From Planctomycetota bacterium (GTDB lineage Bacteria; Planctomycetota; SZUA-567; H5-PLA8), in contig JBBRPR010000007.1 in NCBI GenBank assembly GCA_038227875.1, positions 96,001 to 160,000 on the forward strand: a stretch of 64,000 nt of DNA. The letters run 5' to 3'. The notes under the pieces are model-generated. The model made no database searches. It saw only the letters and a program-made list of their open reading frames with translations, and was not told where the DNA came from. Positions 1-64,000 of the stretch are shown here, one piece after another (the stretch's first letter is position 1; each line of letters starts with the position of its first letter). The translations under genes and the position numbers were made by a program.

Positions 1-231
1 TTCGAGCGCCGTGCCGTCGAAACCGGACTTCTGCAGGCTGGCCGACAAGCGGTAACCGTGCTTGGGTCCGATCGTGCGATCGGTGATGACCAGGCAGCGC
101 CGTCCTTTCACGACCTCGGCGATGATCGGCCCGGCTGTATTGAGCAGTCCGTTTTGAATGATGATGTCGTAACTGCGATCACCCAGCGGCAAGTGGATGG
201 TACGTTTGGTCGCGTTCGTGTTTTGGCTCAT
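1..231 (-). CDS. aroB: 3-dehydroquinate synthase, N-terminal 77 aa (runs off the window start)
   Basis: Manual translation MSQNTNATKRTIHLPLGDRSYDIIIQNGLL...RRCLVITDRTIG matches the typical AroB N-terminus (LGxRSYxI...IxTD). Not in the ORF track. Confidence 0.85.
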   Translation of the reverse strand, partial: MSQNTNATKRTIHLPLGDRSYDIIIQNGLLNTAGPIIAEVVKGRRCLVITDRTIGPKHGYRLSASLQKSGFDGTALE

Positions 232-491
232 GCACTGATTGAATGATGACAGCATGCGTGCGTCAAGTGAACCGTGAACGGAAAGCGCGACTCACGCGTG
301 CTGCGCTGGAGCAATTAAATTATTTATCACACGTGCGCAAGATTTATGCACTTTGAGTGGGAAATTTCGACTGACTGCTGGACAAACCACAATTTGTATT
401 ATTTCATGTCACAAGGCGGCCTTCCAACTACACAGCTTTGTACTCAGCGGTAAAAAGCGCACACGTGCTCTACCACCCGGAGCTTTCCACC

Positions 492-3400
492 ATGCGAATT
501 CTCAACAGGCGCAAACGCTACCTTTTGACTGCATTCGGATTGATCTTCGCGCTTGCCGCCATGTTACTCAACAGTTCACGTTTCTTGCCTCAAGCGCTTC
601 CGCAATCCACCGTTCAACAAATCACTGCTGCGCCAGTCCCGTCTCTTCGCGCTACGTTCGGTCTACAAAACACTCTGCCCGAGGCTTCGAACGCAGCGAT
701 CTTTAGCGTCTTTGAAAATTGGGCCAGCGGCGTGGCGTCCCGATCCAATCCGACGCTGACAACAGACGAACTCGCCTACGGCCTGGCCCTCGCGCAGACG
801 CGTCGCGTCGCGCTCTCAAAATTAATCGAGAACGATCCGCAGCAGGCACTGGAACACTCCCTGCCTTTCTCCGCGCGCCAGGCATTGCCGCAGGCCATTC
901 AGGATCAGCTGGAACATCAAGTCGACGGCCGCGGTGAATTTCGCGTCGCGATCAGCACGGCGTTGGATGGCCAGTCGACTCAGACCTTTCGTAACGCAAC
1001 CGTGAATGGGAAGACCTACAAGGCTTTCGTCTACGGCACGCGCACGACTCAGCCCTGCACGAGCAACACGGCGCTGCACGGCATCGCAGTGGGCGATTCC
1101 ATCGCGCTGCACGAAAGCCCAATCCGCGTGCTGGCGAAGGGCGAAATTCCAAACCCAAAGCTGCCGGTCCTTAATGAGGGCCTGAAGTGTCCGGTCTCCG
1201 GAATCGTCTCGCGCGAAGTGGCCGTGGATGCCGGCGGCGTGATCATCTACCTCTGCTGCGCCGGCCACATTGGGCCGATCGAGAAAAAGCTGGCCGACGG
1301 CGAAACGCTCGTCACCGCGTGGGGCACACTCACCAGCTCCTCCACCGCGGCTGCCACCAGCGGCCCGCTGCAGTCGACCTATACGACGGGCGTTAAGAAT
1401 GTCATTTTGATGCGCGTCGATTTCTCCGATGCCACGGTGGCTTCCGGCGATACGACGTTCAATTCCTCGCTGGTCTCGGGGTTGAATACCTTCTACACAC
1501 AGGGTTCCTACGGAGCGACGTCGTTCAACCTCGTCGGTTCCGGCTCAGACGTCACGCCCATCATGCGCATGCCGCAGACTTACGCGTACTACAGCGGCAA
1601 CAACTTTTACGATCAGCTTCGCGCCGACGCGAAAGCCGCGGCGGCTTTACTTGGCTATACGATTGCCAATTACAACTGGGACATCACCTGCATGAGCTCC
1701 GGGTCGGGCGGCTCGTTTGGCGGCTGGTCGGGCCTGGGCTACGTCGGCGCCCCTGGCGCGTGGGTCCGCAGCAACAGCGTTGGAGTCTCCGCACACGAAG
1801 TGGGCCACAACTACGGACTGTGGCATGCCAATTATTGGAGCACGACCAGCGACAGCATCATCGGGCCGGGCAGCAACCAGGAGTACGGCAATCAATACGA
1901 CACGATGGGTTCGGCGAACGCCGGGGCTTATCAATTCAACGCGTACGAAAAGAATGTGCTGCAGTGGCTGCCCGACGTCGACGTCACCACCGTCACAGCC
2001 AATGGTAAGTACAACATTCAACCCTTCGACAATTACACGCTTTCGGGTTCGCCGTACGCATTGAAGATCCGGCGCGACTCCACGCGCAATTACTGGGTCG
2101 ATCTGCGCCAATTGTTCACCAGCAACAACTGGGAGATGAACGGCAGCGAAATTCTCTGGAGTCCCTGGGCGCAGAGCAACGGCGGCTCGCAGTTGCTCGA
2201 TACCACGCCCTCATCGCCCAACGGCAAGAACGACGCGGCCGTGGTCGTCGGCCGCACTTTTGCCGATACCAATGCCAAAGTTTACATCACGACAGTCACC
2301 AAAAATACGACCCCGGTTTCAATGGATGTGGTCGTCAACACGGGCGATTTCCCCGGCAACAATGCGCCAGTTGTGACGCTGTCATCAACTCTCACGACCG
2401 TGGCCACGAATACCAACGTAACGCTCACTGCCAACGCCACGGACGCCGATGGCGATGGCCTCGCGTATTATTGGGAGTACGGCGACGGCAACTACAGCGT
2501 CAACAATCAGCCCACCGAAACGAAAAGCTGGAGCGCCGCCGGCGAATACCGCGTGCGCTGCACCGTCTCAGACATGAAGGGCGGCAGCACATCCAGTTCG
2601 ATCGTCATCAAGGTCGGATCGCCAACGACGTTTCGCCTGAGCGGTACCATCACCGTCGGTGGCGCTCCGCTGGTAGGTGTGCGCGTGACCGATGGCTCGC
2701 TGGTCTCGTATACCGATAGCGACGGCACCTACACGCTGGTGGGAGAAACGGCGGGCAGCAAAACGATCGCCGCCTCCAAGTTCGATTACACGTTTACTGC
2801 CGGTTTCGTCAATCCGGTCAGCGTTGCAGGAACGATGGGAAATTTGAATTTCACCGCGACGCAGAACACGCATCAGATTACTGGCTCAGTTAAGGACGGC
2901 ACGGTTGGCGTCGCCAGCGTCGTCGTCTCGGACGGCGCCCACAGCACCTCGACCGACGCATCTGGAAACTTCACGCTGACCGGTCTGCCCAACGCCTACT
3001 ACACGCTCTCCGCGATCAAACCCGGCTACCAATTCAGTGCCGCCGCTCCGGTCGAAATCCTGGGCGCCGACGCGACTCAGAATTTCTCCCGTCAGCTTTA
3101 CAGCGTCTCCGGAACAATCACGAGCGTGACCGGCGCACCCGTTGTGGACATCGGGGACGGAATCCATACAGCGACGGCCTATCTCCAAAGCGGGACCACG
3201 TACGGTTACAATATTCAGGTGCCGTCCGGTTCGTGGAATCTGCGGGCAACCCTCGCGGGATTCACGATTTCGCCGAGCAACTTCACCAACCCGTTGACCG
3301 TTTCAGGAAACCTGAGCACCACGAATTTCAGCAGCGTCGCGGGCACTACGTACACGGTCTCCGGAAACATCACCGCTGGCTCCACGCCTTTCCCGGGCGT

Positions 3401-5627
3401 CGTTGTCTCCGCCGGAGCGAAGTCGTCCACCACCGACTCCGTCGGTAATTACACCATCCCCGGATTAGCCAACGGCTCGTACACCGTCACACCTTCGTAC
3501 TCCGGCGCCACGTTCACTCCGGCGAACACGCCAGTGACGATTGCGTCCGCCAACGCGACGGGAAAAAATTTCGTTGGGACGTATCCGTTCACCATCCTCA
3601 CGGCCTCTCCCATGCCGCTGGGCGTGATCAATACCGCGTACAACCAGACGCTTTCGGCGGTATCCGGCCAGACGCCGTTCACCTGGGCGATTTCCGGCGG
3701 AGCGCTGCCATCGGGACTCGCGTTGAATTCGGCAGGCTCGATCGCCGGCACGCCCACCGCATCGGGCACGTTCAATTTCACGTTGCAAGTCACGGATAAT
3801 CTCGGCGCCGTCGCGACCAAGGCCATTGCGCTGACCATCAATCCGTCACTGACTGTCACCACGCCCAACTTGACTGCTCCGATTAGTTCAGCCTATTCCT
3901 CGGCGATGTCCGCCGCCGGTGGGCTCCCCCCATATCTCTTCTGGTGGGTTGGCTCGGGCTCGCTGCCGACGGGGTTGTCCCTTAATTCCACTACGGGTGT
4001 GCTAAGCGGCACGCCAACGGTGACGGGCACCTATAACTTCACCGTCTATGTGCAGGACAGCGTCTACACCACCGCAAACAAAGCTTTGACGATGACCATC
4101 ACCCGCGTCGGCATCGACACCACATCGCTTCCTGCCGGCGATGTGGCGACGCCATACTCCCAGGCGCTCGTAGCCAGCAAGGGCGCGCTGCCGTACGCCT
4201 GGACCATTACCACCGGAACGCTCCCTGCCGGATTAACGATGTCGTCCGCGGGCGTCATCAGCGGAACTCCCACGGCCGTGGCGACCGCAAACTTCACTGT
4301 GAAAGTCACCGACAAAGGCAACGTCACCGCGACGCAGGCCCTGAGCATCACGATCAATTCGCCCTTGGCGATCACCACGACAACGTTGCCGCGCTTTGAT
4401 GTGGGCTCAGCGTATTCCCAGACCATTTTCTCAACCGGCGGAACCGCGCCGGTCTCGTGGTCGATCACCGCCGGAGTGACACCCGTCGGCATGACACTCG
4501 ACTCCACCGGCATATTGAGCGGCACACCCACGGCGCCCACAACGGGCACTTTCACTGCCACCGCAACGGACTTGGCTGGCGCGGTGGTCTCTCAGGACTT
4601 TATCGTTACGGCTAACCTGCCTCTTTCGATTTCCAGCACCTCACCCTTCCGCGGCACGGTGGGGACTCCATATGCAAAGCCCATCGAACAGATCGGTGGC
4701 ATGCCGCCATTTACGTGGACGCTGGTCAGTGGTCAATTGCCGGCGGGGCTGACGCTTACGCCGTCGGGCCTGATCACCGGCACGCCGGCCACGGTGGGCA
4801 GTGCGACGTTCAAAGTTTCAGTGGTAGATTCGACGGCGGGGACCAGTGCCGCAACCTTCACGCTCGACATTGTCCCGCCGAACGTCGCGCCAGTGGTGAC
4901 ATCCGGAATTATTCCCAATCCGTACCAGCCTGGAATCGGCGTCAACGTCACGTTTGTCTACGGCGTCAGCGATACGAACGGCGATACCCTGACGTACGCG
5001 TGGGATTTCGGCGACGGTACCACCGACACCGCCGCCAGTCCCGTGCATGCGTACTCCGCGCTGGGCACTTACACCGTGCAAGCGACCGCGACGGATCCAG
5101 GCGGCCTGAGCGTCACAAGTACCTTGAGCCTTACCGTACTTGAAGTCACCGGCAGCGGCTTGCCGCCAGGCACGGTGCAAATGACTGTCTCAAAGGTGCA
5201 AGGCAGCGCCAAGTTCTCCGGCGGCGGACACGACAGCGTCAGCTTCAGCGGTAGCATTCCGAACGTGCCCAAGGGCTTCACTACGCTCGGCAAGACGCTG
5301 TCCGTGAATTACGGCGGCGCACTGGCGACGTTCACGCTCGACGCGAAGGGCAAGGCGCACAGCAACAACGGCTCGGTGACGCTGAAGTTCAAGAGTCTTA
5401 AGGACAAGGCGACCAAGCAGCTGATTTTCCAGGGCGGCACGGTCGGGTTCCAGATCAAGCTGACCAATGGAACGTGGGTCACGACCTGGGGCATGGACCC
5501 CAACGCCACCACGACCGGGACGAAGGTTATGACCGCCACCATCCAGCTGGACGGCACGCTCTACGGCGCGGTCACCAATGTGAAGTACTCGGGGAAGGCA
5601 AAAGTCGGCGGCAAGTTCAAGAAGTAG
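492..5627 (+). CDS. Large secreted metzincin metalloprotease (M11/M6-like) with PKD, carboxypeptidase-regulatory-like and Ig (He_PIG-like) repeats
   Basis: N-terminal TM/signal after MRILNRRKRY. HEVGHNYGLWH zinc motif and DTMG Met-turn. PKD motifs (YYWEYGDG, YAWDFGDG...HAY). Repeated GxLPxGLxL...GxISGTPT. ATG 492 preferred over the track start at 438. Confidence 0.85.
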   Translation: MRILNRRKRYLLTAFGLIFALAAMLLNSSRFLPQALPQSTVQQITAAPVPSLRATFGLQNTLPEASNAAIFSVFENWASGVASRSNPTLTTDELAYGLALAQTRRVALSKLIENDPQQALEHSLPFSARQALPQAIQDQLEHQVDGRGEFRVAISTALDGQSTQTFRNATVNGKTYKAFVYGTRTTQPCTSNTALHGIAVGDSIALHESPIRVLAKGEIPNPKLPVLNEGLKCPVSGIVSREVAVDAGGVIIYLCCAGHIGPIEKKLADGETLVTAWGTLTSSSTAAATSGPLQSTYTTGVKNVILMRVDFSDATVASGDTTFNSSLVSGLNTFYTQGSYGATSFNLVGSGSDVTPIMRMPQTYAYYSGNNFYDQLRADAKAAAALLGYTIANYNWDITCMSSGSGGSFGGWSGLGYVGAPGAWVRSNSVGVSAHEVGHNYGLWHANYWSTTSDSIIGPGSNQEYGNQYDTMGSANAGAYQFNAYEKNVLQWLPDVDVTTVTANGKYNIQPFDNYTLSGSPYALKIRRDSTRNYWVDLRQLFTSNNWEMNGSEILWSPWAQSNGGSQLLDTTPSSPNGKNDAAVVVGRTFADTNAKVYITTVTKNTTPVSMDVVVNTGDFPGNNAPVVTLSSTLTTVATNTNVTLTANATDADGDGLAYYWEYGDGNYSVNNQPTETKSWSAAGEYRVRCTVSDMKGGSTSSSIVIKVGSPTTFRLSGTITVGGAPLVGVRVTDGSLVSYTDSDGTYTLVGETAGSKTIAASKFDYTFTAGFVNPVSVAGTMGNLNFTATQNTHQITGSVKDGTVGVASVVVSDGAHSTSTDASGNFTLTGLPNAYYTLSAIKPGYQFSAAAPVEILGADATQNFSRQLYSVSGTITSVTGAPVVDIGDGIHTATAYLQSGTTYGYNIQVPSGSWNLRATLAGFTISPSNFTNPLTVSGNLSTTNFSSVAGTTYTVSGNITAGSTPFPGVVVSAGAKSSTTDSVGNYTIPGLANGSYTVTPSYSGATFTPANTPVTIASANATGKNFVGTYPFTILTASPMPLGVINTAYNQTLSAVSGQTPFTWAISGGALPSGLALNSAGSIAGTPTASGTFNFTLQVTDNLGAVATKAIALTINPSLTVTTPNLTAPISSAYSSAMSAAGGLPPYLFWWVGSGSLPTGLSLNSTTGVLSGTPTVTGTYNFTVYVQDSVYTTANKALTMTITRVGIDTTSLPAGDVATPYSQALVASKGALPYAWTITTGTLPAGLTMSSAGVISGTPTAVATANFTVKVTDKGNVTATQALSITINSPLAITTTTLPRFDVGSAYSQTIFSTGGTAPVSWSITAGVTPVGMTLDSTGILSGTPTAPTTGTFTATATDLAGAVVSQDFIVTANLPLSISSTSPFRGTVGTPYAKPIEQIGGMPPFTWTLVSGQLPAGLTLTPSGLITGTPATVGSATFKVSVVDSTAGTSAATFTLDIVPPNVAPVVTSGIIPNPYQPGIGVNVTFVYGVSDTNGDTLTYAWDFGDGTTDTAASPVHAYSALGTYTVQATATDPGGLSVTSTLSLTVLEVTGSGLPPGTVQMTVSKVQGSAKFSGGGHDSVSFSGSIPNVPKGFTTLGKTLSVNYGGALATFTLDAKGKAHSNNGSVTLKFKSLKDKATKQLIFQGGTVGFQIKLTNGTWVTTWGMDPNATTTGTKVMTATIQLDGTLYGAVTNVKYSGKAKVGGKFKK

Positions 5628-7101
5628 CTTCGGAAGCGGACGGATTCGGCCGTAGCTGCCACAGCGCCACGGCCAGTGCGATGAACAGCAGCAGCGTTGA
5701 CCATGTCGTCAGGCCCAGCGCCTGAATCGTCTGGCTCAGCTTGCTGCCCCAAATCGCCTTCGACGTCAGCCCGCCGCCACAACCCAACAAGAACAGCGCG
5801 GCCCACGCCAGCGTCTTTGCCGCGCCACGCAAGCGGCTTTGCTGCAGCAGCACGATCAGCACCGAAACGGGAATCAGCAGCACAACCAGGTGCGCCATGC
5901 GCGTCAGCGGCGCGACGAGCACCATTGCCGTGGTCGTGAGCGACCAGGATAGCGCGATGGGCAGCGCTCCCGCGCGCGTCCACGCCGGGAACGTCAGCAC
6001 CACCGTCGCCAGCAATAGCACCAGCGCGAGAATGTCGGCGGCCGTCTGCGCCTGTTTCGGCTCGAGATTCATGATGTTGACGCTGCGGTCGCCTTCCAGG
6101 TCGTCGCGCGTCAGCGCTTCGGTCTCCGAAAGCATTTTCATCAGCGTGCCGCGGAAACTGATGCCCACCGCGCGCGGCAACTCGTCGGGGTTCGCTGCTT
6201 TTTTCGGGCGGCCGATCAAGATCTCCTGCGGCGTGTCGTCTTCATCGGCCATCGCCTTGTCGCGCGCATGCTCGGTGAACACTTTCAGCGCCGTCCAGTT
6301 TTTGGAGAATCCCAGCAGCAGCGCCGGCACGAACAGCAGGAACAACGCCAGCCCCACCGCTCCGCCCAGCATCGCCCAGCGCCGGAAGGTCCAGAAAAAG
6401 TAGACGCCGAAGAGTCCCGGCGTGAGCTTGAACGTCGTCGCCAGAGCCACGACGATGCCGGAGAAAAATTCACGCAGCCAACTCCGTCTTGCGGTTGCCG
6501 ATACTTCTGGTGGCTTTGCGATGTCCGTAAACAGATACAGTGCCAGCGCCAGGCAGAAGAAGCAGTACAAGTTGGCGTTGCCGCCGCGCAGATTCGAATG
6601 CAGGTACTGCCAGCAGACCGCAACGGCGAAGAGGCAACCCAGCTCCGGTCGCCGCCAGATGCTCTCCGTGCCGCTGGTCGGTGGTACGAGAACTTTCCAG
6701 ACCAGCCACAACCCCGCAGCCAGCAACACCAGGTTGAGCACGAAAAAGACGGCGACGGCCGTATTGTGCGAAAACAGGGACAGCGGCGCCATCGGAAACA
6801 CCGCGAACATCGCCGGGTAGATGTACGGACGCACCGGCGTCGAGGAGGCGCGGTAGTCGTAAATGTTCTCGCCTTTGCGCGCCAGCTCGCCGGCCGAATA
6901 GTACGCCGTGAAATCCGAACCGTGCGGCCGCTTCTTCGCCTCTTCCAGCGTCTCGTTCGGCTTCGGATCCTTGTAGATGGAATGGCGCACGACATCGACG
7001 CCGTAATTCGTGAAGAAGGCCACGAGCACCACGGCCAGCACGCGAAAATGGATCCGGTACGGATCAGAAACCGTCGGCGGCTTCACGGCGTCGTCTGCCA
7101 C
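5617..7101 (-). CDS. GT87/DUF2029-family membrane glycosyltransferase (GT-C fold)
   Basis: GSDFTAYYSAG...G.NIY...YIYP motif, GNAN, FKLTPG and multiple TM helices. Confidence 0.8.
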   Translation of the reverse strand: MADDAVKPPTVSDPYRIHFRVLAVVLVAFFTNYGVDVVRHSIYKDPKPNETLEEAKKRPHGSDFTAYYSAGELARKGENIYDYRASSTPVRPYIYPAMFAVFPMAPLSLFSHNTAVAVFFVLNLVLLAAGLWLVWKVLVPPTSGTESIWRRPELGCLFAVAVCWQYLHSNLRGGNANLYCFFCLALALYLFTDIAKPPEVSATARRSWLREFFSGIVVALATTFKLTPGLFGVYFFWTFRRWAMLGGAVGLALFLLFVPALLLGFSKNWTALKVFTEHARDKAMADEDDTPQEILIGRPKKAANPDELPRAVGISFRGTLMKMLSETEALTRDDLEGDRSVNIMNLEPKQAQTAADILALVLLLATVVLTFPAWTRAGALPIALSWSLTTTAMVLVAPLTRMAHLVVLLIPVSVLIVLLQQSRLRGAAKTLAWAALFLLGCGGGLTSKAIWGSKLSQTIQALGLTTWSTLLLFIALAVALWQLRPNPSASEATS

Positions 7102-7103
7102 GA

Positions 7104-8405
7104 TCAGGAGAGATCCTCGTCGCCCGATGGCGTGGGTGGCGTGGGTGATTCGGGCGGCTCGGGCGGCGCGGGTGATTCGGGTGATTCGGGCGGTTCGGGC
7201 GGTTCGGGCGAAGTCGGACTGGTTAGCGGTGCAGGCGACGAAGCCACAGTGCTGGGCGCGTGCGACAACGCCATCGCTCCCGCCCAGGCCGAGACATCGC
7301 CCAGCGACCGCGCCGTGGAAGCAAGCAGCTCGAATTCCTTCGCTTCAATGCACAGATCATAGAACGACGGAATGTAGAGCCCCGGCGCTTCCGGCGGATT
7401 CTCGCTCAGGTGTTTCAGCCACAGGTCCAGCGCCTTCCGTTTCTGCCCCACGCGGTAAACCAGCGAGACAATCCACTCGATCGACCCCGGATCCATCCCC
7501 GAATCGTAACCCGAAAGCTTGGCCGTGAAGTGATCGACCGCGTCGTCGACGTTTTCGCCCAGCAACGCGCGCGCGTACTTGATGTGATCGAGAAATCCGT
7601 CCTCAAACGGCGCATCCGTGGCCGCGCCGAAACGCTTGTCCAGCAGCTTGCCGTATTCGTTGATCGACAGCGTCATGATCTGCTCGGGCTGCGTGTCGCT
7701 GAGCAGTCCGTAGCGCGAAACCGCGGAAATATGCGTCGGATCCGCGTGTGTGTTCGCATTTTCAAAAAGCCACGGGCGGTGGCGGATCAGATCGACGAGA
7801 TCGGTCTCCGGCGGAATCTCGCCGAAGCGCTCAAAAATCTGCTTCGAAACTCCGATCACCAGTTCTGTGTACAACTCTCCCGCCATCAGCCCAGCCGCAT
7901 GCTTGCGCACCGCCAGATCCACGCCGCGCGCCGAATCAAAGAGGGTAATCGTGCGACACAGTCCGTCGCGCTTCAGCACCAGCTCGAATCCGCGCCTGGG
8001 ATGCACGCCTTCGTCGAGCGCAATATGCAGCGTCTCATCCGTGGCGCCTTGCGGATCGACTTTCTCCAGCGCTTCACGAATGGGCTGGCGGTCGCCGACG
8101 CTACGGAAATACCGCCACGCTTCGACAATCTTGCCGTCTTTCAAATACTCAAGCCCCGTCTGGCGGCACGTCTCTTCGACGTAGCTCTCGTACGCCTTTC
8201 GCACGCTGTCGGGAAAGTCGCTCAAGTCGCCGGGGTTGATCAGCGGCAGGCCCAGCTCCATCCGCTTCTTCAGCAGCAGCGCGCGAAAGACCCCGTGTGG
8301 CGAACCGTCCGCGCGCAGTCGCTCGAGCAGCGCCTGAATGCCGGCCGCGCCGCCGTTCGCGTCGAAGGTCTCTTGGAGTGCATCGAAGGGAGTCGCGTCG
8401 CTCAT
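7104..8405 (-). CDS. Hypothetical helical protein with Pro/Glu/Ser-rich tail
   Basis: 433-aa ORF packed co-directionally with its neighbours. No recognisable catalytic motif. Confidence 0.75.
   Translation of the reverse strand: MSDATPFDALQETFDANGGAAGIQALLERLRADGSPHGVFRALLLKKRMELGLPLINPGDLSDFPDSVRKAYESYVEETCRQTGLEYLKDGKIVEAWRYFRSVGDRQPIREALEKVDPQGATDETLHIALDEGVHPRRGFELVLKRDGLCRTITLFDSARGVDLAVRKHAAGLMAGELYTELVIGVSKQIFERFGEIPPETDLVDLIRHRPWLFENANTHADPTHISAVSRYGLLSDTQPEQIMTLSINEYGKLLDKRFGAATDAPFEDGFLDHIKYARALLGENVDDAVDHFTAKLSGYDSGMDPGSIEWIVSLVYRVGQKRKALDLWLKHLSENPPEAPGLYIPSFYDLCIEAKEFELLASTARSLGDVSAWAGAMALSHAPSTVASSPAPLTSPTSPEPPEPPESPESPAPPEPPESPTPPTPSGDEDLS
7127..7217. repeat. Coding 9-bp tandem repeat giving PPE/PES/PPT
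   Basis: GGCGTGGGT / GATTCGGGT / GGTTCGGGC units on the + strand. Confidence 0.8.
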
Positions 8406-8415
8406 GCAGTCCGTT

Positions 8416-8928
8416 TCAGGCCCGGGCGTGCTTCACGAGATGCCCTGCTTCGGGCAGGATGATCTTTTCCATCGCCAGCCGGCACGCCTTGGGACTGCCC
8501 GGCAGGCAGAAAACGATTTTGTTTCGCACCACGCCCGCCGTCGCGCGCGAAAGCAGGCAGGCCATTCCCACTTCCTCATAACTGAGGTGCGCGAACATGA
8601 CCGCGAACGCCGGAATCTCTTTTTCGAACAGCGGCGTCACCGCTTCGACTGTGACGTCCATCGGGCTCAACCCCGTGCCGCCGGTCATCACGATCAGGTC
8701 GAGCTCCTCCATCAACGCCAGTTTCGAGAGCGTCGAGGCGATGCTGGGCGCGTCGTCTTTCAAAATCTCATACCAGACCACCGTGTGTCCGGCGCCCGTG
8801 AGCCCGTCGCGAATGCACTGGCCGCCCGTGTCGTTCTCTTTCGTCCGCGTCGTCGACAACGTCATCACCGCCGCGCGAAGCTGCTTCGGCGCGCTGGCGC
8901 GGTGTTGGGTTACGGAATCTGTAGCCAT
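8416..8928 (-). CDS. moaB: Molybdenum cofactor biosynthesis protein, MoaB/MogA family
   Basis: TLSTTR..ENDTGG, DLIVMTGGTGLSPMDVT, SRATAG and FCLPGSP motifs. Confidence 0.9.
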   Translation of the reverse strand: MATDSVTQHRASAPKQLRAAVMTLSTTRTKENDTGGQCIRDGLTGAGHTVVWYEILKDDAPSIASTLSKLALMEELDLIVMTGGTGLSPMDVTVEAVTPLFEKEIPAFAVMFAHLSYEEVGMACLLSRATAGVVRNKIVFCLPGSPKACRLAMEKIILPEAGHLVKHARA

Positions 8929-8988
8929 GCGCCGCATGTTACTTCGGCCACTGTCGAACGGAAAGTGCAGGCATCTCTCCCCTCTCAC

Positions 8989-9300
8989 TCAAGGGGAGAG
9001 CGTTTTGATGCGCGCGCTCGCCGCGCTCAATTCCACGCCCATTACTTGCACCTGCTTGTTTCGAGACGTCTGCCCCGCGACCACCGCCGCGCTGCGTTTG
9101 CCGACGCCAAAAAACTCAGCGAGCAGCGCTTCAACTTCCGCGTTCGCTTTTCCTTTTTCCGGAGCGGAGCGCACCGCAACTTTCAACGCGCCGCCGAGAA
9201 TGCCGCGCATTTCCGAGCGCGACGATCCGGCCGACACGATCACATTGACGCAAATGCCGCCGGAAATGGCGCGAAGTTTGACGGAGGGATCAGTCGTCAT
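8989..9300 (-). CDS. DUF167 (YggU-like) protein
   Basis: LKVAVRSAPEKGKAN...GQTSRNK motif. Confidence 0.85.
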   Translation of the reverse strand: MTTDPSVKLRAISGGICVNVIVSAGSSRSEMRGILGGALKVAVRSAPEKGKANAEVEALLAEFFGVGKRSAAVVAGQTSRNKQVQVMGVELSAASARIKTLSP

Positions 9301-9640
9301 AGCGCTGCTTCGACGTGCTGAGCACGATCAAGCGAAAACAGAATCTACCTATCACGAGCACCACAGTCCAAAATATCGTCCAAGCACAGACATTTCCGAA
9401 TACTCCATACGGATGTGATGTGATTGTTGGAGGGTCGTCAGGACCAATCATTGCAAGTATGGTTAAGGCGTCATAGTTCGAAAAAGGAATGCCGAAATGA
9501 CATCGGTTTCCAAAGGCACCGTTTCCAAAGGTACCGTTTTCCATATAAACTTCGCCAGTCGTTGGATAATGGTAAGTGACAACAACACTGATACCGCAAA
9601 GCAACATTACGACCAGCATTTCGCTCAGCCGAAATCGCAC
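9290..9640 (-). CDS. Small AT-rich membrane protein with N-terminal RFxL motif
   Basis: Two hydrophobic segments and visibly lower GC than the flanks. Start uncertain. Confidence 0.55.
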   Translation of the reverse strand: MRFRLSEMLVVMLLCGISVVVTYHYPTTGEVYMENGTFGNGAFGNRCHFGIPFSNYDALTILAMIGPDDPPTITSHPYGVFGNVCAWTIFWTVVLVIGRFCFRLIVLSTSKQRYDD

Positions 9641-9671
9641 GTCATAGTTTCCAGTGTTGTTCGCGCGCCAT

Positions 9672-9708
9672 TCAACTCAAAACTAAAAATTCAAAACTCA
9701 AAACTGTC
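9672..9708. repeat. Heptamer tandem repeat, family A (TCAAAAC/GTTTTGA)
   Basis: TCAACTCAAAACTAAAAATTCAAAACTCAAAACTGTC, nearly the reverse complement of 13409-13444. Confidence 0.85.
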
Positions 9709-9713
9709 CCCAC

Positions 9714-10958
<1,245 letters not shown>

Positions 10959-10964
10959 GTCGAC

Positions 10965-10995
10965 GAGGACTGAGGACTGAGGACTGAGGGCCGAG
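10965..10995. repeat. Heptamer tandem repeat (GAGGACT)x3-4
   Basis: GAGGACTGAGGACTGAGGACTGAGGGCCGAG between proC and the kinase gene. Confidence 0.8.
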
Positions 10996-11050
10996 TGTGT
11001 AAACACGGCACGCAATGCTTCAATTCCCGGTCCTTGATCCTCCCAGTTTG

Positions 11051-11890
11051 CTAACTTTGCTTTCCCAACTCACGGCTGCGTTCGGCGGCCCGCCGGATGG
11101 CGGCGACGATCCTGGGTTTCACTTCCGTTGCATCCAGCCGTTCAATCGCGGCCTGCGTCGTGCCGTTGGGACTGGTGACGCGCTTGCGAAGCTCCTCGGG
11201 CGGCAATTTCGTGTCTTCCAGCATCTTGGCCGCACCCAACACGGTGCGCGATGCCAGCAGACTCGCCTGCTCCCGCGTAAAGCCTTCCGCGATCCCGGCG
11301 TCGATCATCGCCTCTACCAGGTAGAACAGGTAAGCCGGACCACTGCCTGACAACCCGGTTACGGCATCCATCATGCGTTCTTCTACACGCAGGGTCAACG
11401 ACCCGCTCGAAAAAAGTTCCTCGATCAGCGCCAAGTCCTCGCTGCGGGTATGTGCACCCGCGCAAAGGCAACTGGCGCCAAGACCTACCAACATGGGTGT
11501 ATTCGGCATCACGCGGACAACCCGCGCGCCACTCGGCAGAAACTTCTCGAGGCGGGATGTGGGAACTCCGGCACAGATCGACGCCAGCACATGGTGCTCT
11601 GGACGGAACACGGCCGCGATTTGCTTCAACACATCGTCAGTTTGTTGCGGTTTTACGCAAAGCACAACCACTTCAGAACTGCTGACCACTTCCTGATTGT
11701 TCTCGGTGGTGCGAATTTTTAGCGATTCAGCGATGAACTGCCGGCGTTCCGCGGATACATCGCTCGCGGTCACGGCCGAAGGGGCGATCGTTCCGGCGCT
11801 CAGCACGCCGCGAATCAGGGCTTCGGCCATGTTGCCAGCGCCAAGCAAGCCCAGCGTTCGATTCTGCAACAATTTCGCGGGTGCGTTCAC
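11051..11890 (-). CDS. proC: Pyrroline-5-carboxylate reductase
   Basis: GAGNMA, VKPQ, RVMPNTP, SGSGPAY and VTSPNGTT motifs. GTG start approximate. Confidence 0.95.
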   Translation of the reverse strand: MNAPAKLLQNRTLGLLGAGNMAEALIRGVLSAGTIAPSAVTASDVSAERRQFIAESLKIRTTENNQEVVSSSEVVVLCVKPQQTDDVLKQIAAVFRPEHHVLASICAGVPTSRLEKFLPSGARVVRVMPNTPMLVGLGASCLCAGAHTRSEDLALIEELFSSGSLTLRVEERMMDAVTGLSGSGPAYLFYLVEAMIDAGIAEGFTREQASLLASRTVLGAAKMLEDTKLPPEELRKRVTSPNGTTQAAIERLDATEVKPRIVAAIRRAAERSRELGKQS

Positions 11891-12080
11891 GGAATGCCCT
11901 TCAAAAAACAAGGCCAAGCGGCACGGTATAAAAATATTTCAAAGTCAGTTCGCATTCTATACGGAGACGCGCCGGGCGCAATTCGTTATAACGGTGTCTT
12001 CCCTACGGCCCGATATTTGTGCGATGCGCGATTCCGATCGCTGGAGTTCCAAGAGCTATGAGCCAGGAGCCAAGAGCCGC

Positions 12081-13400
12081 ATGAGCGCACATCTCTTCGT
12101 CCGTACCGGCCCCAACAGCGGCGAGGTCTATCCCCTGCCCGCCGACAGCGTCACCGTCGGCCGCGGGCGCAATTGCGGCGTGCGGCTCGCCGATCCGTTT
12201 GTCTCGCGTGAGCATTTTCGCATCGACAGCCGCCAGAGCGGCCACTGGGTCGTCGATCTTGGTAGCATGAACTGCACCGCCGTCAACGGCATGCCGGTGG
12301 AGAGCAAACAGCTGGAGTCCGGCGACGAAATCTTCATCGGCTCGACCCGCATGCTCTATTTCCCGAAGCACATTCCCGATGCCAGTTCCTCCGGACGAGC
12401 CAGCGAGATTTCCCGCACGCTGATGGCCCGCGATTTCGCCTCGGAAGCGCGCTTCGAAATGATTGGCACCTGCGAGGCCATGCGCGCGCTCTACGCCATG
12501 ATCGACCGCGTCGCGCCACTGGAATCCACCGTGATGATCACCGGCGAAAGCGGCACCGGCAAGGAACTGGTCGCGCGCGCCTTGCATCAAAATGGTCCGC
12601 GCTCCGAAGGCCCGCTGGTCAGCGTCAACTGCGCGGGGATTCCGAAGGAACTGGCCGAAAGCGAACTCTTCGGCCACGAAAAAGGCGCCTTCACCGGCGC
12701 GCACGCACAGCGCATCGGCAAGTTCGAACTGGCCAACGGCGGCACGCTCTTTCTCGACGAGATCGGCGAACTGGCGCTCGATTGCCAGGCCAAGCTCCTG
12801 CGCGTGCTGGAAGAGCGCAAGATCACGCGCATCGGCGGCGAACGGGATTACAAGGTCAACGTCCGCGTCGTCGCCGCCACGCACCGCAATCTTCACGAGA
12901 TGGTGCGCGCCGGCACGTTCCGCCAGGACCTGCTCTACCGCCTGGAAGTGATCGGCCTGAAAATTCCGGCGCTGCGAGACCGCGTCGGCGACATCGAAGC
13001 GCTCGCGCGCCATTTTCTCGACCACTACCGCGAAAAAGTCGGACGCCGCGTCAGCGACTTTGCGCCTGCGGCGCTGGAGCGCCTGAAACGCTACGATTGG
13101 CCCGGCAACGTCCGTGAACTGAAAAACGTGATCGAGCGCGCCGTGATCATGGGATTCAATGAGACCGTCGAAGCCGCCGAAATCTTTCTCCCGGAAAGCC
13201 ACGTCTCGAAGCCACCGTCGAAAAGCCCGTTCGCGGGCACCTTCATTCCGCTCGATCAAGTAATCCAGATCGCCGCCAAACGGCACATAGAACATGCGCT
13301 GGAACTGAGCGAAGGAAACAAGAAGAAAGCGGCCGAACTGCTCGGCATTCCACGCTCGAGCTTGTACGACGTGCTGAAGAAATACGGCGTGGACGGATGA
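12081..13400 (+). CDS. Sigma54-dependent enhancer-binding protein with N-terminal FHA domain
   Basis: FHA (VGRG...VSREH...DLGSMN). GESGTGKE, ELFGHEKGAFTGA, LFLDEIG, WPGNVREL and a Fis-type HTH. Confidence 0.95.
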   Translation: MSAHLFVRTGPNSGEVYPLPADSVTVGRGRNCGVRLADPFVSREHFRIDSRQSGHWVVDLGSMNCTAVNGMPVESKQLESGDEIFIGSTRMLYFPKHIPDASSSGRASEISRTLMARDFASEARFEMIGTCEAMRALYAMIDRVAPLESTVMITGESGTGKELVARALHQNGPRSEGPLVSVNCAGIPKELAESELFGHEKGAFTGAHAQRIGKFELANGGTLFLDEIGELALDCQAKLLRVLEERKITRIGGERDYKVNVRVVAATHRNLHEMVRAGTFRQDLLYRLEVIGLKIPALRDRVGDIEALARHFLDHYREKVGRRVSDFAPAALERLKRYDWPGNVRELKNVIERAVIMGFNETVEAAEIFLPESHVSKPPSKSPFAGTFIPLDQVIQIAAKRHIEHALELSEGNKKKAAELLGIPRSSLYDVLKKYGVDG

Positions 13401-13408
13401 GGGTTGCA

Positions 13409-13498
13409 GATAGTTTTGAGTTGTGAGTTTTTAGTTTTGAGTTGCTGCCGCGAAAGGCAAATCTCAACTCAAAACTTAAAGCGCAACACTCAAAACTA
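13409..13498. repeat. Heptamer family A element with both inverted arms
   Basis: Left arm GATAGTTTTGAGTTGTGAGTTTTTAGTTTTGAGTTG; right arm CAACTCAAAACTTAAAGCGCAACACTCAAAACTA. Confidence 0.8.
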
Positions 13499-13517
13499 CC
13501 TCCGCAGCTCCCCTCAT

Positions 13518-13558
13518 GCGTCGAGCCCCCGACGCTTCCTGTGTCGAGATCTCGACAC
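13518..13558. promoter_or_regulatory. Two 18-bp palindromes, candidate bEBP upstream activating sequences
   Basis: GCGTCG-N6-CGACGC (13518-13535) and the perfect GTGTCGAGATCTCGACAC (13541-13558), about 95-135 bp upstream of a -24/-12 promoter. Confidence 0.65.
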
Positions 13559-13652
13559 CCCTCGCAGTTTGTTCCGACCGTCGACGTCGGATGAAAAACC
13601 TAAGAACAGATACTGTCTCGACTTACATGATAGTGATCGCGCGCCCTCCCGC

Positions 13653-13668
13653 TGGCATTGCTGTTGCT
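13653..13668 (+). promoter_or_regulatory. Sigma54 (-24/-12) promoter
   Basis: TGGCAT-TGCTG-TTGCT has exact GG-N10-GC spacing, followed by a GAGGAGG RBS and ATG 13698. Confidence 0.75.
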
Positions 13669-13697
13669 CTTCTCCACACAGAGGATCGAGGAGGGGG

Positions 13698-14000
13698 ATG
13701 GCGATGAAGACGACGAAGGCGGTGAACACGATGAAAACCATGCAGCGCGCGGTGATGATTCTGGTGGCGGCGGGGATGGGCCTGGGGTTGACCGGCTGCG
13801 TCCACAATCGCAACGACGACGATGACGACGATCGTCCGCAAGCCTACGATCAGGTCGGCGAAGTGAAGGTCTTCGACGAACGCCCGAAAGTCGTGCACGT
13901 GAAGTCCGTCGCCCCGGTGGCAGTGAAGCACGTCCAGGTCGTCACGACCAAGCATGAACAGCGCTTCGACCAGATCGGTGAAACCGACGTCGCGGAATAG
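13698..14000 (+). CDS. Small acidic lipoprotein
   Basis: Strong RBS, hydrophobic signal ending in lipobox LTG-C, poly-Asp and a repeated (Y/F)DQ(V/I)GE motif. Confidence 0.75.
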   Translation: MAMKTTKAVNTMKTMQRAVMILVAAGMGLGLTGCVHNRNDDDDDDRPQAYDQVGEVKVFDERPKVVHVKSVAPVAVKHVQVVTTKHEQRFDQIGETDVAE

Positions 14001-14182
14001 TCTCGCGCAAAGACGCAAAGGCGCAAAGAACAGCAACGGCTTTGGATTGTTTTCCCTTAGCGTCAGCTGTCCCTAAAGGAGGAATGTGTTGGCTTTTAAC
14101 CATCGGATAAATTTATGCCGAGGTACTCCGCCTAACTAATTCGTTCGTGCAGTTCATTGCGCCTTTGCGTCTTTGCGCGAGA
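14001..14182. repeat. Inverted-repeat element with 31-bp arms built of (A/G)CGCAAAG octamers and an AT-richer spacer
   Basis: 14001-14031 matches the reverse complement of 14152-14182 at 30/31. A related single arm lies at about 27170-27208. Confidence 0.9.
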
Positions 14183-14206
14183 TAAAGAAGTGTGTATTTT
14201 CACCGC

Positions 14207-14659
14207 ATGAAAAGTCTCTACGACTCCGAGCGTGTTACGGAACTCAAGCAACGCATGTCCAAACTGAAACCCGACAGTCCGCGCCAGTGGGGCACCATGA
14301 ATCCCGCGCAGGCCATGGCGCATTGCTGCGGCGGCCTGGAATGGGCCGTGGGCGACGCCGTCCCGCCACGCATGTTCATCGGGAGACTCATCGGCTGGAT
14401 GGTCAAGTCCATGGTGCTGCGCGACGACGAACCGATGCGCAAAAATTCGCCGACGTCCAACGACATCGTGGTGAAAGACAATCGCGATCTGAACGAGGAA
14501 CGCGCGCGCTTAATCACCCTGATCGACCGCTTCGTTGCCGCCGGTCCAAAAGGCTGCACCACACACCCGCACAGTTTCTTCGGACCGCTCACTCCGAACG
14601 AATGGGCCGTGCTGATGTACAAACACGTCGACCACCATCTGCGGCAGTTTGGAGTGTGA
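14207..14659 (+). CDS. DUF1569 (DinB-like) protein
   Basis: QWGTMNPAQAMAHC...HPHSFFGPLTPNEW...KHVDHHLRQFGV. Confidence 0.9.
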   Translation: MKSLYDSERVTELKQRMSKLKPDSPRQWGTMNPAQAMAHCCGGLEWAVGDAVPPRMFIGRLIGWMVKSMVLRDDEPMRKNSPTSNDIVVKDNRDLNEERARLITLIDRFVAAGPKGCTTHPHSFFGPLTPNEWAVLMYKHVDHHLRQFGV

Positions 14660-14669
14660 ACAGCAACAA

Positions 14670-14859
14670 ATGGGATCGGGGATCTGGCATCAGGCATCGG
14701 TCGTTGGGAAGTTGTAACTGACACAGTGCGCGTGCCGAAAATAACTTGGCTTTGAAAAGGAAGCTTTCTGAAATTACCGATCCCAGCAGAACGCGATTCC
14801 ACCTTGCTCTAACACATTGACCGGCGCCCGATGCCTGATCCCCGATCCCATCCGTTCGT
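14670..14859. repeat. Heptamer family B element (GGGATCG/GGCATCA arms in inverted orientation)
   Basis: Arms at 14670-14701 and 14828-14859. The same arms recur at 52755-52949. Confidence 0.85.
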
Positions 14860-14879
14860 TCTTCTTCCCCGTTCGTTCT

Positions 14880-15122
14880 TTAGTTCTTAACTTTGAGCTT
14901 TGAATTGGCTTCAACATACGACGGCGGATGCGTCGTGCACGCGTTGGCCTTGCCGCTTTCCGGAATCGTGTTCTTCTCCTCGTGGCCGCAACCACACCCG
15001 CCTGCGCAGCGGCCGGGCTTCGCCGGTCGCGTCGCCGCGATCAGCGGACCGATCAGCAGTTTCGCGGCCCACAGTACGGCCGCGGCAACGATGGCGATGG
15101 CGATGAGTGTCTGTTTATCCAT
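14880..15122 (-). CDS. FeoB-associated Cys-rich membrane protein
   Basis: Single TM followed by CAGGCGC, directly downstream of feoB. Confidence 0.75.
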   Translation of the reverse strand: MDKQTLIAIAIVAAAVLWAAKLLIGPLIAATRPAKPGRCAGGCGCGHEEKNTIPESGKANACTTHPPSYVEANSKLKVKN

Positions 15123-15146
15123 AAGGCACGTCCTTCGGTACTGCGC

Positions 15147-17414
15147 TTACTGCGTGATCTTTTGCAGGCCCAGCGCCATGGCTCCGGCGTACGCGGCCCA
15201 CGCTCCAATATACGCCAAAACCGTCATATACGTGAATGAAAACAGTGGCCAGCGCCACGAATTCGTTTCGCGGCGGATGATCGCCAGCGTCGCCGCGCAC
15301 TGGCTGCAGAGCGCAAAGAAGACCATGATCGAGAGCGCTACCGGGATGTTGAACAGCGGCGCCGGCGAATTGTCCCACGTCGCTTCCTTCATCGCCTTGC
15401 CCAGGTCTTCGGTCTCTTCGCCTTTGCCTTTGCCCAGATTGAAAATCGTGCGCATCGTCGAGACGATGACTTCGCGCGCGGGAAAAGATGCAATCGCGCC
15501 CATAGAAATGCGCCAGTCCCAGCCCAACGGCTTGAACGCCCACTCCACCGAATGGCCCATGCGGCCGAAGTAGCTCTGCCGCAGGTACTCACCGTCTTCC
15601 GCTTTCGCCAGATCGTCCTGAGCGTCTTTGACTTCCTTCGCTTCGGGATCCTTGGCCTTTTCCACAAACGCCGCGCGTTGGCGTTCATAGTTTTCGTGAA
15701 TGCTTGCCGGATGCGGGAAATACGACAGCGCCCACACCACGATGCTCACCGAGAGAATGATCGTCCCCGCACGCACGGCGAACGCCTTACCGCGGTCGTA
15801 GACGCGCATCAGCACCGTGCGCCAGTCGGGAATCTTGTACGACGGCAATTCGATCAGGAACGGCGGCGTCTCTCCCTTCAGCAGCGTTTTCTTGAGCAGC
15901 CAGGCCACCGGCACCGCCACAAATAGCCCGACGCAGTACATCCCGAACAAGGTCAATCCCTGCAGCGTGAAGACGCCGCCCAGGTACTTCCGCTCGGGAA
16001 TGAAGGTGCCGATCAAAATCATATAAACGGGGAGGCGCGCCGAACAGCTCATCAGCGGAGCAACCAGAATCGTCGTCAGCCGGTCGCGCGGATTTTCAAT
16101 CGTGCGCGTCGACATGATCCCCGGCACCGCGCAGGCGAAACTCGAAAGCATCGGAATAAACGATTTTCCCGACAACCCGACGCGCGAAAGCAGCCGGTCC
16201 ATCAAGAACGCCGCGCGCGACATGTAGCCGCAGTCTTCCATGATCGCGATAAAGAAAAAGAGCACGCAGATCTGCGGCAGAAACGTCATCACGCCGCCGA
16301 CGCCGGCAATCGCGCCGTCGACGAGCAGGCTTTTCAGCGCGCCTTCGGCCATGTGATTGCCGACAAACTCACCCAGCTTGTCGAAGCCGCTGGAAATCAG
16401 TTCCATCACCGGCTTCGACCACGTGAAAATTGATTGGAACACGATCAGCATCAGCAGCGCGAACAGCAGTGTTCCTGAGAACCAATGCGTGGCGATCTTG
16501 TCGATGGTGTCGGATTTCGTCGGCGGCGGCTGAGCCGGACGGTGCAGCGACGGCCCCAGCACCTGCTTGACCCACGCGTAGCGGACGCGCACTTCCTCCG
16601 CCGGGAGCGGGATCTTGCTGGCCCGGCCGCGGCGTTCGTCGAGCGTCTTGGTGAAATCCGCGCCGAGCACTCCGGCCAGCCGCGTTTCAGCGTAGCCGCC
16701 CTTGTCGATCAGGATGCGGAACGCCTCGAGACGGTTGACGTCGCGGCCGATCTTCCCCGCCGCGCCGTGGAGATCCGTGTGAAGCCCATCGGCTTCCTTC
16801 TGCAGCGGTTCGGGAAACACCGGCAGCTTTCCGGCTGGCGGCTTGCCCTGGGTCAGCATCTTCTGCAGCGCCGCGCGGAGTTCCGGCAGTCCCGTTCCCT
16901 TGTTGGCGCAGACGGGAATCACCGGCGTGCCCAGCGCTTCCGACAGTTTCGTCGCATCGATGGTGATGCCTTTGGTCTCGGCCACATCCATCATATTCAA
17001 TGCGACAACGACCGGCAGGTGCAGCTCGCACAGCTGCGAAATCAGATAAAAATTGCGCTCGGGGTTGCTGGCATCGGCGATCGCCAGGATCGCATCGATC
17101 TTGTTCGAGCCCTGCTGCTGTCCGAGCAGCACGTCGACGGCGATCATTTCGTCCGGACTGCGCGCCGCCAGGCTATACGTACCGGGAAGGTCAATCAGAT
17201 CGACGACCGCTTTGTCGTCCAGCTTCAGCGCGCCGACTTTGCGTTCAACCGTGACACCGGGATAGTTTCCGACGTGTTGATTCAGTCCCGTGAGGGCATT
17301 GAATAACGTGGTTTTTCCGGTGTTGGGATTGCCGATCAGCGCGATGGAGGCGGCGCGCTTTGCAGCAGGATCACGCGCGGGTACCGCCAGCGCGTCGGAA
17401 CCGGGGGTGCTCAT
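15147..17414 (-). CDS. feoB: Ferrous iron transporter B
   Basis: GNPNTGKT, VGNYPGVTVE, DLPGTYS, NMMD and membrane motifs SCSARLP and ELPSY. Confidence 0.97.
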   Translation of the reverse strand: MSTPGSDALAVPARDPAAKRAASIALIGNPNTGKTTLFNALTGLNQHVGNYPGVTVERKVGALKLDDKAVVDLIDLPGTYSLAARSPDEMIAVDVLLGQQQGSNKIDAILAIADASNPERNFYLISQLCELHLPVVVALNMMDVAETKGITIDATKLSEALGTPVIPVCANKGTGLPELRAALQKMLTQGKPPAGKLPVFPEPLQKEADGLHTDLHGAAGKIGRDVNRLEAFRILIDKGGYAETRLAGVLGADFTKTLDERRGRASKIPLPAEEVRVRYAWVKQVLGPSLHRPAQPPPTKSDTIDKIATHWFSGTLLFALLMLIVFQSIFTWSKPVMELISSGFDKLGEFVGNHMAEGALKSLLVDGAIAGVGGVMTFLPQICVLFFFIAIMEDCGYMSRAAFLMDRLLSRVGLSGKSFIPMLSSFACAVPGIMSTRTIENPRDRLTTILVAPLMSCSARLPVYMILIGTFIPERKYLGGVFTLQGLTLFGMYCVGLFVAVPVAWLLKKTLLKGETPPFLIELPSYKIPDWRTVLMRVYDRGKAFAVRAGTIILSVSIVVWALSYFPHPASIHENYERQRAAFVEKAKDPEAKEVKDAQDDLAKAEDGEYLRQSYFGRMGHSVEWAFKPLGWDWRISMGAIASFPAREVIVSTMRTIFNLGKGKGEETEDLGKAMKEATWDNSPAPLFNIPVALSIMVFFALCSQCAATLAIIRRETNSWRWPLFSFTYMTVLAYIGAWAAYAGAMALGLQKITQ

Positions 17415-17497
17415 GAGGCGATCTCGGGAGAATCAGTCAGCGCCATCCGTCCCAATCGTCCCAGAAAGCTTATCGGCCGCATATATATAGCGGCCCG

Positions 17498-17737
17498 TCA
17501 GCCCGCGTGAACTTCATTGACTTCTACCAACTTCGCTTCGGCCTTGCGGAGCGAAAGATTGTAGCCCTGCAGACGAATTTCCATCGGGTCGCCCAGCGGC
17601 GCGAAACGCACGACCGACAACTCCGCACCTTCAAAAACGCCCATTTCCAGCAAACGCTGGTATATGGCAGTACCCGTCCCCGAGACCGCAAGAACAGTCG
17701 CGCGTTGGCCGGGCTTTAATTGATCGAGGGTCGTCAT
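17498..17737 (-). CDS. feoA: FeoA
   Basis: RLLEMG...APLGDP...LSLRKAEA. Confidence 0.95.
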   Translation of the reverse strand: MTTLDQLKPGQRATVLAVSGTGTAIYQRLLEMGVFEGAELSVVRFAPLGDPMEIRLQGYNLSLRKAEAKLVEVNEVHAG

Positions 17738-17970
17738 TCAGCGGTTACGGCGACTTCCGCGCCAATCTGCTTGGCGTCTTCACGGCGGAGACAAATTCGG
17801 CTATTGCCAATCTGCACGAGCATAGGGCAGCCGTGCTGGATCATCTTCACCCACGCGCCCGGGATCACGCCCAGTTCACGCAGACGGTCAGCGTGGGACG
17901 ACGCACCGACGATCTCGGTCACGACGCCCTCTTCACCAGATTTCCAGCAACACAAGCGATTAGCGCTCAT
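17734..17970 (-). CDS. feoA: Second FeoA-family protein
   Basis: RLRELGVIPG...ICLRREDA; overlaps the next feoA by ATGA. Confidence 0.85.
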   Translation of the reverse strand: MSANRLCCWKSGEEGVVTEIVGASSHADRLRELGVIPGAWVKMIQHGCPMLVQIGNSRICLRREDAKQIGAEVAVTAE

Positions 17971-18014
17971 CTACTCGGTCCTTTGCAGCAGGCTGCTAGA
18001 ACGTCTCTTTGGCA

Positions 18015-18031
18015 CTGAGAATCATTCTCAA
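18015..18031. promoter_or_regulatory. Fur-box-like operator
   Basis: Perfect 7-1-7 inverted repeat TGAGAAT-C-ATTCTCA about 45 bp upstream of the feo operon. Confidence 0.8.
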
Positions 18032-18335
18032 AGAGTCCTGAGTACTGTACCTGCTCGCCGTTCACTGTCAACATCGTAGTGCGCAGATTTGATGGAAACT
18101 CCAAATTTCTGACCAGCAGCCTCGCAAGTCGCTCGTTTGAGGTGCATGACTGCTCAATTTCGATCGCCTTGCTCACCTCTTCATTCTACACCATGCCTAT
18201 ATGATAATCGACAGGTTTCATGGGTATATAAAGCACTTCGCCTCGTTAGGAGTATCTTCAGTGATGGTATACTGTATGCTTAGTTCTTGAGGGGGTTGAC
18301 TTTGTTGCGGATTGCGACAACTTGAGGAAACAACT

Positions 18336-18974
18336 GTGGACGCTTGGAAAGACGCCATTTTCTTGTTCGAATCAGCTGCTGTACCCGATGAATTGAAGCT
18401 GATCGACCACATTGCGGCTAATTTTAAAAATTTGCAGGGTGGCGAGGCCACCCTGCTACAATCGTGTCACACTTTGGACGAAGCCGCCGTTGGAATTGAC
18501 AGCTTTAAAGCCAAAACCTGTGGCAGCGCTTACAGTTTGGCGATCATCAACTTGAACCACTTCGGCACGCGCGAAGAGTTCAATTTCCTGATGCAGCCCA
18601 ACCTGCTGGGCGATCCCCGCATAATTTTCCTGGCCTCGCTGAAATCCATGGCCGGCGAATCGTACACCTTCGCCAAAAACAAGGTCAACCGCGAAGCCGA
18701 TACCTCCTACGGCGCCCCGAGCTGCATCGACTGCTACGCCGCCTCCAACCGCGAAGAAGCCGCCCCTCGTTTGGCCTTGCTGGCCAAAGCCTACCTCAAG
18801 GAAGGCGAGAAGCGCATGGAAGCCAAGCGCAGCGGCACCGCCATCCTGCTCGACACCGAAGCCCTGCAACAGCTCCGCGTCTCCACCACAACGTACTATG
18901 GTAACCGCGGCCGCACCTCTGGCGTCTTCCGCAGCGTCGGCACCGGCGAGTCCGGCGTCATTCGAAAACTCTAA
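18336..18974 (+). CDS. Hypothetical protein, possible degenerate receiver domain with Ser/Thr/Gly-rich tail
   Basis: GAGGA RBS before GTG 18336. Alternating beta/alpha pattern AIFLFE / LQSCHTLDEA / LAIINL / PRIIFLAS. Confidence 0.65.
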   Translation: MDAWKDAIFLFESAAVPDELKLIDHIAANFKNLQGGEATLLQSCHTLDEAAVGIDSFKAKTCGSAYSLAIINLNHFGTREEFNFLMQPNLLGDPRIIFLASLKSMAGESYTFAKNKVNREADTSYGAPSCIDCYAASNREEAAPRLALLAKAYLKEGEKRMEAKRSGTAILLDTEALQQLRVSTTTYYGNRGRTSGVFRSVGTGESGVIRKL

Positions 18975-18977
18975 ACA

Positions 18978-19037
18978 GCATTGCGAATTTCGAAATGCAG
19001 ATTGCGGATTGGCGAAGAACGCCAATCCGTTTTGTTT
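18978..19037 (+). repeat. Heptamer family C arm (GCGGATT) ending in a terminator-like hairpin
   Basis: 52/60 ungapped identity to the reverse complement of 23344-23403. Contains GGATTGGC-N7-GCCAATCC followed by GTTTTGTTT. Confidence 0.9.
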
Positions 19038-19076
19038 AAAGGCGTCGCTGCCGGCAATTCCGTGCCCCCAGAAATC

Positions 19077-20168
19077 TTAATCCAGCCGCAAACGCACCGG
19101 CACGCAGACTTGGAGCGCCGGCAAGTCGGGATTGTCGCGGCGTTCGGCCAGGCGTGCGACGGCCACGCGAGCCATCGTGCTGGCGCTCCAGACCACGGCC
19201 GGCGGAGGAGGCGCGCCCTTGAACGCGGGCAGAAAGTCGCGCTCATAATTGTCTTCACGGCACCAGCCGACGACGTGGAAGTCGACGCCCTGCTTCAAGC
19301 CCAGTTCGTCGGCGGCCTTCGCCACGGCCAGCACTTGTCCCAGCCAGAGCGCAATGATGCCGTCGGGGCGATCTTTTCGGGTCAGCAGCTTGCGCGCCGC
19401 CGCCAGTTCCTCACCCACTGCAGCCGCTTGAATCTGATCCCGCGTCAACGGCCGGCCAGCTAGCGCCAGAGTCGCCGACGCGCCGCCGAAGCGCGTCAGT
19501 GTGTGCATGTTCTCGTCGACCTGACCGAGCCACACGATTTTGCGGCAGCCTTTGCCCAGCAGGTATTGCGCGGCCAGTCGTCCGCCCTGATGCCCGTCCT
19601 GCATGATCGAATCAACGCCGGCGAGACCTTCGATCCGTTCATCGAGCATCAGCACGGGCACGCCGGTCCGCTGAATCGCGCGCACGATCGCCTCATCTTT
19701 AACTGAAACTGCGGCGGCAAACGCGCGAGAGAGTCCCAGCCGTTCCACAATTTCTTCGGGGCGGAGCTGCCCGGCCACCATCGCCAGCAGCGGCCAGCCG
19801 CGCGCGTCGGCGGCGTGTTTCAACTGGGAGTGCAGTTCAGCATGGACGTCCATCCAGTTGCCTGTCGAAGACGAGCTGTGGTTGACGAAAACCAACGGAC
19901 ACCCGCGGTCCGGATTGTTGACCTTCGCCAGGACGCGGTATCCTTGCCGCGCCTCGGCGACAACCAGCCGCTCCGCCGCCAGCGCCTTCAACGCGCGCCG
20001 GACCGTATTCTGCGCCACCGCGTACTGCGTCGCCAGTTGCCGTTCAGTGGGAAGAAACTGGCCGGGCGAATACTTCCCCGAATCGATCTCCGCCCGCAGC
20101 GCGTTGAGCACTTCGCTGGAAGAGCGGCCCACCGGCAACTCTGATTTTGCGATCTCAGTGCTTGGCAT
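19077..20168 (-). CDS. GntR-HTH plus LacI-type ligand-binding regulator (AraR-like architecture)
   Basis: PGQFLPTERQLA...TVRRAL HTH followed by a periplasmic-binding-protein-like domain (AAQYLLGKGCRKI, RPDGII). Confidence 0.9.
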   Translation of the reverse strand: MPSTEIAKSELPVGRSSSEVLNALRAEIDSGKYSPGQFLPTERQLATQYAVAQNTVRRALKALAAERLVVAEARQGYRVLAKVNNPDRGCPLVFVNHSSSSTGNWMDVHAELHSQLKHAADARGWPLLAMVAGQLRPEEIVERLGLSRAFAAAVSVKDEAIVRAIQRTGVPVLMLDERIEGLAGVDSIMQDGHQGGRLAAQYLLGKGCRKIVWLGQVDENMHTLTRFGGASATLALAGRPLTRDQIQAAAVGEELAAARKLLTRKDRPDGIIALWLGQVLAVAKAADELGLKQGVDFHVVGWCREDNYERDFLPAFKGAPPPPAVVWSASTMARVAVARLAERRDNPDLPALQVCVPVRLRLD

Positions 20169-20190
20169 GGTGACTCCACCCTGTCTCTGG

Positions 20191-23121
20191 TTAGTTCGCG
20201 CCAAAGCACATGACCTGGCCGTCCTGCAACGTCAGAATCAACTTTCCTCCCACCGCGGAGAGTCCATCGATTGCCGGGGCGCTTTCCAGCGGGATGCGCT
20301 GAATCAATTTTCCATCGACCGCGGATAATATCACCAGCGCCGGTTTGGCCTGCGGATCGCGAAATTCGTTCACGCCTGCACAATATACCCGTGTTCCGGC
20401 CAGCAGCACGGCTTTCATCTGCAACGACGTCTCCTTATTCGCCCACTCCACTCCAGCTACCCCCTGCTTCGCGGGCGCACCTTTGCAGGCGACCAGGCCG
20501 CGGCCTTCGTCCGGGTCTTTCTTCCCGCCAGGGACGCGGCCGGTAACGACCGTGCGGGTCGCGTCGAAGCTGATCGTTTCGCCGCTCGCGCGTCCATCGG
20601 ATGGCACGGACTTCATGTAGGTACCCGCCGGATTCATCGTTCCCAGCATATCCAGAATCCCGTTGGGCCCCTGCCACGTCGATCCGAATTTCAGCGTCGA
20701 CTGCCGCGCCGCGGCCGGAGTTGCTTTCGGCGCGGCCGCGACGGCCTTGCCGGTATCGATGCCCCCGCCCCAGCCGATCAGATTAAGTCCGTCGCTTAAC
20801 AACAGGTCAGCGGTCTTCGGCGCACGCACCCAGTTCTGATTGTCGTTGTAGTTTTTCTTGAACTGCACTTCGCCGGTGTTCAGATCGACGCCGTAAAGAT
20901 AAAGGCCGCCGTCCAGCGTGCCGCAGCGTCCCGCCACGAAATACGCACGCTCCTGAAACACCAGCACGCCGCTCTTCACCGGCCACGACGATTCGAACTG
21001 ATCGTAGGCACTCATGTACTTCTGTTCCGGAGCGGCCTGCAGCTGCCAGAGCAACTTGCCCTCCGCCGCAGACAGGCAGTAGACCCACCCCGCGTGATCT
21101 CCGAACAGGCACAGCCCATTGTAATATGTCGGAGCGATGGAAACGCGCCCTTCGGTTGCAAACGACCATTTCTTCGCGCCCGATTGCAGGTCAAGCGCCA
21201 CGACGCGGTGCTGCTCTTCGCCGGCCACGAACACCATGCCGGCCGCGCCTGTCGCCTGCGGCAGCGCGCGATTGCCAAGCTTCGCCGACCACACTTGTTT
21301 CAATTGCGCGGGAAGCTCCGCCGCAGATGAATTGCAGCGGTTGTCCCGTCCGCGGTAAATGGGCCAGTCTTCAGGACCCGCGGCCGCTCCCGTGACCTTC
21401 GCGGCGGAGCCTTTGAACACCTGCGGCGTAAGCTCCAACTTCGGCACTGCGCTCGCTCCCGCCAGGGTGAACACGCCGCGCAGCGCAATGTAACAGTTGC
21501 AGGTATGCAGCCCGAACCAGACCAGCCCGTTCGACGGCACGCGCCCGGCCTGGCACGCCGATCGGACACCGAAAATGTGCGTCGGCTCAAACGTGTGACG
21601 GTCCAGGAAATCCGCGCGGCCGTACATGATGTACTGGTCCTCGCCGCGAATTGTCGAACAACACGCGCCGCCGGTGGCCTCGGGGCGCAGCGTCTTGATT
21701 TCCTTGCCCGTCTGCGCGTTGAGAACCACAAACTCCAGCACATCCTTGTCCTTGTTGTCCTTATCTTTTTCCTTCCGCGTTTTGCCGTACCAGACCTGGT
21801 CGGGAAACGTCGTCACATTCCCCACCCCGTCCTGCGTGTCCGACCAGCGTACGGCGCCAGTGCCCGCATCGAGAGCCACGAGGCGGCTGAACACTTTTTC
21901 GTTCTCTTTGAAATTCATCCAGATGTAGATCGTGTCCCCTGTGCAGCGGCAATCGCGCCCGACTTTGCCCGGCAGATCCAGCTCCTTGGGAGCAACCTTC
22001 CAGAGCGATTTTCCGTCGGCGAGATTCAGCGCTTCCACCGTGGAGCCGGGAATGATCGCGGACTCCTTGTAGATCACCAGAGGCTTGTCCCAGATGTCGA
22101 CATTCCGCGACCACAGCGTCTTGCCGCTGGCCTGATCAATCACCGCCAGCGGCGCGTAGCCGACCGCAATCAACTTGTCGCCGGCCTGGCTGATGAATTT
22201 TCCTTTGACCGAATCCAGCGAGTGGACGACCGCGCCCGTCGCCACGTCTCGCGCGATCAGCGGCCCGCCATACGGACTGCGATGGTAAACGAGCTTGTCA
22301 TCGGCGCAGACAATGTTTCCGTTGTCTTCAATCCGCGTCCGCCACAGCACCACGCCGTTGAAGGCATCGCGCGCCACCGCTTCGTACTGGCTCACGCCCG
22401 GCTTGATCCACTCGATCTCTGTATGAAAACTCCGCCCCGCCGCGAACACCTCCGTGCCGTAGTTGCCGCTGCTGTTGTTCATGTAGGTGCTCCACGGCTG
22501 GCCATAGAGCGGCGTGTTGATCCAGCGCACTTCAGCGACCGGGGAGACCAGTTGATCGCTGCCCGGCAATTTGACGATCTTGATCCACGCGCCTTTTCGA
22601 TTCAGCGCCGTGGCCTTCACGTTCTTGAGCTTCTCCGCCTCCGCCAGCAGCGCCGCCGGCTCCACGCCGGAATCGCTGCCGACGATGCCCACTCCGCCCG
22701 GATGCAGCACGCGCACGACTTCCGCCAGGGGCAGATCTTTGAGCTCACCGCTGCGCCAGCCTTCGGCAACGACTCGATTGACAAGGTTGTCGGCATAGGG
22801 CAGATGCGCCGTCCGCCGCCACACCAACGACGCGCGCTCAGCGTTGCCCGCCTCCTGCAATTCGATCCGCAACCGCTCCGCGCGCTCACGCTCCGCGACA
22901 ACGCCTTGAACGTACTGCGTGCCCCCCGCCGCGAGTTTCGCCAGCGCTTTTGCGTCGGTCGGCGCGAGATATAGCCCCAAGCCCGAAAGCGCCATCGCAT
23001 CGGAGTTGCTCAGAGCCAGCTCCGCGATCTCCTCCGCCGCCGTCTGCGCCACCGCTTGGCCAGCGCCGAGCAGACCCACCGCCAGCAGCACCATCGCGAT
23101 CGTTTTGAATGAAGCCCTCAT
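20191..23121 (-). CDS. Secreted PQQ-like beta-propeller protein with degenerate methyltransferase-like N-domain
   Basis: Signal peptide, LPYADNLVN...EVVRVLHPGG, repeated A.DA.TG..LW propeller motifs and DWPIYRG. Confidence 0.85.
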   Translation of the reverse strand: MRASFKTIAMVLLAVGLLGAGQAVAQTAAEEIAELALSNSDAMALSGLGLYLAPTDAKALAKLAAGGTQYVQGVVAERERAERLRIELQEAGNAERASLVWRRTAHLPYADNLVNRVVAEGWRSGELKDLPLAEVVRVLHPGGVGIVGSDSGVEPAALLAEAEKLKNVKATALNRKGAWIKIVKLPGSDQLVSPVAEVRWINTPLYGQPWSTYMNNSSGNYGTEVFAAGRSFHTEIEWIKPGVSQYEAVARDAFNGVVLWRTRIEDNGNIVCADDKLVYHRSPYGGPLIARDVATGAVVHSLDSVKGKFISQAGDKLIAVGYAPLAVIDQASGKTLWSRNVDIWDKPLVIYKESAIIPGSTVEALNLADGKSLWKVAPKELDLPGKVGRDCRCTGDTIYIWMNFKENEKVFSRLVALDAGTGAVRWSDTQDGVGNVTTFPDQVWYGKTRKEKDKDNKDKDVLEFVVLNAQTGKEIKTLRPEATGGACCSTIRGEDQYIMYGRADFLDRHTFEPTHIFGVRSACQAGRVPSNGLVWFGLHTCNCYIALRGVFTLAGASAVPKLELTPQVFKGSAAKVTGAAAGPEDWPIYRGRDNRCNSSAAELPAQLKQVWSAKLGNRALPQATGAAGMVFVAGEEQHRVVALDLQSGAKKWSFATEGRVSIAPTYYNGLCLFGDHAGWVYCLSAAEGKLLWQLQAAPEQKYMSAYDQFESSWPVKSGVLVFQERAYFVAGRCGTLDGGLYLYGVDLNTGEVQFKKNYNDNQNWVRAPKTADLLLSDGLNLIGWGGGIDTGKAVAAAPKATPAAARQSTLKFGSTWQGPNGILDMLGTMNPAGTYMKSVPSDGRASGETISFDATRTVVTGRVPGGKKDPDEGRGLVACKGAPAKQGVAGVEWANKETSLQMKAVLLAGTRVYCAGVNEFRDPQAKPALVILSAVDGKLIQRIPLESAPAIDGLSAVGGKLILTLQDGQVMCFGAN

Positions 23122-23343
23122 CTCATTCACCCTCGTTTCGCCAGTCCCACCCAAAGCCACTCTCAACTCGTGCTATACTCGTGATTGCGACCATGATTCA
23201 CTCATGAATGAAATACACCCACTCCCGTCGCTTTACACGAAGTATTTCTAAAAATTTTAAGGAGTGAAGTAGCGCGACCGATCACTGCAGAAGCACATCC
23301 AATGATAATGCGCACGCCGCCACCGCGGCTCTCGAATCCATCA

Positions 23344-23403
23344 AAGCAAAACGGATTGGCAACCTTCGCCAATCCGCAATCCGCAATCCGAAATCCGCAA
23401 TGC
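23344..23403 (-). repeat. Heptamer family C arm, inverted partner of 18978-19037
   Basis: (AATCCGC)n run plus the same hairpin; starts 2 nt after the stop at 23406. Confidence 0.9.
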
Positions 23404-23405
23404 CG

Positions 23406-24134
23406 TTACTGCAACACCGGCTGGCTCGACAACTGTCCGGGCAGATACTTCACCACGAAAAACGCCACCGGCCCAATCACGGGCACAAACACCAGCGTGC
23501 GCCAGAACAAGCTGCGCGGGCGCGCGCGGTGAACTTCGAATCCCATCCACACCCAGAACGCCAGCCCCGCAACCAATCCCATCACCGCCAGCAGTCCGTC
23601 GACCACCAGCCCCACGCCCTGCTGCAAGCCCAGCTTGTCGAAGAACGGCGAATCGATCAGCACAAACGTTCCGTCCTCCTGCTTATGGACAATGAACGTC
23701 TCCGTGGTGCTGTTTTCCGATCGCGTTTCCGCGCCGCCGCTGGTCGTGGACGGATGACGCAGATCCTCCGTGACCATATGCATGGAGACATCCAGGCTGT
23801 GGCGGTTGTGCGGCATCGACTCGTCGGGCACCACCGCGGTGAATTCCATCTCGACATAGCGGATGGCCTGAAATTCATGTTCGAGGTTTTCGCGGATCTT
23901 CTCGCGCCGCTTGGGATCGCGCGTGCCAAACAGCGTCATCATGTCCGCCGCGTTGGCTTTCTTGAAGCCATCGGACAGTCGCGACAGCAGCGCCTTGATC
24001 GACTGCACATCCTGTTCGGTCAGATCCGACGTCGCCACCGGCGCCGTGGTCCCAGCCTGCACCGCAAATGCCAGAGCGCAGAGCATCACGGTTGTGGCCG
24101 ACAGCATGGCATTGAAGGCGCGCGAAGCGGACAT
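23406..24134 (-). CDS. Exported protein with C-terminal membrane anchor
   Basis: Signal-like N-terminus and two C-terminal TM helices. TGATG overlap with the upstream MerR gene. Confidence 0.7.
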   Translation of the reverse strand: MSASRAFNAMLSATTVMLCALAFAVQAGTTAPVATSDLTEQDVQSIKALLSRLSDGFKKANAADMMTLFGTRDPKRREKIRENLEHEFQAIRYVEMEFTAVVPDESMPHNRHSLDVSMHMVTEDLRHPSTTSGGAETRSENSTTETFIVHKQEDGTFVLIDSPFFDKLGLQQGVGLVVDGLLAVMGLVAGLAFWVWMGFEVHRARPRSLFWRTLVFVPVIGPVAFFVVKYLPGQLSSQPVLQ

Positions 24135-24457
24135 CAGCGCGCTGCCTTCGGTTTGCTGAAAAACGTGTCGCGAATGTCGCGCAGGGTATAGCCATTGCCC
24201 ACCAGATCGCGGATCAGCTTCACGCGATCGACGGAATCGGGCCCAAACAGGCGTTGCCCGCCTTTGGTGGTGTCGAGCGGTTCGAGTAGTCCGAGTAGCA
24301 CATACTGATGCAGCGACTGACGGGTCAACCCCGTCTGCCGCGCCAGCTCCCCGGCCTTCCACAACCGGGACCGCGCCGCGCTCAACGGAGCCGCGCTGGC
24401 TTGCGCCGCGCTCGTCGCCGTCGTCGATACATCCGTCGTCCTGGACACAGTCACCAT
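24134..24457 (-). CDS. Short MerR-family HTH regulator
   Basis: WKAGELARQTGLTRQSLHQY..LGLL.P....GGQRLF...GYTLRDI. Confidence 0.9.
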   Translation of the reverse strand: MVTVSRTTDVSTTATSAAQASAAPLSAARSRLWKAGELARQTGLTRQSLHQYVLLGLLEPLDTTKGGQRLFGPDSVDRVKLIRDLVGNGYTLRDIRDTFFSKPKAAR

Positions 24458-24631
24458 CGCTCCCCAATTCCCACATCTTCTGTTTCGCAGTATACCGCGC
24501 CATGCTGAAGTAAAAAGCAAATACGTATCGCTTGGACTTCAATGAAATGAAGTGGAGAACGTTCTTGGGAATCCCTAAGCTTCCGACAACCGCGACGCCA
24601 GAATAGTTCGCATCGAGGAAATCCCGTCGAC

Positions 24632-25036
24632 ATGAACCTAATTGGGCAATTGAGTTTGATTGCGTTTGTGGTGTGGGTCGTTTTCGTCCCGCGCAGAGGC
24701 TTCGGCGGAGGAAAAAGTCTTTACTGGTACGCCTATTCCCGCCATCAGTGGAGCCTTCTTGAACTCGTTCTCACGATGATTGTTGGCACACTCCCGATCG
24801 GCGTGGTCGCGGTACTTGAACCGGCGTCACGCAGTTTCCTTTTGGACACGGCCGGAATCGCAATCGTGTGTGGGCTCGTTCTCTCATTTATCGGAGCAGC
24901 CTTGGGCCTCACGATCGCCAAAGGTCTCCACATTCAAAGAATCGGTCTCCGCCTTCTGTGTCTGCTGCTCGGATGGATGTCAGTCGTAGCTCTCATCGCA
25001 ATTGCCAAATATGCCCACGAACGAGGCGCGCACTAA
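24632..25036 (+). CDS. Hypothetical membrane protein (about 4 TM)
   Basis: Hydrophobic 134-aa ORF with GAGG upstream. Confidence 0.6.
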   Translation: MNLIGQLSLIAFVVWVVFVPRRGFGGGKSLYWYAYSRHQWSLLELVLTMIVGTLPIGVVAVLEPASRSFLLDTAGIAIVCGLVLSFIGAALGLTIAKGLHIQRIGLRLLCLLLGWMSVVALIAIAKYAHERGAH

Positions 25037-25229
25037 GTTAGCGTCCATCTATTCCGCTCATTCGCGTCGAATACGAACGATACTTGCCGGATTATTAGAA
25101 ACACAAAATCACTCATATTATTCCTCCCATCCTCATTCCCGTTGGACTCACTTTCCGCGTGTGCCCCTTTAGACCGCTGTGCGACTGCAAGTGGCAAGTC
25201 CGCTTCCCGTTGACTACGATTCAACCCCT

Positions 25230-26528
25230 ATGCGTCATTTTCCAGTACTCGTATTTTTGCTCGCCGTTCCGCTATCTGCCGCTGAGTCGCACTACCCCCT
25301 CTGGGACAACCACGAATCCGTCGCCGACTACGCCAAACGCGTCAACCTCCCGCCGACGCGGACGCTGGCGCTAGGCGACAACGTCAAGATGGAACTGGTC
25401 CTGATCCCCGCCGGAAAATTCATGATGGGCACGCCGGAACCCACTCCGGTCGATGAAGAAGCATTCCTCAAGAAGATCATTATCGGAAAGGCGTTGCTGG
25501 CCTCCAGCGTTGGAGCGCTGTTGGTCATGCTGATCGCAGTCTCCATTCTCTCCGTTCGCACTCGGCAACGTCCGAAGTTTTCGCTGCTGCGTCTGCTCAT
25601 GATCACCATCGCGGCGGGCGGATGCGTGCTGAGCGGACTGCATTGGCAGCAAGCGGCGAACGACCTACGCGCTGCACAGCTGGAATATTCGGCTGCTGAA
25701 GCGCGATTCCGCGTTGCGAACAACAACGAAAAGCCTGCGCACCCGGTGACGTTTTCGGTGCCCTTCTACATGGGAACGTACGACGTGACGCAAGCGCAGT
25801 ATCAAGCCGTGAACGGGACGAATCCCAGCCAGTTCAACGGAAAGGACAATCCAGTCGAGAATGTTTCATGGGACGACGCGCAGGCATTCTGCGAGAAATT
25901 GACAGAACGGACGAAGCAAACGGTTCGCCTGCCGTCCGAAGTGGAATGGGAGTATTCCTGCCGAGCCGGGACGACGACCGCATACAATTCCGGCGATACT
26001 GAATCCGATCTGGGCCGAGTAGCGTGGTATAACGGCAACAGCAAAAATACAACGCATCCAGTTGGGCAGAAGGAAGCGAACGCCTTTGGCCTGTACGATA
26101 TGCACGGCAACGTATGGCAATGGTGTCAGGACTCCATCTGCGACATGTCCCATGTACGTGGCGGATCGTGGATCAACCTCTCCATATCCTGTCGGTCAGC
26201 TACACGCTCCCTCCGCGACCAAAACTACCGCGGCTACTTCATCGGTTTCCGTGTAGTCGTGCCCGCGATCAGCGAGCCCTGGCCAGCAACTGGTGGTGCG
26301 CGCATTGCCCTGAGCCTGCCGAAGGGTTCCACTCGCAATTCAGTTCAGGGCCAAAGGCCCGCCGCAATACCAGCCTGGGGCAACGCCCCAGGAAAATGTC
26401 CCGTCACTCATTTAGGGCTGAAAGCCCGACCTATTGCCGTTAAAACAGCCGTCATGTTCTCCGCGAACTTTAACGGGTCGATTCGCATCGACAGCGGTGC
26501 GAGTATTTTTAGGAACGTGAATCTATGA
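25230..26528 (+). CDS. FGE-sulfatase (SUMF1/C-type lectin fold) domain protein with a 2-TM insertion; 3' end reads through REP-like DNA
   Basis: IPAGKFMMG, NPVENVSWDDA, RLPSEVEWEYSCRAG, NAFGLYDMHGNVWQW, RGGSW and GFRVV. Confidence 0.9.
   Translation: MRHFPVLVFLLAVPLSAAESHYPLWDNHESVADYAKRVNLPPTRTLALGDNVKMELVLIPAGKFMMGTPEPTPVDEEAFLKKIIIGKALLASSVGALLVMLIAVSILSVRTRQRPKFSLLRLLMITIAAGGCVLSGLHWQQAANDLRAAQLEYSAAEARFRVANNNEKPAHPVTFSVPFYMGTYDVTQAQYQAVNGTNPSQFNGKDNPVENVSWDDAQAFCEKLTERTKQTVRLPSEVEWEYSCRAGTTTAYNSGDTESDLGRVAWYNGNSKNTTHPVGQKEANAFGLYDMHGNVWQWCQDSICDMSHVRGGSWINLSISCRSATRSLRDQNYRGYFIGFRVVVPAISEPWPATGGARIALSLPKGSTRNSVQGQRPAAIPAWGNAPGKCPVTHLGLKARPIAVKTAVMFSANFNGSIRIDSGASIFRNVNL
26306..26428. 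repeat. REP-like palindromic elements
   Basis: TGCCCTGAGCCTGCCGAAGGG; GGGCCAAAGGCCC; CCTGGGGCAACGCCCCAGG; GGGCTGAAAGCCC. Confidence 0.65.
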
Positions 26529-26707
26529 GACGCCGAATGCTCTTCAGCCTGCTTCTGCTCGCAATCTTTCTATTTTGCTTTCTTCCGATTGGAAGCACGC
26601 ACGATCGTTTTATCTTCAGCTCGTTGGTTCGACTCTATATCGGAGCCATGCTGATCGCGATATTAGTGATAGCGGCTTTCACTAAAAAGAAGCAGGACGG
26701 AAAGTAA
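26525..26707 (+). CDS. Small 2-TM membrane protein
   Basis: 60 aa with two hydrophobic helices and a basic tail. Confidence 0.5.
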   Translation: MRRRMLFSLLLLAIFLFCFLPIGSTHDRFIFSSLVRLYIGAMLIAILVIAAFTKKKQDGK

Positions 26708-26807
26708 ATTTGCGCACGGAGGAAAGTCCGGCACCAGTTACAGGGACGCAACTGACGGCAAGTTTTGAATGGCTGAGCCGACGGGCCACACGTAGAATCC
26801 ACGCGCT

Positions 26808-27151
26808 ATGACCGAGAACCCCAAGCCACGGTGGTTACAGTTCAATCTTTTGCCGCGAACAGTAAACACACCACTCATCCTGTGGGTCAGAAGGCTCAGA
26901 ATGCTTTTGGCCTATTCGATATGCACGGGAATGTGTGGCAACGGTGTGAGGACAGTTATGACGACGATGAAGACCCTTCCAATTCTCCAGCCATTGCAAG
27001 GCGGCTGGCAAGGCAGAGTATCGCAGATCCGTTGCGCGGCGGTTCATGGGCGCAGGATTCCGCGGGCTGTCGGTCAGCTTATCCACCCAGGGAACATTCC
27101 GAACTGCGCTACAACGCTCTTGGTTTCCGTGTCGCGTACACCGCGCCTTGA
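26808..27151 (+). pseudogene. Internally deleted FGE-sulfatase paralogue
   Basis: MTENPKPRWLQFNL start is joined out of frame to the FGE C-terminus (THPVGQK..NAFGLFDMHGNVWQ...RGGSW...GFRV). Confidence 0.75.
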
Positions 27152-27251
27152 CCGCTCCCAATCTTCCGTTCTCAGCGCCCTTTGCGCCTCGGCGTCATTG
27201 CGCGAGAAAACAAGAACCCCAGCCCGCACCCACCTCACACCGTGCGCCTCA

Positions 27252-27752
27252 TGCACGTCATGTATTATAAAATCTTTTTTAATAAATTAACACAAAATAC
27301 TTGACTTTTGGGTTTGAGAGTTGCTTAATACTATAGAGAAAAACGCGACACCCGTTTTCATCTGCTCGACCCTGACAGTCCAAGTCCCGCGAGACCGTCA
27401 TTTCCATCACCCCAAAAAACGCGCCCCAGCCGATCCAGTACGCGTCCGCAGCCCTCGACCCGAGCCAATGGCCATTTCCCATGCCCACTCACCCACAGCC
27501 CCCTACAGCGCAAGCGACAGGGCCCACTGCTGTTCCCCTTCCGTTCCAACCCGCCCAAACCTCCGAGAACCTCGCCCACTCGCCAAAAGCACGTCTACTC
27601 TGACCCCTGGCCCCTGGCCCCTGGCCCCTGGCCCCTGACCCTGACCCCTCGCGGCTTGCCGCGTGCTGCACATCCTGCATTATAAAATCTTTTTAACTAA
27701 TTATCTAGATAGTACTTGACTTTTGCATTCAATCACCGCTTATATAGTATAG
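27252..27752 (+). repeat. Duplicated ~85-bp AT-rich block (27252-27336 and 27667-27752)
   Basis: Both copies share TGCAC, ATTATAAAATCTTTTT, TACTTGACTTTTG, GCTTA and TATAG. Confidence 0.8.
27591..27649. repeat. Heptamer family D arm (TG[A/G]CCCC)n
   Basis: 27591-27620 matches the reverse complement of 31206-31235 at 26/30. Confidence 0.85.
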
Positions 27753-28000
27753 GAAATGATGCGATGCTCCGCTTTCGCCGTTACCGACCACTTTTTGCCG
27801 GACCGATCAGGCCCTCGCAATCGAGTCAAATCCCCCAATGCCGTCCTGCACACGTATGACGCCCCCAACCGACCACCGACCACTTTTCGCCGGACTGAGG
27901 CCCCGGCAGGATGCAAACCTCGCTCTCGTTTCGCGCACTTAAAGCGCCTCTAAGAAGCCCGAGCGCACCTAGAGCACCTATGGACCCACCCCCAATGCGT

Positions 28001-28030
28001 GTAACATTCTGTCACATTACGTAACATTCA
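28001..28030. promoter_or_regulatory. Three 10-bp-period direct repeats, candidate response-regulator box
   Basis: GTAACATTCT GTCACATTAC GTAACATTCA, about 60 bp upstream of the glycosyltransferase gene. Confidence 0.5.
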
Positions 28031-28092
28031 CATCGAGCATTCCACACCATGCACGTTGTTGCAAAAATCCCACAACCCGGTAATCTGCTACG

Positions 28093-29586
28093 ATGAAATT
28101 GAGCGTGCTCATACCCGTTTATAATGAGCGTTACCTCGTCGGCGAGCTCATCCGGCGCGTTCTCGCTGCGCCTCTACCCGACGACATGGAGCGCGAACTG
28201 ATCGTCGTCGACGACGGTTCCACCGACGGCACCCGCGATGTCCTCGAGCGCCTCGCCCGCGAAAACCCATCGACGATCCGCTACCTCCCGCAGGCCAAAA
28301 ATGGCGGCAAAGGCGCCGCCATCCGCGTCGCCATCGCCGCGGCGACCGGCGAATTCTCGATCTTTCAGGACGCCGACCTCGAATACAATCCCAACGACTA
28401 CACCGCCATGCTCAAGCCCCTGCTCACCGGACATGCCGACGTGGTCTTCGGTTCCCGCTTCCTCTCCGCCGAACGCCGGCGCGTGCTCTACTTCTGGCAC
28501 AGTCTGGGCAATTGGGGGCTGACGACGCTCTCCAATATGCTCACCGACCTGAATCTGACCGACATGGAAACCTGCTACAAGGTTTTCCGCACCCCGATTC
28601 TCAAGTCGATCCCAATCCGCAGCCGCGGGTTCGGCATCGAACCGGAGATCACGGCCAAGATCGCCAAGCGCGGCCTGCGCGTCTACGAAGTCCCCATCAG
28701 CTACGACGGCCGCACGTACCTCGAAGGCAAGAAGATCACTTGGCGCGACGGTTACCGCGCGCTGGCGGTGATGCTCAAATACTGGCTGATCGATGACCTC
28801 TACGAAGAGAAATCCGGCCACTCGATTCTCGCCAGCATCAGCAAGGCGCAGCGCTTCAACAAGTGGATGGCCGACACGGCCGTGCGCCCGCACCTCGGCC
28901 ACCGCGTGTTGGAGATCGGCGCGGGGATCGGCAACATGACGCTCCAGTTGCTCCCGCGCGAACGCTACGTCGCCAGCGACTACGACGAGCTCCATCTGGA
29001 AGTGCTTGAAGGCCTGACCCAGCACGCCACGTACTTGAAAGTCTGCCGCATCGACGCGCAGAATCCGGAGCACTTCAAGTCGTACACGAACCAGATCGAC
29101 TCCATCGTCTGCCTGAACGTGCTGGAGCACATCCCTGACTCCCGCGCCGCGCTGAAGAACATGTTCGATACGCTGGAGCCCGGCGGCAAAGTCATCATCC
29201 TGGTGCCGCAGGGAAAATGGCTCTTTTCGAAACTCGACCAGGCGCTGGACCACGTGAAGCGCTACTCGGCCGAAGACCTGCGCGAGGCGCTGACCACCGC
29301 CGGCTTCGACGTGGAGAACCTCTTTAATTTCAACCGGATCGGCGTGCTGGGCTGGGCGCTGAACGGCAAACTGCTTGGCCGCACCCGGATGGCCAAGTAC
29401 CAGCTCAAGATGTTCGACTCCCTGGTCTGGCTGTGGCGGCGCATCGACTTCATGCTTCCCTGGCACGGCCTCTCGATCGTGGGCGTGGGCCGCAAGCCGC
29501 TGAACGCCGGGGGCGCGCTTCCGCGCAACGAATCTGCCCCGATGGCGGCCGAAATTCCGGCCACGCCCGTCGCGGCACGCACCTGA
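28093..29586 (+). CDS. GT2 (polyprenol-phosphate glycosyltransferase-like) fused to a class I SAM methyltransferase
   Basis: IPVYNE, VDDGSTDGT, QDADLEY, DMETCYK, then VLEIGAGIG and NVLEHI. Confidence 0.92.
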   Translation: MKLSVLIPVYNERYLVGELIRRVLAAPLPDDMERELIVVDDGSTDGTRDVLERLARENPSTIRYLPQAKNGGKGAAIRVAIAAATGEFSIFQDADLEYNPNDYTAMLKPLLTGHADVVFGSRFLSAERRRVLYFWHSLGNWGLTTLSNMLTDLNLTDMETCYKVFRTPILKSIPIRSRGFGIEPEITAKIAKRGLRVYEVPISYDGRTYLEGKKITWRDGYRALAVMLKYWLIDDLYEEKSGHSILASISKAQRFNKWMADTAVRPHLGHRVLEIGAGIGNMTLQLLPRERYVASDYDELHLEVLEGLTQHATYLKVCRIDAQNPEHFKSYTNQIDSIVCLNVLEHIPDSRAALKNMFDTLEPGGKVIILVPQGKWLFSKLDQALDHVKRYSAEDLREALTTAGFDVENLFNFNRIGVLGWALNGKLLGRTRMAKYQLKMFDSLVWLWRRIDFMLPWHGLSIVGVGRKPLNAGGALPRNESAPMAAEIPATPVAART

Positions 29587-29590
29587 CGCG

Positions 29591-31231
29591 ATGAATACCG
29601 CCGCGCTGCGCAATCACCTGTTGCTGGCTTTTGTGCTCCTCTACTTCGCCAGCGTCTTCCGCGGCGTACTCTTCAGCACCGATGGAGTTTTCGAACGTGA
29701 TGGTTTCTACCATGCCCGCTACGCCCAGATGCTAACCGAGCGCGGCCTGTCACGGCAGTTTCCGTGGATGCAATTCACCGACTGGAAGGAGAACTTCGCC
29801 GACAAGGATTTCCTCTACCATCTGATCCTCGCCCCCTTTTGCCGCGATGCCGCCGAACCGCTCCCCGGAGCCAAATGGGCAACGCTGCTGCTGGGCATGG
29901 CGGCCTACCTGGCGTTCTACATCGCGCTCGTCCGCCTTAATGTACGCTGGCCGATTTTCTGGACCGTCCTCCTGATCGTCGGCAGCGGCATCTTCCTCAA
30001 CCGTATGCTCATGGTCCGCTCTCATGTCTTCTCGGTGCTGCTGATGATCCTGTCCTCATGGGCCATTATTCGAGACAAGGTCTGGCTCTGCCTGGTGCTG
30101 GGCTTTGTCTACGCCTGGTCGTACAGCTTTCCGCTGGCCATGGTGATCACCGCCATCGCCGCCTGTGCCGGGCGCTTCGCGCTCGGCGAGCGTACGCTCC
30201 GAACCTGGCAGACCGCCGCCGCGGCAACTGGCGGTGTCGCGCTGGGGCTGGTCATTCATCCGTATTCGCCCAACACGCTGACGCTGGTCTGGACGCTGGT
30301 AAAGATCGCCACTTCCCGCGCGGCTGGCATTCCGCTGGAATTGGGCTCCGAATTCCGTCCGATGTTATCCAGCAACGCGTTCTCCTCGGGACACGCGCTC
30401 GTTGCGGGACTGTTCTCGATGCTGATCGAAATTCCCGGACCGCTGCTGGCCTTGAGCGCCGCCGTCATGCTCGCCATCTTCTTGAAAGCCGGCCGGCTGA
30501 AGGACCGCCGGCTTTCCAGCGAAAGCGCGGCCGCTCTGGGCGCGGCGCTGGCCTGGTTCGCGGCGATTTTCGTCTTCTCGCGCCTGGTCGAATACCTCGC
30601 CCCGCTGGCGACGCTGGCCGCGGCGCTCGTCTGCCGCGATGCCCTCGCCCCGGAAAACGAATTGCCGCCGCGTACGCAGTTGACGCGCTACCTGGCTACC
30701 GCGCTGGCCAGCTTGATGGTGTTAAGCGGCTTGTACTTCCTGGCGCTTCAGGAAGTCTCCGAACTCGGCTACTCCACCTTGCCGCACGGCGTGGCGCAGA
30801 TGTACATCAACGAAGCGCAGTGGAAATCCGGCCGGTTCTTCAGCGATGCCAAGACCGGCGGCGCCGCCGAATGGATGCATGCGCATCTGCCCGCCGACTC
30901 CACGGTGCTGAATTTCCATTGGGACGACTTTACGGAGCTCTATTACGACGCGCCGCAGTTCCACTACATCGTGGGCCTCGATCCCACGCTGATGCGCGTC
31001 CCCTATCCCGAACAGTCCGCCACGCTGGAAGCGATGCGCACGCAGCAGATCCCGCTGGACTTCGCCAAGCTCCATCAGCTCTTCGGCGCCGACTACATGA
31101 TCATGCGCAGCACCCGCGCCGCGACGTTCCCCGATCTGAAAAACGGCGTACTCCGCCCGGTCTACGCCGACGACGGAGCCGTGATCTACAAACTGCAGGG
31201 GCCGGAGGTCAGGGGTCAGGGGTCAGAATAG
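29591..31231 (+). CDS. Polytopic membrane protein, probable GT-C glycosyltransferase
   Basis: DGFYH in the first loop, more than 10 TM helices and a soluble C-domain; operonic with the GT2. Confidence 0.7.
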   Translation: MNTAALRNHLLLAFVLLYFASVFRGVLFSTDGVFERDGFYHARYAQMLTERGLSRQFPWMQFTDWKENFADKDFLYHLILAPFCRDAAEPLPGAKWATLLLGMAAYLAFYIALVRLNVRWPIFWTVLLIVGSGIFLNRMLMVRSHVFSVLLMILSSWAIIRDKVWLCLVLGFVYAWSYSFPLAMVITAIAACAGRFALGERTLRTWQTAAAATGGVALGLVIHPYSPNTLTLVWTLVKIATSRAAGIPLELGSEFRPMLSSNAFSSGHALVAGLFSMLIEIPGPLLALSAAVMLAIFLKAGRLKDRRLSSESAAALGAALAWFAAIFVFSRLVEYLAPLATLAAALVCRDALAPENELPPRTQLTRYLATALASLMVLSGLYFLALQEVSELGYSTLPHGVAQMYINEAQWKSGRFFSDAKTGGAAEWMHAHLPADSTVLNFHWDDFTELYYDAPQFHYIVGLDPTLMRVPYPEQSATLEAMRTQQIPLDFAKLHQLFGADYMIMRSTRAATFPDLKNGVLRPVYADDGAVIYKLQGPEVRGQGSE

Positions 31232-31235
31232 ACGT
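31206..31235. repeat. Heptamer family D arm overlapping a stop codon
   Basis: AGGTCAGGGGTCAGGGGTCAGAATAGACGT supplies the last codons and the TAG of the upstream gene. Confidence 0.8.
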
Positions 31236-31344
31236 AGTTAGTTGAAGCAGGCCAAGGTAATCAGGCCGGAGGCAGTCCCCGCCAACACAGAACTCTATCG
31301 CACTCGATTTCTAATGATGTACTGCTTACTGCCAATTCGCCGTT

Positions 31345-32076
31345 TCAGATCCGCATCTTGAAATTATCCGCGTCATCATCTTTTTCTGCAGGCGGAGCGG
31401 CATCATTCGGGTCTTCTTCCGGGGCGTCTTTGATATGCAGAACCTTGCCATCCGCGCCGAGCAGCACGTCTTTGTTGCCAACACCCACGAGGAACAATTG
31501 CACGGTCGGCAGCTGGCTTTCGTCGGCCACTTTCTGAAAGTAGACGATATCTCCATCCTTCACCGCGTCGCGTGCAGCGGCGACGATCTCTTTGGGCGCA
31601 TCAGTCAGCGCGATTGTTTCGTAGACGTACTGAATCTTTCCATCGTCGTTGATCAGCGCTTCAAAGTGCTTCCCGCCGGACATGAAGAGCACGCTCACCG
31701 ACCAGTTGGCGCCTTCGTCGATGTCCGCATCGTCGTCCTTGTCGACGGCGACTTCCGCCGCGCGCTGGCCGATCTTGCCAGCAGGATCCATCTTGTCGTT
31801 ATCGTCATCGTCGTCATCATCGCCATCCGGCACCATCTTGCCGCCGCCGGCTTTCGCCTTGGGCTCCGCGGGCGTGGCGTCGTCGTCCTCGTCGCTCATG
31901 TCGACGGCGTCGATTTCCTTGGCGTCCGGCCAACGGCGCAGCACCGCCAACTTGGCTTTTTCTTCAGGAGTGGGCTGGAGATCGGCGTTGTTGTCGATGT
32001 CGTCCTGATCCGCGCGAGCTGCGAAGCTCAGTGCAAGGACGAGCAAAATCATGGTGGCGGAGAATTTCGTGCGCAT
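31345..32076 (-). CDS. Secreted, very acidic protein with PepSY-like segments
   Basis: Signal peptide ending ARA, Asp runs, FEALINDDGKI and VLLGADGKVL. Confidence 0.75.
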   Translation of the reverse strand: MRTKFSATMILLVLALSFAARADQDDIDNNADLQPTPEEKAKLAVLRRWPDAKEIDAVDMSDEDDDATPAEPKAKAGGGKMVPDGDDDDDDDNDKMDPAGKIGQRAAEVAVDKDDDADIDEGANWSVSVLFMSGGKHFEALINDDGKIQYVYETIALTDAPKEIVAAARDAVKDGDIVYFQKVADESQLPTVQLFLVGVGNKDVLLGADGKVLHIKDAPEEDPNDAAPPAEKDDDADNFKMRI

Positions 32077-32247
32077 GAATCAGCTCCGAGTCTTCCCCTC
32101 ACAAAACAACTTTATTACTATAACCAGCTAGACGGGCCTGAGTATTTAAAATCGCAGGAAAAGAGCAGAAAACTTTTTGTGTAAGCACGTGTGACACGGG
32201 ATTATTTGCACAAATTGCTTGGTAAACAACACGCGCAAGCGGTCGCA

Positions 32248-33678
32248 CTACATGTCTTCCAGCAGATGCCCCAGCTTGTTCTTCTTCGTCTTCAAATACC
32301 TGGCGTTATGACTATGAGCCACCATCTCGATCGGAACGCGTTCGATAATCTCCAAACCGTAACCGCCGAGTCCTACAATCTTGCGCGGGTTGTTGGTCAA
32401 CAGGCGGATCTTGCGGATGCCCAGGTCGACCAGCATTTGCGCGCCGATGCCGTAGCGGCGCAGGTCGGGCTTGAAGCCGAGTTCCTCGTTGGCCTGCACC
32501 GTGTCGCGACCTCGCTCCTGCAGTTCATATGCCTTGAGTTTGTTGACGAGACCAATGCCGCGACCTTCCTGCCGCATATAGAGGATGGCCCCCTTCCCCG
32601 CCTTCGCCACGGCGGCTTGCGCGGCGGCGAGTTGCTGGCCGCAATCGCAGCGCAGGCTGCCCAGGGCGTCGCCGGTCAGGCATTCGCTGTGGACGCGAAC
32701 CAGGACGGGGGCCGTCTGAATCGTACCGGGCTTCAAATCGCCCATGGTCATCGCAAGATGGTGTTCGCCGGTGTCGCCCAGCGCCGACTCGTAGGCGAAG
32801 AGCCGGAATTCACCGAAGCGTGTGGGCAGCGCAATTTCGGCGACGCGGTTGACCAGCTTCTCCGTGGCGCGGCGGTATTCGATCAGGTCGCGGATCGAAA
32901 CGATTCGGATTTTGTGCTCGGCGGCGAAGAGCTCGAGATGGCTCAAGCGCGCCATGCTGCCGTCGTCGTTCATGATTTCGCAGATCACCGACGACGGATT
33001 CATTCCCGCCAGGCGGCAGAGGTCCACGCTGCCTTCCGTCTGGCCGGCGCGGACGAGCACCCCGCCGTCGCGGGCGCGGAGCGGAAACATGTGGCCGGGG
33101 CGCGCGAGATCTTCGGGGCCGCTGCGCGGATCGATGGCCGTTTTGATGGTGTGCGCGCGGTCGGCGGCGCTGATGCCGGTAGTCACGCCTTTTCGCGCCT
33201 CGATGGTGACGGTGAAGGCCGTGCCGAAGCGCGCGGTGTTGGCGTGCGTCTGGAGCGGAAGCTGGAGCTCATCGCAGCGCTTTTCGGTCAGCGAGAGGCA
33301 GATCAGTCCACCGCCGTACTTGCGCATGAAGTTGATCGCCGCCGGCGTGATCTTTTCCGCGGCGATGACCAGGTCGCCCTCGTTCTCGCGGTCTTCGTCG
33401 TCGACGAGGATGATCATCTTACCGTCGCGCAAATCGGCGAGCGCATCGGGGATCGAACAGAAGGGGGAATTTTGATCGGGATGCGGCTGGCCGGGCTGCA
33501 GGGGCTGCAAGGGCGGGTGCTTTTTGCCGTGTGTCGCCTTGCCGGCCTTCTTCCAACGCGCCGCAACGGCCGCGCTGGCGATCGAGCTGCGCTGATTGGG
33601 CGTCAGCGCTCGGGCCCGAGCGTCTCCGCCCTTGGCTGCCGCTTGCGACGATCCAAACCCTGCCTGCTTTTTGCGCAT
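32248..33678 (-). CDS. ribBA: Bifunctional DHBP synthase / GTP cyclohydrolase II with an extra ~70-aa basic N-terminal extension
   Basis: [47 protein letters not shown] and LLTNNP. AAAGGAG RBS before ATG 33678. Confidence 0.97.
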
Positions 33679-33698
33679 TCGATTTCTCCTTTGCCCTC

Positions 33699-33771
33699 AA
33701 TTTACCGACGCAGGCAAGAATGTCAAAATGCTTGCTGGAGCAAGTACGACGATACATGCCAGGCAAGAATG
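33699..33771 (-). promoter_or_regulatory. Sigma70-type ribBA promoter with overlapping operator-like repeats
   Basis: TTGACA-N16-TAAATT on the - strand. GCAAGAAT-N6-ATGCTTGC flanks the -35. CAGGCAAGAATG occurs at 33711 and 33760. Confidence 0.7.
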
Positions 33772-33930
33772 AGATCCACGAAAAGTGACCCAAAGCGGCT
33801 ATGGAGAATCAGCCAGACAGCGCGTCCTAAGCAATTTAATTTTGAGTTTTGATTTTTGATTTACTTCACAACGGCAGCAATTGGGAATTGTCGTTAGGTG
33901 ATGGCAACGACTCAATACAATCAACGCGGC

Positions 33931-33964
33931 AATAAAAAAACGCGCCGCTTGCGCGGCGCGTTTT
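33931..33964 (-). terminator. Rho-independent terminator
   Basis: AAAACGCGCCGC-GCAA-GCGGCGCGTTTTTTTATT on the - strand. Confidence 0.9.
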
Positions 33965-33987
33965 AATTCAAACTTTCAACGTCCAAA

Positions 33988-34122
33988 TTAGTTGGACGCG
34001 ACGGACGGCGAGTTGACGGTGCGGCGGTAGTTGTCGCTGTGACAAGAATCGCAGTGATCACCACAGCCAGCAGTCACGACCAAAGCGACGACGGCGGCCA
34101 AAAGAACGAGAGCTTTGCGCAT
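33988..34122 (-). CDS. 44-aa lipoprotein with CxxCH motif (absent from the ORF track)
   Basis: MRKALVLLAAVVALVVTAG-CGDHCDSCHSDNYRRTVNSPSVASN, with GAGGAGG RBS and its own terminator. Confidence 0.85.
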   Translation of the reverse strand: MRKALVLLAAVVALVVTAGCGDHCDSCHSDNYRRTVNSPSVASN

Positions 34123-34339
34123 TGCAGTACCCCTCCTCATAAAGTTTTTCGCGCCACACGGCGCATGGGTTAATTTTCAACAGCGCACGGTAATGCAAAA
34201 GTTAGACCTGATTTAAAATGCGTCTTGTGCACCTATAAAGATGTCTATTTTGATCCCTAAAGACTAGTCGAAATTCGATCAACGTACACACTAAAATCAA
34301 TCGCTTGCTGTTGATTTTTTGAAGGGCAGAATATGGATT

Positions 34340-34684
34340 ATGGAGCCCGATCCCCCGAGGAAAATTCAGTTCCATCTCACCACCGCGCTGTTTGTCATGG
34401 TAGCGCTCGGCGTACTGACGCCATTCCTGCTGCGTTCGTTCCGCGTGTCCTTCCTGGACGGCGCGGCATTGGCGTATGCGTGCGCGCTGCCCATCCTGAT
34501 CGGCGCGCTGGAAGTCGAGTCCTACCTTCTGCGTCGCGCCGATCCCGACGCGAAATGGGAACGCCCACGCCAGGCCGCCACGCGGTTAATGGGCGTTTTG
34601 CTCTGTCTGGTTTTCGAATGGGCGGCGATCGGGCTATGGGCAATCTGCGTGGCGAAAGTCGTGGGTCCGGTCTTCCAGAAATAG
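34340..34684 (+). CDS. Small membrane protein with N-terminal KIQFHL motif
   Basis: MEPDPPRKIQFHLTTALFVMVALG, about 3 TM. Confidence 0.7.
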   Translation: MEPDPPRKIQFHLTTALFVMVALGVLTPFLLRSFRVSFLDGAALAYACALPILIGALEVESYLLRRADPDAKWERPRQAATRLMGVLLCLVFEWAAIGLWAICVAKVVGPVFQK

Positions 34685-34739
34685 TACGCCGAGGCAGGCA
34701 GATCCGCGATTCTGCTTTTCCCTTATTAAGGCTACACGT

Positions 34740-34781
34740 GGTAGCCCCGGCAGTTCATTTAAAGAGACTGCCGAGGCTACC
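34740..34781. repeat. GTAG-type palindrome between convergent genes (REP/terminator-like)
   Basis: GGTAGCCCCGGCAGT-N12-ACTGCCGAGGCTACC. Confidence 0.6.
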
Positions 34782-34818
34782 GTTACTTCGCGAATTCCGT
34801 GTTACGATGCGATTACGT

Positions 34819-36222
34819 TTACTTAATCTTCTTGTGGCCCGGGCGCTTGGCAGCCGCGTCCCAGCTCTTGCGCAGATCCTTCGGGTTGACCGTGCCGTAG
34901 CTCTTGCCGCTGCCGGGAACCAGCGTCTTCTTCGTGTCCAGGTTCGGCAGCGCGTCGCCGTGTCCTGCGATCAATTCATCGCACATTTCGACGATCTGGT
35001 CGAGCGTCAACGTAGCGGCTGTCAACGGATCGAACATCGCGGCCTGGTAGACGTGGTCGCGGCGGCCTTCCAGCGCGGCGCGGATGAACAGCTCATGCTG
35101 CGTGATGTGCGGCTGCATGTAACCGACCAACTGCGGCGGCAGTTCGCCGACGGTCGTGAACTGCAAGCCGGCGCGGTCGACCAGCGTCGGGACTTCGGCG
35201 ATGGCGCTGTCGGGCAGGTTGGAGATCGCGCCGTTGTTGCGCATGTTGCCGTAGACGACGCTGGGTTTGCCGGTGACCATCGAGTGGATGATCGTGCTGC
35301 CGTATTCGTGGCTCTTGCAGACGTTCATCTTCTCGTCGGACTTGCTGAACGTCTTCATCCGTTCGAATTCGTCGATGATGTTGTCGCAGCGGTAGAGGTA
35401 CTCGTCGATCGGCACGTCGTACTTCTTGAAGTGTTCCTCGCCGTGCGGGATGAAGTACGGGCAGTATTCGGCGTTGTGTTCGCTGGATTCGGTGATGAAG
35501 TAGCCGAGGCGCTTCATCAGTTCGAAGCGGACCTTGTTCTTCTGGTAGATCTCCGGGTTCTTCATCGCTTCGAACAGGCGCGGGTAAAGGTCAACGCCGT
35601 TCTTCTCGAGCTTCTGGTAGAAGGCCATGTGATTGATGCCGGCGCAGACGAACGAGATGTCTTCCGACTTCTCGCCGATGTAGCTCATCAACTGGTCGAG
35701 CGTGCCCTGGACGCTGTGACAGAGACCCACGGCCTGAATGTTGCTCGTCCGGGTGATCGTCTGCATGTTCATGGACATCGGGTTGGAATAGTTGAGCAGC
35801 GTGGCCTTGGGGCAGACCTGCATCATGTCCTTGACCAGACCCGAGAGCATCGGGAACGTGCGGAGCGCGCGGAAGAAGCCGCCGGGGCCGGTGGTGTCGG
35901 CGATGGTGAAGTTCAAGCCGTACTTGCGCGGAATTTCGAAGTCGACCAGCGTGCTGTCGAAGCCGCCGATCTGGACCATGTTGATCACGAAGTCGGCGCC
36001 GCGGAGCGCGTCCTTGCGGTCGAGGGTCGTTTCAATTTTGGGGCTGGCGCCGACGGCCTGAGCGACCTTGCGGCAGAGGTTCCCGCCGACTTCCAGTCGT
36101 GCCTTGTCGATGTCCATGTACGAGAACGTGGCGTTTTTGAATTCTGGAAAACCCAGAATGTCGCCGGTTAGATTTTTGGAGAACACGACGCTTCCTGCGC
36201 CGATCAGTGCAACTTTGATCAT
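34819..36222 (-). CDS. melA: Family 4 glycoside hydrolase (alpha-galactosidase/glucosidase)
   Basis: IGAGS, ADFVI, DFEIPRKYG, DTTGPGG, NYSNP, GLCHSV, AGINH and TESSEH. Confidence 0.9.
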   Translation of the reverse strand: MIKVALIGAGSVVFSKNLTGDILGFPEFKNATFSYMDIDKARLEVGGNLCRKVAQAVGASPKIETTLDRKDALRGADFVINMVQIGGFDSTLVDFEIPRKYGLNFTIADTTGPGGFFRALRTFPMLSGLVKDMMQVCPKATLLNYSNPMSMNMQTITRTSNIQAVGLCHSVQGTLDQLMSYIGEKSEDISFVCAGINHMAFYQKLEKNGVDLYPRLFEAMKNPEIYQKNKVRFELMKRLGYFITESSEHNAEYCPYFIPHGEEHFKKYDVPIDEYLYRCDNIIDEFERMKTFSKSDEKMNVCKSHEYGSTIIHSMVTGKPSVVYGNMRNNGAISNLPDSAIAEVPTLVDRAGLQFTTVGELPPQLVGYMQPHITQHELFIRAALEGRRDHVYQAAMFDPLTAATLTLDQIVEMCDELIAGHGDALPNLDTKKTLVPGSGKSYGTVNPKDLRKSWDAAAKRPGHKKIK

Positions 36223-36349
36223 CGAAAGTTCCTCTCCCTGAAAAAGGGTGTGATGGAGACTGCAGCATGTGACAACGGTGACTAGACTAGCCAATCCTCC
36301 CACCTATACGCCATAGCATTTAGATGACATTACTAGTACAAATGTGACC

Positions 36350-37210
36350 ATGGCTAAGCTGCCGCAGAACCCTGAAACTCAGGCGCCGTGGGTGCGTACC
36401 GGCGAACCGCTGATGTGGATCTCCGGTGCCGGTCGCGAGCGCCGCACGCGAGAGGAAGACTACTACCACGACGCGCGCAAGCGCCCCGATCCCTTTCATC
36501 TGGTGCTGCAATTGACACTGAGTGGCGCGGGATTTTACGAACGGCGCGGTCGCCGGACACTGTTGCGTCCGGGAATGGCATTCTTCGATCACATTCCGGG
36601 AGACTTCATCTACGGATACCCGCCCCACGCAACGGAGGTTTACGATCAGGTTTACCTCTCGCTGACCGGCGCAGTTTCCAAACGCTGGTGGCGGAGGATC
36701 ACGTCGCGGTTTGGTACAATCTTGAACTTCGGCCCGATCAACCCCATCGCACCGTTAATGCTCAGCATCGTCCAGCAGTTTAAGGAACGCAGCGTGCCCG
36801 ACCGCTACCTGGCGTCCGCGCAGGTGTATCAATTGTTGATGACGGTCTTAAGTACGCTCAACCGCAGCAGCGTGACAACCGCGCCACTGGTCAATTCGGC
36901 GCTGGAGCAAATCGAGCGGCGCGGACGGGACGCGGGATTTAACGTCGCAACGCTGGCCCATGAACTGCGCTGCTCGCGCGAATACCTCTCGCGGCAATTC
37001 CGCGGGAGCCTCGGGGTTAGCCCGCTCGATTATCTCACGCAACATCGGCTGCGCCTGGCCGCTCAGGAACTGCGCGGCGACAACGAAAAGCTGGACGTCA
37101 TCGCCCAGCGCGCGGGCTTCGCGGGCGCCAACTATCTCTGCCGCGTTTTTCGTAAACAGTACGGATTGTCGCCCATGGAATTCCGCAAGCGGCCATGGAT
37201 GCTCTCCTGA
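36350..37210 (+). CDS. AraC-family regulator
   Basis: Cupin-like N-domain and twin HTH (SREYLSRQF...GF...NYLCRVFRK.YG.SP). Divergent from the GH4 gene. Confidence 0.92.
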   Translation: MAKLPQNPETQAPWVRTGEPLMWISGAGRERRTREEDYYHDARKRPDPFHLVLQLTLSGAGFYERRGRRTLLRPGMAFFDHIPGDFIYGYPPHATEVYDQVYLSLTGAVSKRWWRRITSRFGTILNFGPINPIAPLMLSIVQQFKERSVPDRYLASAQVYQLLMTVLSTLNRSSVTTAPLVNSALEQIERRGRDAGFNVATLAHELRCSREYLSRQFRGSLGVSPLDYLTQHRLRLAAQELRGDNEKLDVIAQRAGFAGANYLCRVFRKQYGLSPMEFRKRPWMLS

Positions 37211-37218
37211 AGACCGTG

Positions 37219-38088
37219 TTACTGTTCCCGCCAGATCAAGGGATGAAATTCGTCGCGGAACTTCTCGCCCTTCTTTGGACGCGGATAGAAGTTGATCTCG
37301 CTGTGCTTCTGAATCGGACCGAGGTAACGCGCTTCTGCTGGAAGAAGATGGGCAATCACCGACAGCCGCGGTTCATTCGTCAGATTCGGACCGGAGCCGT
37401 GAAAGCAGAGCGAATGATGGAAACTCACCTGCCCTTTTTTCAGGATGCAGGGCTCCTCAATCCACACTTTGCCCGGTGGTGTGAACTGGGCGCGCAACGC
37501 GTCCATCTGCGTGTTGTAGAATGCTTCATCCTGGTCGATCAGACCCCAGCGGTGTGAACCCACAACGCTGGACATCCCGCCATTGCTGACGTTGGTGTCC
37601 TGCAATGCAATCCAAGCCGTGCACATTTGCGTGGCCGACGAACATTTCCAGTAGGCGTAGTCCTGATGCCAGCCAATGTTTCCAGCGCTCGAAGCGCCTG
37701 CGGAGCCCTGGCCGGGCTTGACGACGATCTGATCATGCCACAGCCGCACTTCCTGGGTATCCATGAGGACCGCGCCAATTTTTCCCAGCGCCGGATGCGT
37801 GACCATCTTCAGCACCCGGTCATTGATCCACCACGCGGCATCGATTTTCCGAATCGCCGTGGGATCCGCCGGGATCTGCTGTTGCTCCGGTTTCGAGAGA
37901 AACCCGTCGCCGTCGTTGGCGCCGCTCCAGATGCGGTCGAACTCCTTCCGCATCAGCTCGATTTCCGCGTCGTCGAACAGCACCGGGCTGATCCAGTAGC
38001 CCTTCTCCTGGTAGCTGGCAAGATCCCCGGCCGTCATCAGGCCCTCACGAAAGGCCGCCTGCGTCTGAATTTCCGCACTCGTCGTCAT
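37219..38088 (-). CDS. Phytanoyl-CoA dioxygenase (PhyH) family 2OG/Fe(II) oxygenase
   Basis: WHQD, WIAL.D...NG, VVGSH and FHH...HGSGPN...R. Confidence 0.92.
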   Translation of the reverse strand: MTTSAEIQTQAAFREGLMTAGDLASYQEKGYWISPVLFDDAEIELMRKEFDRIWSGANDGDGFLSKPEQQQIPADPTAIRKIDAAWWINDRVLKMVTHPALGKIGAVLMDTQEVRLWHDQIVVKPGQGSAGASSAGNIGWHQDYAYWKCSSATQMCTAWIALQDTNVSNGGMSSVVGSHRWGLIDQDEAFYNTQMDALRAQFTPPGKVWIEEPCILKKGQVSFHHSLCFHGSGPNLTNEPRLSVIAHLLPAEARYLGPIQKHSEINFYPRPKKGEKFRDEFHPLIWREQ

Positions 38089-38178
38089 CGCCTTGCCTCC
38101 AATCCGTTCCGCAGGAAACACAGTACGCTGAAGGTCACCCCATTGTCTTCCAATGTTGTTCATGATACAAAATCATAC

Positions 38179-39078
38179 ATGCCGCGAAACCCGTCCGGAC
38201 CGCGCAAGCCGCGCCACGACCTCCGTCCGCCCTATGAGGCGTGGCATCATCCCCTGCCCGGAATTCCAGAACTGATCACGCTAGGCCGCGATTCGCTGCG
38301 CAAGGTCGTGGACCTCCGGGAACACCGCCATTCCGGCGCCTACGAAATTTGTTACGTCGAGCGCGGAGCCGTGATGTGGTGGGTGGGCGACGAGATTCAC
38401 GAAGTCAAAGGCGGCGACGTCTTCGTGACCTGGCCCGATGAGCGCCACGGCGGCATCGACGATGTACTCCATCCCTGCAAATCGTATTGGATCGAATTCG
38501 ATTTTCCGCGCGTCTACAAACCAGGCTGGCTGGGTCTGCCACGCCGCGAGGGCAAAAGCATTCATGCGGGTTTGAAAAATCTGCCCCGTCGACGTTTTGC
38601 CGGATCGGATGCGATGGCCCGCCTGCTCGATAGCGTGTTCGCGGCGCTCAGCCGCTCCGGCCCGCTCACTGCGGCGAGCGTGCGAGCCAAAGTCGTCACG
38701 CTGCTGGCCGATGTCATCCAGGCGGGAAGAGAGTCTATCGCCGGTGAACCCATCTCGCCACCCGTTGACACCGCGATGAAACTGATGCGTCAGCATCTCG
38801 AAGACCCGCTGCCGGTCCCCGGAATCGCGGAGCGCATTGGCTGGAGCACCTCTCACTTCAAGCGGCAGTTTCGGCGCGAAATGGGTGTGGCACCGGCGGA
38901 ATTTTACCTTCGGCTGCGCCTTGCCGCGGCCCGCAAGCGGATCGAACTGGACGGCAACGCACTCTCCCAGGTGGCGGCGGCGCTGGGCTTCAGTTCCAGT
39001 CAGTACCTCTCCACCTGTTTCCGGCGCGTGACGGGGCGAACGCCATCCAGTTTCCGGAGGCGCCGCGACGATGCCTAA
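38179..39078 (+). CDS. AraC-family regulator
   Basis: HRH..YEICYV cupin; GFSSSQYLSTCFRRVTG.TPS. Divergent from the PhyH gene. Confidence 0.92.
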   Translation: MPRNPSGPRKPRHDLRPPYEAWHHPLPGIPELITLGRDSLRKVVDLREHRHSGAYEICYVERGAVMWWVGDEIHEVKGGDVFVTWPDERHGGIDDVLHPCKSYWIEFDFPRVYKPGWLGLPRREGKSIHAGLKNLPRRRFAGSDAMARLLDSVFAALSRSGPLTAASVRAKVVTLLADVIQAGRESIAGEPISPPVDTAMKLMRQHLEDPLPVPGIAERIGWSTSHFKRQFRREMGVAPAEFYLRLRLAAARKRIELDGNALSQVAAALGFSSSQYLSTCFRRVTGRTPSSFRRRRDDA

Positions 39079-39262
39079 TACTCCCTAATAAGGGGTAAAC
39101 TTAAATCTAGCCGCCAAATACCGTGTCCCGTTCTGTGCTCATTCCGGAAGTTATTATGAGTCAATGCTTTAGAGCGCGCTTTTCAAATTTGGCACAGAGC
39201 GGCAAAATCGTCTGTCTGGATACAGCGTTTTACCCTACTACTAGTAGGAGGTATTCGATACA

Positions 39263-40390
39263 ATGGCCAGCGCATACGGACCGGGACACGTTGAGAGGAC
39301 GGATATGGACGAATTGCTGGGGCCTGACGACCCGGTCGTCGAGCAACAACCAGAGCCGGAAGTTGAGCCGATCATCGATCAGTCGCTGAAGGAAGCGGTG
39401 CGGGTGGAAGTGGCCCACGCACGCTCCAAGGCGATGCTCAAATTCATGGCCGTGCGCGATCGCGCCGCCGAGATCATCGGTGGCACCATTTTTCCGCATA
39501 TCCCGACCGCCTCCCTGGTGATTGCGATTGTGGCCCTCGCGTTGGCGTATCCGTTGGCGCTCTCAGGACTGGGACACGCGTTGGCCGTTATTATTCCCAT
39601 GGCTTTGATCGGCGCCTTACTGGGATTGGTCAGCAGTCAGAGCAACGTGGGCGTGCTGGGCGTGGGGTTGTCCGTGGCGTCCATCGTGCTGGCATTGAGT
39701 TGCGGAATTTACCTGCGGCATGAAGACCAGGTCGGCCGGAACCAACTGATTCACGAAGGCGTCCAGCAGGCGCAGGAAGCTGGCAAGAAGAACGAAGCCG
39801 AAGTGAAAGCTGCCGAAGAGGCACGCCTGAAGGCCGAAGCCGCGGTCGCCGCCAAGGAAGCGGAAGCGAAAGCCATTAAGAAAGCCGAAGAAGATAAGCA
39901 GGCGGCTGAATTCCTGGCGCAACAGAAGGCGGCCGCAGAACTCGTCGCCGCCAAGGAAAAGAAGCGCAAGGACGACGAAGCCGCCGCCAAGCAGCGTGCG
40001 GATGACGAAATCAAACGGAAGAACGCCGCGGACCTGGCCAAGCAGGCGCAGGACATCCGCAAGTCGGAAGACATCGAGAAGGCGAAGACCGCCTTCCGCG
40101 ACAATTCGCTGAAGGCCGAAGAACTCACCGCCGCGCTGGAAAAACTCGAGACCGCCGCGCAGGTCGCCAAGGATCAGAAGGAAAAGAAGTCGATCTTCCT
40201 CGACCGTCGCAACAGCCCTTCGCCGCCGTCGGAAGACGACCTGAGCAAGGCGCAGAAACAGTTCGACGAATGGAAGGCAGAATACACGCGCCTGATGACG
40301 GAAATCCCGAACACCAAGGCGGAACTCGATAAGGTGAACAAGGCCAAGAAACAGGCCTCGGATCTGCTGGATTCGCTCCAGAAGCCGTAA
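39263..40390 (+). CDS. Membrane protein with a long Ala/Lys/Glu coiled coil
   Basis: Three TM helices then a TolA-like low-complexity helix. AGGAGG RBS. Confidence 0.8.
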   Translation: MASAYGPGHVERTDMDELLGPDDPVVEQQPEPEVEPIIDQSLKEAVRVEVAHARSKAMLKFMAVRDRAAEIIGGTIFPHIPTASLVIAIVALALAYPLALSGLGHALAVIIPMALIGALLGLVSSQSNVGVLGVGLSVASIVLALSCGIYLRHEDQVGRNQLIHEGVQQAQEAGKKNEAEVKAAEEARLKAEAAVAAKEAEAKAIKKAEEDKQAAEFLAQQKAAAELVAAKEKKRKDDEAAAKQRADDEIKRKNAADLAKQAQDIRKSEDIEKAKTAFRDNSLKAEELTAALEKLETAAQVAKDQKEKKSIFLDRRNSPSPPSEDDLSKAQKQFDEWKAEYTRLMTEIPNTKAELDKVNKAKKQASDLLDSLQKP

Positions 40391-40408
40391 CGCCATGGAG
40401 TCTCAGCT

Positions 40409-40445
40409 CCAGAAAAGCCCATGGCGCAAGCCGTGGGCTTTTCTG
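40409..40445 (+). terminator. Rho-independent terminator (potentially bidirectional)
   Basis: AGAAAAGCCCATGGC-GCAA-GCCGTGGGCTTTTCT. Confidence 0.85.
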
Positions 40446-40525
40446 TCTGGAATTGAATAAACTTACCCCAGTATTACATTGTAATAATTAAGCGCGATCA
40501 GGCGCTTTCCTGAGGGTAATTTCCC

Positions 40526-41548
40526 ATGCTGAAACTCATTAACGACGACCACGGCAGTCCGGCCAATTCCAACCCGTCTCCCGTGCCCGCTCCACCGTCC
40601 GACGATCACCTGCTCGACGCCTACTCGCGAGCCGTTTCCGGCGCGGCGGAGAAGATCGGGCCGGCGGTGGTCAACATCGAAGTCTACCAGCGCCGCAGCG
40701 GCAAACCCGGCGGCGGAAAAGGAGGCCACGGCAGCGGCTCGGGCTTCATCTTCACACCCGATGGCTTCATCATCACCAACAGTCACGTGGTCCACGACGG
40801 CATCGACATCCAGGTCGGCTTGCAGGACGGGCGGAAGCTCCAGGCCGTGCTCGTCGGCGACGATCCGGAGACCGACACGGCCGTGATCCGCGTCCACGCG
40901 CACAACCTTCCCGCCGCGCCGCTGGGCGATTCGAAAACGCTGCGACCGGGCCAGTTGGTCGTGGCCATCGGCAATCCGTACGGTTTCCAGTTCACCGTGA
41001 CCGCCGGCGTGGTCAGCGCACTGGGCCGTTCGATGCGCTCCAACAGCGGCCGCCTGATGGACAACATCATCCAGACGGACGCCGCGCTCAATCCGGGAAA
41101 CTCCGGCGGCCCGCTGGTCAATTCGCGCGGCGAAGTCATCGGCGTCAACACCGCCGTGATTCTCCCGGCGCAGGGCATCTGCTTCGCCATCCCCATCGAC
41201 ACGGCCAAGCACGTCGCCGCGCTGCTGGTGCGCAACGGCCGCATCCGCCGCGCGTGGCTGGGACTCGGCGGACAGGTCGTGCCGCTCTCGCGACGCACGA
41301 TCCGCCTGCACGACCTGACTGTGGAAACTGGCGTGCTGGTGCTCTCGGTCGACAACGTCAGTCCGTCGGCCGCCGCTGGTCTGGAGGAAGGCGACCTGGT
41401 CGTCGGCTTCAACGCGCAGCCCGTCGCCGATATCGATCAACTCCACAAACACCTGACCGAAAGCGCGATCGGATTGAAGTCCCAACTGACCGTAATCCGC
41501 CGCGCCGAGAAGCTGACTGTGGAGATTACGCCGATCGAGTCGAAGTAA
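40526..41548 (+). CDS. HtrA/DegP-like trypsin protease with one PDZ domain, no signal peptide
   Basis: GSGSGF, TNSHV, DTAV and IQTDAALNPGNSGGPL. Confidence 0.93.
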   Translation: MLKLINDDHGSPANSNPSPVPAPPSDDHLLDAYSRAVSGAAEKIGPAVVNIEVYQRRSGKPGGGKGGHGSGSGFIFTPDGFIITNSHVVHDGIDIQVGLQDGRKLQAVLVGDDPETDTAVIRVHAHNLPAAPLGDSKTLRPGQLVVAIGNPYGFQFTVTAGVVSALGRSMRSNSGRLMDNIIQTDAALNPGNSGGPLVNSRGEVIGVNTAVILPAQGICFAIPIDTAKHVAALLVRNGRIRRAWLGLGGQVVPLSRRTIRLHDLTVETGVLVLSVDNVSPSAAAGLEEGDLVVGFNAQPVADIDQLHKHLTESAIGLKSQLTVIRRAEKLTVEITPIESK

Positions 41549-41551
41549 GCA

Positions 41552-42013
41552 TTACTTATCCTCTGCCGCCGGAGCCTTTGAAACCGGCGGCAGTTCACCG
41601 GTCCACACCACGACCGACGTGGAGTCTGTCTTGAACTTGGCCAACTCTTCTTTCGTGCAGAAGAACACCGACGCAGAGGTATCAGTTCCCGTTTTCACTG
41701 CAGGACGCCAGAGCGCCACGCAAGCCGCTTCGCTCTTGATGCGATTGAGAATGTCAACCAGTCGCGAGCCCCCCATTCCGAGTTGCAGTGGATGATCGCC
41801 AATAGCTTTGGAACAGGTCAACCGAACCTCCCATTGATTCTTTCGCACGATGCGACCCAGCACTTCGCCCACGGTTTTCGTCTCCGGATTGAATGCAAAC
41901 ACTTCTCCGAGATTCACTTTGACATCCAACAGCTGAGCGTCCGCTTCGCCTGTCGGAAATTCTTCGAACAACGCGCGCACGTCTTCGACCTTTGGCATAA
42001 TTTTCACGCCCAC
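41552..42013 (-). CDS. Hypothetical protein, possibly the frameshifted 3' half of the upstream gene
   Basis: Overlaps the end of 42004-42540 and lacks a clear RBS. Confidence 0.5.
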   Translation of the reverse strand: MGVKIMPKVEDVRALFEEFPTGEADAQLLDVKVNLGEVFAFNPETKTVGEVLGRIVRKNQWEVRLTCSKAIGDHPLQLGMGGSRLVDILNRIKSEAACVALWRPAVKTGTDTSASVFFCTKEELAKFKTDSTSVVVWTGELPPVSKAPAAEDK

Positions 42014-42540
42014 CAGGGCCAGACGCTCCGCGGAATCTTGTCGAATTTCCCAGACTCAATGCTGTAGGCACGATCATCGGTCCAGATCAACTTGTAGCCG
42101 TAGTCGGTGGAGGTGCTCGTATCGGGAATATATTTGGCTGTGCCTGCGTCGATGGCCGCGAACCGCGCCGGCGTGGCGAATAAAATCGCACCGTTTAGCA
42201 CGCGGTAGTCCAGCTTTGTGGCGTCCTTCATTTTGCGCAACGCTTCGCCGATGGTCACGTTCTCGACAGCAAGTGTGACCTCCACTGCGCTGTCTTCCTG
42301 CGCCACAGTCATGGGTATGCCGGTTGTGCGACTAAAGAATTCCACAGCGTCGCCCATGCGGGTCGCCAGTCGCAGCTTGATTCTCGAGAGCAGTATTTCG
42401 GCTGTGGCATTCACTACTTTGGCTGGCGGATGTCCACTTTCGCCGTCGGTCGTTTTGCCCGCATCCACTTTTTCCGCAGTCAGGCCTTGCAGCATGGTCA
42501 GAGCAGCCATTGCTGCGGCACACATCATTCCTGCTTTCAT
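42004..42540 (-). CDS. Secreted protein with STN-like (secretin/TonB N-terminal) domain
   Basis: AAGGAGG RBS, signal peptide and VTLAVENVTIGEAL...LDYRVLNGAI. Confidence 0.65.
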   Translation of the reverse strand: MKAGMMCAAAMAALTMLQGLTAEKVDAGKTTDGESGHPPAKVVNATAEILLSRIKLRLATRMGDAVEFFSRTTGIPMTVAQEDSAVEVTLAVENVTIGEALRKMKDATKLDYRVLNGAILFATPARFAAIDAGTAKYIPDTSTSTDYGYKLIWTDDRAYSIESGKFDKIPRSVWPWWA

Positions 42541-42559
42541 GTCGCCTCCTTGATTGCGA

Positions 42560-43672
42560 TTAGAATTCCGAATCCTTGCGCGGGGCCGACTTCTTTCCGG
42601 GCGGCAGTTCAAAGAGCACAGCGCCATTCATCACACGCATTTTCAGCTGCATCCGTTCTGCCAGTCTGCTCAGCAATTCCGCCGCGGTCACGTCGTCTAC
42701 GTGGAAGGAAATCAGTTCGCTGCCCATCGCCGCTTCAACATCAGAAGAGAGGCGAATGTTTACGCCCAGGGATTGCTGCAACGCGGTGGTAATCTCAGAC
42801 AGGGATTTGTGTTCAAACGTGCAACTCGCCGGCTTCAACAGGCTTCCGGATCCAGCGTCCAGCGGGGCGGCCTTGCGCACGGGCGAACGGTTCAACTTTT
42901 TCACTACTGCCGGAGTGATCAGCGTTTCATCGAGCAGTGCGAATCCGTCGAGTTGAATCGTGGCCGTGCCGCCGTTCTGCGCCTCAAAATAGGCGTATTC
43001 ATTATTCTGGGCGTTCTCCGCCACCACGGTGAAATAGTGCACCGGCCGCCGCTCGCCATTGATCTGATCCAGTTGGACGGCATGTTCAGGACTTGCCGAG
43101 ACGGAAAGCGTGCCGCTCCACAGTTCAATTCGCAACGGTTCGTCGCTGGTACCCAGGCGGATCAGCGTCCCCGGCGCAAGGGATACCCAGCGCTTGGAAG
43201 ACAGATAGATCTCGTTGAATGTCGTTGCTGACGCATTCTGAATCCAGTCGCCCGCGAAGCATTTCCCCCCGGGCAGCATGCGCGTCCAGGTTTCTCCGGT
43301 TCCGCGCCGGAACAAAGCGGGCGATTCAGAGTCCGCGGTACCCATCACCACCGCGTCGCCGTCTGCCGCCGCGATCTTCTGTGACGGATGGCGCGGCGTG
43401 ACCTGGGGCGTACCGCTCCAAGCCAGCGCGAGCCCCAACATTCCCGCCATCAACCCCGCTACGAGTGCTGACGGCCAGTGGCTTACCGGCTTTTGCGATT
43501 TGAAATCGGAAACAAATGCCTTGACTGGCGCGGTTCTTTGACCGGCGGCGCGGATCTTTTTCAAGCGCTCGGAGGCCGTCACGGGCACTCCTCCTTCGCG
43601 CACCCAGATCCCAGCCGCGGCTTCCAGTGCGCGCACATCCCCGGCTCCCAGGCCGATGTCGTCGTCGCTCAT
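42560..43672 (-). CDS. Probable anti-sigma factor (single TM, FecR-like periplasmic part, C-terminal STN-like domain)
   Basis: ATGA-coupled to the ECF sigma gene, one TM, ISFHVDDVTAAELL...LKMRVMNGAV. Confidence 0.7.
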   Translation of the reverse strand: MSDDDIGLGAGDVRALEAAAGIWVREGGVPVTASERLKKIRAAGQRTAPVKAFVSDFKSQKPVSHWPSALVAGLMAGMLGLALAWSGTPQVTPRHPSQKIAAADGDAVVMGTADSESPALFRRGTGETWTRMLPGGKCFAGDWIQNASATTFNEIYLSSKRWVSLAPGTLIRLGTSDEPLRIELWSGTLSVSASPEHAVQLDQINGERRPVHYFTVVAENAQNNEYAYFEAQNGGTATIQLDGFALLDETLITPAVVKKLNRSPVRKAAPLDAGSGSLLKPASCTFEHKSLSEITTALQQSLGVNIRLSSDVEAAMGSELISFHVDDVTAAELLSRLAERMQLKMRVMNGAVLFELPPGKKSAPRKDSEF

Positions 43673-44256
43673 GATGGATCCTCTTCAGTCAGCACGGCGC
43701 GAATCGCGTGAACGGCGCGAAAGATTCGCGAGCGCACGGTGCCCGCGCGCTGGCCAACGATGCGGCCAATCTCACCACACTCCAAATGGTGGAAAAATCG
43801 CAACACAATGATCTCTCGCAGGTCTGGCGGCAAACGGTCCAGCGCAGCGGCAATGCGGCCCAGATCTTCCTGGGCGATTAGCGCGTCTGACGGAAGCGCC
43901 GTGGCCTGGGTTTCCTCGTCGCGCGGCGCGTACTCTTCGCGGACGCGGTGTTTGCGCAGCAAGCTCAATCCCGTATTGCGCGCAATGCACAGCAACCACG
44001 TGTCGAAGACGTCCGCTGAGTGCGCGAATTCGGGAAGCTTTTGCACCATCCGCATCAGCGCATCCTGCGTGACATCCTCAGCCCAATCCGGGCGCCTAAC
44101 GATGGCTCGAGCCAACGCGTAGACGCGCGGCTGCATGCGCTCGATCAAGGCCTCCAACGCAGGCTCATCGCCGCGCAGAGCCGCCGCGATCAGCGTGCGC
44201 AACTTCGCGTCGTGCGTTGAGGATGTAGACCGAGGGATGTCCATGACGTGTGCCAT
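43669..44256 (-). CDS. ECF RNA polymerase sigma factor
   Basis: AEDVTQDA, TWLLCIARN and LP...REIIVLRF...EIG...GTVRSRI. Confidence 0.93.
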   Translation of the reverse strand: MAHVMDIPRSTSSTHDAKLRTLIAAALRGDEPALEALIERMQPRVYALARAIVRRPDWAEDVTQDALMRMVQKLPEFAHSADVFDTWLLCIARNTGLSLLRKHRVREEYAPRDEETQATALPSDALIAQEDLGRIAAALDRLPPDLREIIVLRFFHHLECGEIGRIVGQRAGTVRSRIFRAVHAIRAVLTEEDPS

Positions 44257-44266
44257 CGTAGAGGAA

Positions 44267-44292
44267 TACGCGGCGGAGTGGCACGCGTTACA
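44267..44292 (-). promoter_or_regulatory. Candidate ECF autoregulatory promoter
   Basis: TGTAAC-N16-CGTA on the - strand, 10 nt before the sigma ATG. Matches the general ECF AAC/CGT pattern. Confidence 0.55.
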
Positions 44293-44313
44293 GATTCTGA
44301 AGAAAAATCCGCG

Positions 44314-44676
44314 CTACTTCGCTGGCGATGTCAACGTTTCAACGGGCGCAGCCTCGTCCGCCTCCACATGCCAGAACGTCATCACCAACCCACCGGCGAT
44401 GATCAGTGCTCCGCCGGCGAGCATCGGCGTCTTGATTTTCTCGTGGAAGAAGAAGTACGAGATCAATTGCGCGACGACGAAGAAGACGGCGATGTAGACA
44501 CCCATCAGGCGGCTCATTTCCCACTTCGGCACGTTGACGACCAGCCCGTACGAAAAGAGCACGATCGCGCCGAGCACAAAGCCGAGCGTCTTCCCCTGCT
44601 GCACGCCCCAACGGACCAGCGAATCGCCGCCCACTTCCAGCACGGCCGCCACCACAAGAATGAACATTTCGCGCAT
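44314..44676 (-). CDS. Small 4-TM protein, SMR/YnfA-like
   Basis: AAVLEVGGD, YG and R.MGVYIAVF motifs. Confidence 0.75.
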   Translation of the reverse strand: MREMFILVVAAVLEVGGDSLVRWGVQQGKTLGFVLGAIVLFSYGLVVNVPKWEMSRLMGVYIAVFFVVAQLISYFFFHEKIKTPMLAGGALIIAGGLVMTFWHVEADEAAPVETLTSPAK

Positions 44677-45000
44677 GACGCATCGACCCTCAAGATTGGA
44701 GATTCGGGTCAGCGTAGAGGATGCGACGACGGACGCAAATCGGTCTAGGTTACTGCGACACCTGCCGCGACGATAATTAGATGCGGCGAGAAATGCCCCG
44801 TGGGTCCTGGCAACGGAAGCGGAAATACCGCGTGACACCCGTTTTGGGACCCACTTGGGAAAAGATTCGTCGGGGGTTCCCGGCCCCCGCCCTTTTCGCC
44901 CTTGCTTCGTGCGCAAATTCTGCAACCTTTACGTTCTTCAGCGCTTCTTTTACACTGCTCGCTTCAAGGCCCAGTTTCCGCGTTGGTTTGGAGATCTCGA

Positions 45001-46158
45001 ATGTCCACATCTGTACGAGTCCTGATTGGAGCGATTGTCGTCGGTCTCGGCTTAATCCTGGCGTCCTGCAGTTCCCCCGGAACGCCGGCGAAGGCCAACG
45101 AAAACGAAGCGCTGATCGGCGCGAATCTGGAACTCTCCGGCGAGTCTGCGCCGTGGGGGCAGGATTCCAAGAATGGCATCGAACTGGCGCTGAAGGAAGT
45201 CAACGCCAACCCGCAGCAACGTGTGAAACTGAAAGTCATTTTCGAAGATGACAAATCCGAACCGGCTGCTTCCAAGAATGCGATGAAGAAACTGATCACG
45301 CAAGACGGTGTCATCGCGGTGATCGGCGCGGTCGGCTCCAACCGGACGCTGGCGGCCTGCGACGTGGCCAAGGAAGAGAAAGTTCCGCTGATGACCCACG
45401 CGTCGACCAATGTGACGATTACCGAAAAGGGAGGCGAGTACGTCTCGCAGATCTGCTTCGACGACAATTTTCAAGGCTCCGTGATGGCCAAGTTCGCGCG
45501 CAACAGCCTGAAGGCCGATACTGCCGTGATCATGGTCTCCAAAGGCAACGCCTACTCCGAAGGCCTTGCCGATTCCTTCCGCAAGACGTTCACGGGACTC
45601 GGTGGCAAGATCGTCGATGAACTGGCGTATCAGAAAGGCACGCAGGATTTCAAAACCCACGTCACGACGTTGAAGCAGCAAAACCCGGCGGTGGTGTGGC
45701 TCCCGGGGTACTTCAACGAAGTCGGATTGATCGTAAAGCAGGCGCGCGAAGCCGGATTCCAGGCGCCGTTCCTCGGCGGCGACGGTTGGGACGACAAGGA
45801 ACTCTTCCGCCTCGCCGGCGTCGCGATCAAGGGCAACTACGTCTGCAATCACTTCGATCCGGGCGATCCCAATCCGGTCGTGCAGGATTTCGTGAAGAAG
45901 TACGAGCAGGCCTACAAGACCAAGCCCGGCGCGATGGCTGCGCTGGGTTACGACGCGCTCTTTGCCATGGCCGACGCCGCCAACCGCGCCTCACCGCTGA
46001 CGCCCGAAGGGATGAAGAACGCGATCAATTCCATGAAGGGCGTCAAAGGCGTCTGCGGCACGATCACCATGGAAGCCAACCGCGAAACGATCAAGGACGC
46101 CGTGGTGCTCGAGACCGATGAGAAGGACTTCAAGTACAAGGAAACGATTAAGCCTTAG
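45001..46158 (+). CDS. livK: Branched-chain amino acid ABC transporter substrate-binding lipoprotein
   Basis: Lipobox LAS-C, ELSG, EDDKS, GGDGW and ALGYDA. Confidence 0.9.
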   Translation: MSTSVRVLIGAIVVGLGLILASCSSPGTPAKANENEALIGANLELSGESAPWGQDSKNGIELALKEVNANPQQRVKLKVIFEDDKSEPAASKNAMKKLITQDGVIAVIGAVGSNRTLAACDVAKEEKVPLMTHASTNVTITEKGGEYVSQICFDDNFQGSVMAKFARNSLKADTAVIMVSKGNAYSEGLADSFRKTFTGLGGKIVDELAYQKGTQDFKTHVTTLKQQNPAVVWLPGYFNEVGLIVKQAREAGFQAPFLGGDGWDDKELFRLAGVAIKGNYVCNHFDPGDPNPVVQDFVKKYEQAYKTKPGAMAALGYDALFAMADAANRASPLTPEGMKNAINSMKGVKGVCGTITMEANRETIKDAVVLETDEKDFKYKETIKP

Positions 46159-46190
46159 CAGCCCGTTGATAAGCCCCTGTACTGCGCCGC

Positions 46191-46216
46191 GAAACGCCTT
46201 TACTGCCAGGCGTTTC
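46191..46216 (+). other. Intercistronic stem-loop after the substrate-binding gene
   Basis: GAAACGCCT-N8-AGGCGTTTC with no U tract. Confidence 0.55.
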
Positions 46217-46260
46217 ACGGAGAAATTCGGCGGAATTGACTTTTTTCAACGGGCTGTTAG

Positions 46261-47376
46261 ATGCTGCAATTCATCAACTATCTTCTCAACGGCCTGTCGC
46301 TGGGCTGCATCTACGCCTTGATCGCCGTCGGCTACACCATGGTCTACGGCATCATCAAGTTGATCAACTTCGCGCACGGCGAGTTCTACATGTTCGGCGC
46401 GTTCGTCGGCTACTTCGCGCTGATCGCCATGGGCGGCGACGCCAACGGACATGACCTCGGCCTGCTGGCGCTGCTTGGCGCGATGATCGTCGGCGGACTT
46501 GGCACCGGTATGCTCGCGCTGATCGTTGAGCGGATCGTTTACCGTCCACTGCGCAAATCCGGGCGCATCGTGGCGCTGCTGGCGGCGCTGGGCGTCTCGC
46601 TGTTCCTCCAGAACAGCGCGCAACAGACAGTAGGGGCAAAGGACCGCACCTTCGTTCACACAATTACCAGCGAACGCTACCCGCGCTGGGCGCTCAAGCC
46701 CGAGGACCTGCACGAACACCAGGTCGCCGAAAGCGACATTGCCGTCGTTTATTCGCGGCCAGTGGAAGACGGACGGATCACGCTGGTCGAGAACATCGCT
46801 ACGCGCGGCAACACGATTGAAAAGGCCGACGTCGAACGCATGAACGCTATCTTGAAAGCGGATCAGTCCGGCGCGACGGTCTACGGTTACCCGGCGATCA
46901 CGGTCTCCAACGCGCAAGGCTTGATCGTCATGGTGCTGATCATGACCACGATGGCGCTCTACGTTCTGGTCCAGCGGACGCGCTTCGGCCGCGCGATGCG
47001 CGCCGTCTCGCACGATTTCGAAGCGGCGTCGCTGATGGGCATCAACGTCGACCGCGTCGTGGCCGGAACGTTTTTCGTCGGCGCGGTCGTGGCGGGATTT
47101 GGCGGCACGCTGGCCGGCGGGATGTACTACAACCAGATCGGTCCGCTCATGGGATTGATGCCAGGCCTGAAAGCGTTCGTCGCGGCCGTCTTCGGTGGGA
47201 TCGGCAGCATTCCCGGCGCGCTACTGGGCGGCGTGCTGCTGGGAATTTCGGAGAAGCTGGTCGAAGCCTACTTCTCGTCGCTCTACTCCGATGCGTTTAC
47301 GTTTACGATTCTGATTCTGGTGCTGCTCTTCCGGCCCAGCGGTCTGCTCGGTCGGCCGGGAACGGACAAGGTCTAG
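46261..47376 (+). CDS. livH: BCAA ABC permease with an enlarged extracytoplasmic loop
   Basis: GYTMVYGIIKLINFAHGE, GRAMRA and GGIGSIPGA. Confidence 0.93.
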   Translation: MLQFINYLLNGLSLGCIYALIAVGYTMVYGIIKLINFAHGEFYMFGAFVGYFALIAMGGDANGHDLGLLALLGAMIVGGLGTGMLALIVERIVYRPLRKSGRIVALLAALGVSLFLQNSAQQTVGAKDRTFVHTITSERYPRWALKPEDLHEHQVAESDIAVVYSRPVEDGRITLVENIATRGNTIEKADVERMNAILKADQSGATVYGYPAITVSNAQGLIVMVLIMTTMALYVLVQRTRFGRAMRAVSHDFEAASLMGINVDRVVAGTFFVGAVVAGFGGTLAGGMYYNQIGPLMGLMPGLKAFVAAVFGGIGSIPGALLGGVLLGISEKLVEAYFSSLYSDAFTFTILILVLLFRPSGLLGRPGTDKV

Positions 47377-47379
47377 CGC

Positions 47380-48381
47380 ATGAATTTCGACCGCATGCTC
47401 TCGTTCTGGGGTCACCACGGCATCATGCTGTGCATCTGGTTGACGCTGACCTTGTCGCTAAACCTGATCAACGGCTTCTGCGGTCTTTTCTCACTGGGCC
47501 ATCAAGGTTTCTGGGCCATCGGCGCGTACGCCGCTGGCGCGACGATGGTCTACTTGCCACCGCATATCGGCGCGAGCTGGATCGGTTTTGTCTTGAGCTT
47601 CGGAACCGGCGCGCTGGCGGCTGCTGCGTTCGGATTTCTCGTCGGCCTGCCGTGCCTGCGACTCAAGGGCGACTACCTCGCCATCGCCACGCTCGGCTTC
47701 AGCGAGATTCTGCGCAACGTCATTCAGAATTCCCAGACGCTCGGCCGCTCGCTGGGACTGAGCGTTCCCAATGTCGTCCACGATCAATTCATCAACCTCG
47801 ATAACGCACGTCGCCTGGGCTACTACTTCTATCTCACGATCGCCGTCGTGCTGGTGCTGGGCACGCTGCTGATCCTGAGCAACTTGATCCGCTCGGCTCA
47901 CGGGCGTGCGATACAGGCCATTCGCGACGACGAACGCGCCGCAGAGCTCGTCGGCGTCAACCTCACGTACTACAAGATGATCGTCTTTATCATCGGCGCG
48001 GGTTTCGCTGGTCTGGCCGGCGCACTCTATGCCAATTACAACGGCCTCGTCACGCCAGACGACTTCAACTTCAACGCCGGCGTGCTGATGGTCGTAATGG
48101 TCGTGCTCGGCGGCATGGGGAGCTTTACCGGAACCATCCTGGCGACCACGATCCTCTACTTTCTTCCAGTGCTGCTCGCGATGTTTCTGCCCAACACGAA
48201 GGTGCCGATCTTCTGGGATCCGACGCAGGGCGGCGTGGTCTACCGCGAAGTCAAAGAACTCTGGCAGGCACTCTTCTCGCTGCTGCTGATCGCCGTCGTG
48301 CTGCTCCGTCCGCAAGGCATCATGGGCAGCTGGCGGTTCCGCAAAAAGCGCACGGCTCCGGTTTCCGGAGCGCCGTCATGA
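47380..48381 (+). CDS. livM: BCAA ABC permease
   Basis: SLGHQGF, LRLKGDYLAIATLGF, AIRDDE and LGGMGS. Confidence 0.93.
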   Translation: MNFDRMLSFWGHHGIMLCIWLTLTLSLNLINGFCGLFSLGHQGFWAIGAYAAGATMVYLPPHIGASWIGFVLSFGTGALAAAAFGFLVGLPCLRLKGDYLAIATLGFSEILRNVIQNSQTLGRSLGLSVPNVVHDQFINLDNARRLGYYFYLTIAVVLVLGTLLILSNLIRSAHGRAIQAIRDDERAAELVGVNLTYYKMIVFIIGAGFAGLAGALYANYNGLVTPDDFNFNAGVLMVVMVVLGGMGSFTGTILATTILYFLPVLLAMFLPNTKVPIFWDPTQGGVVYREVKELWQALFSLLLIAVVLLRPQGIMGSWRFRKKRTAPVSGAPS

Positions 48382-49193
48382 CCGAGTCTGCCGTCGCGTC
48401 CCCCACTCCATCGGCCAGCACGGAAGCGCCCATGCTGAACGTCACCGGTATCAGTAAGCGCTTCGGCGGCCTCACGGCCGTCGCGGACTTCTCCGTCAAG
48501 CTCGCACCCAACGAAATCATCGGCGTCATCGGCCCGAATGGTGCCGGCAAGACCACCGTCTTCAATTTGCTCACCGGCGTCTACACAATCGACAGCGGTT
48601 CGATCCTGCTCAACGGAATTAGCATCACCGGACAATCGCCAGACCGCGTCACCGCCTGCGGCATCGCGCGGACCTTCCAGAACATCCGTCTCTTCCGTGA
48701 AATGACGGTGCTCGAGAACGTGAAAGTCGGCTTCGAATCGCGTCGCTCCGCGAACCTGCTGAGCACGCTGGTGCGGCACTCCTCCTTCCGCAGCGAAGAG
48801 CGCGACATCGAAACCAAGGCGCTGGAACTGCTCGCGCTATTCGGCCTGGACGCAGTCGCCGACGACATCAGCCGTAATCTTCCTTACGGTCAGCAGCGCA
48901 AATTGGAGATCGCCCGCGCGCTGGCCTCCTCACCGCGCGTCCTGCTGCTCGACGAACCGGCCGCTGGCATGAACGAATCGGAATCCGAAGCGCTGCGCGA
49001 GCTGCTCACGAACGTCCGCCAGCGCTTCAACCTCTCGATGCTGGTGATCGAACACGACATGCCCTTCGTTATGGGCCTGGTGCAGCGCCTCATCGTTCTC
49101 GATCACGGCACGATCATCGCGCAAGGCACGCCGAAGGAAGTGCGCGAGAATCCCGCCGTGATCGAAGCGTATCTGGGCAAAGAGGACGCATGA
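48378..49193 (+). CDS. livG: BCAA ABC ATP-binding protein
   Basis: FGGLTAV, GPNGAGKTT, RTFQNIRLF, LDEPAAG and EAYLG. Confidence 0.95.
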   Translation: MTESAVASPTPSASTEAPMLNVTGISKRFGGLTAVADFSVKLAPNEIIGVIGPNGAGKTTVFNLLTGVYTIDSGSILLNGISITGQSPDRVTACGIARTFQNIRLFREMTVLENVKVGFESRRSANLLSTLVRHSSFRSEERDIETKALELLALFGLDAVADDISRNLPYGQQRKLEIARALASSPRVLLLDEPAAGMNESESEALRELLTNVRQRFNLSMLVIEHDMPFVMGLVQRLIVLDHGTIIAQGTPKEVRENPAVIEAYLGKEDA

Positions 49194-49930
49194 GCGACGC
49201 GCCAACAAACTCCCTCTCCAACGTGCTGCTGAAAGTCGACGCAATGGACGTCCACTACGGCGGCATCCACGCGGTGAAGAATATCTCGCTCGTCGCGAAG
49301 GCCGGAGAGCTCACCACGCTGATCGGCGCCAACGGAGCCGGAAAGACGACGACGCTGAAAGCAATCTGCGGACTGCTCAAGCCCTCGCGCGGCACCGTGG
49401 AGTTCGCCGGCCGCGACATCGCCGGCTCGCCGCCGAACATCAATGTGCAACGCGGCCTGGTTTTGTGTCCCGAAGGCCGCCACATTTTCCCAGACCTGAC
49501 AGTCGACGAGAACCTCGATCTGGGCGCGTACACGCGCCACGATCACGCCGAGATCCGCGCCGACGTGCGTAAAATGCACGATATGTTCCCCATCTTAAAG
49601 GAGCGTGCTTCACAATTGGCCGGCACGTTGTCGGGGGGTGAGCAGCAAATGCTGGCGATCGGACGCGCCTTGATGGCGCGTCCTAAGTTGTTGATGCTCG
49701 ATGAGCCGAGCTTGGGACTCGCGCCGCTGCTGGTCTCACGTATTTTCAGTGTGCTGAAAGACTTAAAGTCAGCGCACGTCACCATTCTACTCGTGGAGCA
49801 GAATGCGCGTCAGGCACTGGAAATTGCTGACCAGGCGTACGTTCTGGAAACAGGGCGCGTTGTGAAGACCGGCCCCGCCAAGCAATTGGCCAGCGATCCG
49901 CACATTATGCACGCCTACCTTGGCGGCTAA
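49190..49930 (+). CDS. livF: BCAA ABC ATP-binding protein
   Basis: GANGAGKTT, PEGR, LSGGEQQM, DEPSLGLAP and VEQN. Confidence 0.95.
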   Translation: MSDAPTNSLSNVLLKVDAMDVHYGGIHAVKNISLVAKAGELTTLIGANGAGKTTTLKAICGLLKPSRGTVEFAGRDIAGSPPNINVQRGLVLCPEGRHIFPDLTVDENLDLGAYTRHDHAEIRADVRKMHDMFPILKERASQLAGTLSGGEQQMLAIGRALMARPKLLMLDEPSLGLAPLLVSRIFSVLKDLKSAHVTILLVEQNARQALEIADQAYVLETGRVVKTGPAKQLASDPHIMHAYLGG

Positions 49931-50067
49931 TCCAAGTCCTTTAATTGCATATATTTATATCATGAATGAAGTTTGAGAAACGTCGCGCCTGCACGCGACA
50001 TTTCGGGCTTATCGGTTATCATCTGAAATTGTTAAGTTGTTTCGCACACGGCGCTTCGGTGGGCGTT

Positions 50068-50835
50068 ATGATCGGTCGAATCTTCACAGCGCTTCGTTCC
50101 TTTATCCGCGCGAACTTGATTGCGGGTCTGTTTGTCTCGGTTCCATTCACAATCACAATCGTATTTCTGATCTATGTCTGGTCGAAGGTAAACGGTCCGC
50201 TCTCCCAAATTTTCACCACGTTCAACCAAACACAGGAAGAGATGCCGTGGTCCAGCATTCTCTTCGCAATCAAGACTTCCGATTACTACAAACTGACCAT
50301 TCCCATCATCAGTCTGCTCTTGATCTTCATCGGCGTCCTGTTTCTGGGAATCATTGCGCGCAGCATCATCGGCCGCGTGCTCCTGGCGGGCATCGAGAAC
50401 ATCGTCGGCCACCTGCCCGTGATCGGGATGTTGTACTCCTCTTTGAAGCAGTTCGGCGAAGCGTTCATCGGGCCGGACGGCACCAATAAACTCAAGCGCG
50501 CGGTCGCGGTGCAATTTCCGTACAAAGGTGCGTGGACGATCGGTTTTGTAACCGGCACGGCCTCGGCGATCATGACCAAGTCGCCGGACGGACACGATCC
50601 GGCGAAGGGTGAACGACTGACGGTCATCGTGCTCACCACGCCGTTGCCGACGCAGGGCTTTCTGTTAATGGTCCCTGAAGAAGAAACGATTCCGTTGGAC
50701 ATGAGCGTTCAGGACGCGATTAAACTGGTCGTCTCGGGCGGCATTCTCAATCCGGGCGAAAGTCAGCGCCAGAAGAAGCACAACGACATCACGCAAATCA
50801 TTCGCAAGGCGACGTCCAAAGCCATGGATGCCTGA
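50068..50835 (+). CDS. DUF502 family membrane protein
   Basis: IAGL...P..IT, LP.IG.LYSS.KQ, IGFVTG, TTP.PT.G and VSGG. Confidence 0.85.
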   Translation: MIGRIFTALRSFIRANLIAGLFVSVPFTITIVFLIYVWSKVNGPLSQIFTTFNQTQEEMPWSSILFAIKTSDYYKLTIPIISLLLIFIGVLFLGIIARSIIGRVLLAGIENIVGHLPVIGMLYSSLKQFGEAFIGPDGTNKLKRAVAVQFPYKGAWTIGFVTGTASAIMTKSPDGHDPAKGERLTVIVLTTPLPTQGFLLMVPEEETIPLDMSVQDAIKLVVSGGILNPGESQRQKKHNDITQIIRKATSKAMDA

Positions 50836-50870
50836 GCATCCGTGCACTATGAAAAAAGAAGGAGGTTGCT

Positions 50871-52751
50871 GTGGAGGACTCTCTCTCAAAGATCGCGGCT
50901 TTTATTAACGCCAAGGACTCGCGCCTGGCGTGCGCCGCCGCAGTGGTGCTGACGGAACTGGCGCCACGCGACCCACAGCTCACCAAGCAGCTCGCCGCCG
51001 CGCTGGATCATGCCGACGGCGTGCGGCGTCCGTTCATCATTGAAGCACTCGGCCGTATCGGCACCGCCGAAGCCGCCGCAGCGCTTGTGCCGCTGATCAA
51101 ATCGGAAGGCCCTTCAAGCGACCTGGCGCTGCGCGCCATCGCGCACACCGGTTCGGCGGCACTCAAGCCGCTGCTGAAGCTCGTCGGCACCGTCCCGCCG
51201 GCCTTGCTGGAACGGATCGCCGAATGCGCCGGCCGCACCGGCAAGCCCGAAGCCTTCGCCGCGCTGCTGGGACACCTGCAGGGCGCCGACGTCGACATCT
51301 GCCGCGCCATCCGCAACGGTCTGCGCACCGCGATGACCAACTGCGATGCGGCGTTCAAAGAGCATCTCCGCAAGCAGCTCGAAAAATCGTTCAAGGAAGA
51401 AGCGCTAACCAAGCATCACCCGTCACTGATCGCGCTGATGAAGGTCGCCGGTGATCTGGGCGACATTTCGATGCAGAAGAACATCACCGATCGCATCCGC
51501 GACTCGTACCCGATGAACGTCCGCCGCGCGGCGCTGCAATCGCTGACGCTGCTCCATCTCAGCGGCGATCAGCGTGGACGGCTCGCGCCGCTGCTGCTGC
51601 CGCTGCTGCTCGACCGCGATATCTCGAACATCGCCGAACCGGCGCTGGAAGCCATCCGCCAGGGCCAGTTGAACAGCGATCATCAGGCGATCCTGCGCAA
51701 GATGCTCACCTCCACCGCGCACCGCATCCGTGAATTCGCGATGCAGCAACTGGCGGTGCTCGGTTCCGGGCGGACGATGACCGACCTGATCGCGTGCCTC
51801 GACAATCCCGACCGCGCCATCCGCGAAGAAGCGCTCAGCGCGCTCTCGCGTTCGGCCACCGCGTCGGGAGTCCTCGCCGAACGCCTGTTGAGCCTCGACG
51901 GCGGCGAAGCCGCGCTGGAGACGGCCAAAGCGCTGACGCCGCAGGCCGCGCACATCCCGAAGAAGCTCGCCGAAAGTCTCGCCGACAAATATGTCGCGCT
52001 GGCGATTCCCGAATCGCGCAAGAATCTCGATCTCGACGCGCTGCGCAAGTCCGACGAAGCGCGCCGCGCGATCCTGACCGTCTTCCGCGCCGGCACGTCA
52101 CCGGCGCTGGCCGAACGCGTTCTGGAAACGGCCCGCAAGCTCCGCTCCAAGGACGAACCACAGCGCGCCAGCGATCTGCTTAAGGCGATCCAGGGCGTTG
52201 CCGGCTGGAATGACGATCACCGCATCGAAGCGTCGCTCGCGGCGATCACCTATGGACCGAAGGACCTCGCGCGGTCCGTGCGCGTCAATGACTCGCATCT
52301 ACGCGCGCTGGAAGACGTGATCGGCTCCGGCCGCCGCAGCGCCAAGGACATGGCCAAGCTGATCCTGAAAGACTCCAGCCTGAGCAAACGGATGCTGCAT
52401 TACCTCGGCTTCCACTTCGTCGAGCGGATGCAGAACGAACGCCAGTTCGGTCAGATGTTGCTGGAAAACCTCGCCGCGGGCCGCACCGAAGAAGGCAAGC
52501 TGGCGAAAGAAAAGCTGATCATCGAAGGCCTGCTCAAAGACAAAGGCGGGAAGAACGGCATCCTGGAAGAGCGCGCGAAAGTGATGCTGGCGCCCGCCGA
52601 TCTGGCCGCGTCCGCCGCCGCAACCACCGCGCGTCCCCGCCCCCGCCCGGCCTCCCGCGCCAGCACCAAGCCGCACAAGAAAGTGGCCGCGAAGAAGCCG
52701 GATACGAAGAAGGGCAAAGGCGGGAGTTTGAAGTCGCGCGCGGCGAAGTAG
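50871..52751 (+). CDS. HEAT-repeat protein with Lys/Arg-rich tail
   Basis: AAGGAGG RBS, repeated ALGRIG / VRRAAL / IREEAL helices and a basic C-terminus. Confidence 0.85.
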   Translation: MEDSLSKIAAFINAKDSRLACAAAVVLTELAPRDPQLTKQLAAALDHADGVRRPFIIEALGRIGTAEAAAALVPLIKSEGPSSDLALRAIAHTGSAALKPLLKLVGTVPPALLERIAECAGRTGKPEAFAALLGHLQGADVDICRAIRNGLRTAMTNCDAAFKEHLRKQLEKSFKEEALTKHHPSLIALMKVAGDLGDISMQKNITDRIRDSYPMNVRRAALQSLTLLHLSGDQRGRLAPLLLPLLLDRDISNIAEPALEAIRQGQLNSDHQAILRKMLTSTAHRIREFAMQQLAVLGSGRTMTDLIACLDNPDRAIREEALSALSRSATASGVLAERLLSLDGGEAALETAKALTPQAAHIPKKLAESLADKYVALAIPESRKNLDLDALRKSDEARRAILTVFRAGTSPALAERVLETARKLRSKDEPQRASDLLKAIQGVAGWNDDHRIEASLAAITYGPKDLARSVRVNDSHLRALEDVIGSGRRSAKDMAKLILKDSSLSKRMLHYLGFHFVERMQNERQFGQMLLENLAAGRTEEGKLAKEKLIIEGLLKDKGGKNGILEERAKVMLAPADLAASAAATTARPRPRPASRASTKPHKKVAAKKPDTKKGKGGSLKSRAAK

Positions 52752-52754
52752 GGG

Positions 52755-52949
52755 CGAACGGATGGCATCGGGGATCGGGCATCTGGCATCTGGCATCGGT
52801 TAATGGGAGCGCTTGAAGCCAAGTCGCAAACTCTCAGCGCGTTGAGGACGGTTTAAAGAATTTTTCCAACGCGGAGGGGATCATGCTTCAACAACCGATC
52901 ACACCCTCTGACCGATGCCTGATGCCCAATCCCCGATCCCATCCGTTCG
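52755..52949. repeat. Heptamer family B element, second copy
   Basis: CGAACGGATGGCATCGGGGATCGGGCATCTGGCATCTGGCATCGGT with the inverted arm at 52911-52949. Spacer appears unrelated to the 14.7-kb copy. Confidence 0.85.
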
Positions 52950-53021
52950 TACGTTCGTATTTCACTTCCATTTCCATAGCGTAGAGTAGAGTGCGTACAA
53001 CGGCCGGAGGACACCCCTGCG

Positions 53022-55286
53022 ATGGTTGAAATCAACGACTTCATCAAACGCCTGAACGATCAGTCCGTCGAAGCCTTCAAAGGCCAGAAACGCATCCTCT
53101 CCTTCCAACAATACCTGGAACTCTTCTGCGCCAATCCCATGCGACTCGGGCGAAATGCCGCGCAGTACGTGCTGGATGTCTTCGATTTTTTCGGCACGGA
53201 CAAGGTCAACAGCATCGGCGGCAAAGCCACGCGCTGGAAACTCTTCGACGCGCCGTTCGACAACGGCCGCGACCCGCTGATGGGCCAGGAACAGCTCCAG
53301 TTCGAACTGCACCGCCATCTCGAACGCTTCGCCGCGACCGGCCGTGCCGACAAGCTGGTGCTGCTGCACGGCCCCAACGGCTCGGCCAAAAGCACGGCGC
53401 TCAATCTGCTCATCCGCGCGCTCGAACATTACTCGATGCTCGACGACGGCTCGCTCTTCCGATTCAACTGGATCTTCAGCGATCGCACCGAAGGCAAGGA
53501 TCACATCGGCTTTGGCCCCAACCGCAACGACCTGCCGCGCGAGACTCTGGCGTTCATCGACGAGGCGCAGATCTCCTGCAAACTCGGCAGCGAACTGCGC
53601 GAGCCGCCGATTTTTCTCGTGCCGGTCGAACACCGCGCCAAGCTGCTGGACGATCTGCTCGCTGGCGACACCGGCAACGCGCTGCGCACCGAACGACTGA
53701 AGGGCCAGTACCTGCGCGAAGGCATTCTCTCCGCCAAGAACAAACAGATTTTCGACGCGCTGATGAACGCCCACCGCGGCGACTGGACCAAGGTGATCCG
53801 CCACGTGCAGATCGAACGCTATTTCATCTCCAAGCGTTATCGCACCGGCGCCGCCGCGATTGAGCCACAGCAAGCCGTTGACGCCGGCGCGCGGCCGATG
53901 ACCTTCGAACACGGCGTCGCACTGCCGCCCGTGCTGCAGGGATTGCAGCTGGTCGAATTGATGGGCGAACTGATCGAAGCCAGCGGCGGGATCGTCGAGT
54001 ACTCCGATTTCCTCAAGCGTAACTTGGAGCTCAATAAGTACCTGCTGAGCACCGTGGAACGCGGCGAGGTCTCGCTGCCCGGCGCGGTGGCGGAACTCAA
54101 TTCGGTCATGCTCGGCACGTGCAACGAGAAACAGCTCTCTGCGTTTAAAGGCACGCCCGATTTCACCAGCTACAAAGGCCGCATCGAACTGATCCGTGCG
54201 CCGTACCTGCTGGAATGGAGCAAGGAAGTCGTCATCTACAACGCGTTCATCGCCGAAATCCGCCAGACGCGCCACGTTGCTCCGCACACCGCGGAAGTCC
54301 TGGCGCTCTGGGCGATCCTGACGCGACTGCGCCGTCCCGACCCGGGCAAGTACCCCAGCGAACTGGCCGGTGTCATCCGCCACTTAAGCCCGCTGGACAA
54401 GGCCAAGCTCTACGACAATGGCACGGTGCCCGACGGCCTGAGCACCGAAGAGAAGCGCCTGCTGCGCGCGTTCGTGCCGCAGCTGCGCGACGAACACCGC
54501 GACACGCTGGCGGAATTCGAAGGCTTCGTCTGCGCCGGCTACGAAGGCCGCCGCGGCGCGTCGGCCCGCGAGATGCAGTCGCTGATCGCCGAAGCGTCGT
54601 CAGATCCGGCGCGCAAGTTCCTCTCGCCGCTGGCCATCTTCAGCGCGATGGAACGGTTGCTGCGCGACAAGTCGGTCTACGATTTCCTCCGCCTGGAGGC
54701 CGACGAGGGCTACCACGATTGCGAAGCGTTCATCGAAGACGTGCGGGGCGAGTATTTCCGTCGCGTCTCGGTGGAAGTGTACGATTCGATGGGCCTGGTT
54801 GAGGAGACCGAATACGACCGGCGCGTCGACGACTATTTCAAGCATGTCCGCGCGTATGTCGCCGGCGAGAAAGTCCAGAACCCGCGCACGAACCAGTACG
54901 AGGACCCCAACGTCGGCATTCTCGAAGGCCTTGAGAAGCTGATGTCGTTACGCGAATCGCCTGACGCGTTCCGCCGCAACTTGATCACCAAGATCGCCGC
55001 GTACTCGCTGGAACACCCGAAGGAGAAGATCGACTACCACGAGATCTTCGCCGACCTGTTCAAGAATCTGCGCAACAGTTACTACAAGGAGAAGAGCAAG
55101 CCGTTGATTCAGCTCGCCCAGTACGTGCTGGTCTTCAACACCGACGACGCGAGCATGATTCCCGCCAGCGAGCGCCCGAAGGTAGAGCGTACGCTGAAGG
55201 TGATGCGTGAGAAATACAACTATTCCGATGACAGCGCCAAGGAAGCAATCAGCTTCGTGCTGCGCTCAATCCAGGAGAAAAGTTGA
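53022..55286 (+). CDS. prkA: PrkA/YeaG-family AAA+ protein
   Basis: LLHGPNGSAKST Walker A, GIVEYSDFLKR, GRIELIRAPY, HVAPH and EGRRGASARE. Confidence 0.85.
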   Translation: MVEINDFIKRLNDQSVEAFKGQKRILSFQQYLELFCANPMRLGRNAAQYVLDVFDFFGTDKVNSIGGKATRWKLFDAPFDNGRDPLMGQEQLQFELHRHLERFAATGRADKLVLLHGPNGSAKSTALNLLIRALEHYSMLDDGSLFRFNWIFSDRTEGKDHIGFGPNRNDLPRETLAFIDEAQISCKLGSELREPPIFLVPVEHRAKLLDDLLAGDTGNALRTERLKGQYLREGILSAKNKQIFDALMNAHRGDWTKVIRHVQIERYFISKRYRTGAAAIEPQQAVDAGARPMTFEHGVALPPVLQGLQLVELMGELIEASGGIVEYSDFLKRNLELNKYLLSTVERGEVSLPGAVAELNSVMLGTCNEKQLSAFKGTPDFTSYKGRIELIRAPYLLEWSKEVVIYNAFIAEIRQTRHVAPHTAEVLALWAILTRLRRPDPGKYPSELAGVIRHLSPLDKAKLYDNGTVPDGLSTEEKRLLRAFVPQLRDEHRDTLAEFEGFVCAGYEGRRGASAREMQSLIAEASSDPARKFLSPLAIFSAMERLLRDKSVYDFLRLEADEGYHDCEAFIEDVRGEYFRRVSVEVYDSMGLVEETEYDRRVDDYFKHVRAYVAGEKVQNPRTNQYEDPNVGILEGLEKLMSLRESPDAFRRNLITKIAAYSLEHPKEKIDYHEIFADLFKNLRNSYYKEKSKPLIQLAQYVLVFNTDDASMIPASERPKVERTLKVMREKYNYSDDSAKEAISFVLRSIQEKS

Positions 55287-55311
55287 GACTGCCCGAACGG
55301 ATGGCAGTCCG

Positions 55312-56076
55312 TCACTTCCAGTTCGCTTCGTAAATCTTCTTCTCCGCGTCGCGCGGCTTCTCGGCGACGTCCATGTAGGCGGAGTAGCCTTCCTTTTTAA
55401 AGAACGTGAAAAAATCGATCAGGCGCGTGACCTGCTTGCCGGCGCGGACGTCGTGGATGTTGTCGCGCGTTCGGGTGAGCGTGGAAATGCGCGACGGTGC
55501 GAGAATGCCACTGGCTGTCTCCTGGATCTCGAACGACTTTCCCTTGGGCGGGCGGCGGTCTTCGCCCACGACGTCAAAGCTGCGGATGCGGGCCTCGCCG
55601 GAGACGCAGGAGAGCACGCCGATGTAATCGCGGTGATCGTGAAACGGAATCGCGGCCAGCGGTTGCAATTGAAATTGAGCCGCGATCAACGGCAGCTTGT
55701 GGTGGACGTCGACCATGATCACCGGCTTGTCGCCCTTGAATTGTGCGTCGGGAATCGGCTTGAGTCGCGCAACTAGCGCCGCAAGTTGGAAGAGATAGGC
55801 CTCTTCGTTGGGTTTGGCGCTGGTGGCGATTTTCTCCGCCATCGGCAGCGCCTGCTTAATGAGTGTGTCCCACGCCAGATCGCCATTCTCCGGCTCGTTC
55901 GGCGGAGCCACGCCGTCTTCGGCCATCGCCAACTGCGGCCAGCCCAGGCACCACACCGCCAGCGCACCCAACGAGATGCGCAGTATGTCCCGACGCTCGA
56001 CGAGGACGCCGTCGGCGATCAATGCGCCTTCTCTTTCGTCATCTTCTTGTGGAGGAACTTGATGAAACCAACTCAT
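55312..56076 (-). CDS. Cupin, thiol-dioxygenase-like, with Tat-like signal
   Basis: ERRDILR, hydrophobic stretch and AMA cleavage site; IPFHDH...NIH metal triad. Confidence 0.7.
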   Translation of the reverse strand: MSWFHQVPPQEDDEREGALIADGVLVERRDILRISLGALAVWCLGWPQLAMAEDGVAPPNEPENGDLAWDTLIKQALPMAEKIATSAKPNEEAYLFQLAALVARLKPIPDAQFKGDKPVIMVDVHHKLPLIAAQFQLQPLAAIPFHDHRDYIGVLSCVSGEARIRSFDVVGEDRRPPKGKSFEIQETASGILAPSRISTLTRTRDNIHDVRAGKQVTRLIDFFTFFKKEGYSAYMDVAEKPRDAEKKIYEANWK

Positions 56077-56330
56077 GGCACTCTCTCAAAGTGTGATCTT
56101 TAGTTCTACAGCCAAAATACACCTGCGTTTGCTATATAGAGGTGCGAAAGCCTCCAGTTTTTTGCACGGGGGTTGTCAGGATTCGGACGCTTATTTTCAA
56201 AACTGAAAGCGCGATGGAATTGCAACTTTGCAAAGCATGAACACACAATACTTTGCGAATTCTTTCGAATGGCCTGAAGACTGCAGGAATGCCACTACAG
56301 AGAATCCAGCCACGTGAAAGGTACACACCG

Positions 56331-56798
56331 ATGAGCCATGTCTCCTGTAAGCCCCCCTTGATGCTGCACTGCCATTCCGCGCGCGAGATGATGTCACCCA
56401 ATCCGATCTCGATTCCTGCAGTCTCAACGATCAAACGCGCCGCCGAGTTTCTCGCGGATCATCACTTCGGTGCGGCACCGGTGATCGATACCGCCGGCAA
56501 AGCGATCGGCGTGATTAGCATGACTGATATCGCCCGACACGTGAAGAAACAGCAGCCCGCTTCATCCATCCACACAGAGTGCGGAAATGTAGCGACTGAG
56601 CTGCCGGCGGAATCCGAGGTGGAAGTTCAGGACGTCATGACTCCCATGGTTTTCTCGGTCACCCCAGATACTTCACCAAAGCAAGTGATTGATGCGATGC
56701 TGAATGAAAACGTACATCGCCTGTTTGTAGTGGATCACGCGGGGCTGCTGATTGGAGTGATCAGCACGTTCGATATTTTGCGTCACATGAAGTCCTAG
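56331..56798 (+). CDS. Stand-alone CBS-pair protein
   Basis: MMS...APVID...GVISMTDI and VQDVMT...HRLFVVD...GVISTFDI. Confidence 0.9.
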   Translation: MSHVSCKPPLMLHCHSAREMMSPNPISIPAVSTIKRAAEFLADHHFGAAPVIDTAGKAIGVISMTDIARHVKKQQPASSIHTECGNVATELPAESEVEVQDVMTPMVFSVTPDTSPKQVIDAMLNENVHRLFVVDHAGLLIGVISTFDILRHMKS

Positions 56799-57051
56799 GC
56801 GATTTCGATCTCGCAAATATCGATCGATACATGGTTTGTGTCTTTTCAAAATTGTGATCTCTCAATTCAAATTTTTGCACCATGAAGCGGATTATGGTAG
56901 TATATAAATTAGTGCACAATGCGCCAAGTCGGCGTAATTGTACTTAGTATAATGCTAACTTTTTCTAATTCCTGAAACATTTGTGTGCATGGTTAGTCTT
57001 AAAAAACACGTCTTTAATGAACAGGTGCGTTTCTTTGTTTTTGAGGTGCCT

Positions 57052-58257
57052 ATGTCCGTGAAAAATCTGAGCTTATTTCTATTGCCACTGACCTTCGTGG
57101 TCTGCGTGAGCGTTCATGCAGATCCGGCGGGCGAAGTCGAGAAACTCAAGAGTGAGGCGCTCGATATTCTGAAGGCCAACGCTCAGCGCCAAGCTTCGCC
57201 GGAACAATACGCCGATTGCATTTACAAGCTTGAGAAGGCTCAGCAGCTGCTCGATAAATCCAACGACAACGATAGCGCTCTGGCGCAGGAAGTCAGTTCA
57301 TCCCTCTTCTGGGCGCGAAAGTTTTCCGATGTTCACGTGATGGCGGCGCTCGACAAGCTTCATGGCGGCGCCAAAGAGCCGGCTCCGCCACCGACCCCCA
57401 TTAAGAAGGTAGAGAAAACGCCCGACGAGGCCACGCCTGAAGCGCCGTCAGCCATGGCCGAAGCCAAGAAGGCCTTCGACCACGCCCAATCGTTCGCGAT
57501 TTCGCACCAGTCCGACGACTACGCTGTGGCGCTCTGCTGGTTCAAAGTCGCCAACGACAATTCGGGCACCGATTACGCGCTTAAAGCGCTGGAACTCGCC
57601 CGCGCCGCCCAGTCCCGTTTTGCCTCAAAATCAGCTCCTGAAGCTCCGAAAGAAGTGCTGCCAGACACGCCGGAAATGAAACTCGTGACCGAAGCGGATG
57701 AGTTGGTGAAATCCGGCAAGTTCACCGAAGCGGTGGCGCTCTACAAAGCGTCAATCGACAAGAAGGAATCGATCATCGCTCACCGCAACATGGGCAAAGC
57801 GATGTTCGCGCGAGGCCAGCTGGCCAAGGACAAGCTACTGCCCGAGATGGAAGCCGCGGACAAGGCGTATCAGAGTGCATACAAGGCGGCGTTGGTCACC
57901 CATCACACCATGGGCGGGCGCAATTACGTGGTGCTGGACCGTAACAACGCAGGGCTTCAGGCTGCGGTTCAAAAATGCAACGAACTCTCGAAGCAGTCCT
58001 ACAAGATCGTGAACGACGACTACGATAAAGCACAGTTCGAATTCAAAGCCGTGCTGCGCATGACGCCCGATAATAAGGATCTGGAGGCTGATGGCCACAT
58101 CGGCCTGTGCCTGGCCGTCCGGGGAGATACCAACTATCGCTCGCTGGCTCGTCAGCACATCGTTAAGTTTCTGGCCAACTACAAGCCAGTGACCGATCTG
58201 GAGCGTTCGCTCTATGAGTACTGTAAGACGGAATTGGTCCGACTGAACAAAAACTAA
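57052..58257 (+). CDS. Secreted TPR-like helical protein
   Basis: GAGG RBS, signal ending VHA, GKFTEAVALYKASI...AHRNMG. Confidence 0.75.
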   Translation: MSVKNLSLFLLPLTFVVCVSVHADPAGEVEKLKSEALDILKANAQRQASPEQYADCIYKLEKAQQLLDKSNDNDSALAQEVSSSLFWARKFSDVHVMAALDKLHGGAKEPAPPPTPIKKVEKTPDEATPEAPSAMAEAKKAFDHAQSFAISHQSDDYAVALCWFKVANDNSGTDYALKALELARAAQSRFASKSAPEAPKEVLPDTPEMKLVTEADELVKSGKFTEAVALYKASIDKKESIIAHRNMGKAMFARGQLAKDKLLPEMEAADKAYQSAYKAALVTHHTMGGRNYVVLDRNNAGLQAAVQKCNELSKQSYKIVNDDYDKAQFEFKAVLRMTPDNKDLEADGHIGLCLAVRGDTNYRSLARQHIVKFLANYKPVTDLERSLYEYCKTELVRLNKN

Positions 58258-58450
58258 TCCAGACCCTTTATCCCCCGCCCATCCAACAGGTATTTTATTT
58301 GCTCCCGCTTAAGACGACAGCGGGAGTGGTTGTTGTCGTCTGACTTCAACTTCGGCTCCCATGCAATGGATCCGGCCGAGTTATGACAAGGCCGGCTTGT
58401 GCATGCTTTGTATAGCGCTGCATAAATGCTGAATAGGAGCGTGTACGCGT

Positions 58451-59677
58451 ATGAAATACATACATGCCATCCCGATTTTCGTTGCCATGCTGGCCATGGC
58501 GAGTGGCTTCGCTTCAGATGACCCCAACCTGCAGTTAGTTTCGGCCCATAACCCCGTGGCCCCGTCATCGCTGCCTCCCTATATGTTCCGTTGTGAAAAC
58601 GGCCTCTCCGCGACAATCAATGGGTACCTGAACGTCAAAGGCGTCCAGATTCCCGGGCAGCAGACACACCTGCTGACGGTGCCGGGTCTGGCGGCGCCAC
58701 TGCCGGTCAGCGTCGTGATGCAGGATCGCCCCGCGCCACTGGTAGTGGTCCTGCTGGGCATCAGCGGAGAAGCGAAGAGCGATTTCAGCAAGCTCTGGCC
58801 CTCGTATTTTGCCGACGCCGGTTACAACGTCCTGACCTTCGACTCCTCGTTCCGGCCGGAATTTATCGAACTGGGCGGCTCGAAAGTGGGCGTCCCAGGA
58901 AACGTCTGGGCTGAAACGGCCTTGGACCGGGACATCATTCAGACTTTTCTTGAGCGCTTTGGCGAACGGACCACGAAAATCGGTATCGTCGGCATGAGTT
59001 ACGGCGGAACCGAAGCGTTGATCCTCGGTCAGATGGCGATGGAAGGAAAAGTTCCGTTCAAGATCGACGCGATTCAAGCCTACTCGCCGCCCGCCGACAT
59101 GCGCCAGTCGGCAAAGATCATCGACGGTTATTACAACAATCACCGCTTCGACTACACCTTGATCGAAATGAAGACTGAAGTTGAAAAGCATCATCAGGCA
59201 TGCGGCGAACTGTCTGATGACCTGATGCGCGCGGTGCTCGCCACGTCGTTCGAGTCGGCGCTGAGCGACGCCGTCCTGGCCACCGATCACCACTTCGGCC
59301 TGAGTCTCTTCTCAAAAGATCCGGAACTGCGCAAGGATGAATCGAAGCAGTGGGGCTTTGAGCGCTATGCCTACGATCTGGCCCTGCCGTGGTGGCGCCA
59401 GCGTCTGGCCAAAGATCAGATCGACGATTTCGTCTTCGCCTCAACGCTTGAAAATCTGCTGAAGCATCAGCCGCCCTGCAGCCAGGCGATCATCGCGGCG
59501 GACGACCCGCTCAATGACCCGGTGGATACGCGGGTGTTGCGCGCCCATTTGGCCGAGACGCCGCTTACGATTCTGCCGAATGGGGGACACTTGGGTTACA
59601 TTGCCGATCCATGGACGCGAGCGAAGCTGCTGACCTTGTTTGATTGTGTGGCGGATAAGACGGCCAAGTCGCGTTAA
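58451..59677 (+). CDS. Secreted alpha/beta hydrolase
   Basis: Signal peptide, GMSYGG nucleophile elbow, DDP and GGHLG. Confidence 0.85.
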   Translation: MKYIHAIPIFVAMLAMASGFASDDPNLQLVSAHNPVAPSSLPPYMFRCENGLSATINGYLNVKGVQIPGQQTHLLTVPGLAAPLPVSVVMQDRPAPLVVVLLGISGEAKSDFSKLWPSYFADAGYNVLTFDSSFRPEFIELGGSKVGVPGNVWAETALDRDIIQTFLERFGERTTKIGIVGMSYGGTEALILGQMAMEGKVPFKIDAIQAYSPPADMRQSAKIIDGYYNNHRFDYTLIEMKTEVEKHHQACGELSDDLMRAVLATSFESALSDAVLATDHHFGLSLFSKDPELRKDESKQWGFERYAYDLALPWWRQRLAKDQIDDFVFASTLENLLKHQPPCSQAIIAADDPLNDPVDTRVLRAHLAETPLTILPNGGHLGYIADPWTRAKLLTLFDCVADKTAKSR

Positions 59678-59704
59678 CAGCGATTGATAAAACCTGATCC
59701 ACGC

Positions 59705-59745
59705 CGAGAAACGCCTCTCCAACGGGGCGTTTCTCGTTTTATTTT
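59705..59745 (+). terminator. Rho-independent terminator between convergent genes
   Basis: CGAGAAACGCCTC...GGGGCGTTTCTCG followed by TTTTATTTT. Confidence 0.8.
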
Positions 59746-59753
59746 ACGGTTCG

Positions 59754-59978
59754 CTAACGGCTGGTGGATGCGTCAGGTTGATCGTGCGGAATACGCGTGC
59801 GGCCGATCTCCGGCCAACTGAGAAATACCATGAAGGCCAGCCAGATCGCCCACAGCGCGAGCACGACCCATGTTACACCCGACGTTTGTGAAGGTTGCGC
59901 CGTGGATGCCACGCGGCCATCGGTCGCGCTCACGGAGGACGCTGGCGTAGCGGAATTGGCGGCGGTGACGTCACTCAC
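59754..59978 (-). CDS. Small single-TM protein
   Basis: GTGA overlap with the PPIase stop; WVVLALWAIWLAFMVFLSW. Confidence 0.6.
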   Translation of the reverse strand: MSDVTAANSATPASSVSATDGRVASTAQPSQTSGVTWVVLALWAIWLAFMVFLSWPEIGRTRIPHDQPDASTSR

Positions 59979-61210
59979 TGCGCGCCTACCTTCTCCCCCT
60001 TGTCGCCTTCCTTGCCGTCCTTCCCGTCCTTGGGCGTCTGCGTATTGGCGTTCGCGGCGGGAGTCGTCGGCTTGACGTCGTCCGGGAAGAAGAAGTCCAC
60101 GGTCATGGGAATTGCGACGCCATTTTCGAAGCGCTGAATCAAATTCGTCGCGACGGCCTTGCGGAACCACTCGTCTTCCTTGCGCTGCGACTTGGTGCGC
60201 AGCAGTTCCTTGTAAATCTTGTCGTAAAGGGGGCCTTCAAGCGGCTCGACACCAGCCTCGCGCTTATCGACGACCTGGGCAATCGCCCAGCTGTCCTGCA
60301 GGTATTCGAACACGCCACTGACTTCGCCCGGCTTCAACGCGCGGATCGCTTTCGAGAGCTTCGGATTGCAGCTATCGAGATCAAAGAAGGGGTCGGCGTT
60401 TGGATCCTTGGCGTCGGGCAGAATCAAGCCGCCGCGTTCGCGCGTTTCCAAATCGTCTGACTTGGTCCGGGCAACTTCTTTGAAGTCCGCGCCGTAATCG
60501 TGCACGTTCTGATAGATCTCAACGGCGCGATCATAGGCGTCTTCGCGGACGGAGCGGACGTTCGTGAGTGAATTGGTGACGATCCGGTCGACGCGGATGA
60601 GGCGAACCATCACGCCAGCCTTGCGCTGGTAGCGGCTGAGATTGGCCTTGTAGTACGCCGACACTTCCGGCCGCGTCGGCTGTTCCATGATGCCGTAAAA
60701 CTTGCTCTGGTACGTTTGAATCGTCTGATTGTCGCGAATGGCCTTCTGGACGTCGGCGGACGTGAAGCCTTTGGAGCCCAGCAGCCCGGCTTCCTTCAGG
60801 CGCTTCATCTGATTGGCGACTTCCTTCTCGACTTCCTTGTCATCGGCCGCGATCTTTTCGTTCTTGGCGTACTGCAGCATCAACCGTTCCCGCACCACCC
60901 CGCGCAACGCATCGCGGAACGGCGGAATGTACGCGTCGTACCACTGCTTCATGTTTTCCGGCGTGCACATCTTGTTGCGTTCCCACTCCTGCTTCTTGGC
61001 GCGCAGCATGGAGGCAATGCCGGGAGGCGACATGCGGTCTTCGATGTCGCGCTTGCTGATCATCTCGGTGTTCACGCGGCAGACGAGTTCGTTGTCGAGG
61101 TCCAGCGCCTTGGGTTCTTCGCCCGAGCAAGTCAGAGGCATCAATGCCGTGATCCCGGCAAGGACCATCCCGGTGGCCAGTTCCGAAACGATGCAACGCA
61201 ATCCCTTCAT
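59975..61210 (-). CDS. SurA/PrsA-like chaperone with parvulin PPIase domain
   Basis: VCRVNTEMISKRDI SurA N-domain; DFKEVARTKSDD...GG and LKPGEVS. The track ORF is over-extended. Confidence 0.85.
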   Translation of the reverse strand: MKGLRCIVSELATGMVLAGITALMPLTCSGEEPKALDLDNELVCRVNTEMISKRDIEDRMSPPGIASMLRAKKQEWERNKMCTPENMKQWYDAYIPPFRDALRGVVRERLMLQYAKNEKIAADDKEVEKEVANQMKRLKEAGLLGSKGFTSADVQKAIRDNQTIQTYQSKFYGIMEQPTRPEVSAYYKANLSRYQRKAGVMVRLIRVDRIVTNSLTNVRSVREDAYDRAVEIYQNVHDYGADFKEVARTKSDDLETRERGGLILPDAKDPNADPFFDLDSCNPKLSKAIRALKPGEVSGVFEYLQDSWAIAQVVDKREAGVEPLEGPLYDKIYKELLRTKSQRKEDEWFRKAVATNLIQRFENGVAIPMTVDFFFPDDVKPTTPAANANTQTPKDGKDGKEGDKGEKVGAQ

Positions 61211-61350
61211 CGGTGGCAAACCTCTGTGTGTGGGCAGATTCGTGTAACGTATTCCCAAGTTGGACGAGCCAATGACACGCGTCTTCAGGTTATCGGCAAA
61301 ATTCCACAAAGGCAACAGTGGTAACCAGATGCGCAGAGTTTGCCGCCTGC

Positions 61351-62415
61351 TCACGCCGACGGATAGAGATGGTAGAGCATCACGTACACGATCACGCCGG
61401 TGATCGAGACGTACAGCCAGATCGGGAATGTCACCTTCGCGATCTTGCGATGCTTCTCCCAATTGCCCTGAAACGCGCGCCAAAATGTCAGCGGTACAAG
61501 CACGCCAATGACTCCAGCGAGGACCACATGCGTAATCAAAATGGCGAAGTATAGCGTGCGCACACTGCCCTGCCCGAGGAACTTCACCGAGCCCGCGTGA
61601 TAGTGGTAGAGGAGATACGACGCGAGGAAGATGGCCGACGTGACGCCGGCGATCATCATCACCGTCTGATGTCCCAGAATCTGCCGGCGGCGAATCAGCA
61701 CGTAGCCCACGATCAGGAATACCGTGCACAGCGCGTTAAGCGACGCATTCAGGGCTGGCAGCGAGAATACGCAGAGTTCGTGCTCCAGCGCCTGAGCCGT
61801 ATTGGCCGCCTGCGCGACTTCCTCGGGAACCAATCCCGAATACGTGCCGCGCACGCGGCCCTGGCGGTCGACGACCATCAGCATCGAACTGTGGATGATC
61901 GGCTCATCGCCCGGCGCGGCCTTATCGACGATGGGAAGTTTGAAGTTGTCGTGCGTCAGCTTGATCATCTCGTCTTTGTGGCCGGGACCGGAAGTGACGA
62001 AGTGCCAGCGGGGACTGTCCGCGCCGTGCTGCTGAGCGTAATTGGCCAGCACCGCGGCCGTGTCGAATTCCGGGTCCATGCTGAAGGAGACCAACTGAAC
62101 GCGCGGCTCATTGGCGAGCCGCTGATTGACCTCCCGCATCCCCGTCACGATCATCGGACACGTGCCGGCACAACGGGTGAAAATGAATCCAGCAACCCAC
62201 GCATGGCCTTTCAAACTCTTGAGTGTGACTTCGCTCCCGGTCTGATCGGTCATCGTAAAGTTACTGAGCGGTAACAGGAGCGGGAGCTTGTTGGTCTCCG
62301 CGTTGAGCCGATTGACTATCGCCGCGCCAAACAGCCCGAGCATCGCCGCAATCAAAATCACCCAGACAAGCCGGTGTTGCGGAAGTTGGGCGATAGGTTC
62401 GGAAATCTGGGTCAT
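61351..62415 (-). CDS. SCO1/SenC copper chaperone fused to a DUF420 membrane domain
   Basis: FIFTRCAGTCP, DPEFD and IIHS; then LPALNASLN...FLASYL.YH...H..LA...HRKIA...WLYVSITG. Confidence 0.92.
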   Translation of the reverse strand: MTQISEPIAQLPQHRLVWVILIAAMLGLFGAAIVNRLNAETNKLPLLLPLSNFTMTDQTGSEVTLKSLKGHAWVAGFIFTRCAGTCPMIVTGMREVNQRLANEPRVQLVSFSMDPEFDTAAVLANYAQQHGADSPRWHFVTSGPGHKDEMIKLTHDNFKLPIVDKAAPGDEPIIHSSMLMVVDRQGRVRGTYSGLVPEEVAQAANTAQALEHELCVFSLPALNASLNALCTVFLIVGYVLIRRRQILGHQTVMMIAGVTSAIFLASYLLYHYHAGSVKFLGQGSVRTLYFAILITHVVLAGVIGVLVPLTFWRAFQGNWEKHRKIAKVTFPIWLYVSITGVIVYVMLYHLYPSA

Positions 62416-62528
62416 TTTGCTCTTAGCTCTTGGTTCTTGGACCTGACGGGAAATCGACGTTCACTCTAGCAATAGCGCACCATCGACAGGCCCCAAAGCC
62501 AGGAGCAACCAGCCAAGGGCCGCCATCC

Positions 62529-63395
62529 CTATTGCAAATCTGCGCGCGTTCGCGCCTTTGCCATGAACGAGGCACCCAGCAACGTCGCCACGCCGAACGC
62601 CACTGTAATCGAAAGCGAGAGTTTAAAGTCGGGCAAATCCGTGGGCTGATGAGCACTGGCGCTGTAGAGAATGTGCCGGAACGCCGCCAGGCCGTACGTC
62701 AGCGGATTGATCGTGATCATCGCGCCCAGCCAGACCGGCACGCCCTTGGCCGGAAAAAGCGCACCGGAGAGCAGCCACATCGGCAGCAGAAAGACGCTCA
62801 TGATGGCGTGAAACCCCTGCGTCGATTCCATTCGCCAGGCGATCATGAAACCCAGTCCGGTCAGCGCGAAGGCGATCACGAACATCACGGCCAGCGCTTC
62901 GACGAACATCAGCGGCGTAATCGTGATGCTGGGGATCGTCAGCGCCAGGACCAGGAAGAGCACGCCCTGCATCATCGCCAGGATGGTGCCGCCGAGAATC
63001 TTGCCCATCACCATCGTCAGCGGCGAAATGGGCGCGACGAGCACCGACTGGAGAAAGCCTTCCTTGCGGTCTTCGATGATCGAGATCGTCGAGAAAATCG
63101 CGGTGAAGAGCAGGATCATCACCACCGTGCCGGGGAAGAAGTACTCCTGGTACGACATGTCCGGCGGCGAACCCTCCGGCGGCTTGAACGATTTGGTGAA
63201 CGCCGCGCCGAAGAGCACCCAGAAAATCAACGGCTGCAGCAGCGCGCCGACGACGCGGTTGCGCTGCCTTAAAAATCGGACGATCTCGCGGCGCGTCAGA
63301 GTCATCACCGGCAACAGCACACCGCCACTGGCAGCGCGTTCCGGGATGTCACCGCTCATGGCGGCGCTGGGCGTTGGCAACGTGCTGGCTTGCAT
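62529..63395 (-). CDS. ABC-2 type exporter permease
   Basis: QPL, YFFPG, DRKEGFL...VAP, GK, LSGALFP and NPLTY. Confidence 0.92.
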   Translation of the reverse strand: MQASTLPTPSAAMSGDIPERAASGGVLLPVMTLTRREIVRFLRQRNRVVGALLQPLIFWVLFGAAFTKSFKPPEGSPPDMSYQEYFFPGTVVMILLFTAIFSTISIIEDRKEGFLQSVLVAPISPLTMVMGKILGGTILAMMQGVLFLVLALTIPSITITPLMFVEALAVMFVIAFALTGLGFMIAWRMESTQGFHAIMSVFLLPMWLLSGALFPAKGVPVWLGAMITINPLTYGLAAFRHILYSASAHQPTDLPDFKLSLSITVAFGVATLLGASFMAKARTRADLQ

Positions 63396-64000
63396 CAGTG
63401 TTTGCCCTTCTTTCCCTTGGGCGTGTCTTCCTCTGCCGCTTCGACCCAGAATTTGTGGCCGGTGCGCCGGATGAAGACGTCTTCCAGCGTGGGCTTGGAA
63501 ATAGTCATCGCTTCGATGCGCCCAGGCAGCGCCATTCCCAGCGCGCCGATCAGTTCGGGTCCGTTCTCGCGTTCGATGCGCAAACTGCCGTCGACGATCG
63601 TGGCGTCAAGCTTCAGCTTCTCTTTGATCTCCGCGCGCACGGCTTCGGGATCCTTCGCCTGAATCGTGATCACATCGCCGCCAATGGTTTCGCGCAGCTT
63701 GTTGGGTGTGTCGAGCGCCACCAATTCGCCCTTGTTGATGATTCCCAGGCGGTGGCAGTGCGCAGCCTCTTCCATGTAATGCGTGGTGAGCAGACTGGTG
63801 ACGCCTTCGTCGCGGCTGAGTTGCTCCAGGTACTGCCACAGGTCGCGCCGCGCCCCGGGATCCAAACCCGTGGATGGTTCGTCGAGCAGCAGTAGTTGCG
63901 GCCCGTGAATCACGCCCTTCGCAAGCTCCACGCGGCGCCGCATGCCGCCGGAGAACGTCTCAACGTATTCGTTGGCGCGATCGGAGAGCTTGACGCGTTC
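63395..64000 (-). CDS. ABC exporter ATP-binding subunit (DrrA-like), 5' part outside the window
   Basis: FSGGMRRRVELA, LLDEPSTGLDP, TTHYMEEA and PTLEDVF. Confidence 0.93.
   Translation of the reverse strand, partial: ERVKLSDRANEYVETFSGGMRRRVELAKGVIHGPQLLLLDEPSTGLDPGARRDLWQYLEQLSRDEGVTSLLTTHYMEEAAHCHRLGIINKGELVALDTPNKLRETIGGDVITIQAKDPEAVRAEIKEKLKLDATIVDGSLRIERENGPELIGALGMALPGRIEAMTISKPTLEDVFIRRTGHKFWVEAAEEDTPKGKKGKH

Follow-up and report, generated by a model that had tools for sequence, protein, structure and literature searches.

Which described systems come closest to a riboflavin biosynthesis gene whose product begins with a foreign peptide and whose promoter is overlapped by repeated boxes? 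The gene in question lies in the window, that is, the whole 64,000-nt stretch of the Planctomycetota bacterium assembly GCA_038227875.1 (contig JBBRPR010000007.1, positions 96,001 to 160,000) that was analysed. Its product, P0001, has the same two Pfam domains, both full length, as canonical bifunctional RibBA, but adds a foreign head of 50 residues, and the gene is preceded by a phage-type promoter with a Shine-Dalgarno sequence rather than by a leaderless start. PutA is a trigger enzyme that carries an N-terminal DNA-binding module and represses its own genes. The window protein resembles PutA-type trigger enzymes only if it regulates its own gene, in which case the likeness would consist of an N-terminal helical module and operators that overlap the enzyme's own promoter. 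Whereas the ribbon-helix-helix domain of PutA is old and conserved, with proven binding and a metabolic signal, the window protein carries an apparently recent graft from a phage gene, a putative binder and no evident link to flavin status.

A second group for comparison is the P63C proteins (PF10546, phrog_2384), which share with the window protein the first ~50 residues, made up of the motif and the AGK..ATHG stretch, and a promoter layout with ATRCTTGC boxes. The window lacks the P63C domain and the body of ~290 aa, and has a complete RibBA instead. The part of the literature searched on P63C, the P63C domain and ATGCTTGC together with an operator yielded nothing on function. In BstA-type prophage defence (phrog_6287), the representative P0043 has the same peptide ahead of a BstA-like body; among 17 BstA-like viral loci, 16 are without the peptide and one has a truncated relic of it, and a single box-like 8-mer was seen at -183 at one of the 17, a peptide-less locus.

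Rib genes controlled by the FMN riboswitch have nothing in common with the window ribBA. The riboswitch family RF00050 was found neither in the window, nor in its own genome (88% complete), nor in 20 relatives (0/21 genomes), and the control for this search was positive in 7 of 14 control genomes. An earlier reading of the sequence had argued that the short leader leaves no room for an FMN riboswitch. This argument carries no weight: because RF00050 was not found in the 21 genomes of the lineage and the nearest relatives are leaderless, a short leader says nothing about the fusion.

A complete RibBA behind an additional N-terminus

The ribosome-binding-site-supported RibBA frame of the sequence-only reading, 476 aa from an ATG with AGGAG 7 nt ahead of it, is placed correctly (Table 1). 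Pfam identifies DHBP_synthase followed by GTP_cyclohydro2, both near full length, which is the bifunctional RibBA architecture, and gives no match of any kind to aa 1-75. P0001 is the only RibBA match in its genome (a 9.3-Mb draft of 176 contigs, 88% complete), and RibBA is present in 40 of 41 genomes of the class, its own included; one genome, G017, flagged as unpublished, enters only the tallies for RibBA, the motif and RF00050, and no conclusion depends on it. Identity to RibBA of family relatives is 62-81%, rising to 92% over 411 aa for P0046, a metagenome protein that is the other member of the 90%-identity cluster of P0001. According to Pfam, the 19 neighbouring ORFs are ordinary chromosomal genes, including a GH4 glycosidase, AraC regulators, a glycosyltransferase and an HtrA-type protease, with no phage genes among them.

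Table 1. Features of the ribBA locus, ordered by position in the window.
Feature	Position	Strand	Basis or remark
Chimeric ribBA ORF (P0001)	32248..33678	minus	one open frame, 476 aa
GTP cyclohydrolase II domain, aa 278-449	32332..32847	minus	Pfam PF00925, E 5.1e-71, 238 bits
DHBP synthase domain, aa 78-268	32875..33447	minus	Pfam PF00926, E 3.1e-85, 285 bits
Native basic/Pro-rich N-tail, aa 52-77	33448..33525	minus	common to related RibBA
Alternative in-frame start TTG (L57)	33508..33510	minus	sole one ahead of enzyme
Junction zone H50-P55, donor fragment to native tail	33514..33531	minus	relative comparison and bridging contig
Foreign N-terminal module, aa 1-50	33529..33678	minus	5' end of P63C-type (phrog_2384) gene
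Shine-Dalgarno AGGAG, 7 nt before ATG	33686..33690	minus	sequence
Sigma-70-like promoter TTGACA-16-TAAATT	33699..33726	minus	10/12 score
Box 2, CATTCTTGCCTG, core ATTCTTGC at -43	33711..33722	minus	first base is last base of -35
Central palindrome GTACTTGC-TCCA-GCAAGCAT, half-sites -69 and -57	33728..33747	minus	sequence; homologous to L203 TATACTTGCCCCAGCAAGTA
Box 1, CATTCTTGCCTG, core at -92	33760..33771	minus	exact copy of box 2, 49 bp upstream
Terminator-like hairpin ending upstream gene	33937..33964	minus	strong predicted hairpin

None of the RibBA proteins of the 40 related genomes aligns to aa 1-18 of P0001, and the 17 that score best align only from aa 38 or later. The N-terminus of P0046 is likewise without the module, and since neither this protein nor the nearest relatives have it, the module is a recent acquisition. 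The motif that it contains was not found in 19 other genomes of the order (E<=0.01). Not all of the approximately 70 residues that had been described as extra are foreign, however: this holds for about 50 of them, but residues ~52-77 are the native basic and Pro-rich tail of RibBA, and short basic tails, MKKKDASRKAPRRAG for example, are seen in the family relatives. The breakpoint falls between T49 and P55, where two alignments are possible. In one, the window GGC-AAA-AAG matches the start context GGC-ATG-AAA-AAG of three relatives, which places the join at native codon 2; in the other, the window aligns without gaps with P0046 (13/19), and ~13 native codons have been lost. Outside ribBA no synteny with relatives was found, and a model of capture places the upstream end of the imported DNA and its breakpoint only approximately.

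The change of N-terminus goes together with a change of start signals. All eight nearest relatives have a TAnnnT hexamer whose end lies 6-7 nt ahead of the ribBA ATG and lack a Shine-Dalgarno sequence, which is the signature of a leaderless mRNA; the background for TAnnnT at that position is 39 of 1611 ATG triplets, and the pattern was not seen in seven more distant family members. The window ribBA departs from this pattern, with 20 nt, AGGAG included, between TAAATT and the ATG. Could the enzyme nevertheless be translated from the TTG codon of L57, the frame upstream being a relic that supplies only a promoter? This TTG is in frame (33510-33508), and a product starting there would look like the tails of the relatives. 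However, neither a Shine-Dalgarno-like sequence nor a -10-like element lies ahead of it, whereas the ATG at 33678 has AGGAG at 7 nt, the reading from this ATG stays in frame without a stop, and the frame is kept over the junction in a second strain, all of which makes a start at L57 very improbable.

The junction in contigs of other studies

From run X1, which may be the source sample, comes a 1625-nt Logan contig that matches 33384-34100 exactly. In run X3, which belongs to another study, the junction is bridged by a 151-nt contig (33422-33572) that differs at three positions (T49 synonymous, H50R), and a 150-nt contig of the same run (33774-33923) has seven differences, and in run X2, from a third study, 33774-33937 is unchanged. 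The contigs of these other studies (X2 and X3) reach 33572 and resume at 33774, with the boxes lying between. The fusion exists in nature, since it is bridged by an independent contig of another study. A chimera of assembly or binning might be suspected in a draft genome with 176 contigs and 88% completeness, but the junction is bridged by independently built contigs from public runs, one of them from a different study, and an in-frame join is not what misassembly would be expected to produce; we consider such an artefact extremely improbable.

Relatives of the N-terminal module

Where does the module come from? It has a basic start, then the motif KGG..ARA..LTP..R..IA..ARW and then AGK-ATH, and AGK-ATHG corresponds to the next conserved stretch of phage and mobile P63C-domain proteins. 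When 1.84 billion cluster representatives were searched with aa 1-48, phmmer returned 44 matches at E<=1e-3 (best 2.3e-8), either small proteins or N-termini of the P63C type, nearly all of 58-230 aa and none of RibBA length. Among PHROGs the module matches positions 5-39 of phrog_2384 (E 7.7e-6). With a small alignment as query, public contigs yielded 18 genome, 42 viral and 46 metagenome loci. At the first 60 of these loci, 27 of the 28 motif-bearing ORFs of at least 300 aa have the Pfam domain P63C at residues ~200-310 and carry the motif right at their N-terminus, and 28 further ORFs are small proteins of at most 130 aa. The pattern (A/T)(T/K)H.G follows within 30 residues of the motif in 20 of the 27 P63C ORFs, and the window protein matches it before diverging. 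The sequence-only reading had assigned the motif to small basic proteins and to P63C N-termini, and the phmmer matches, phrog_2384 and the 27/28 P63C ORFs all agree with it. In a 20-sequence alignment (A1), the window peptide keeps all nine invariant positions, G17, G18, A20, R21, L25, A37, R41 and W42 being those named, and all five nearly invariant ones (A14, P27, R30, I33 and A34).

P0001 has no match to PF10546 and matches phrog_2384 only at positions 5-39, so that it is not a member of the P63C family and instead carries a fragment of one. PF10546 has no match in its own genome either, which says little because the same search was silent in all controls. The other motif carrier of this genome is a 92-aa protein on a different contig, which has the motif at the C-terminal end and is not preceded by boxes, and blastn of 33480-34000 against the genome detected no second copy of the cassette. 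A scan of genome contigs with a single protein as query gave no match, and word-indexed searches with aa 1-75 and aa 1-52 revealed no carrier of RibBA length or longer, which for so short a query is weak evidence.

AlphaFold2, run with the family alignment, predicts a two-helix hairpin for the module, formed by aa 10-24 and 27-44, with a mean pLDDT of 73.5 and about 91 in the second helix. Comparison with Pfam, NCBIfam and PDB sequences and with Foldseek matched it to no DNA-binding family or fold that is known, although for Foldseek against the PDB such silence is expected of a piece so small, and the best score in the ESM Atlas, 0.83, is under the useful range.

The promoter and its boxes

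The promoter and the repeat sites that had been listed from the sequence were all found in their places, including the exact repeat spaced 49 bp apart. Because the hairpin upstream (Table 1) closes the preceding gene, ribBA needs its own promoter, and TTGACA-16-TAAATT is one of only two promoter-like matches in 32000-34300 and the only good one. Its -35 is straddled by GCAAGAAT-N6-ATGCTTGC, with a further half-site GTACTTGC at 33747..33740. Within 200 nt upstream of the gene the window has three 8-mers of the type ATNCTTGC/GCAAGNAT, at -92, -57 and -43, in addition to GTACTTGC at -69. The exact 12-mer CAGGCAAGAATG, which reads CATTCTTGCCTG on the coding strand, is found at 33711-33722 and 33760-33771, and the register of box 2 is the same as that of TTGACATGCTTGCAT at the P63C-type locus L058.

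Taken alone, the 12-mer repeat is only moderately unusual. With at most one mismatch it has two copies in the window versus 0.32 expected, a number reached in 4 of 100 shuffles, and in the 9.3-Mb genome there are three exact copies, two of them at ribBA, versus ~0.9 expected. Groups of four CTTGC cores within 65 bp are found at 32 places in the genome; a three-site cluster of WTKCTTGCY is unique in the genome, for a pattern that was defined after the fact. What gives the repeat its significance is that the same box is found upstream of other genes that bear the peptide.

Alignment of 33520-33800 with the DNA of five P63C-type loci reveals elements in a shared order: TA(T)ACTTGC, then a second arm after a short spacer, a -35 of the TTGAC type and a T-rich run into the -10. 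The window TACTTGCTCCAGCAAGCA...TTGACA aligns with TATACTTGCCCCAGCAAGTA of L203 and with the layout of L040, L198 and L043, and the ribBA promoter aligns with the TTGACT...TATAC region upstream of acidobacterial P63C-type genes. In the donors a box (GCAAGTAT) overlaps the -10; its counterpart in the window is degraded, and the Shine-Dalgarno sequence is now at that spot.

Pairing of peptide and box across the family

The proposal that boxes and peptide be surveyed together was borne out. Upstream of 27 P63C-type genes, ATNCTTGC/GCAAGNAT occurs 53 times in 5,616 nt, whereas the other 151,632 nt of these loci contain it 38 times, or 9.4 versus 0.25 per kb, and 24 of the 27 genes have at least one upstream box and 22 at least two. 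A scan with the P63C body, in which the best 80 of 497 confirmed viral loci were examined, added genes that are without the peptide; three of these 22 (L041, L042 and L052) proved to be peptide-bearing, with a start further downstream, and were left out, giving 19. After removal of identical upstream regions, a box precedes 51 of 59 peptide-bearing genes and one of 19 peptide-less genes. In a non-redundant set (<15% shared 12-mers) to which metagenome loci were added, a box lies at most 200 nt upstream of 62/70 P63C-type genes with the peptide and of 1/18 without it. A count of 7-mers that is blind to the pattern also ranks pieces of TAT(G/A)CTTGC at the top, with ATGCTTG at 41 of 70 (1.5 expected) and TGCTTGC at 45 of 70 (3.1 expected).

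The boxes of the family (n=100 sites) lie 20-90 nt before the start, 56 in forward and 44 in reverse orientation, and the variable base is G in 78% and A in 22%; T, which two of the four window boxes have at this position, occurs in none of the 100. The family core is conserved over 8 nt, and the window boxes are identical to each other over 12 nt. A box is present at 38 of the 46 metagenome loci, the typical ones being ATACTTGC around -68 and GCAAGTAT around -20, and the eight boxless loci are five small proteins with a C-terminal motif, two loci with less than 80 nt of upstream sequence and one of the P63C type. A reading of the inverted boxes as an RNA hairpin was not adopted, because direct repeats of the boxes are seen as well and because those of the window precede the start of the predicted transcript.

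The pairing extends to details of the head. Heads without the Arg-Trp pair have no boxes (4/4), whereas 62 of 66 heads with it do, and the subtype of the head tracks the box, GG(E/D)ARA...A(V/I) going with ATA and GG(V/L/A/K)ARA...KAA with ATG. In three short ORFs reduced to the peptide alone, a box near -20 persists. Small proteins in which the motif stands alone or at the C-terminus have a box at only 4 of 32 loci, and motif proteins of the MPRRASKK type at none of five. Across 14 loci no family of neighbouring genes recurs more than twice, and in acidobacterial genomes the P63C-type gene sits alone among ordinary chromosomal genes. Box, promoter and head are thus shown to be one conserved unit, and the window holds such a unit. 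All of these loci are kin, so that the counts overstate their independence, and because the DNA encoding the head and the boxes lie within ~200 bp of each other, they will travel together whatever binds, and co-inheritance may explain the pairing.

Might the peptide have another job in the enzyme, such as unspecific binding of nucleic acid or the nucleoid or binding of a partner, with something else reading the boxes? Some small proteins carry the motif peptide in tandem, elsewhere it precedes bodies with a helix-turn-helix of their own (P0044, XRE; P0005, winged helix), and related RibBA already have basic tails of unknown role; a scan for an independent body of the P0005 type found no loci. 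Nothing specific speaks for another job, which would also leave the pairing of peptide and box unexplained, and we regard it as very improbable.

Discussion

It is very likely that ribBA has captured the front end of a gene of phage type. At least 250 bp (about 33526 to 33773) would derive from the 5' end of a P63C-domain phage or mobile gene, and this stretch would comprise the ATNCTTGC boxes, the TTGACA/TAAATT promoter, AGGAG, the ATG and the first ~50 codons. It would have been fused, with the reading frame preserved, to the basic tail native to RibBA, replacing the leaderless promoter and start that the relatives have. Transcription would then proceed from the captured promoter and translation from the ATG at 33678, this would yield an intact bifunctional enzyme that carries a basic appendage of two helices, and the boxes would represent the operator of the donor gene itself.

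What does the appendage do? The reading we prefer, with a probability of roughly 0.55, is that the front end was captured recently from a mobile element, that the appendage is a tolerated passenger and that the lasting effect was a swap of expression signals. A passenger is the default reading because the enzyme already has a disordered basic tail. It is in keeping with the youth of the fusion, the degraded box next to the -10, the T in two of the four boxes and the scarcity of boxes at stand-alone proteins. On the other side, the nine invariant and five nearly invariant positions of the peptide are intact, and in two strains no stop interrupts the frame at the junction. Boxes that are identical over 12 nt are not what would be expected of a decaying orphan operator, and the family-wide pairing of peptide and box suggests that the peptide has a job at the promoter.

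The main alternative to a passenger, possible but unlikely, is inherited self-repression, in which the two-helix head would read the ATRCTTGC boxes and RibBA would repress its own promoter, whose -35 they overlap. RibBA is oligomeric, and would therefore present several peptides. In favour of autoregulation are the pairing in the non-redundant set, its recovery by the pattern-blind count, the density of the boxes upstream of the genes, their position 20-90 nt before the start in both orientations, and the way in which they disappear with the Arg-Trp pair and follow the subtype of the head. So, too, are the lack of a conserved neighbour that could supply another binder, the box retained by the three peptide-only ORFs, the uniqueness of the box cluster to the ribBA promoter within its genome and the retention of every invariant residue in the window peptide. 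Against it, peptide-coding DNA and boxes so close together would travel as one in any case, kinship inflates the counts, and the P63C body, which is absent in the window, could be the binder. Proteins with a stand-alone or C-terminal motif are mostly boxless, the module matches no known DNA-binding family or fold, the window boxes differ from the family consensus, and no link connects repression to riboflavin status. A more far-reaching form of self-repression, in our judgement rather unlikely, would make peptide and ATRCTTGC boxes a portable self-repressing cassette of ~250 bp that moved from a phage gene and rendered RibBA self-limiting in a lineage without the riboswitch. The original proposal that a DNA-binding module and its operator were fused to ribBA therefore survives in part: peptide and boxes appear to have been grafted together, but the module matches nothing that is known to bind DNA.

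Under the preferred reading, of a captured front end with a passenger, the locus would be a datable case in which a core biosynthetic gene had its expression signals and N-terminus swapped for a fragment of a mobile element, datable because a 92%-identical protein is without the fragment and a second strain has it. It also bears on the control of riboflavin synthesis in this lineage, where no FMN riboswitch was found and the ribBA genes of relatives are leaderless. Beyond the window, the ~35-residue head peptide of P63C proteins pairs with an 8-bp promoter box across phyla, a pairing of which the portion of the literature searched contained no description. If autoregulation is true, the RibBA fusion would be a trigger enzyme. 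If the peptide reads the box, the two would constitute an autoregulatory unit that is very small and can be transplanted, with the RibBA fusion as a natural test of its autonomy.

Association of the N-terminal peptide with promoter boxes

Across the public loci compared (L040-L242), ATRCTTGC boxes are conserved 20-90 nt before the start of P63C-type phage or mobile genes that carry the N-terminal KGG..ARW peptide, the arrangement also seen in the window, where the peptide heads RibBA. In the public loci these boxes are frequently paired, with a spacing of about 48 bp, and such conserved boxes are not a feature of the P63C-type genes lacking the peptide. We found no description of this pairing of peptide and box in the literature searched.

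A KGG..RW motif also occurs at the C-terminus of a 92-aa protein encoded elsewhere in the genome of this bacterium, a member of a recurrent MP(T/R)RASKK... family of small proteins that is found as well in Thermoanaerobaculia, Acidobacteriota and soil contigs (L054-L057, L234, L238-L240 and L242). Boxes are absent upstream of all these family genes, that of the 92-aa protein included.

In two viral contigs (L069 and L073), a gene for a CI-like repressor (HTH_3 and Peptidase_S24) directly precedes the P63C-type gene, which in L069 is followed by an N-antiterminator-like gene. Accessory or defence genes often occupy this slot in lambdoid prophages.

The ribBA locus in the window and in relatives

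The 243-aa protein encoded just downstream of ribBA begins with what resembles a signal peptide, contains long stretches of acidic residues and matches no Pfam family. Neither an integrase nor an AlpA gene was seen close to the int-alpA RNA match, which is therefore probably due to chance. Both the GC-rich terminator hairpin and the A/T-rich TTTGAGTTTTGATTTTTGATTT stretch have many short copies, 80-92% similar, on other contigs of the genome, and may represent repeat families.

Features discussed in the text
Feature	Location	Strand	Detail
243-aa protein	window 31345-32076	-	
ATRCTTGC boxes	window 33711-33771		
TTTGAGTTTTGATTTTTGATTT stretch	window 33835-33862		
Terminator hairpin	window 33937-33964	-	
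int-alpA RNA (RF02996)	window 34674-34751	-	36.0 bits; cut-off 35.8
92-aa protein	L002 (contig C140) 759-1037	+	

The FMN riboswitch (RF00050) was detected in none of 21 genomes, comprising the whole genome of this bacterium and 20 relatives. When ribBA is compared among the eight nearest relatives (L010-L017), a TGGATT-16-TATAAT promoter is common to genus g10. The ribBA genes of these eight encode a short basic N-terminal tail and, judged from their upstream sequences, appear to be leaderless; no Shine-Dalgarno sequence precedes the ATG, and TAnnnT lies 6-7 nt ahead of it.
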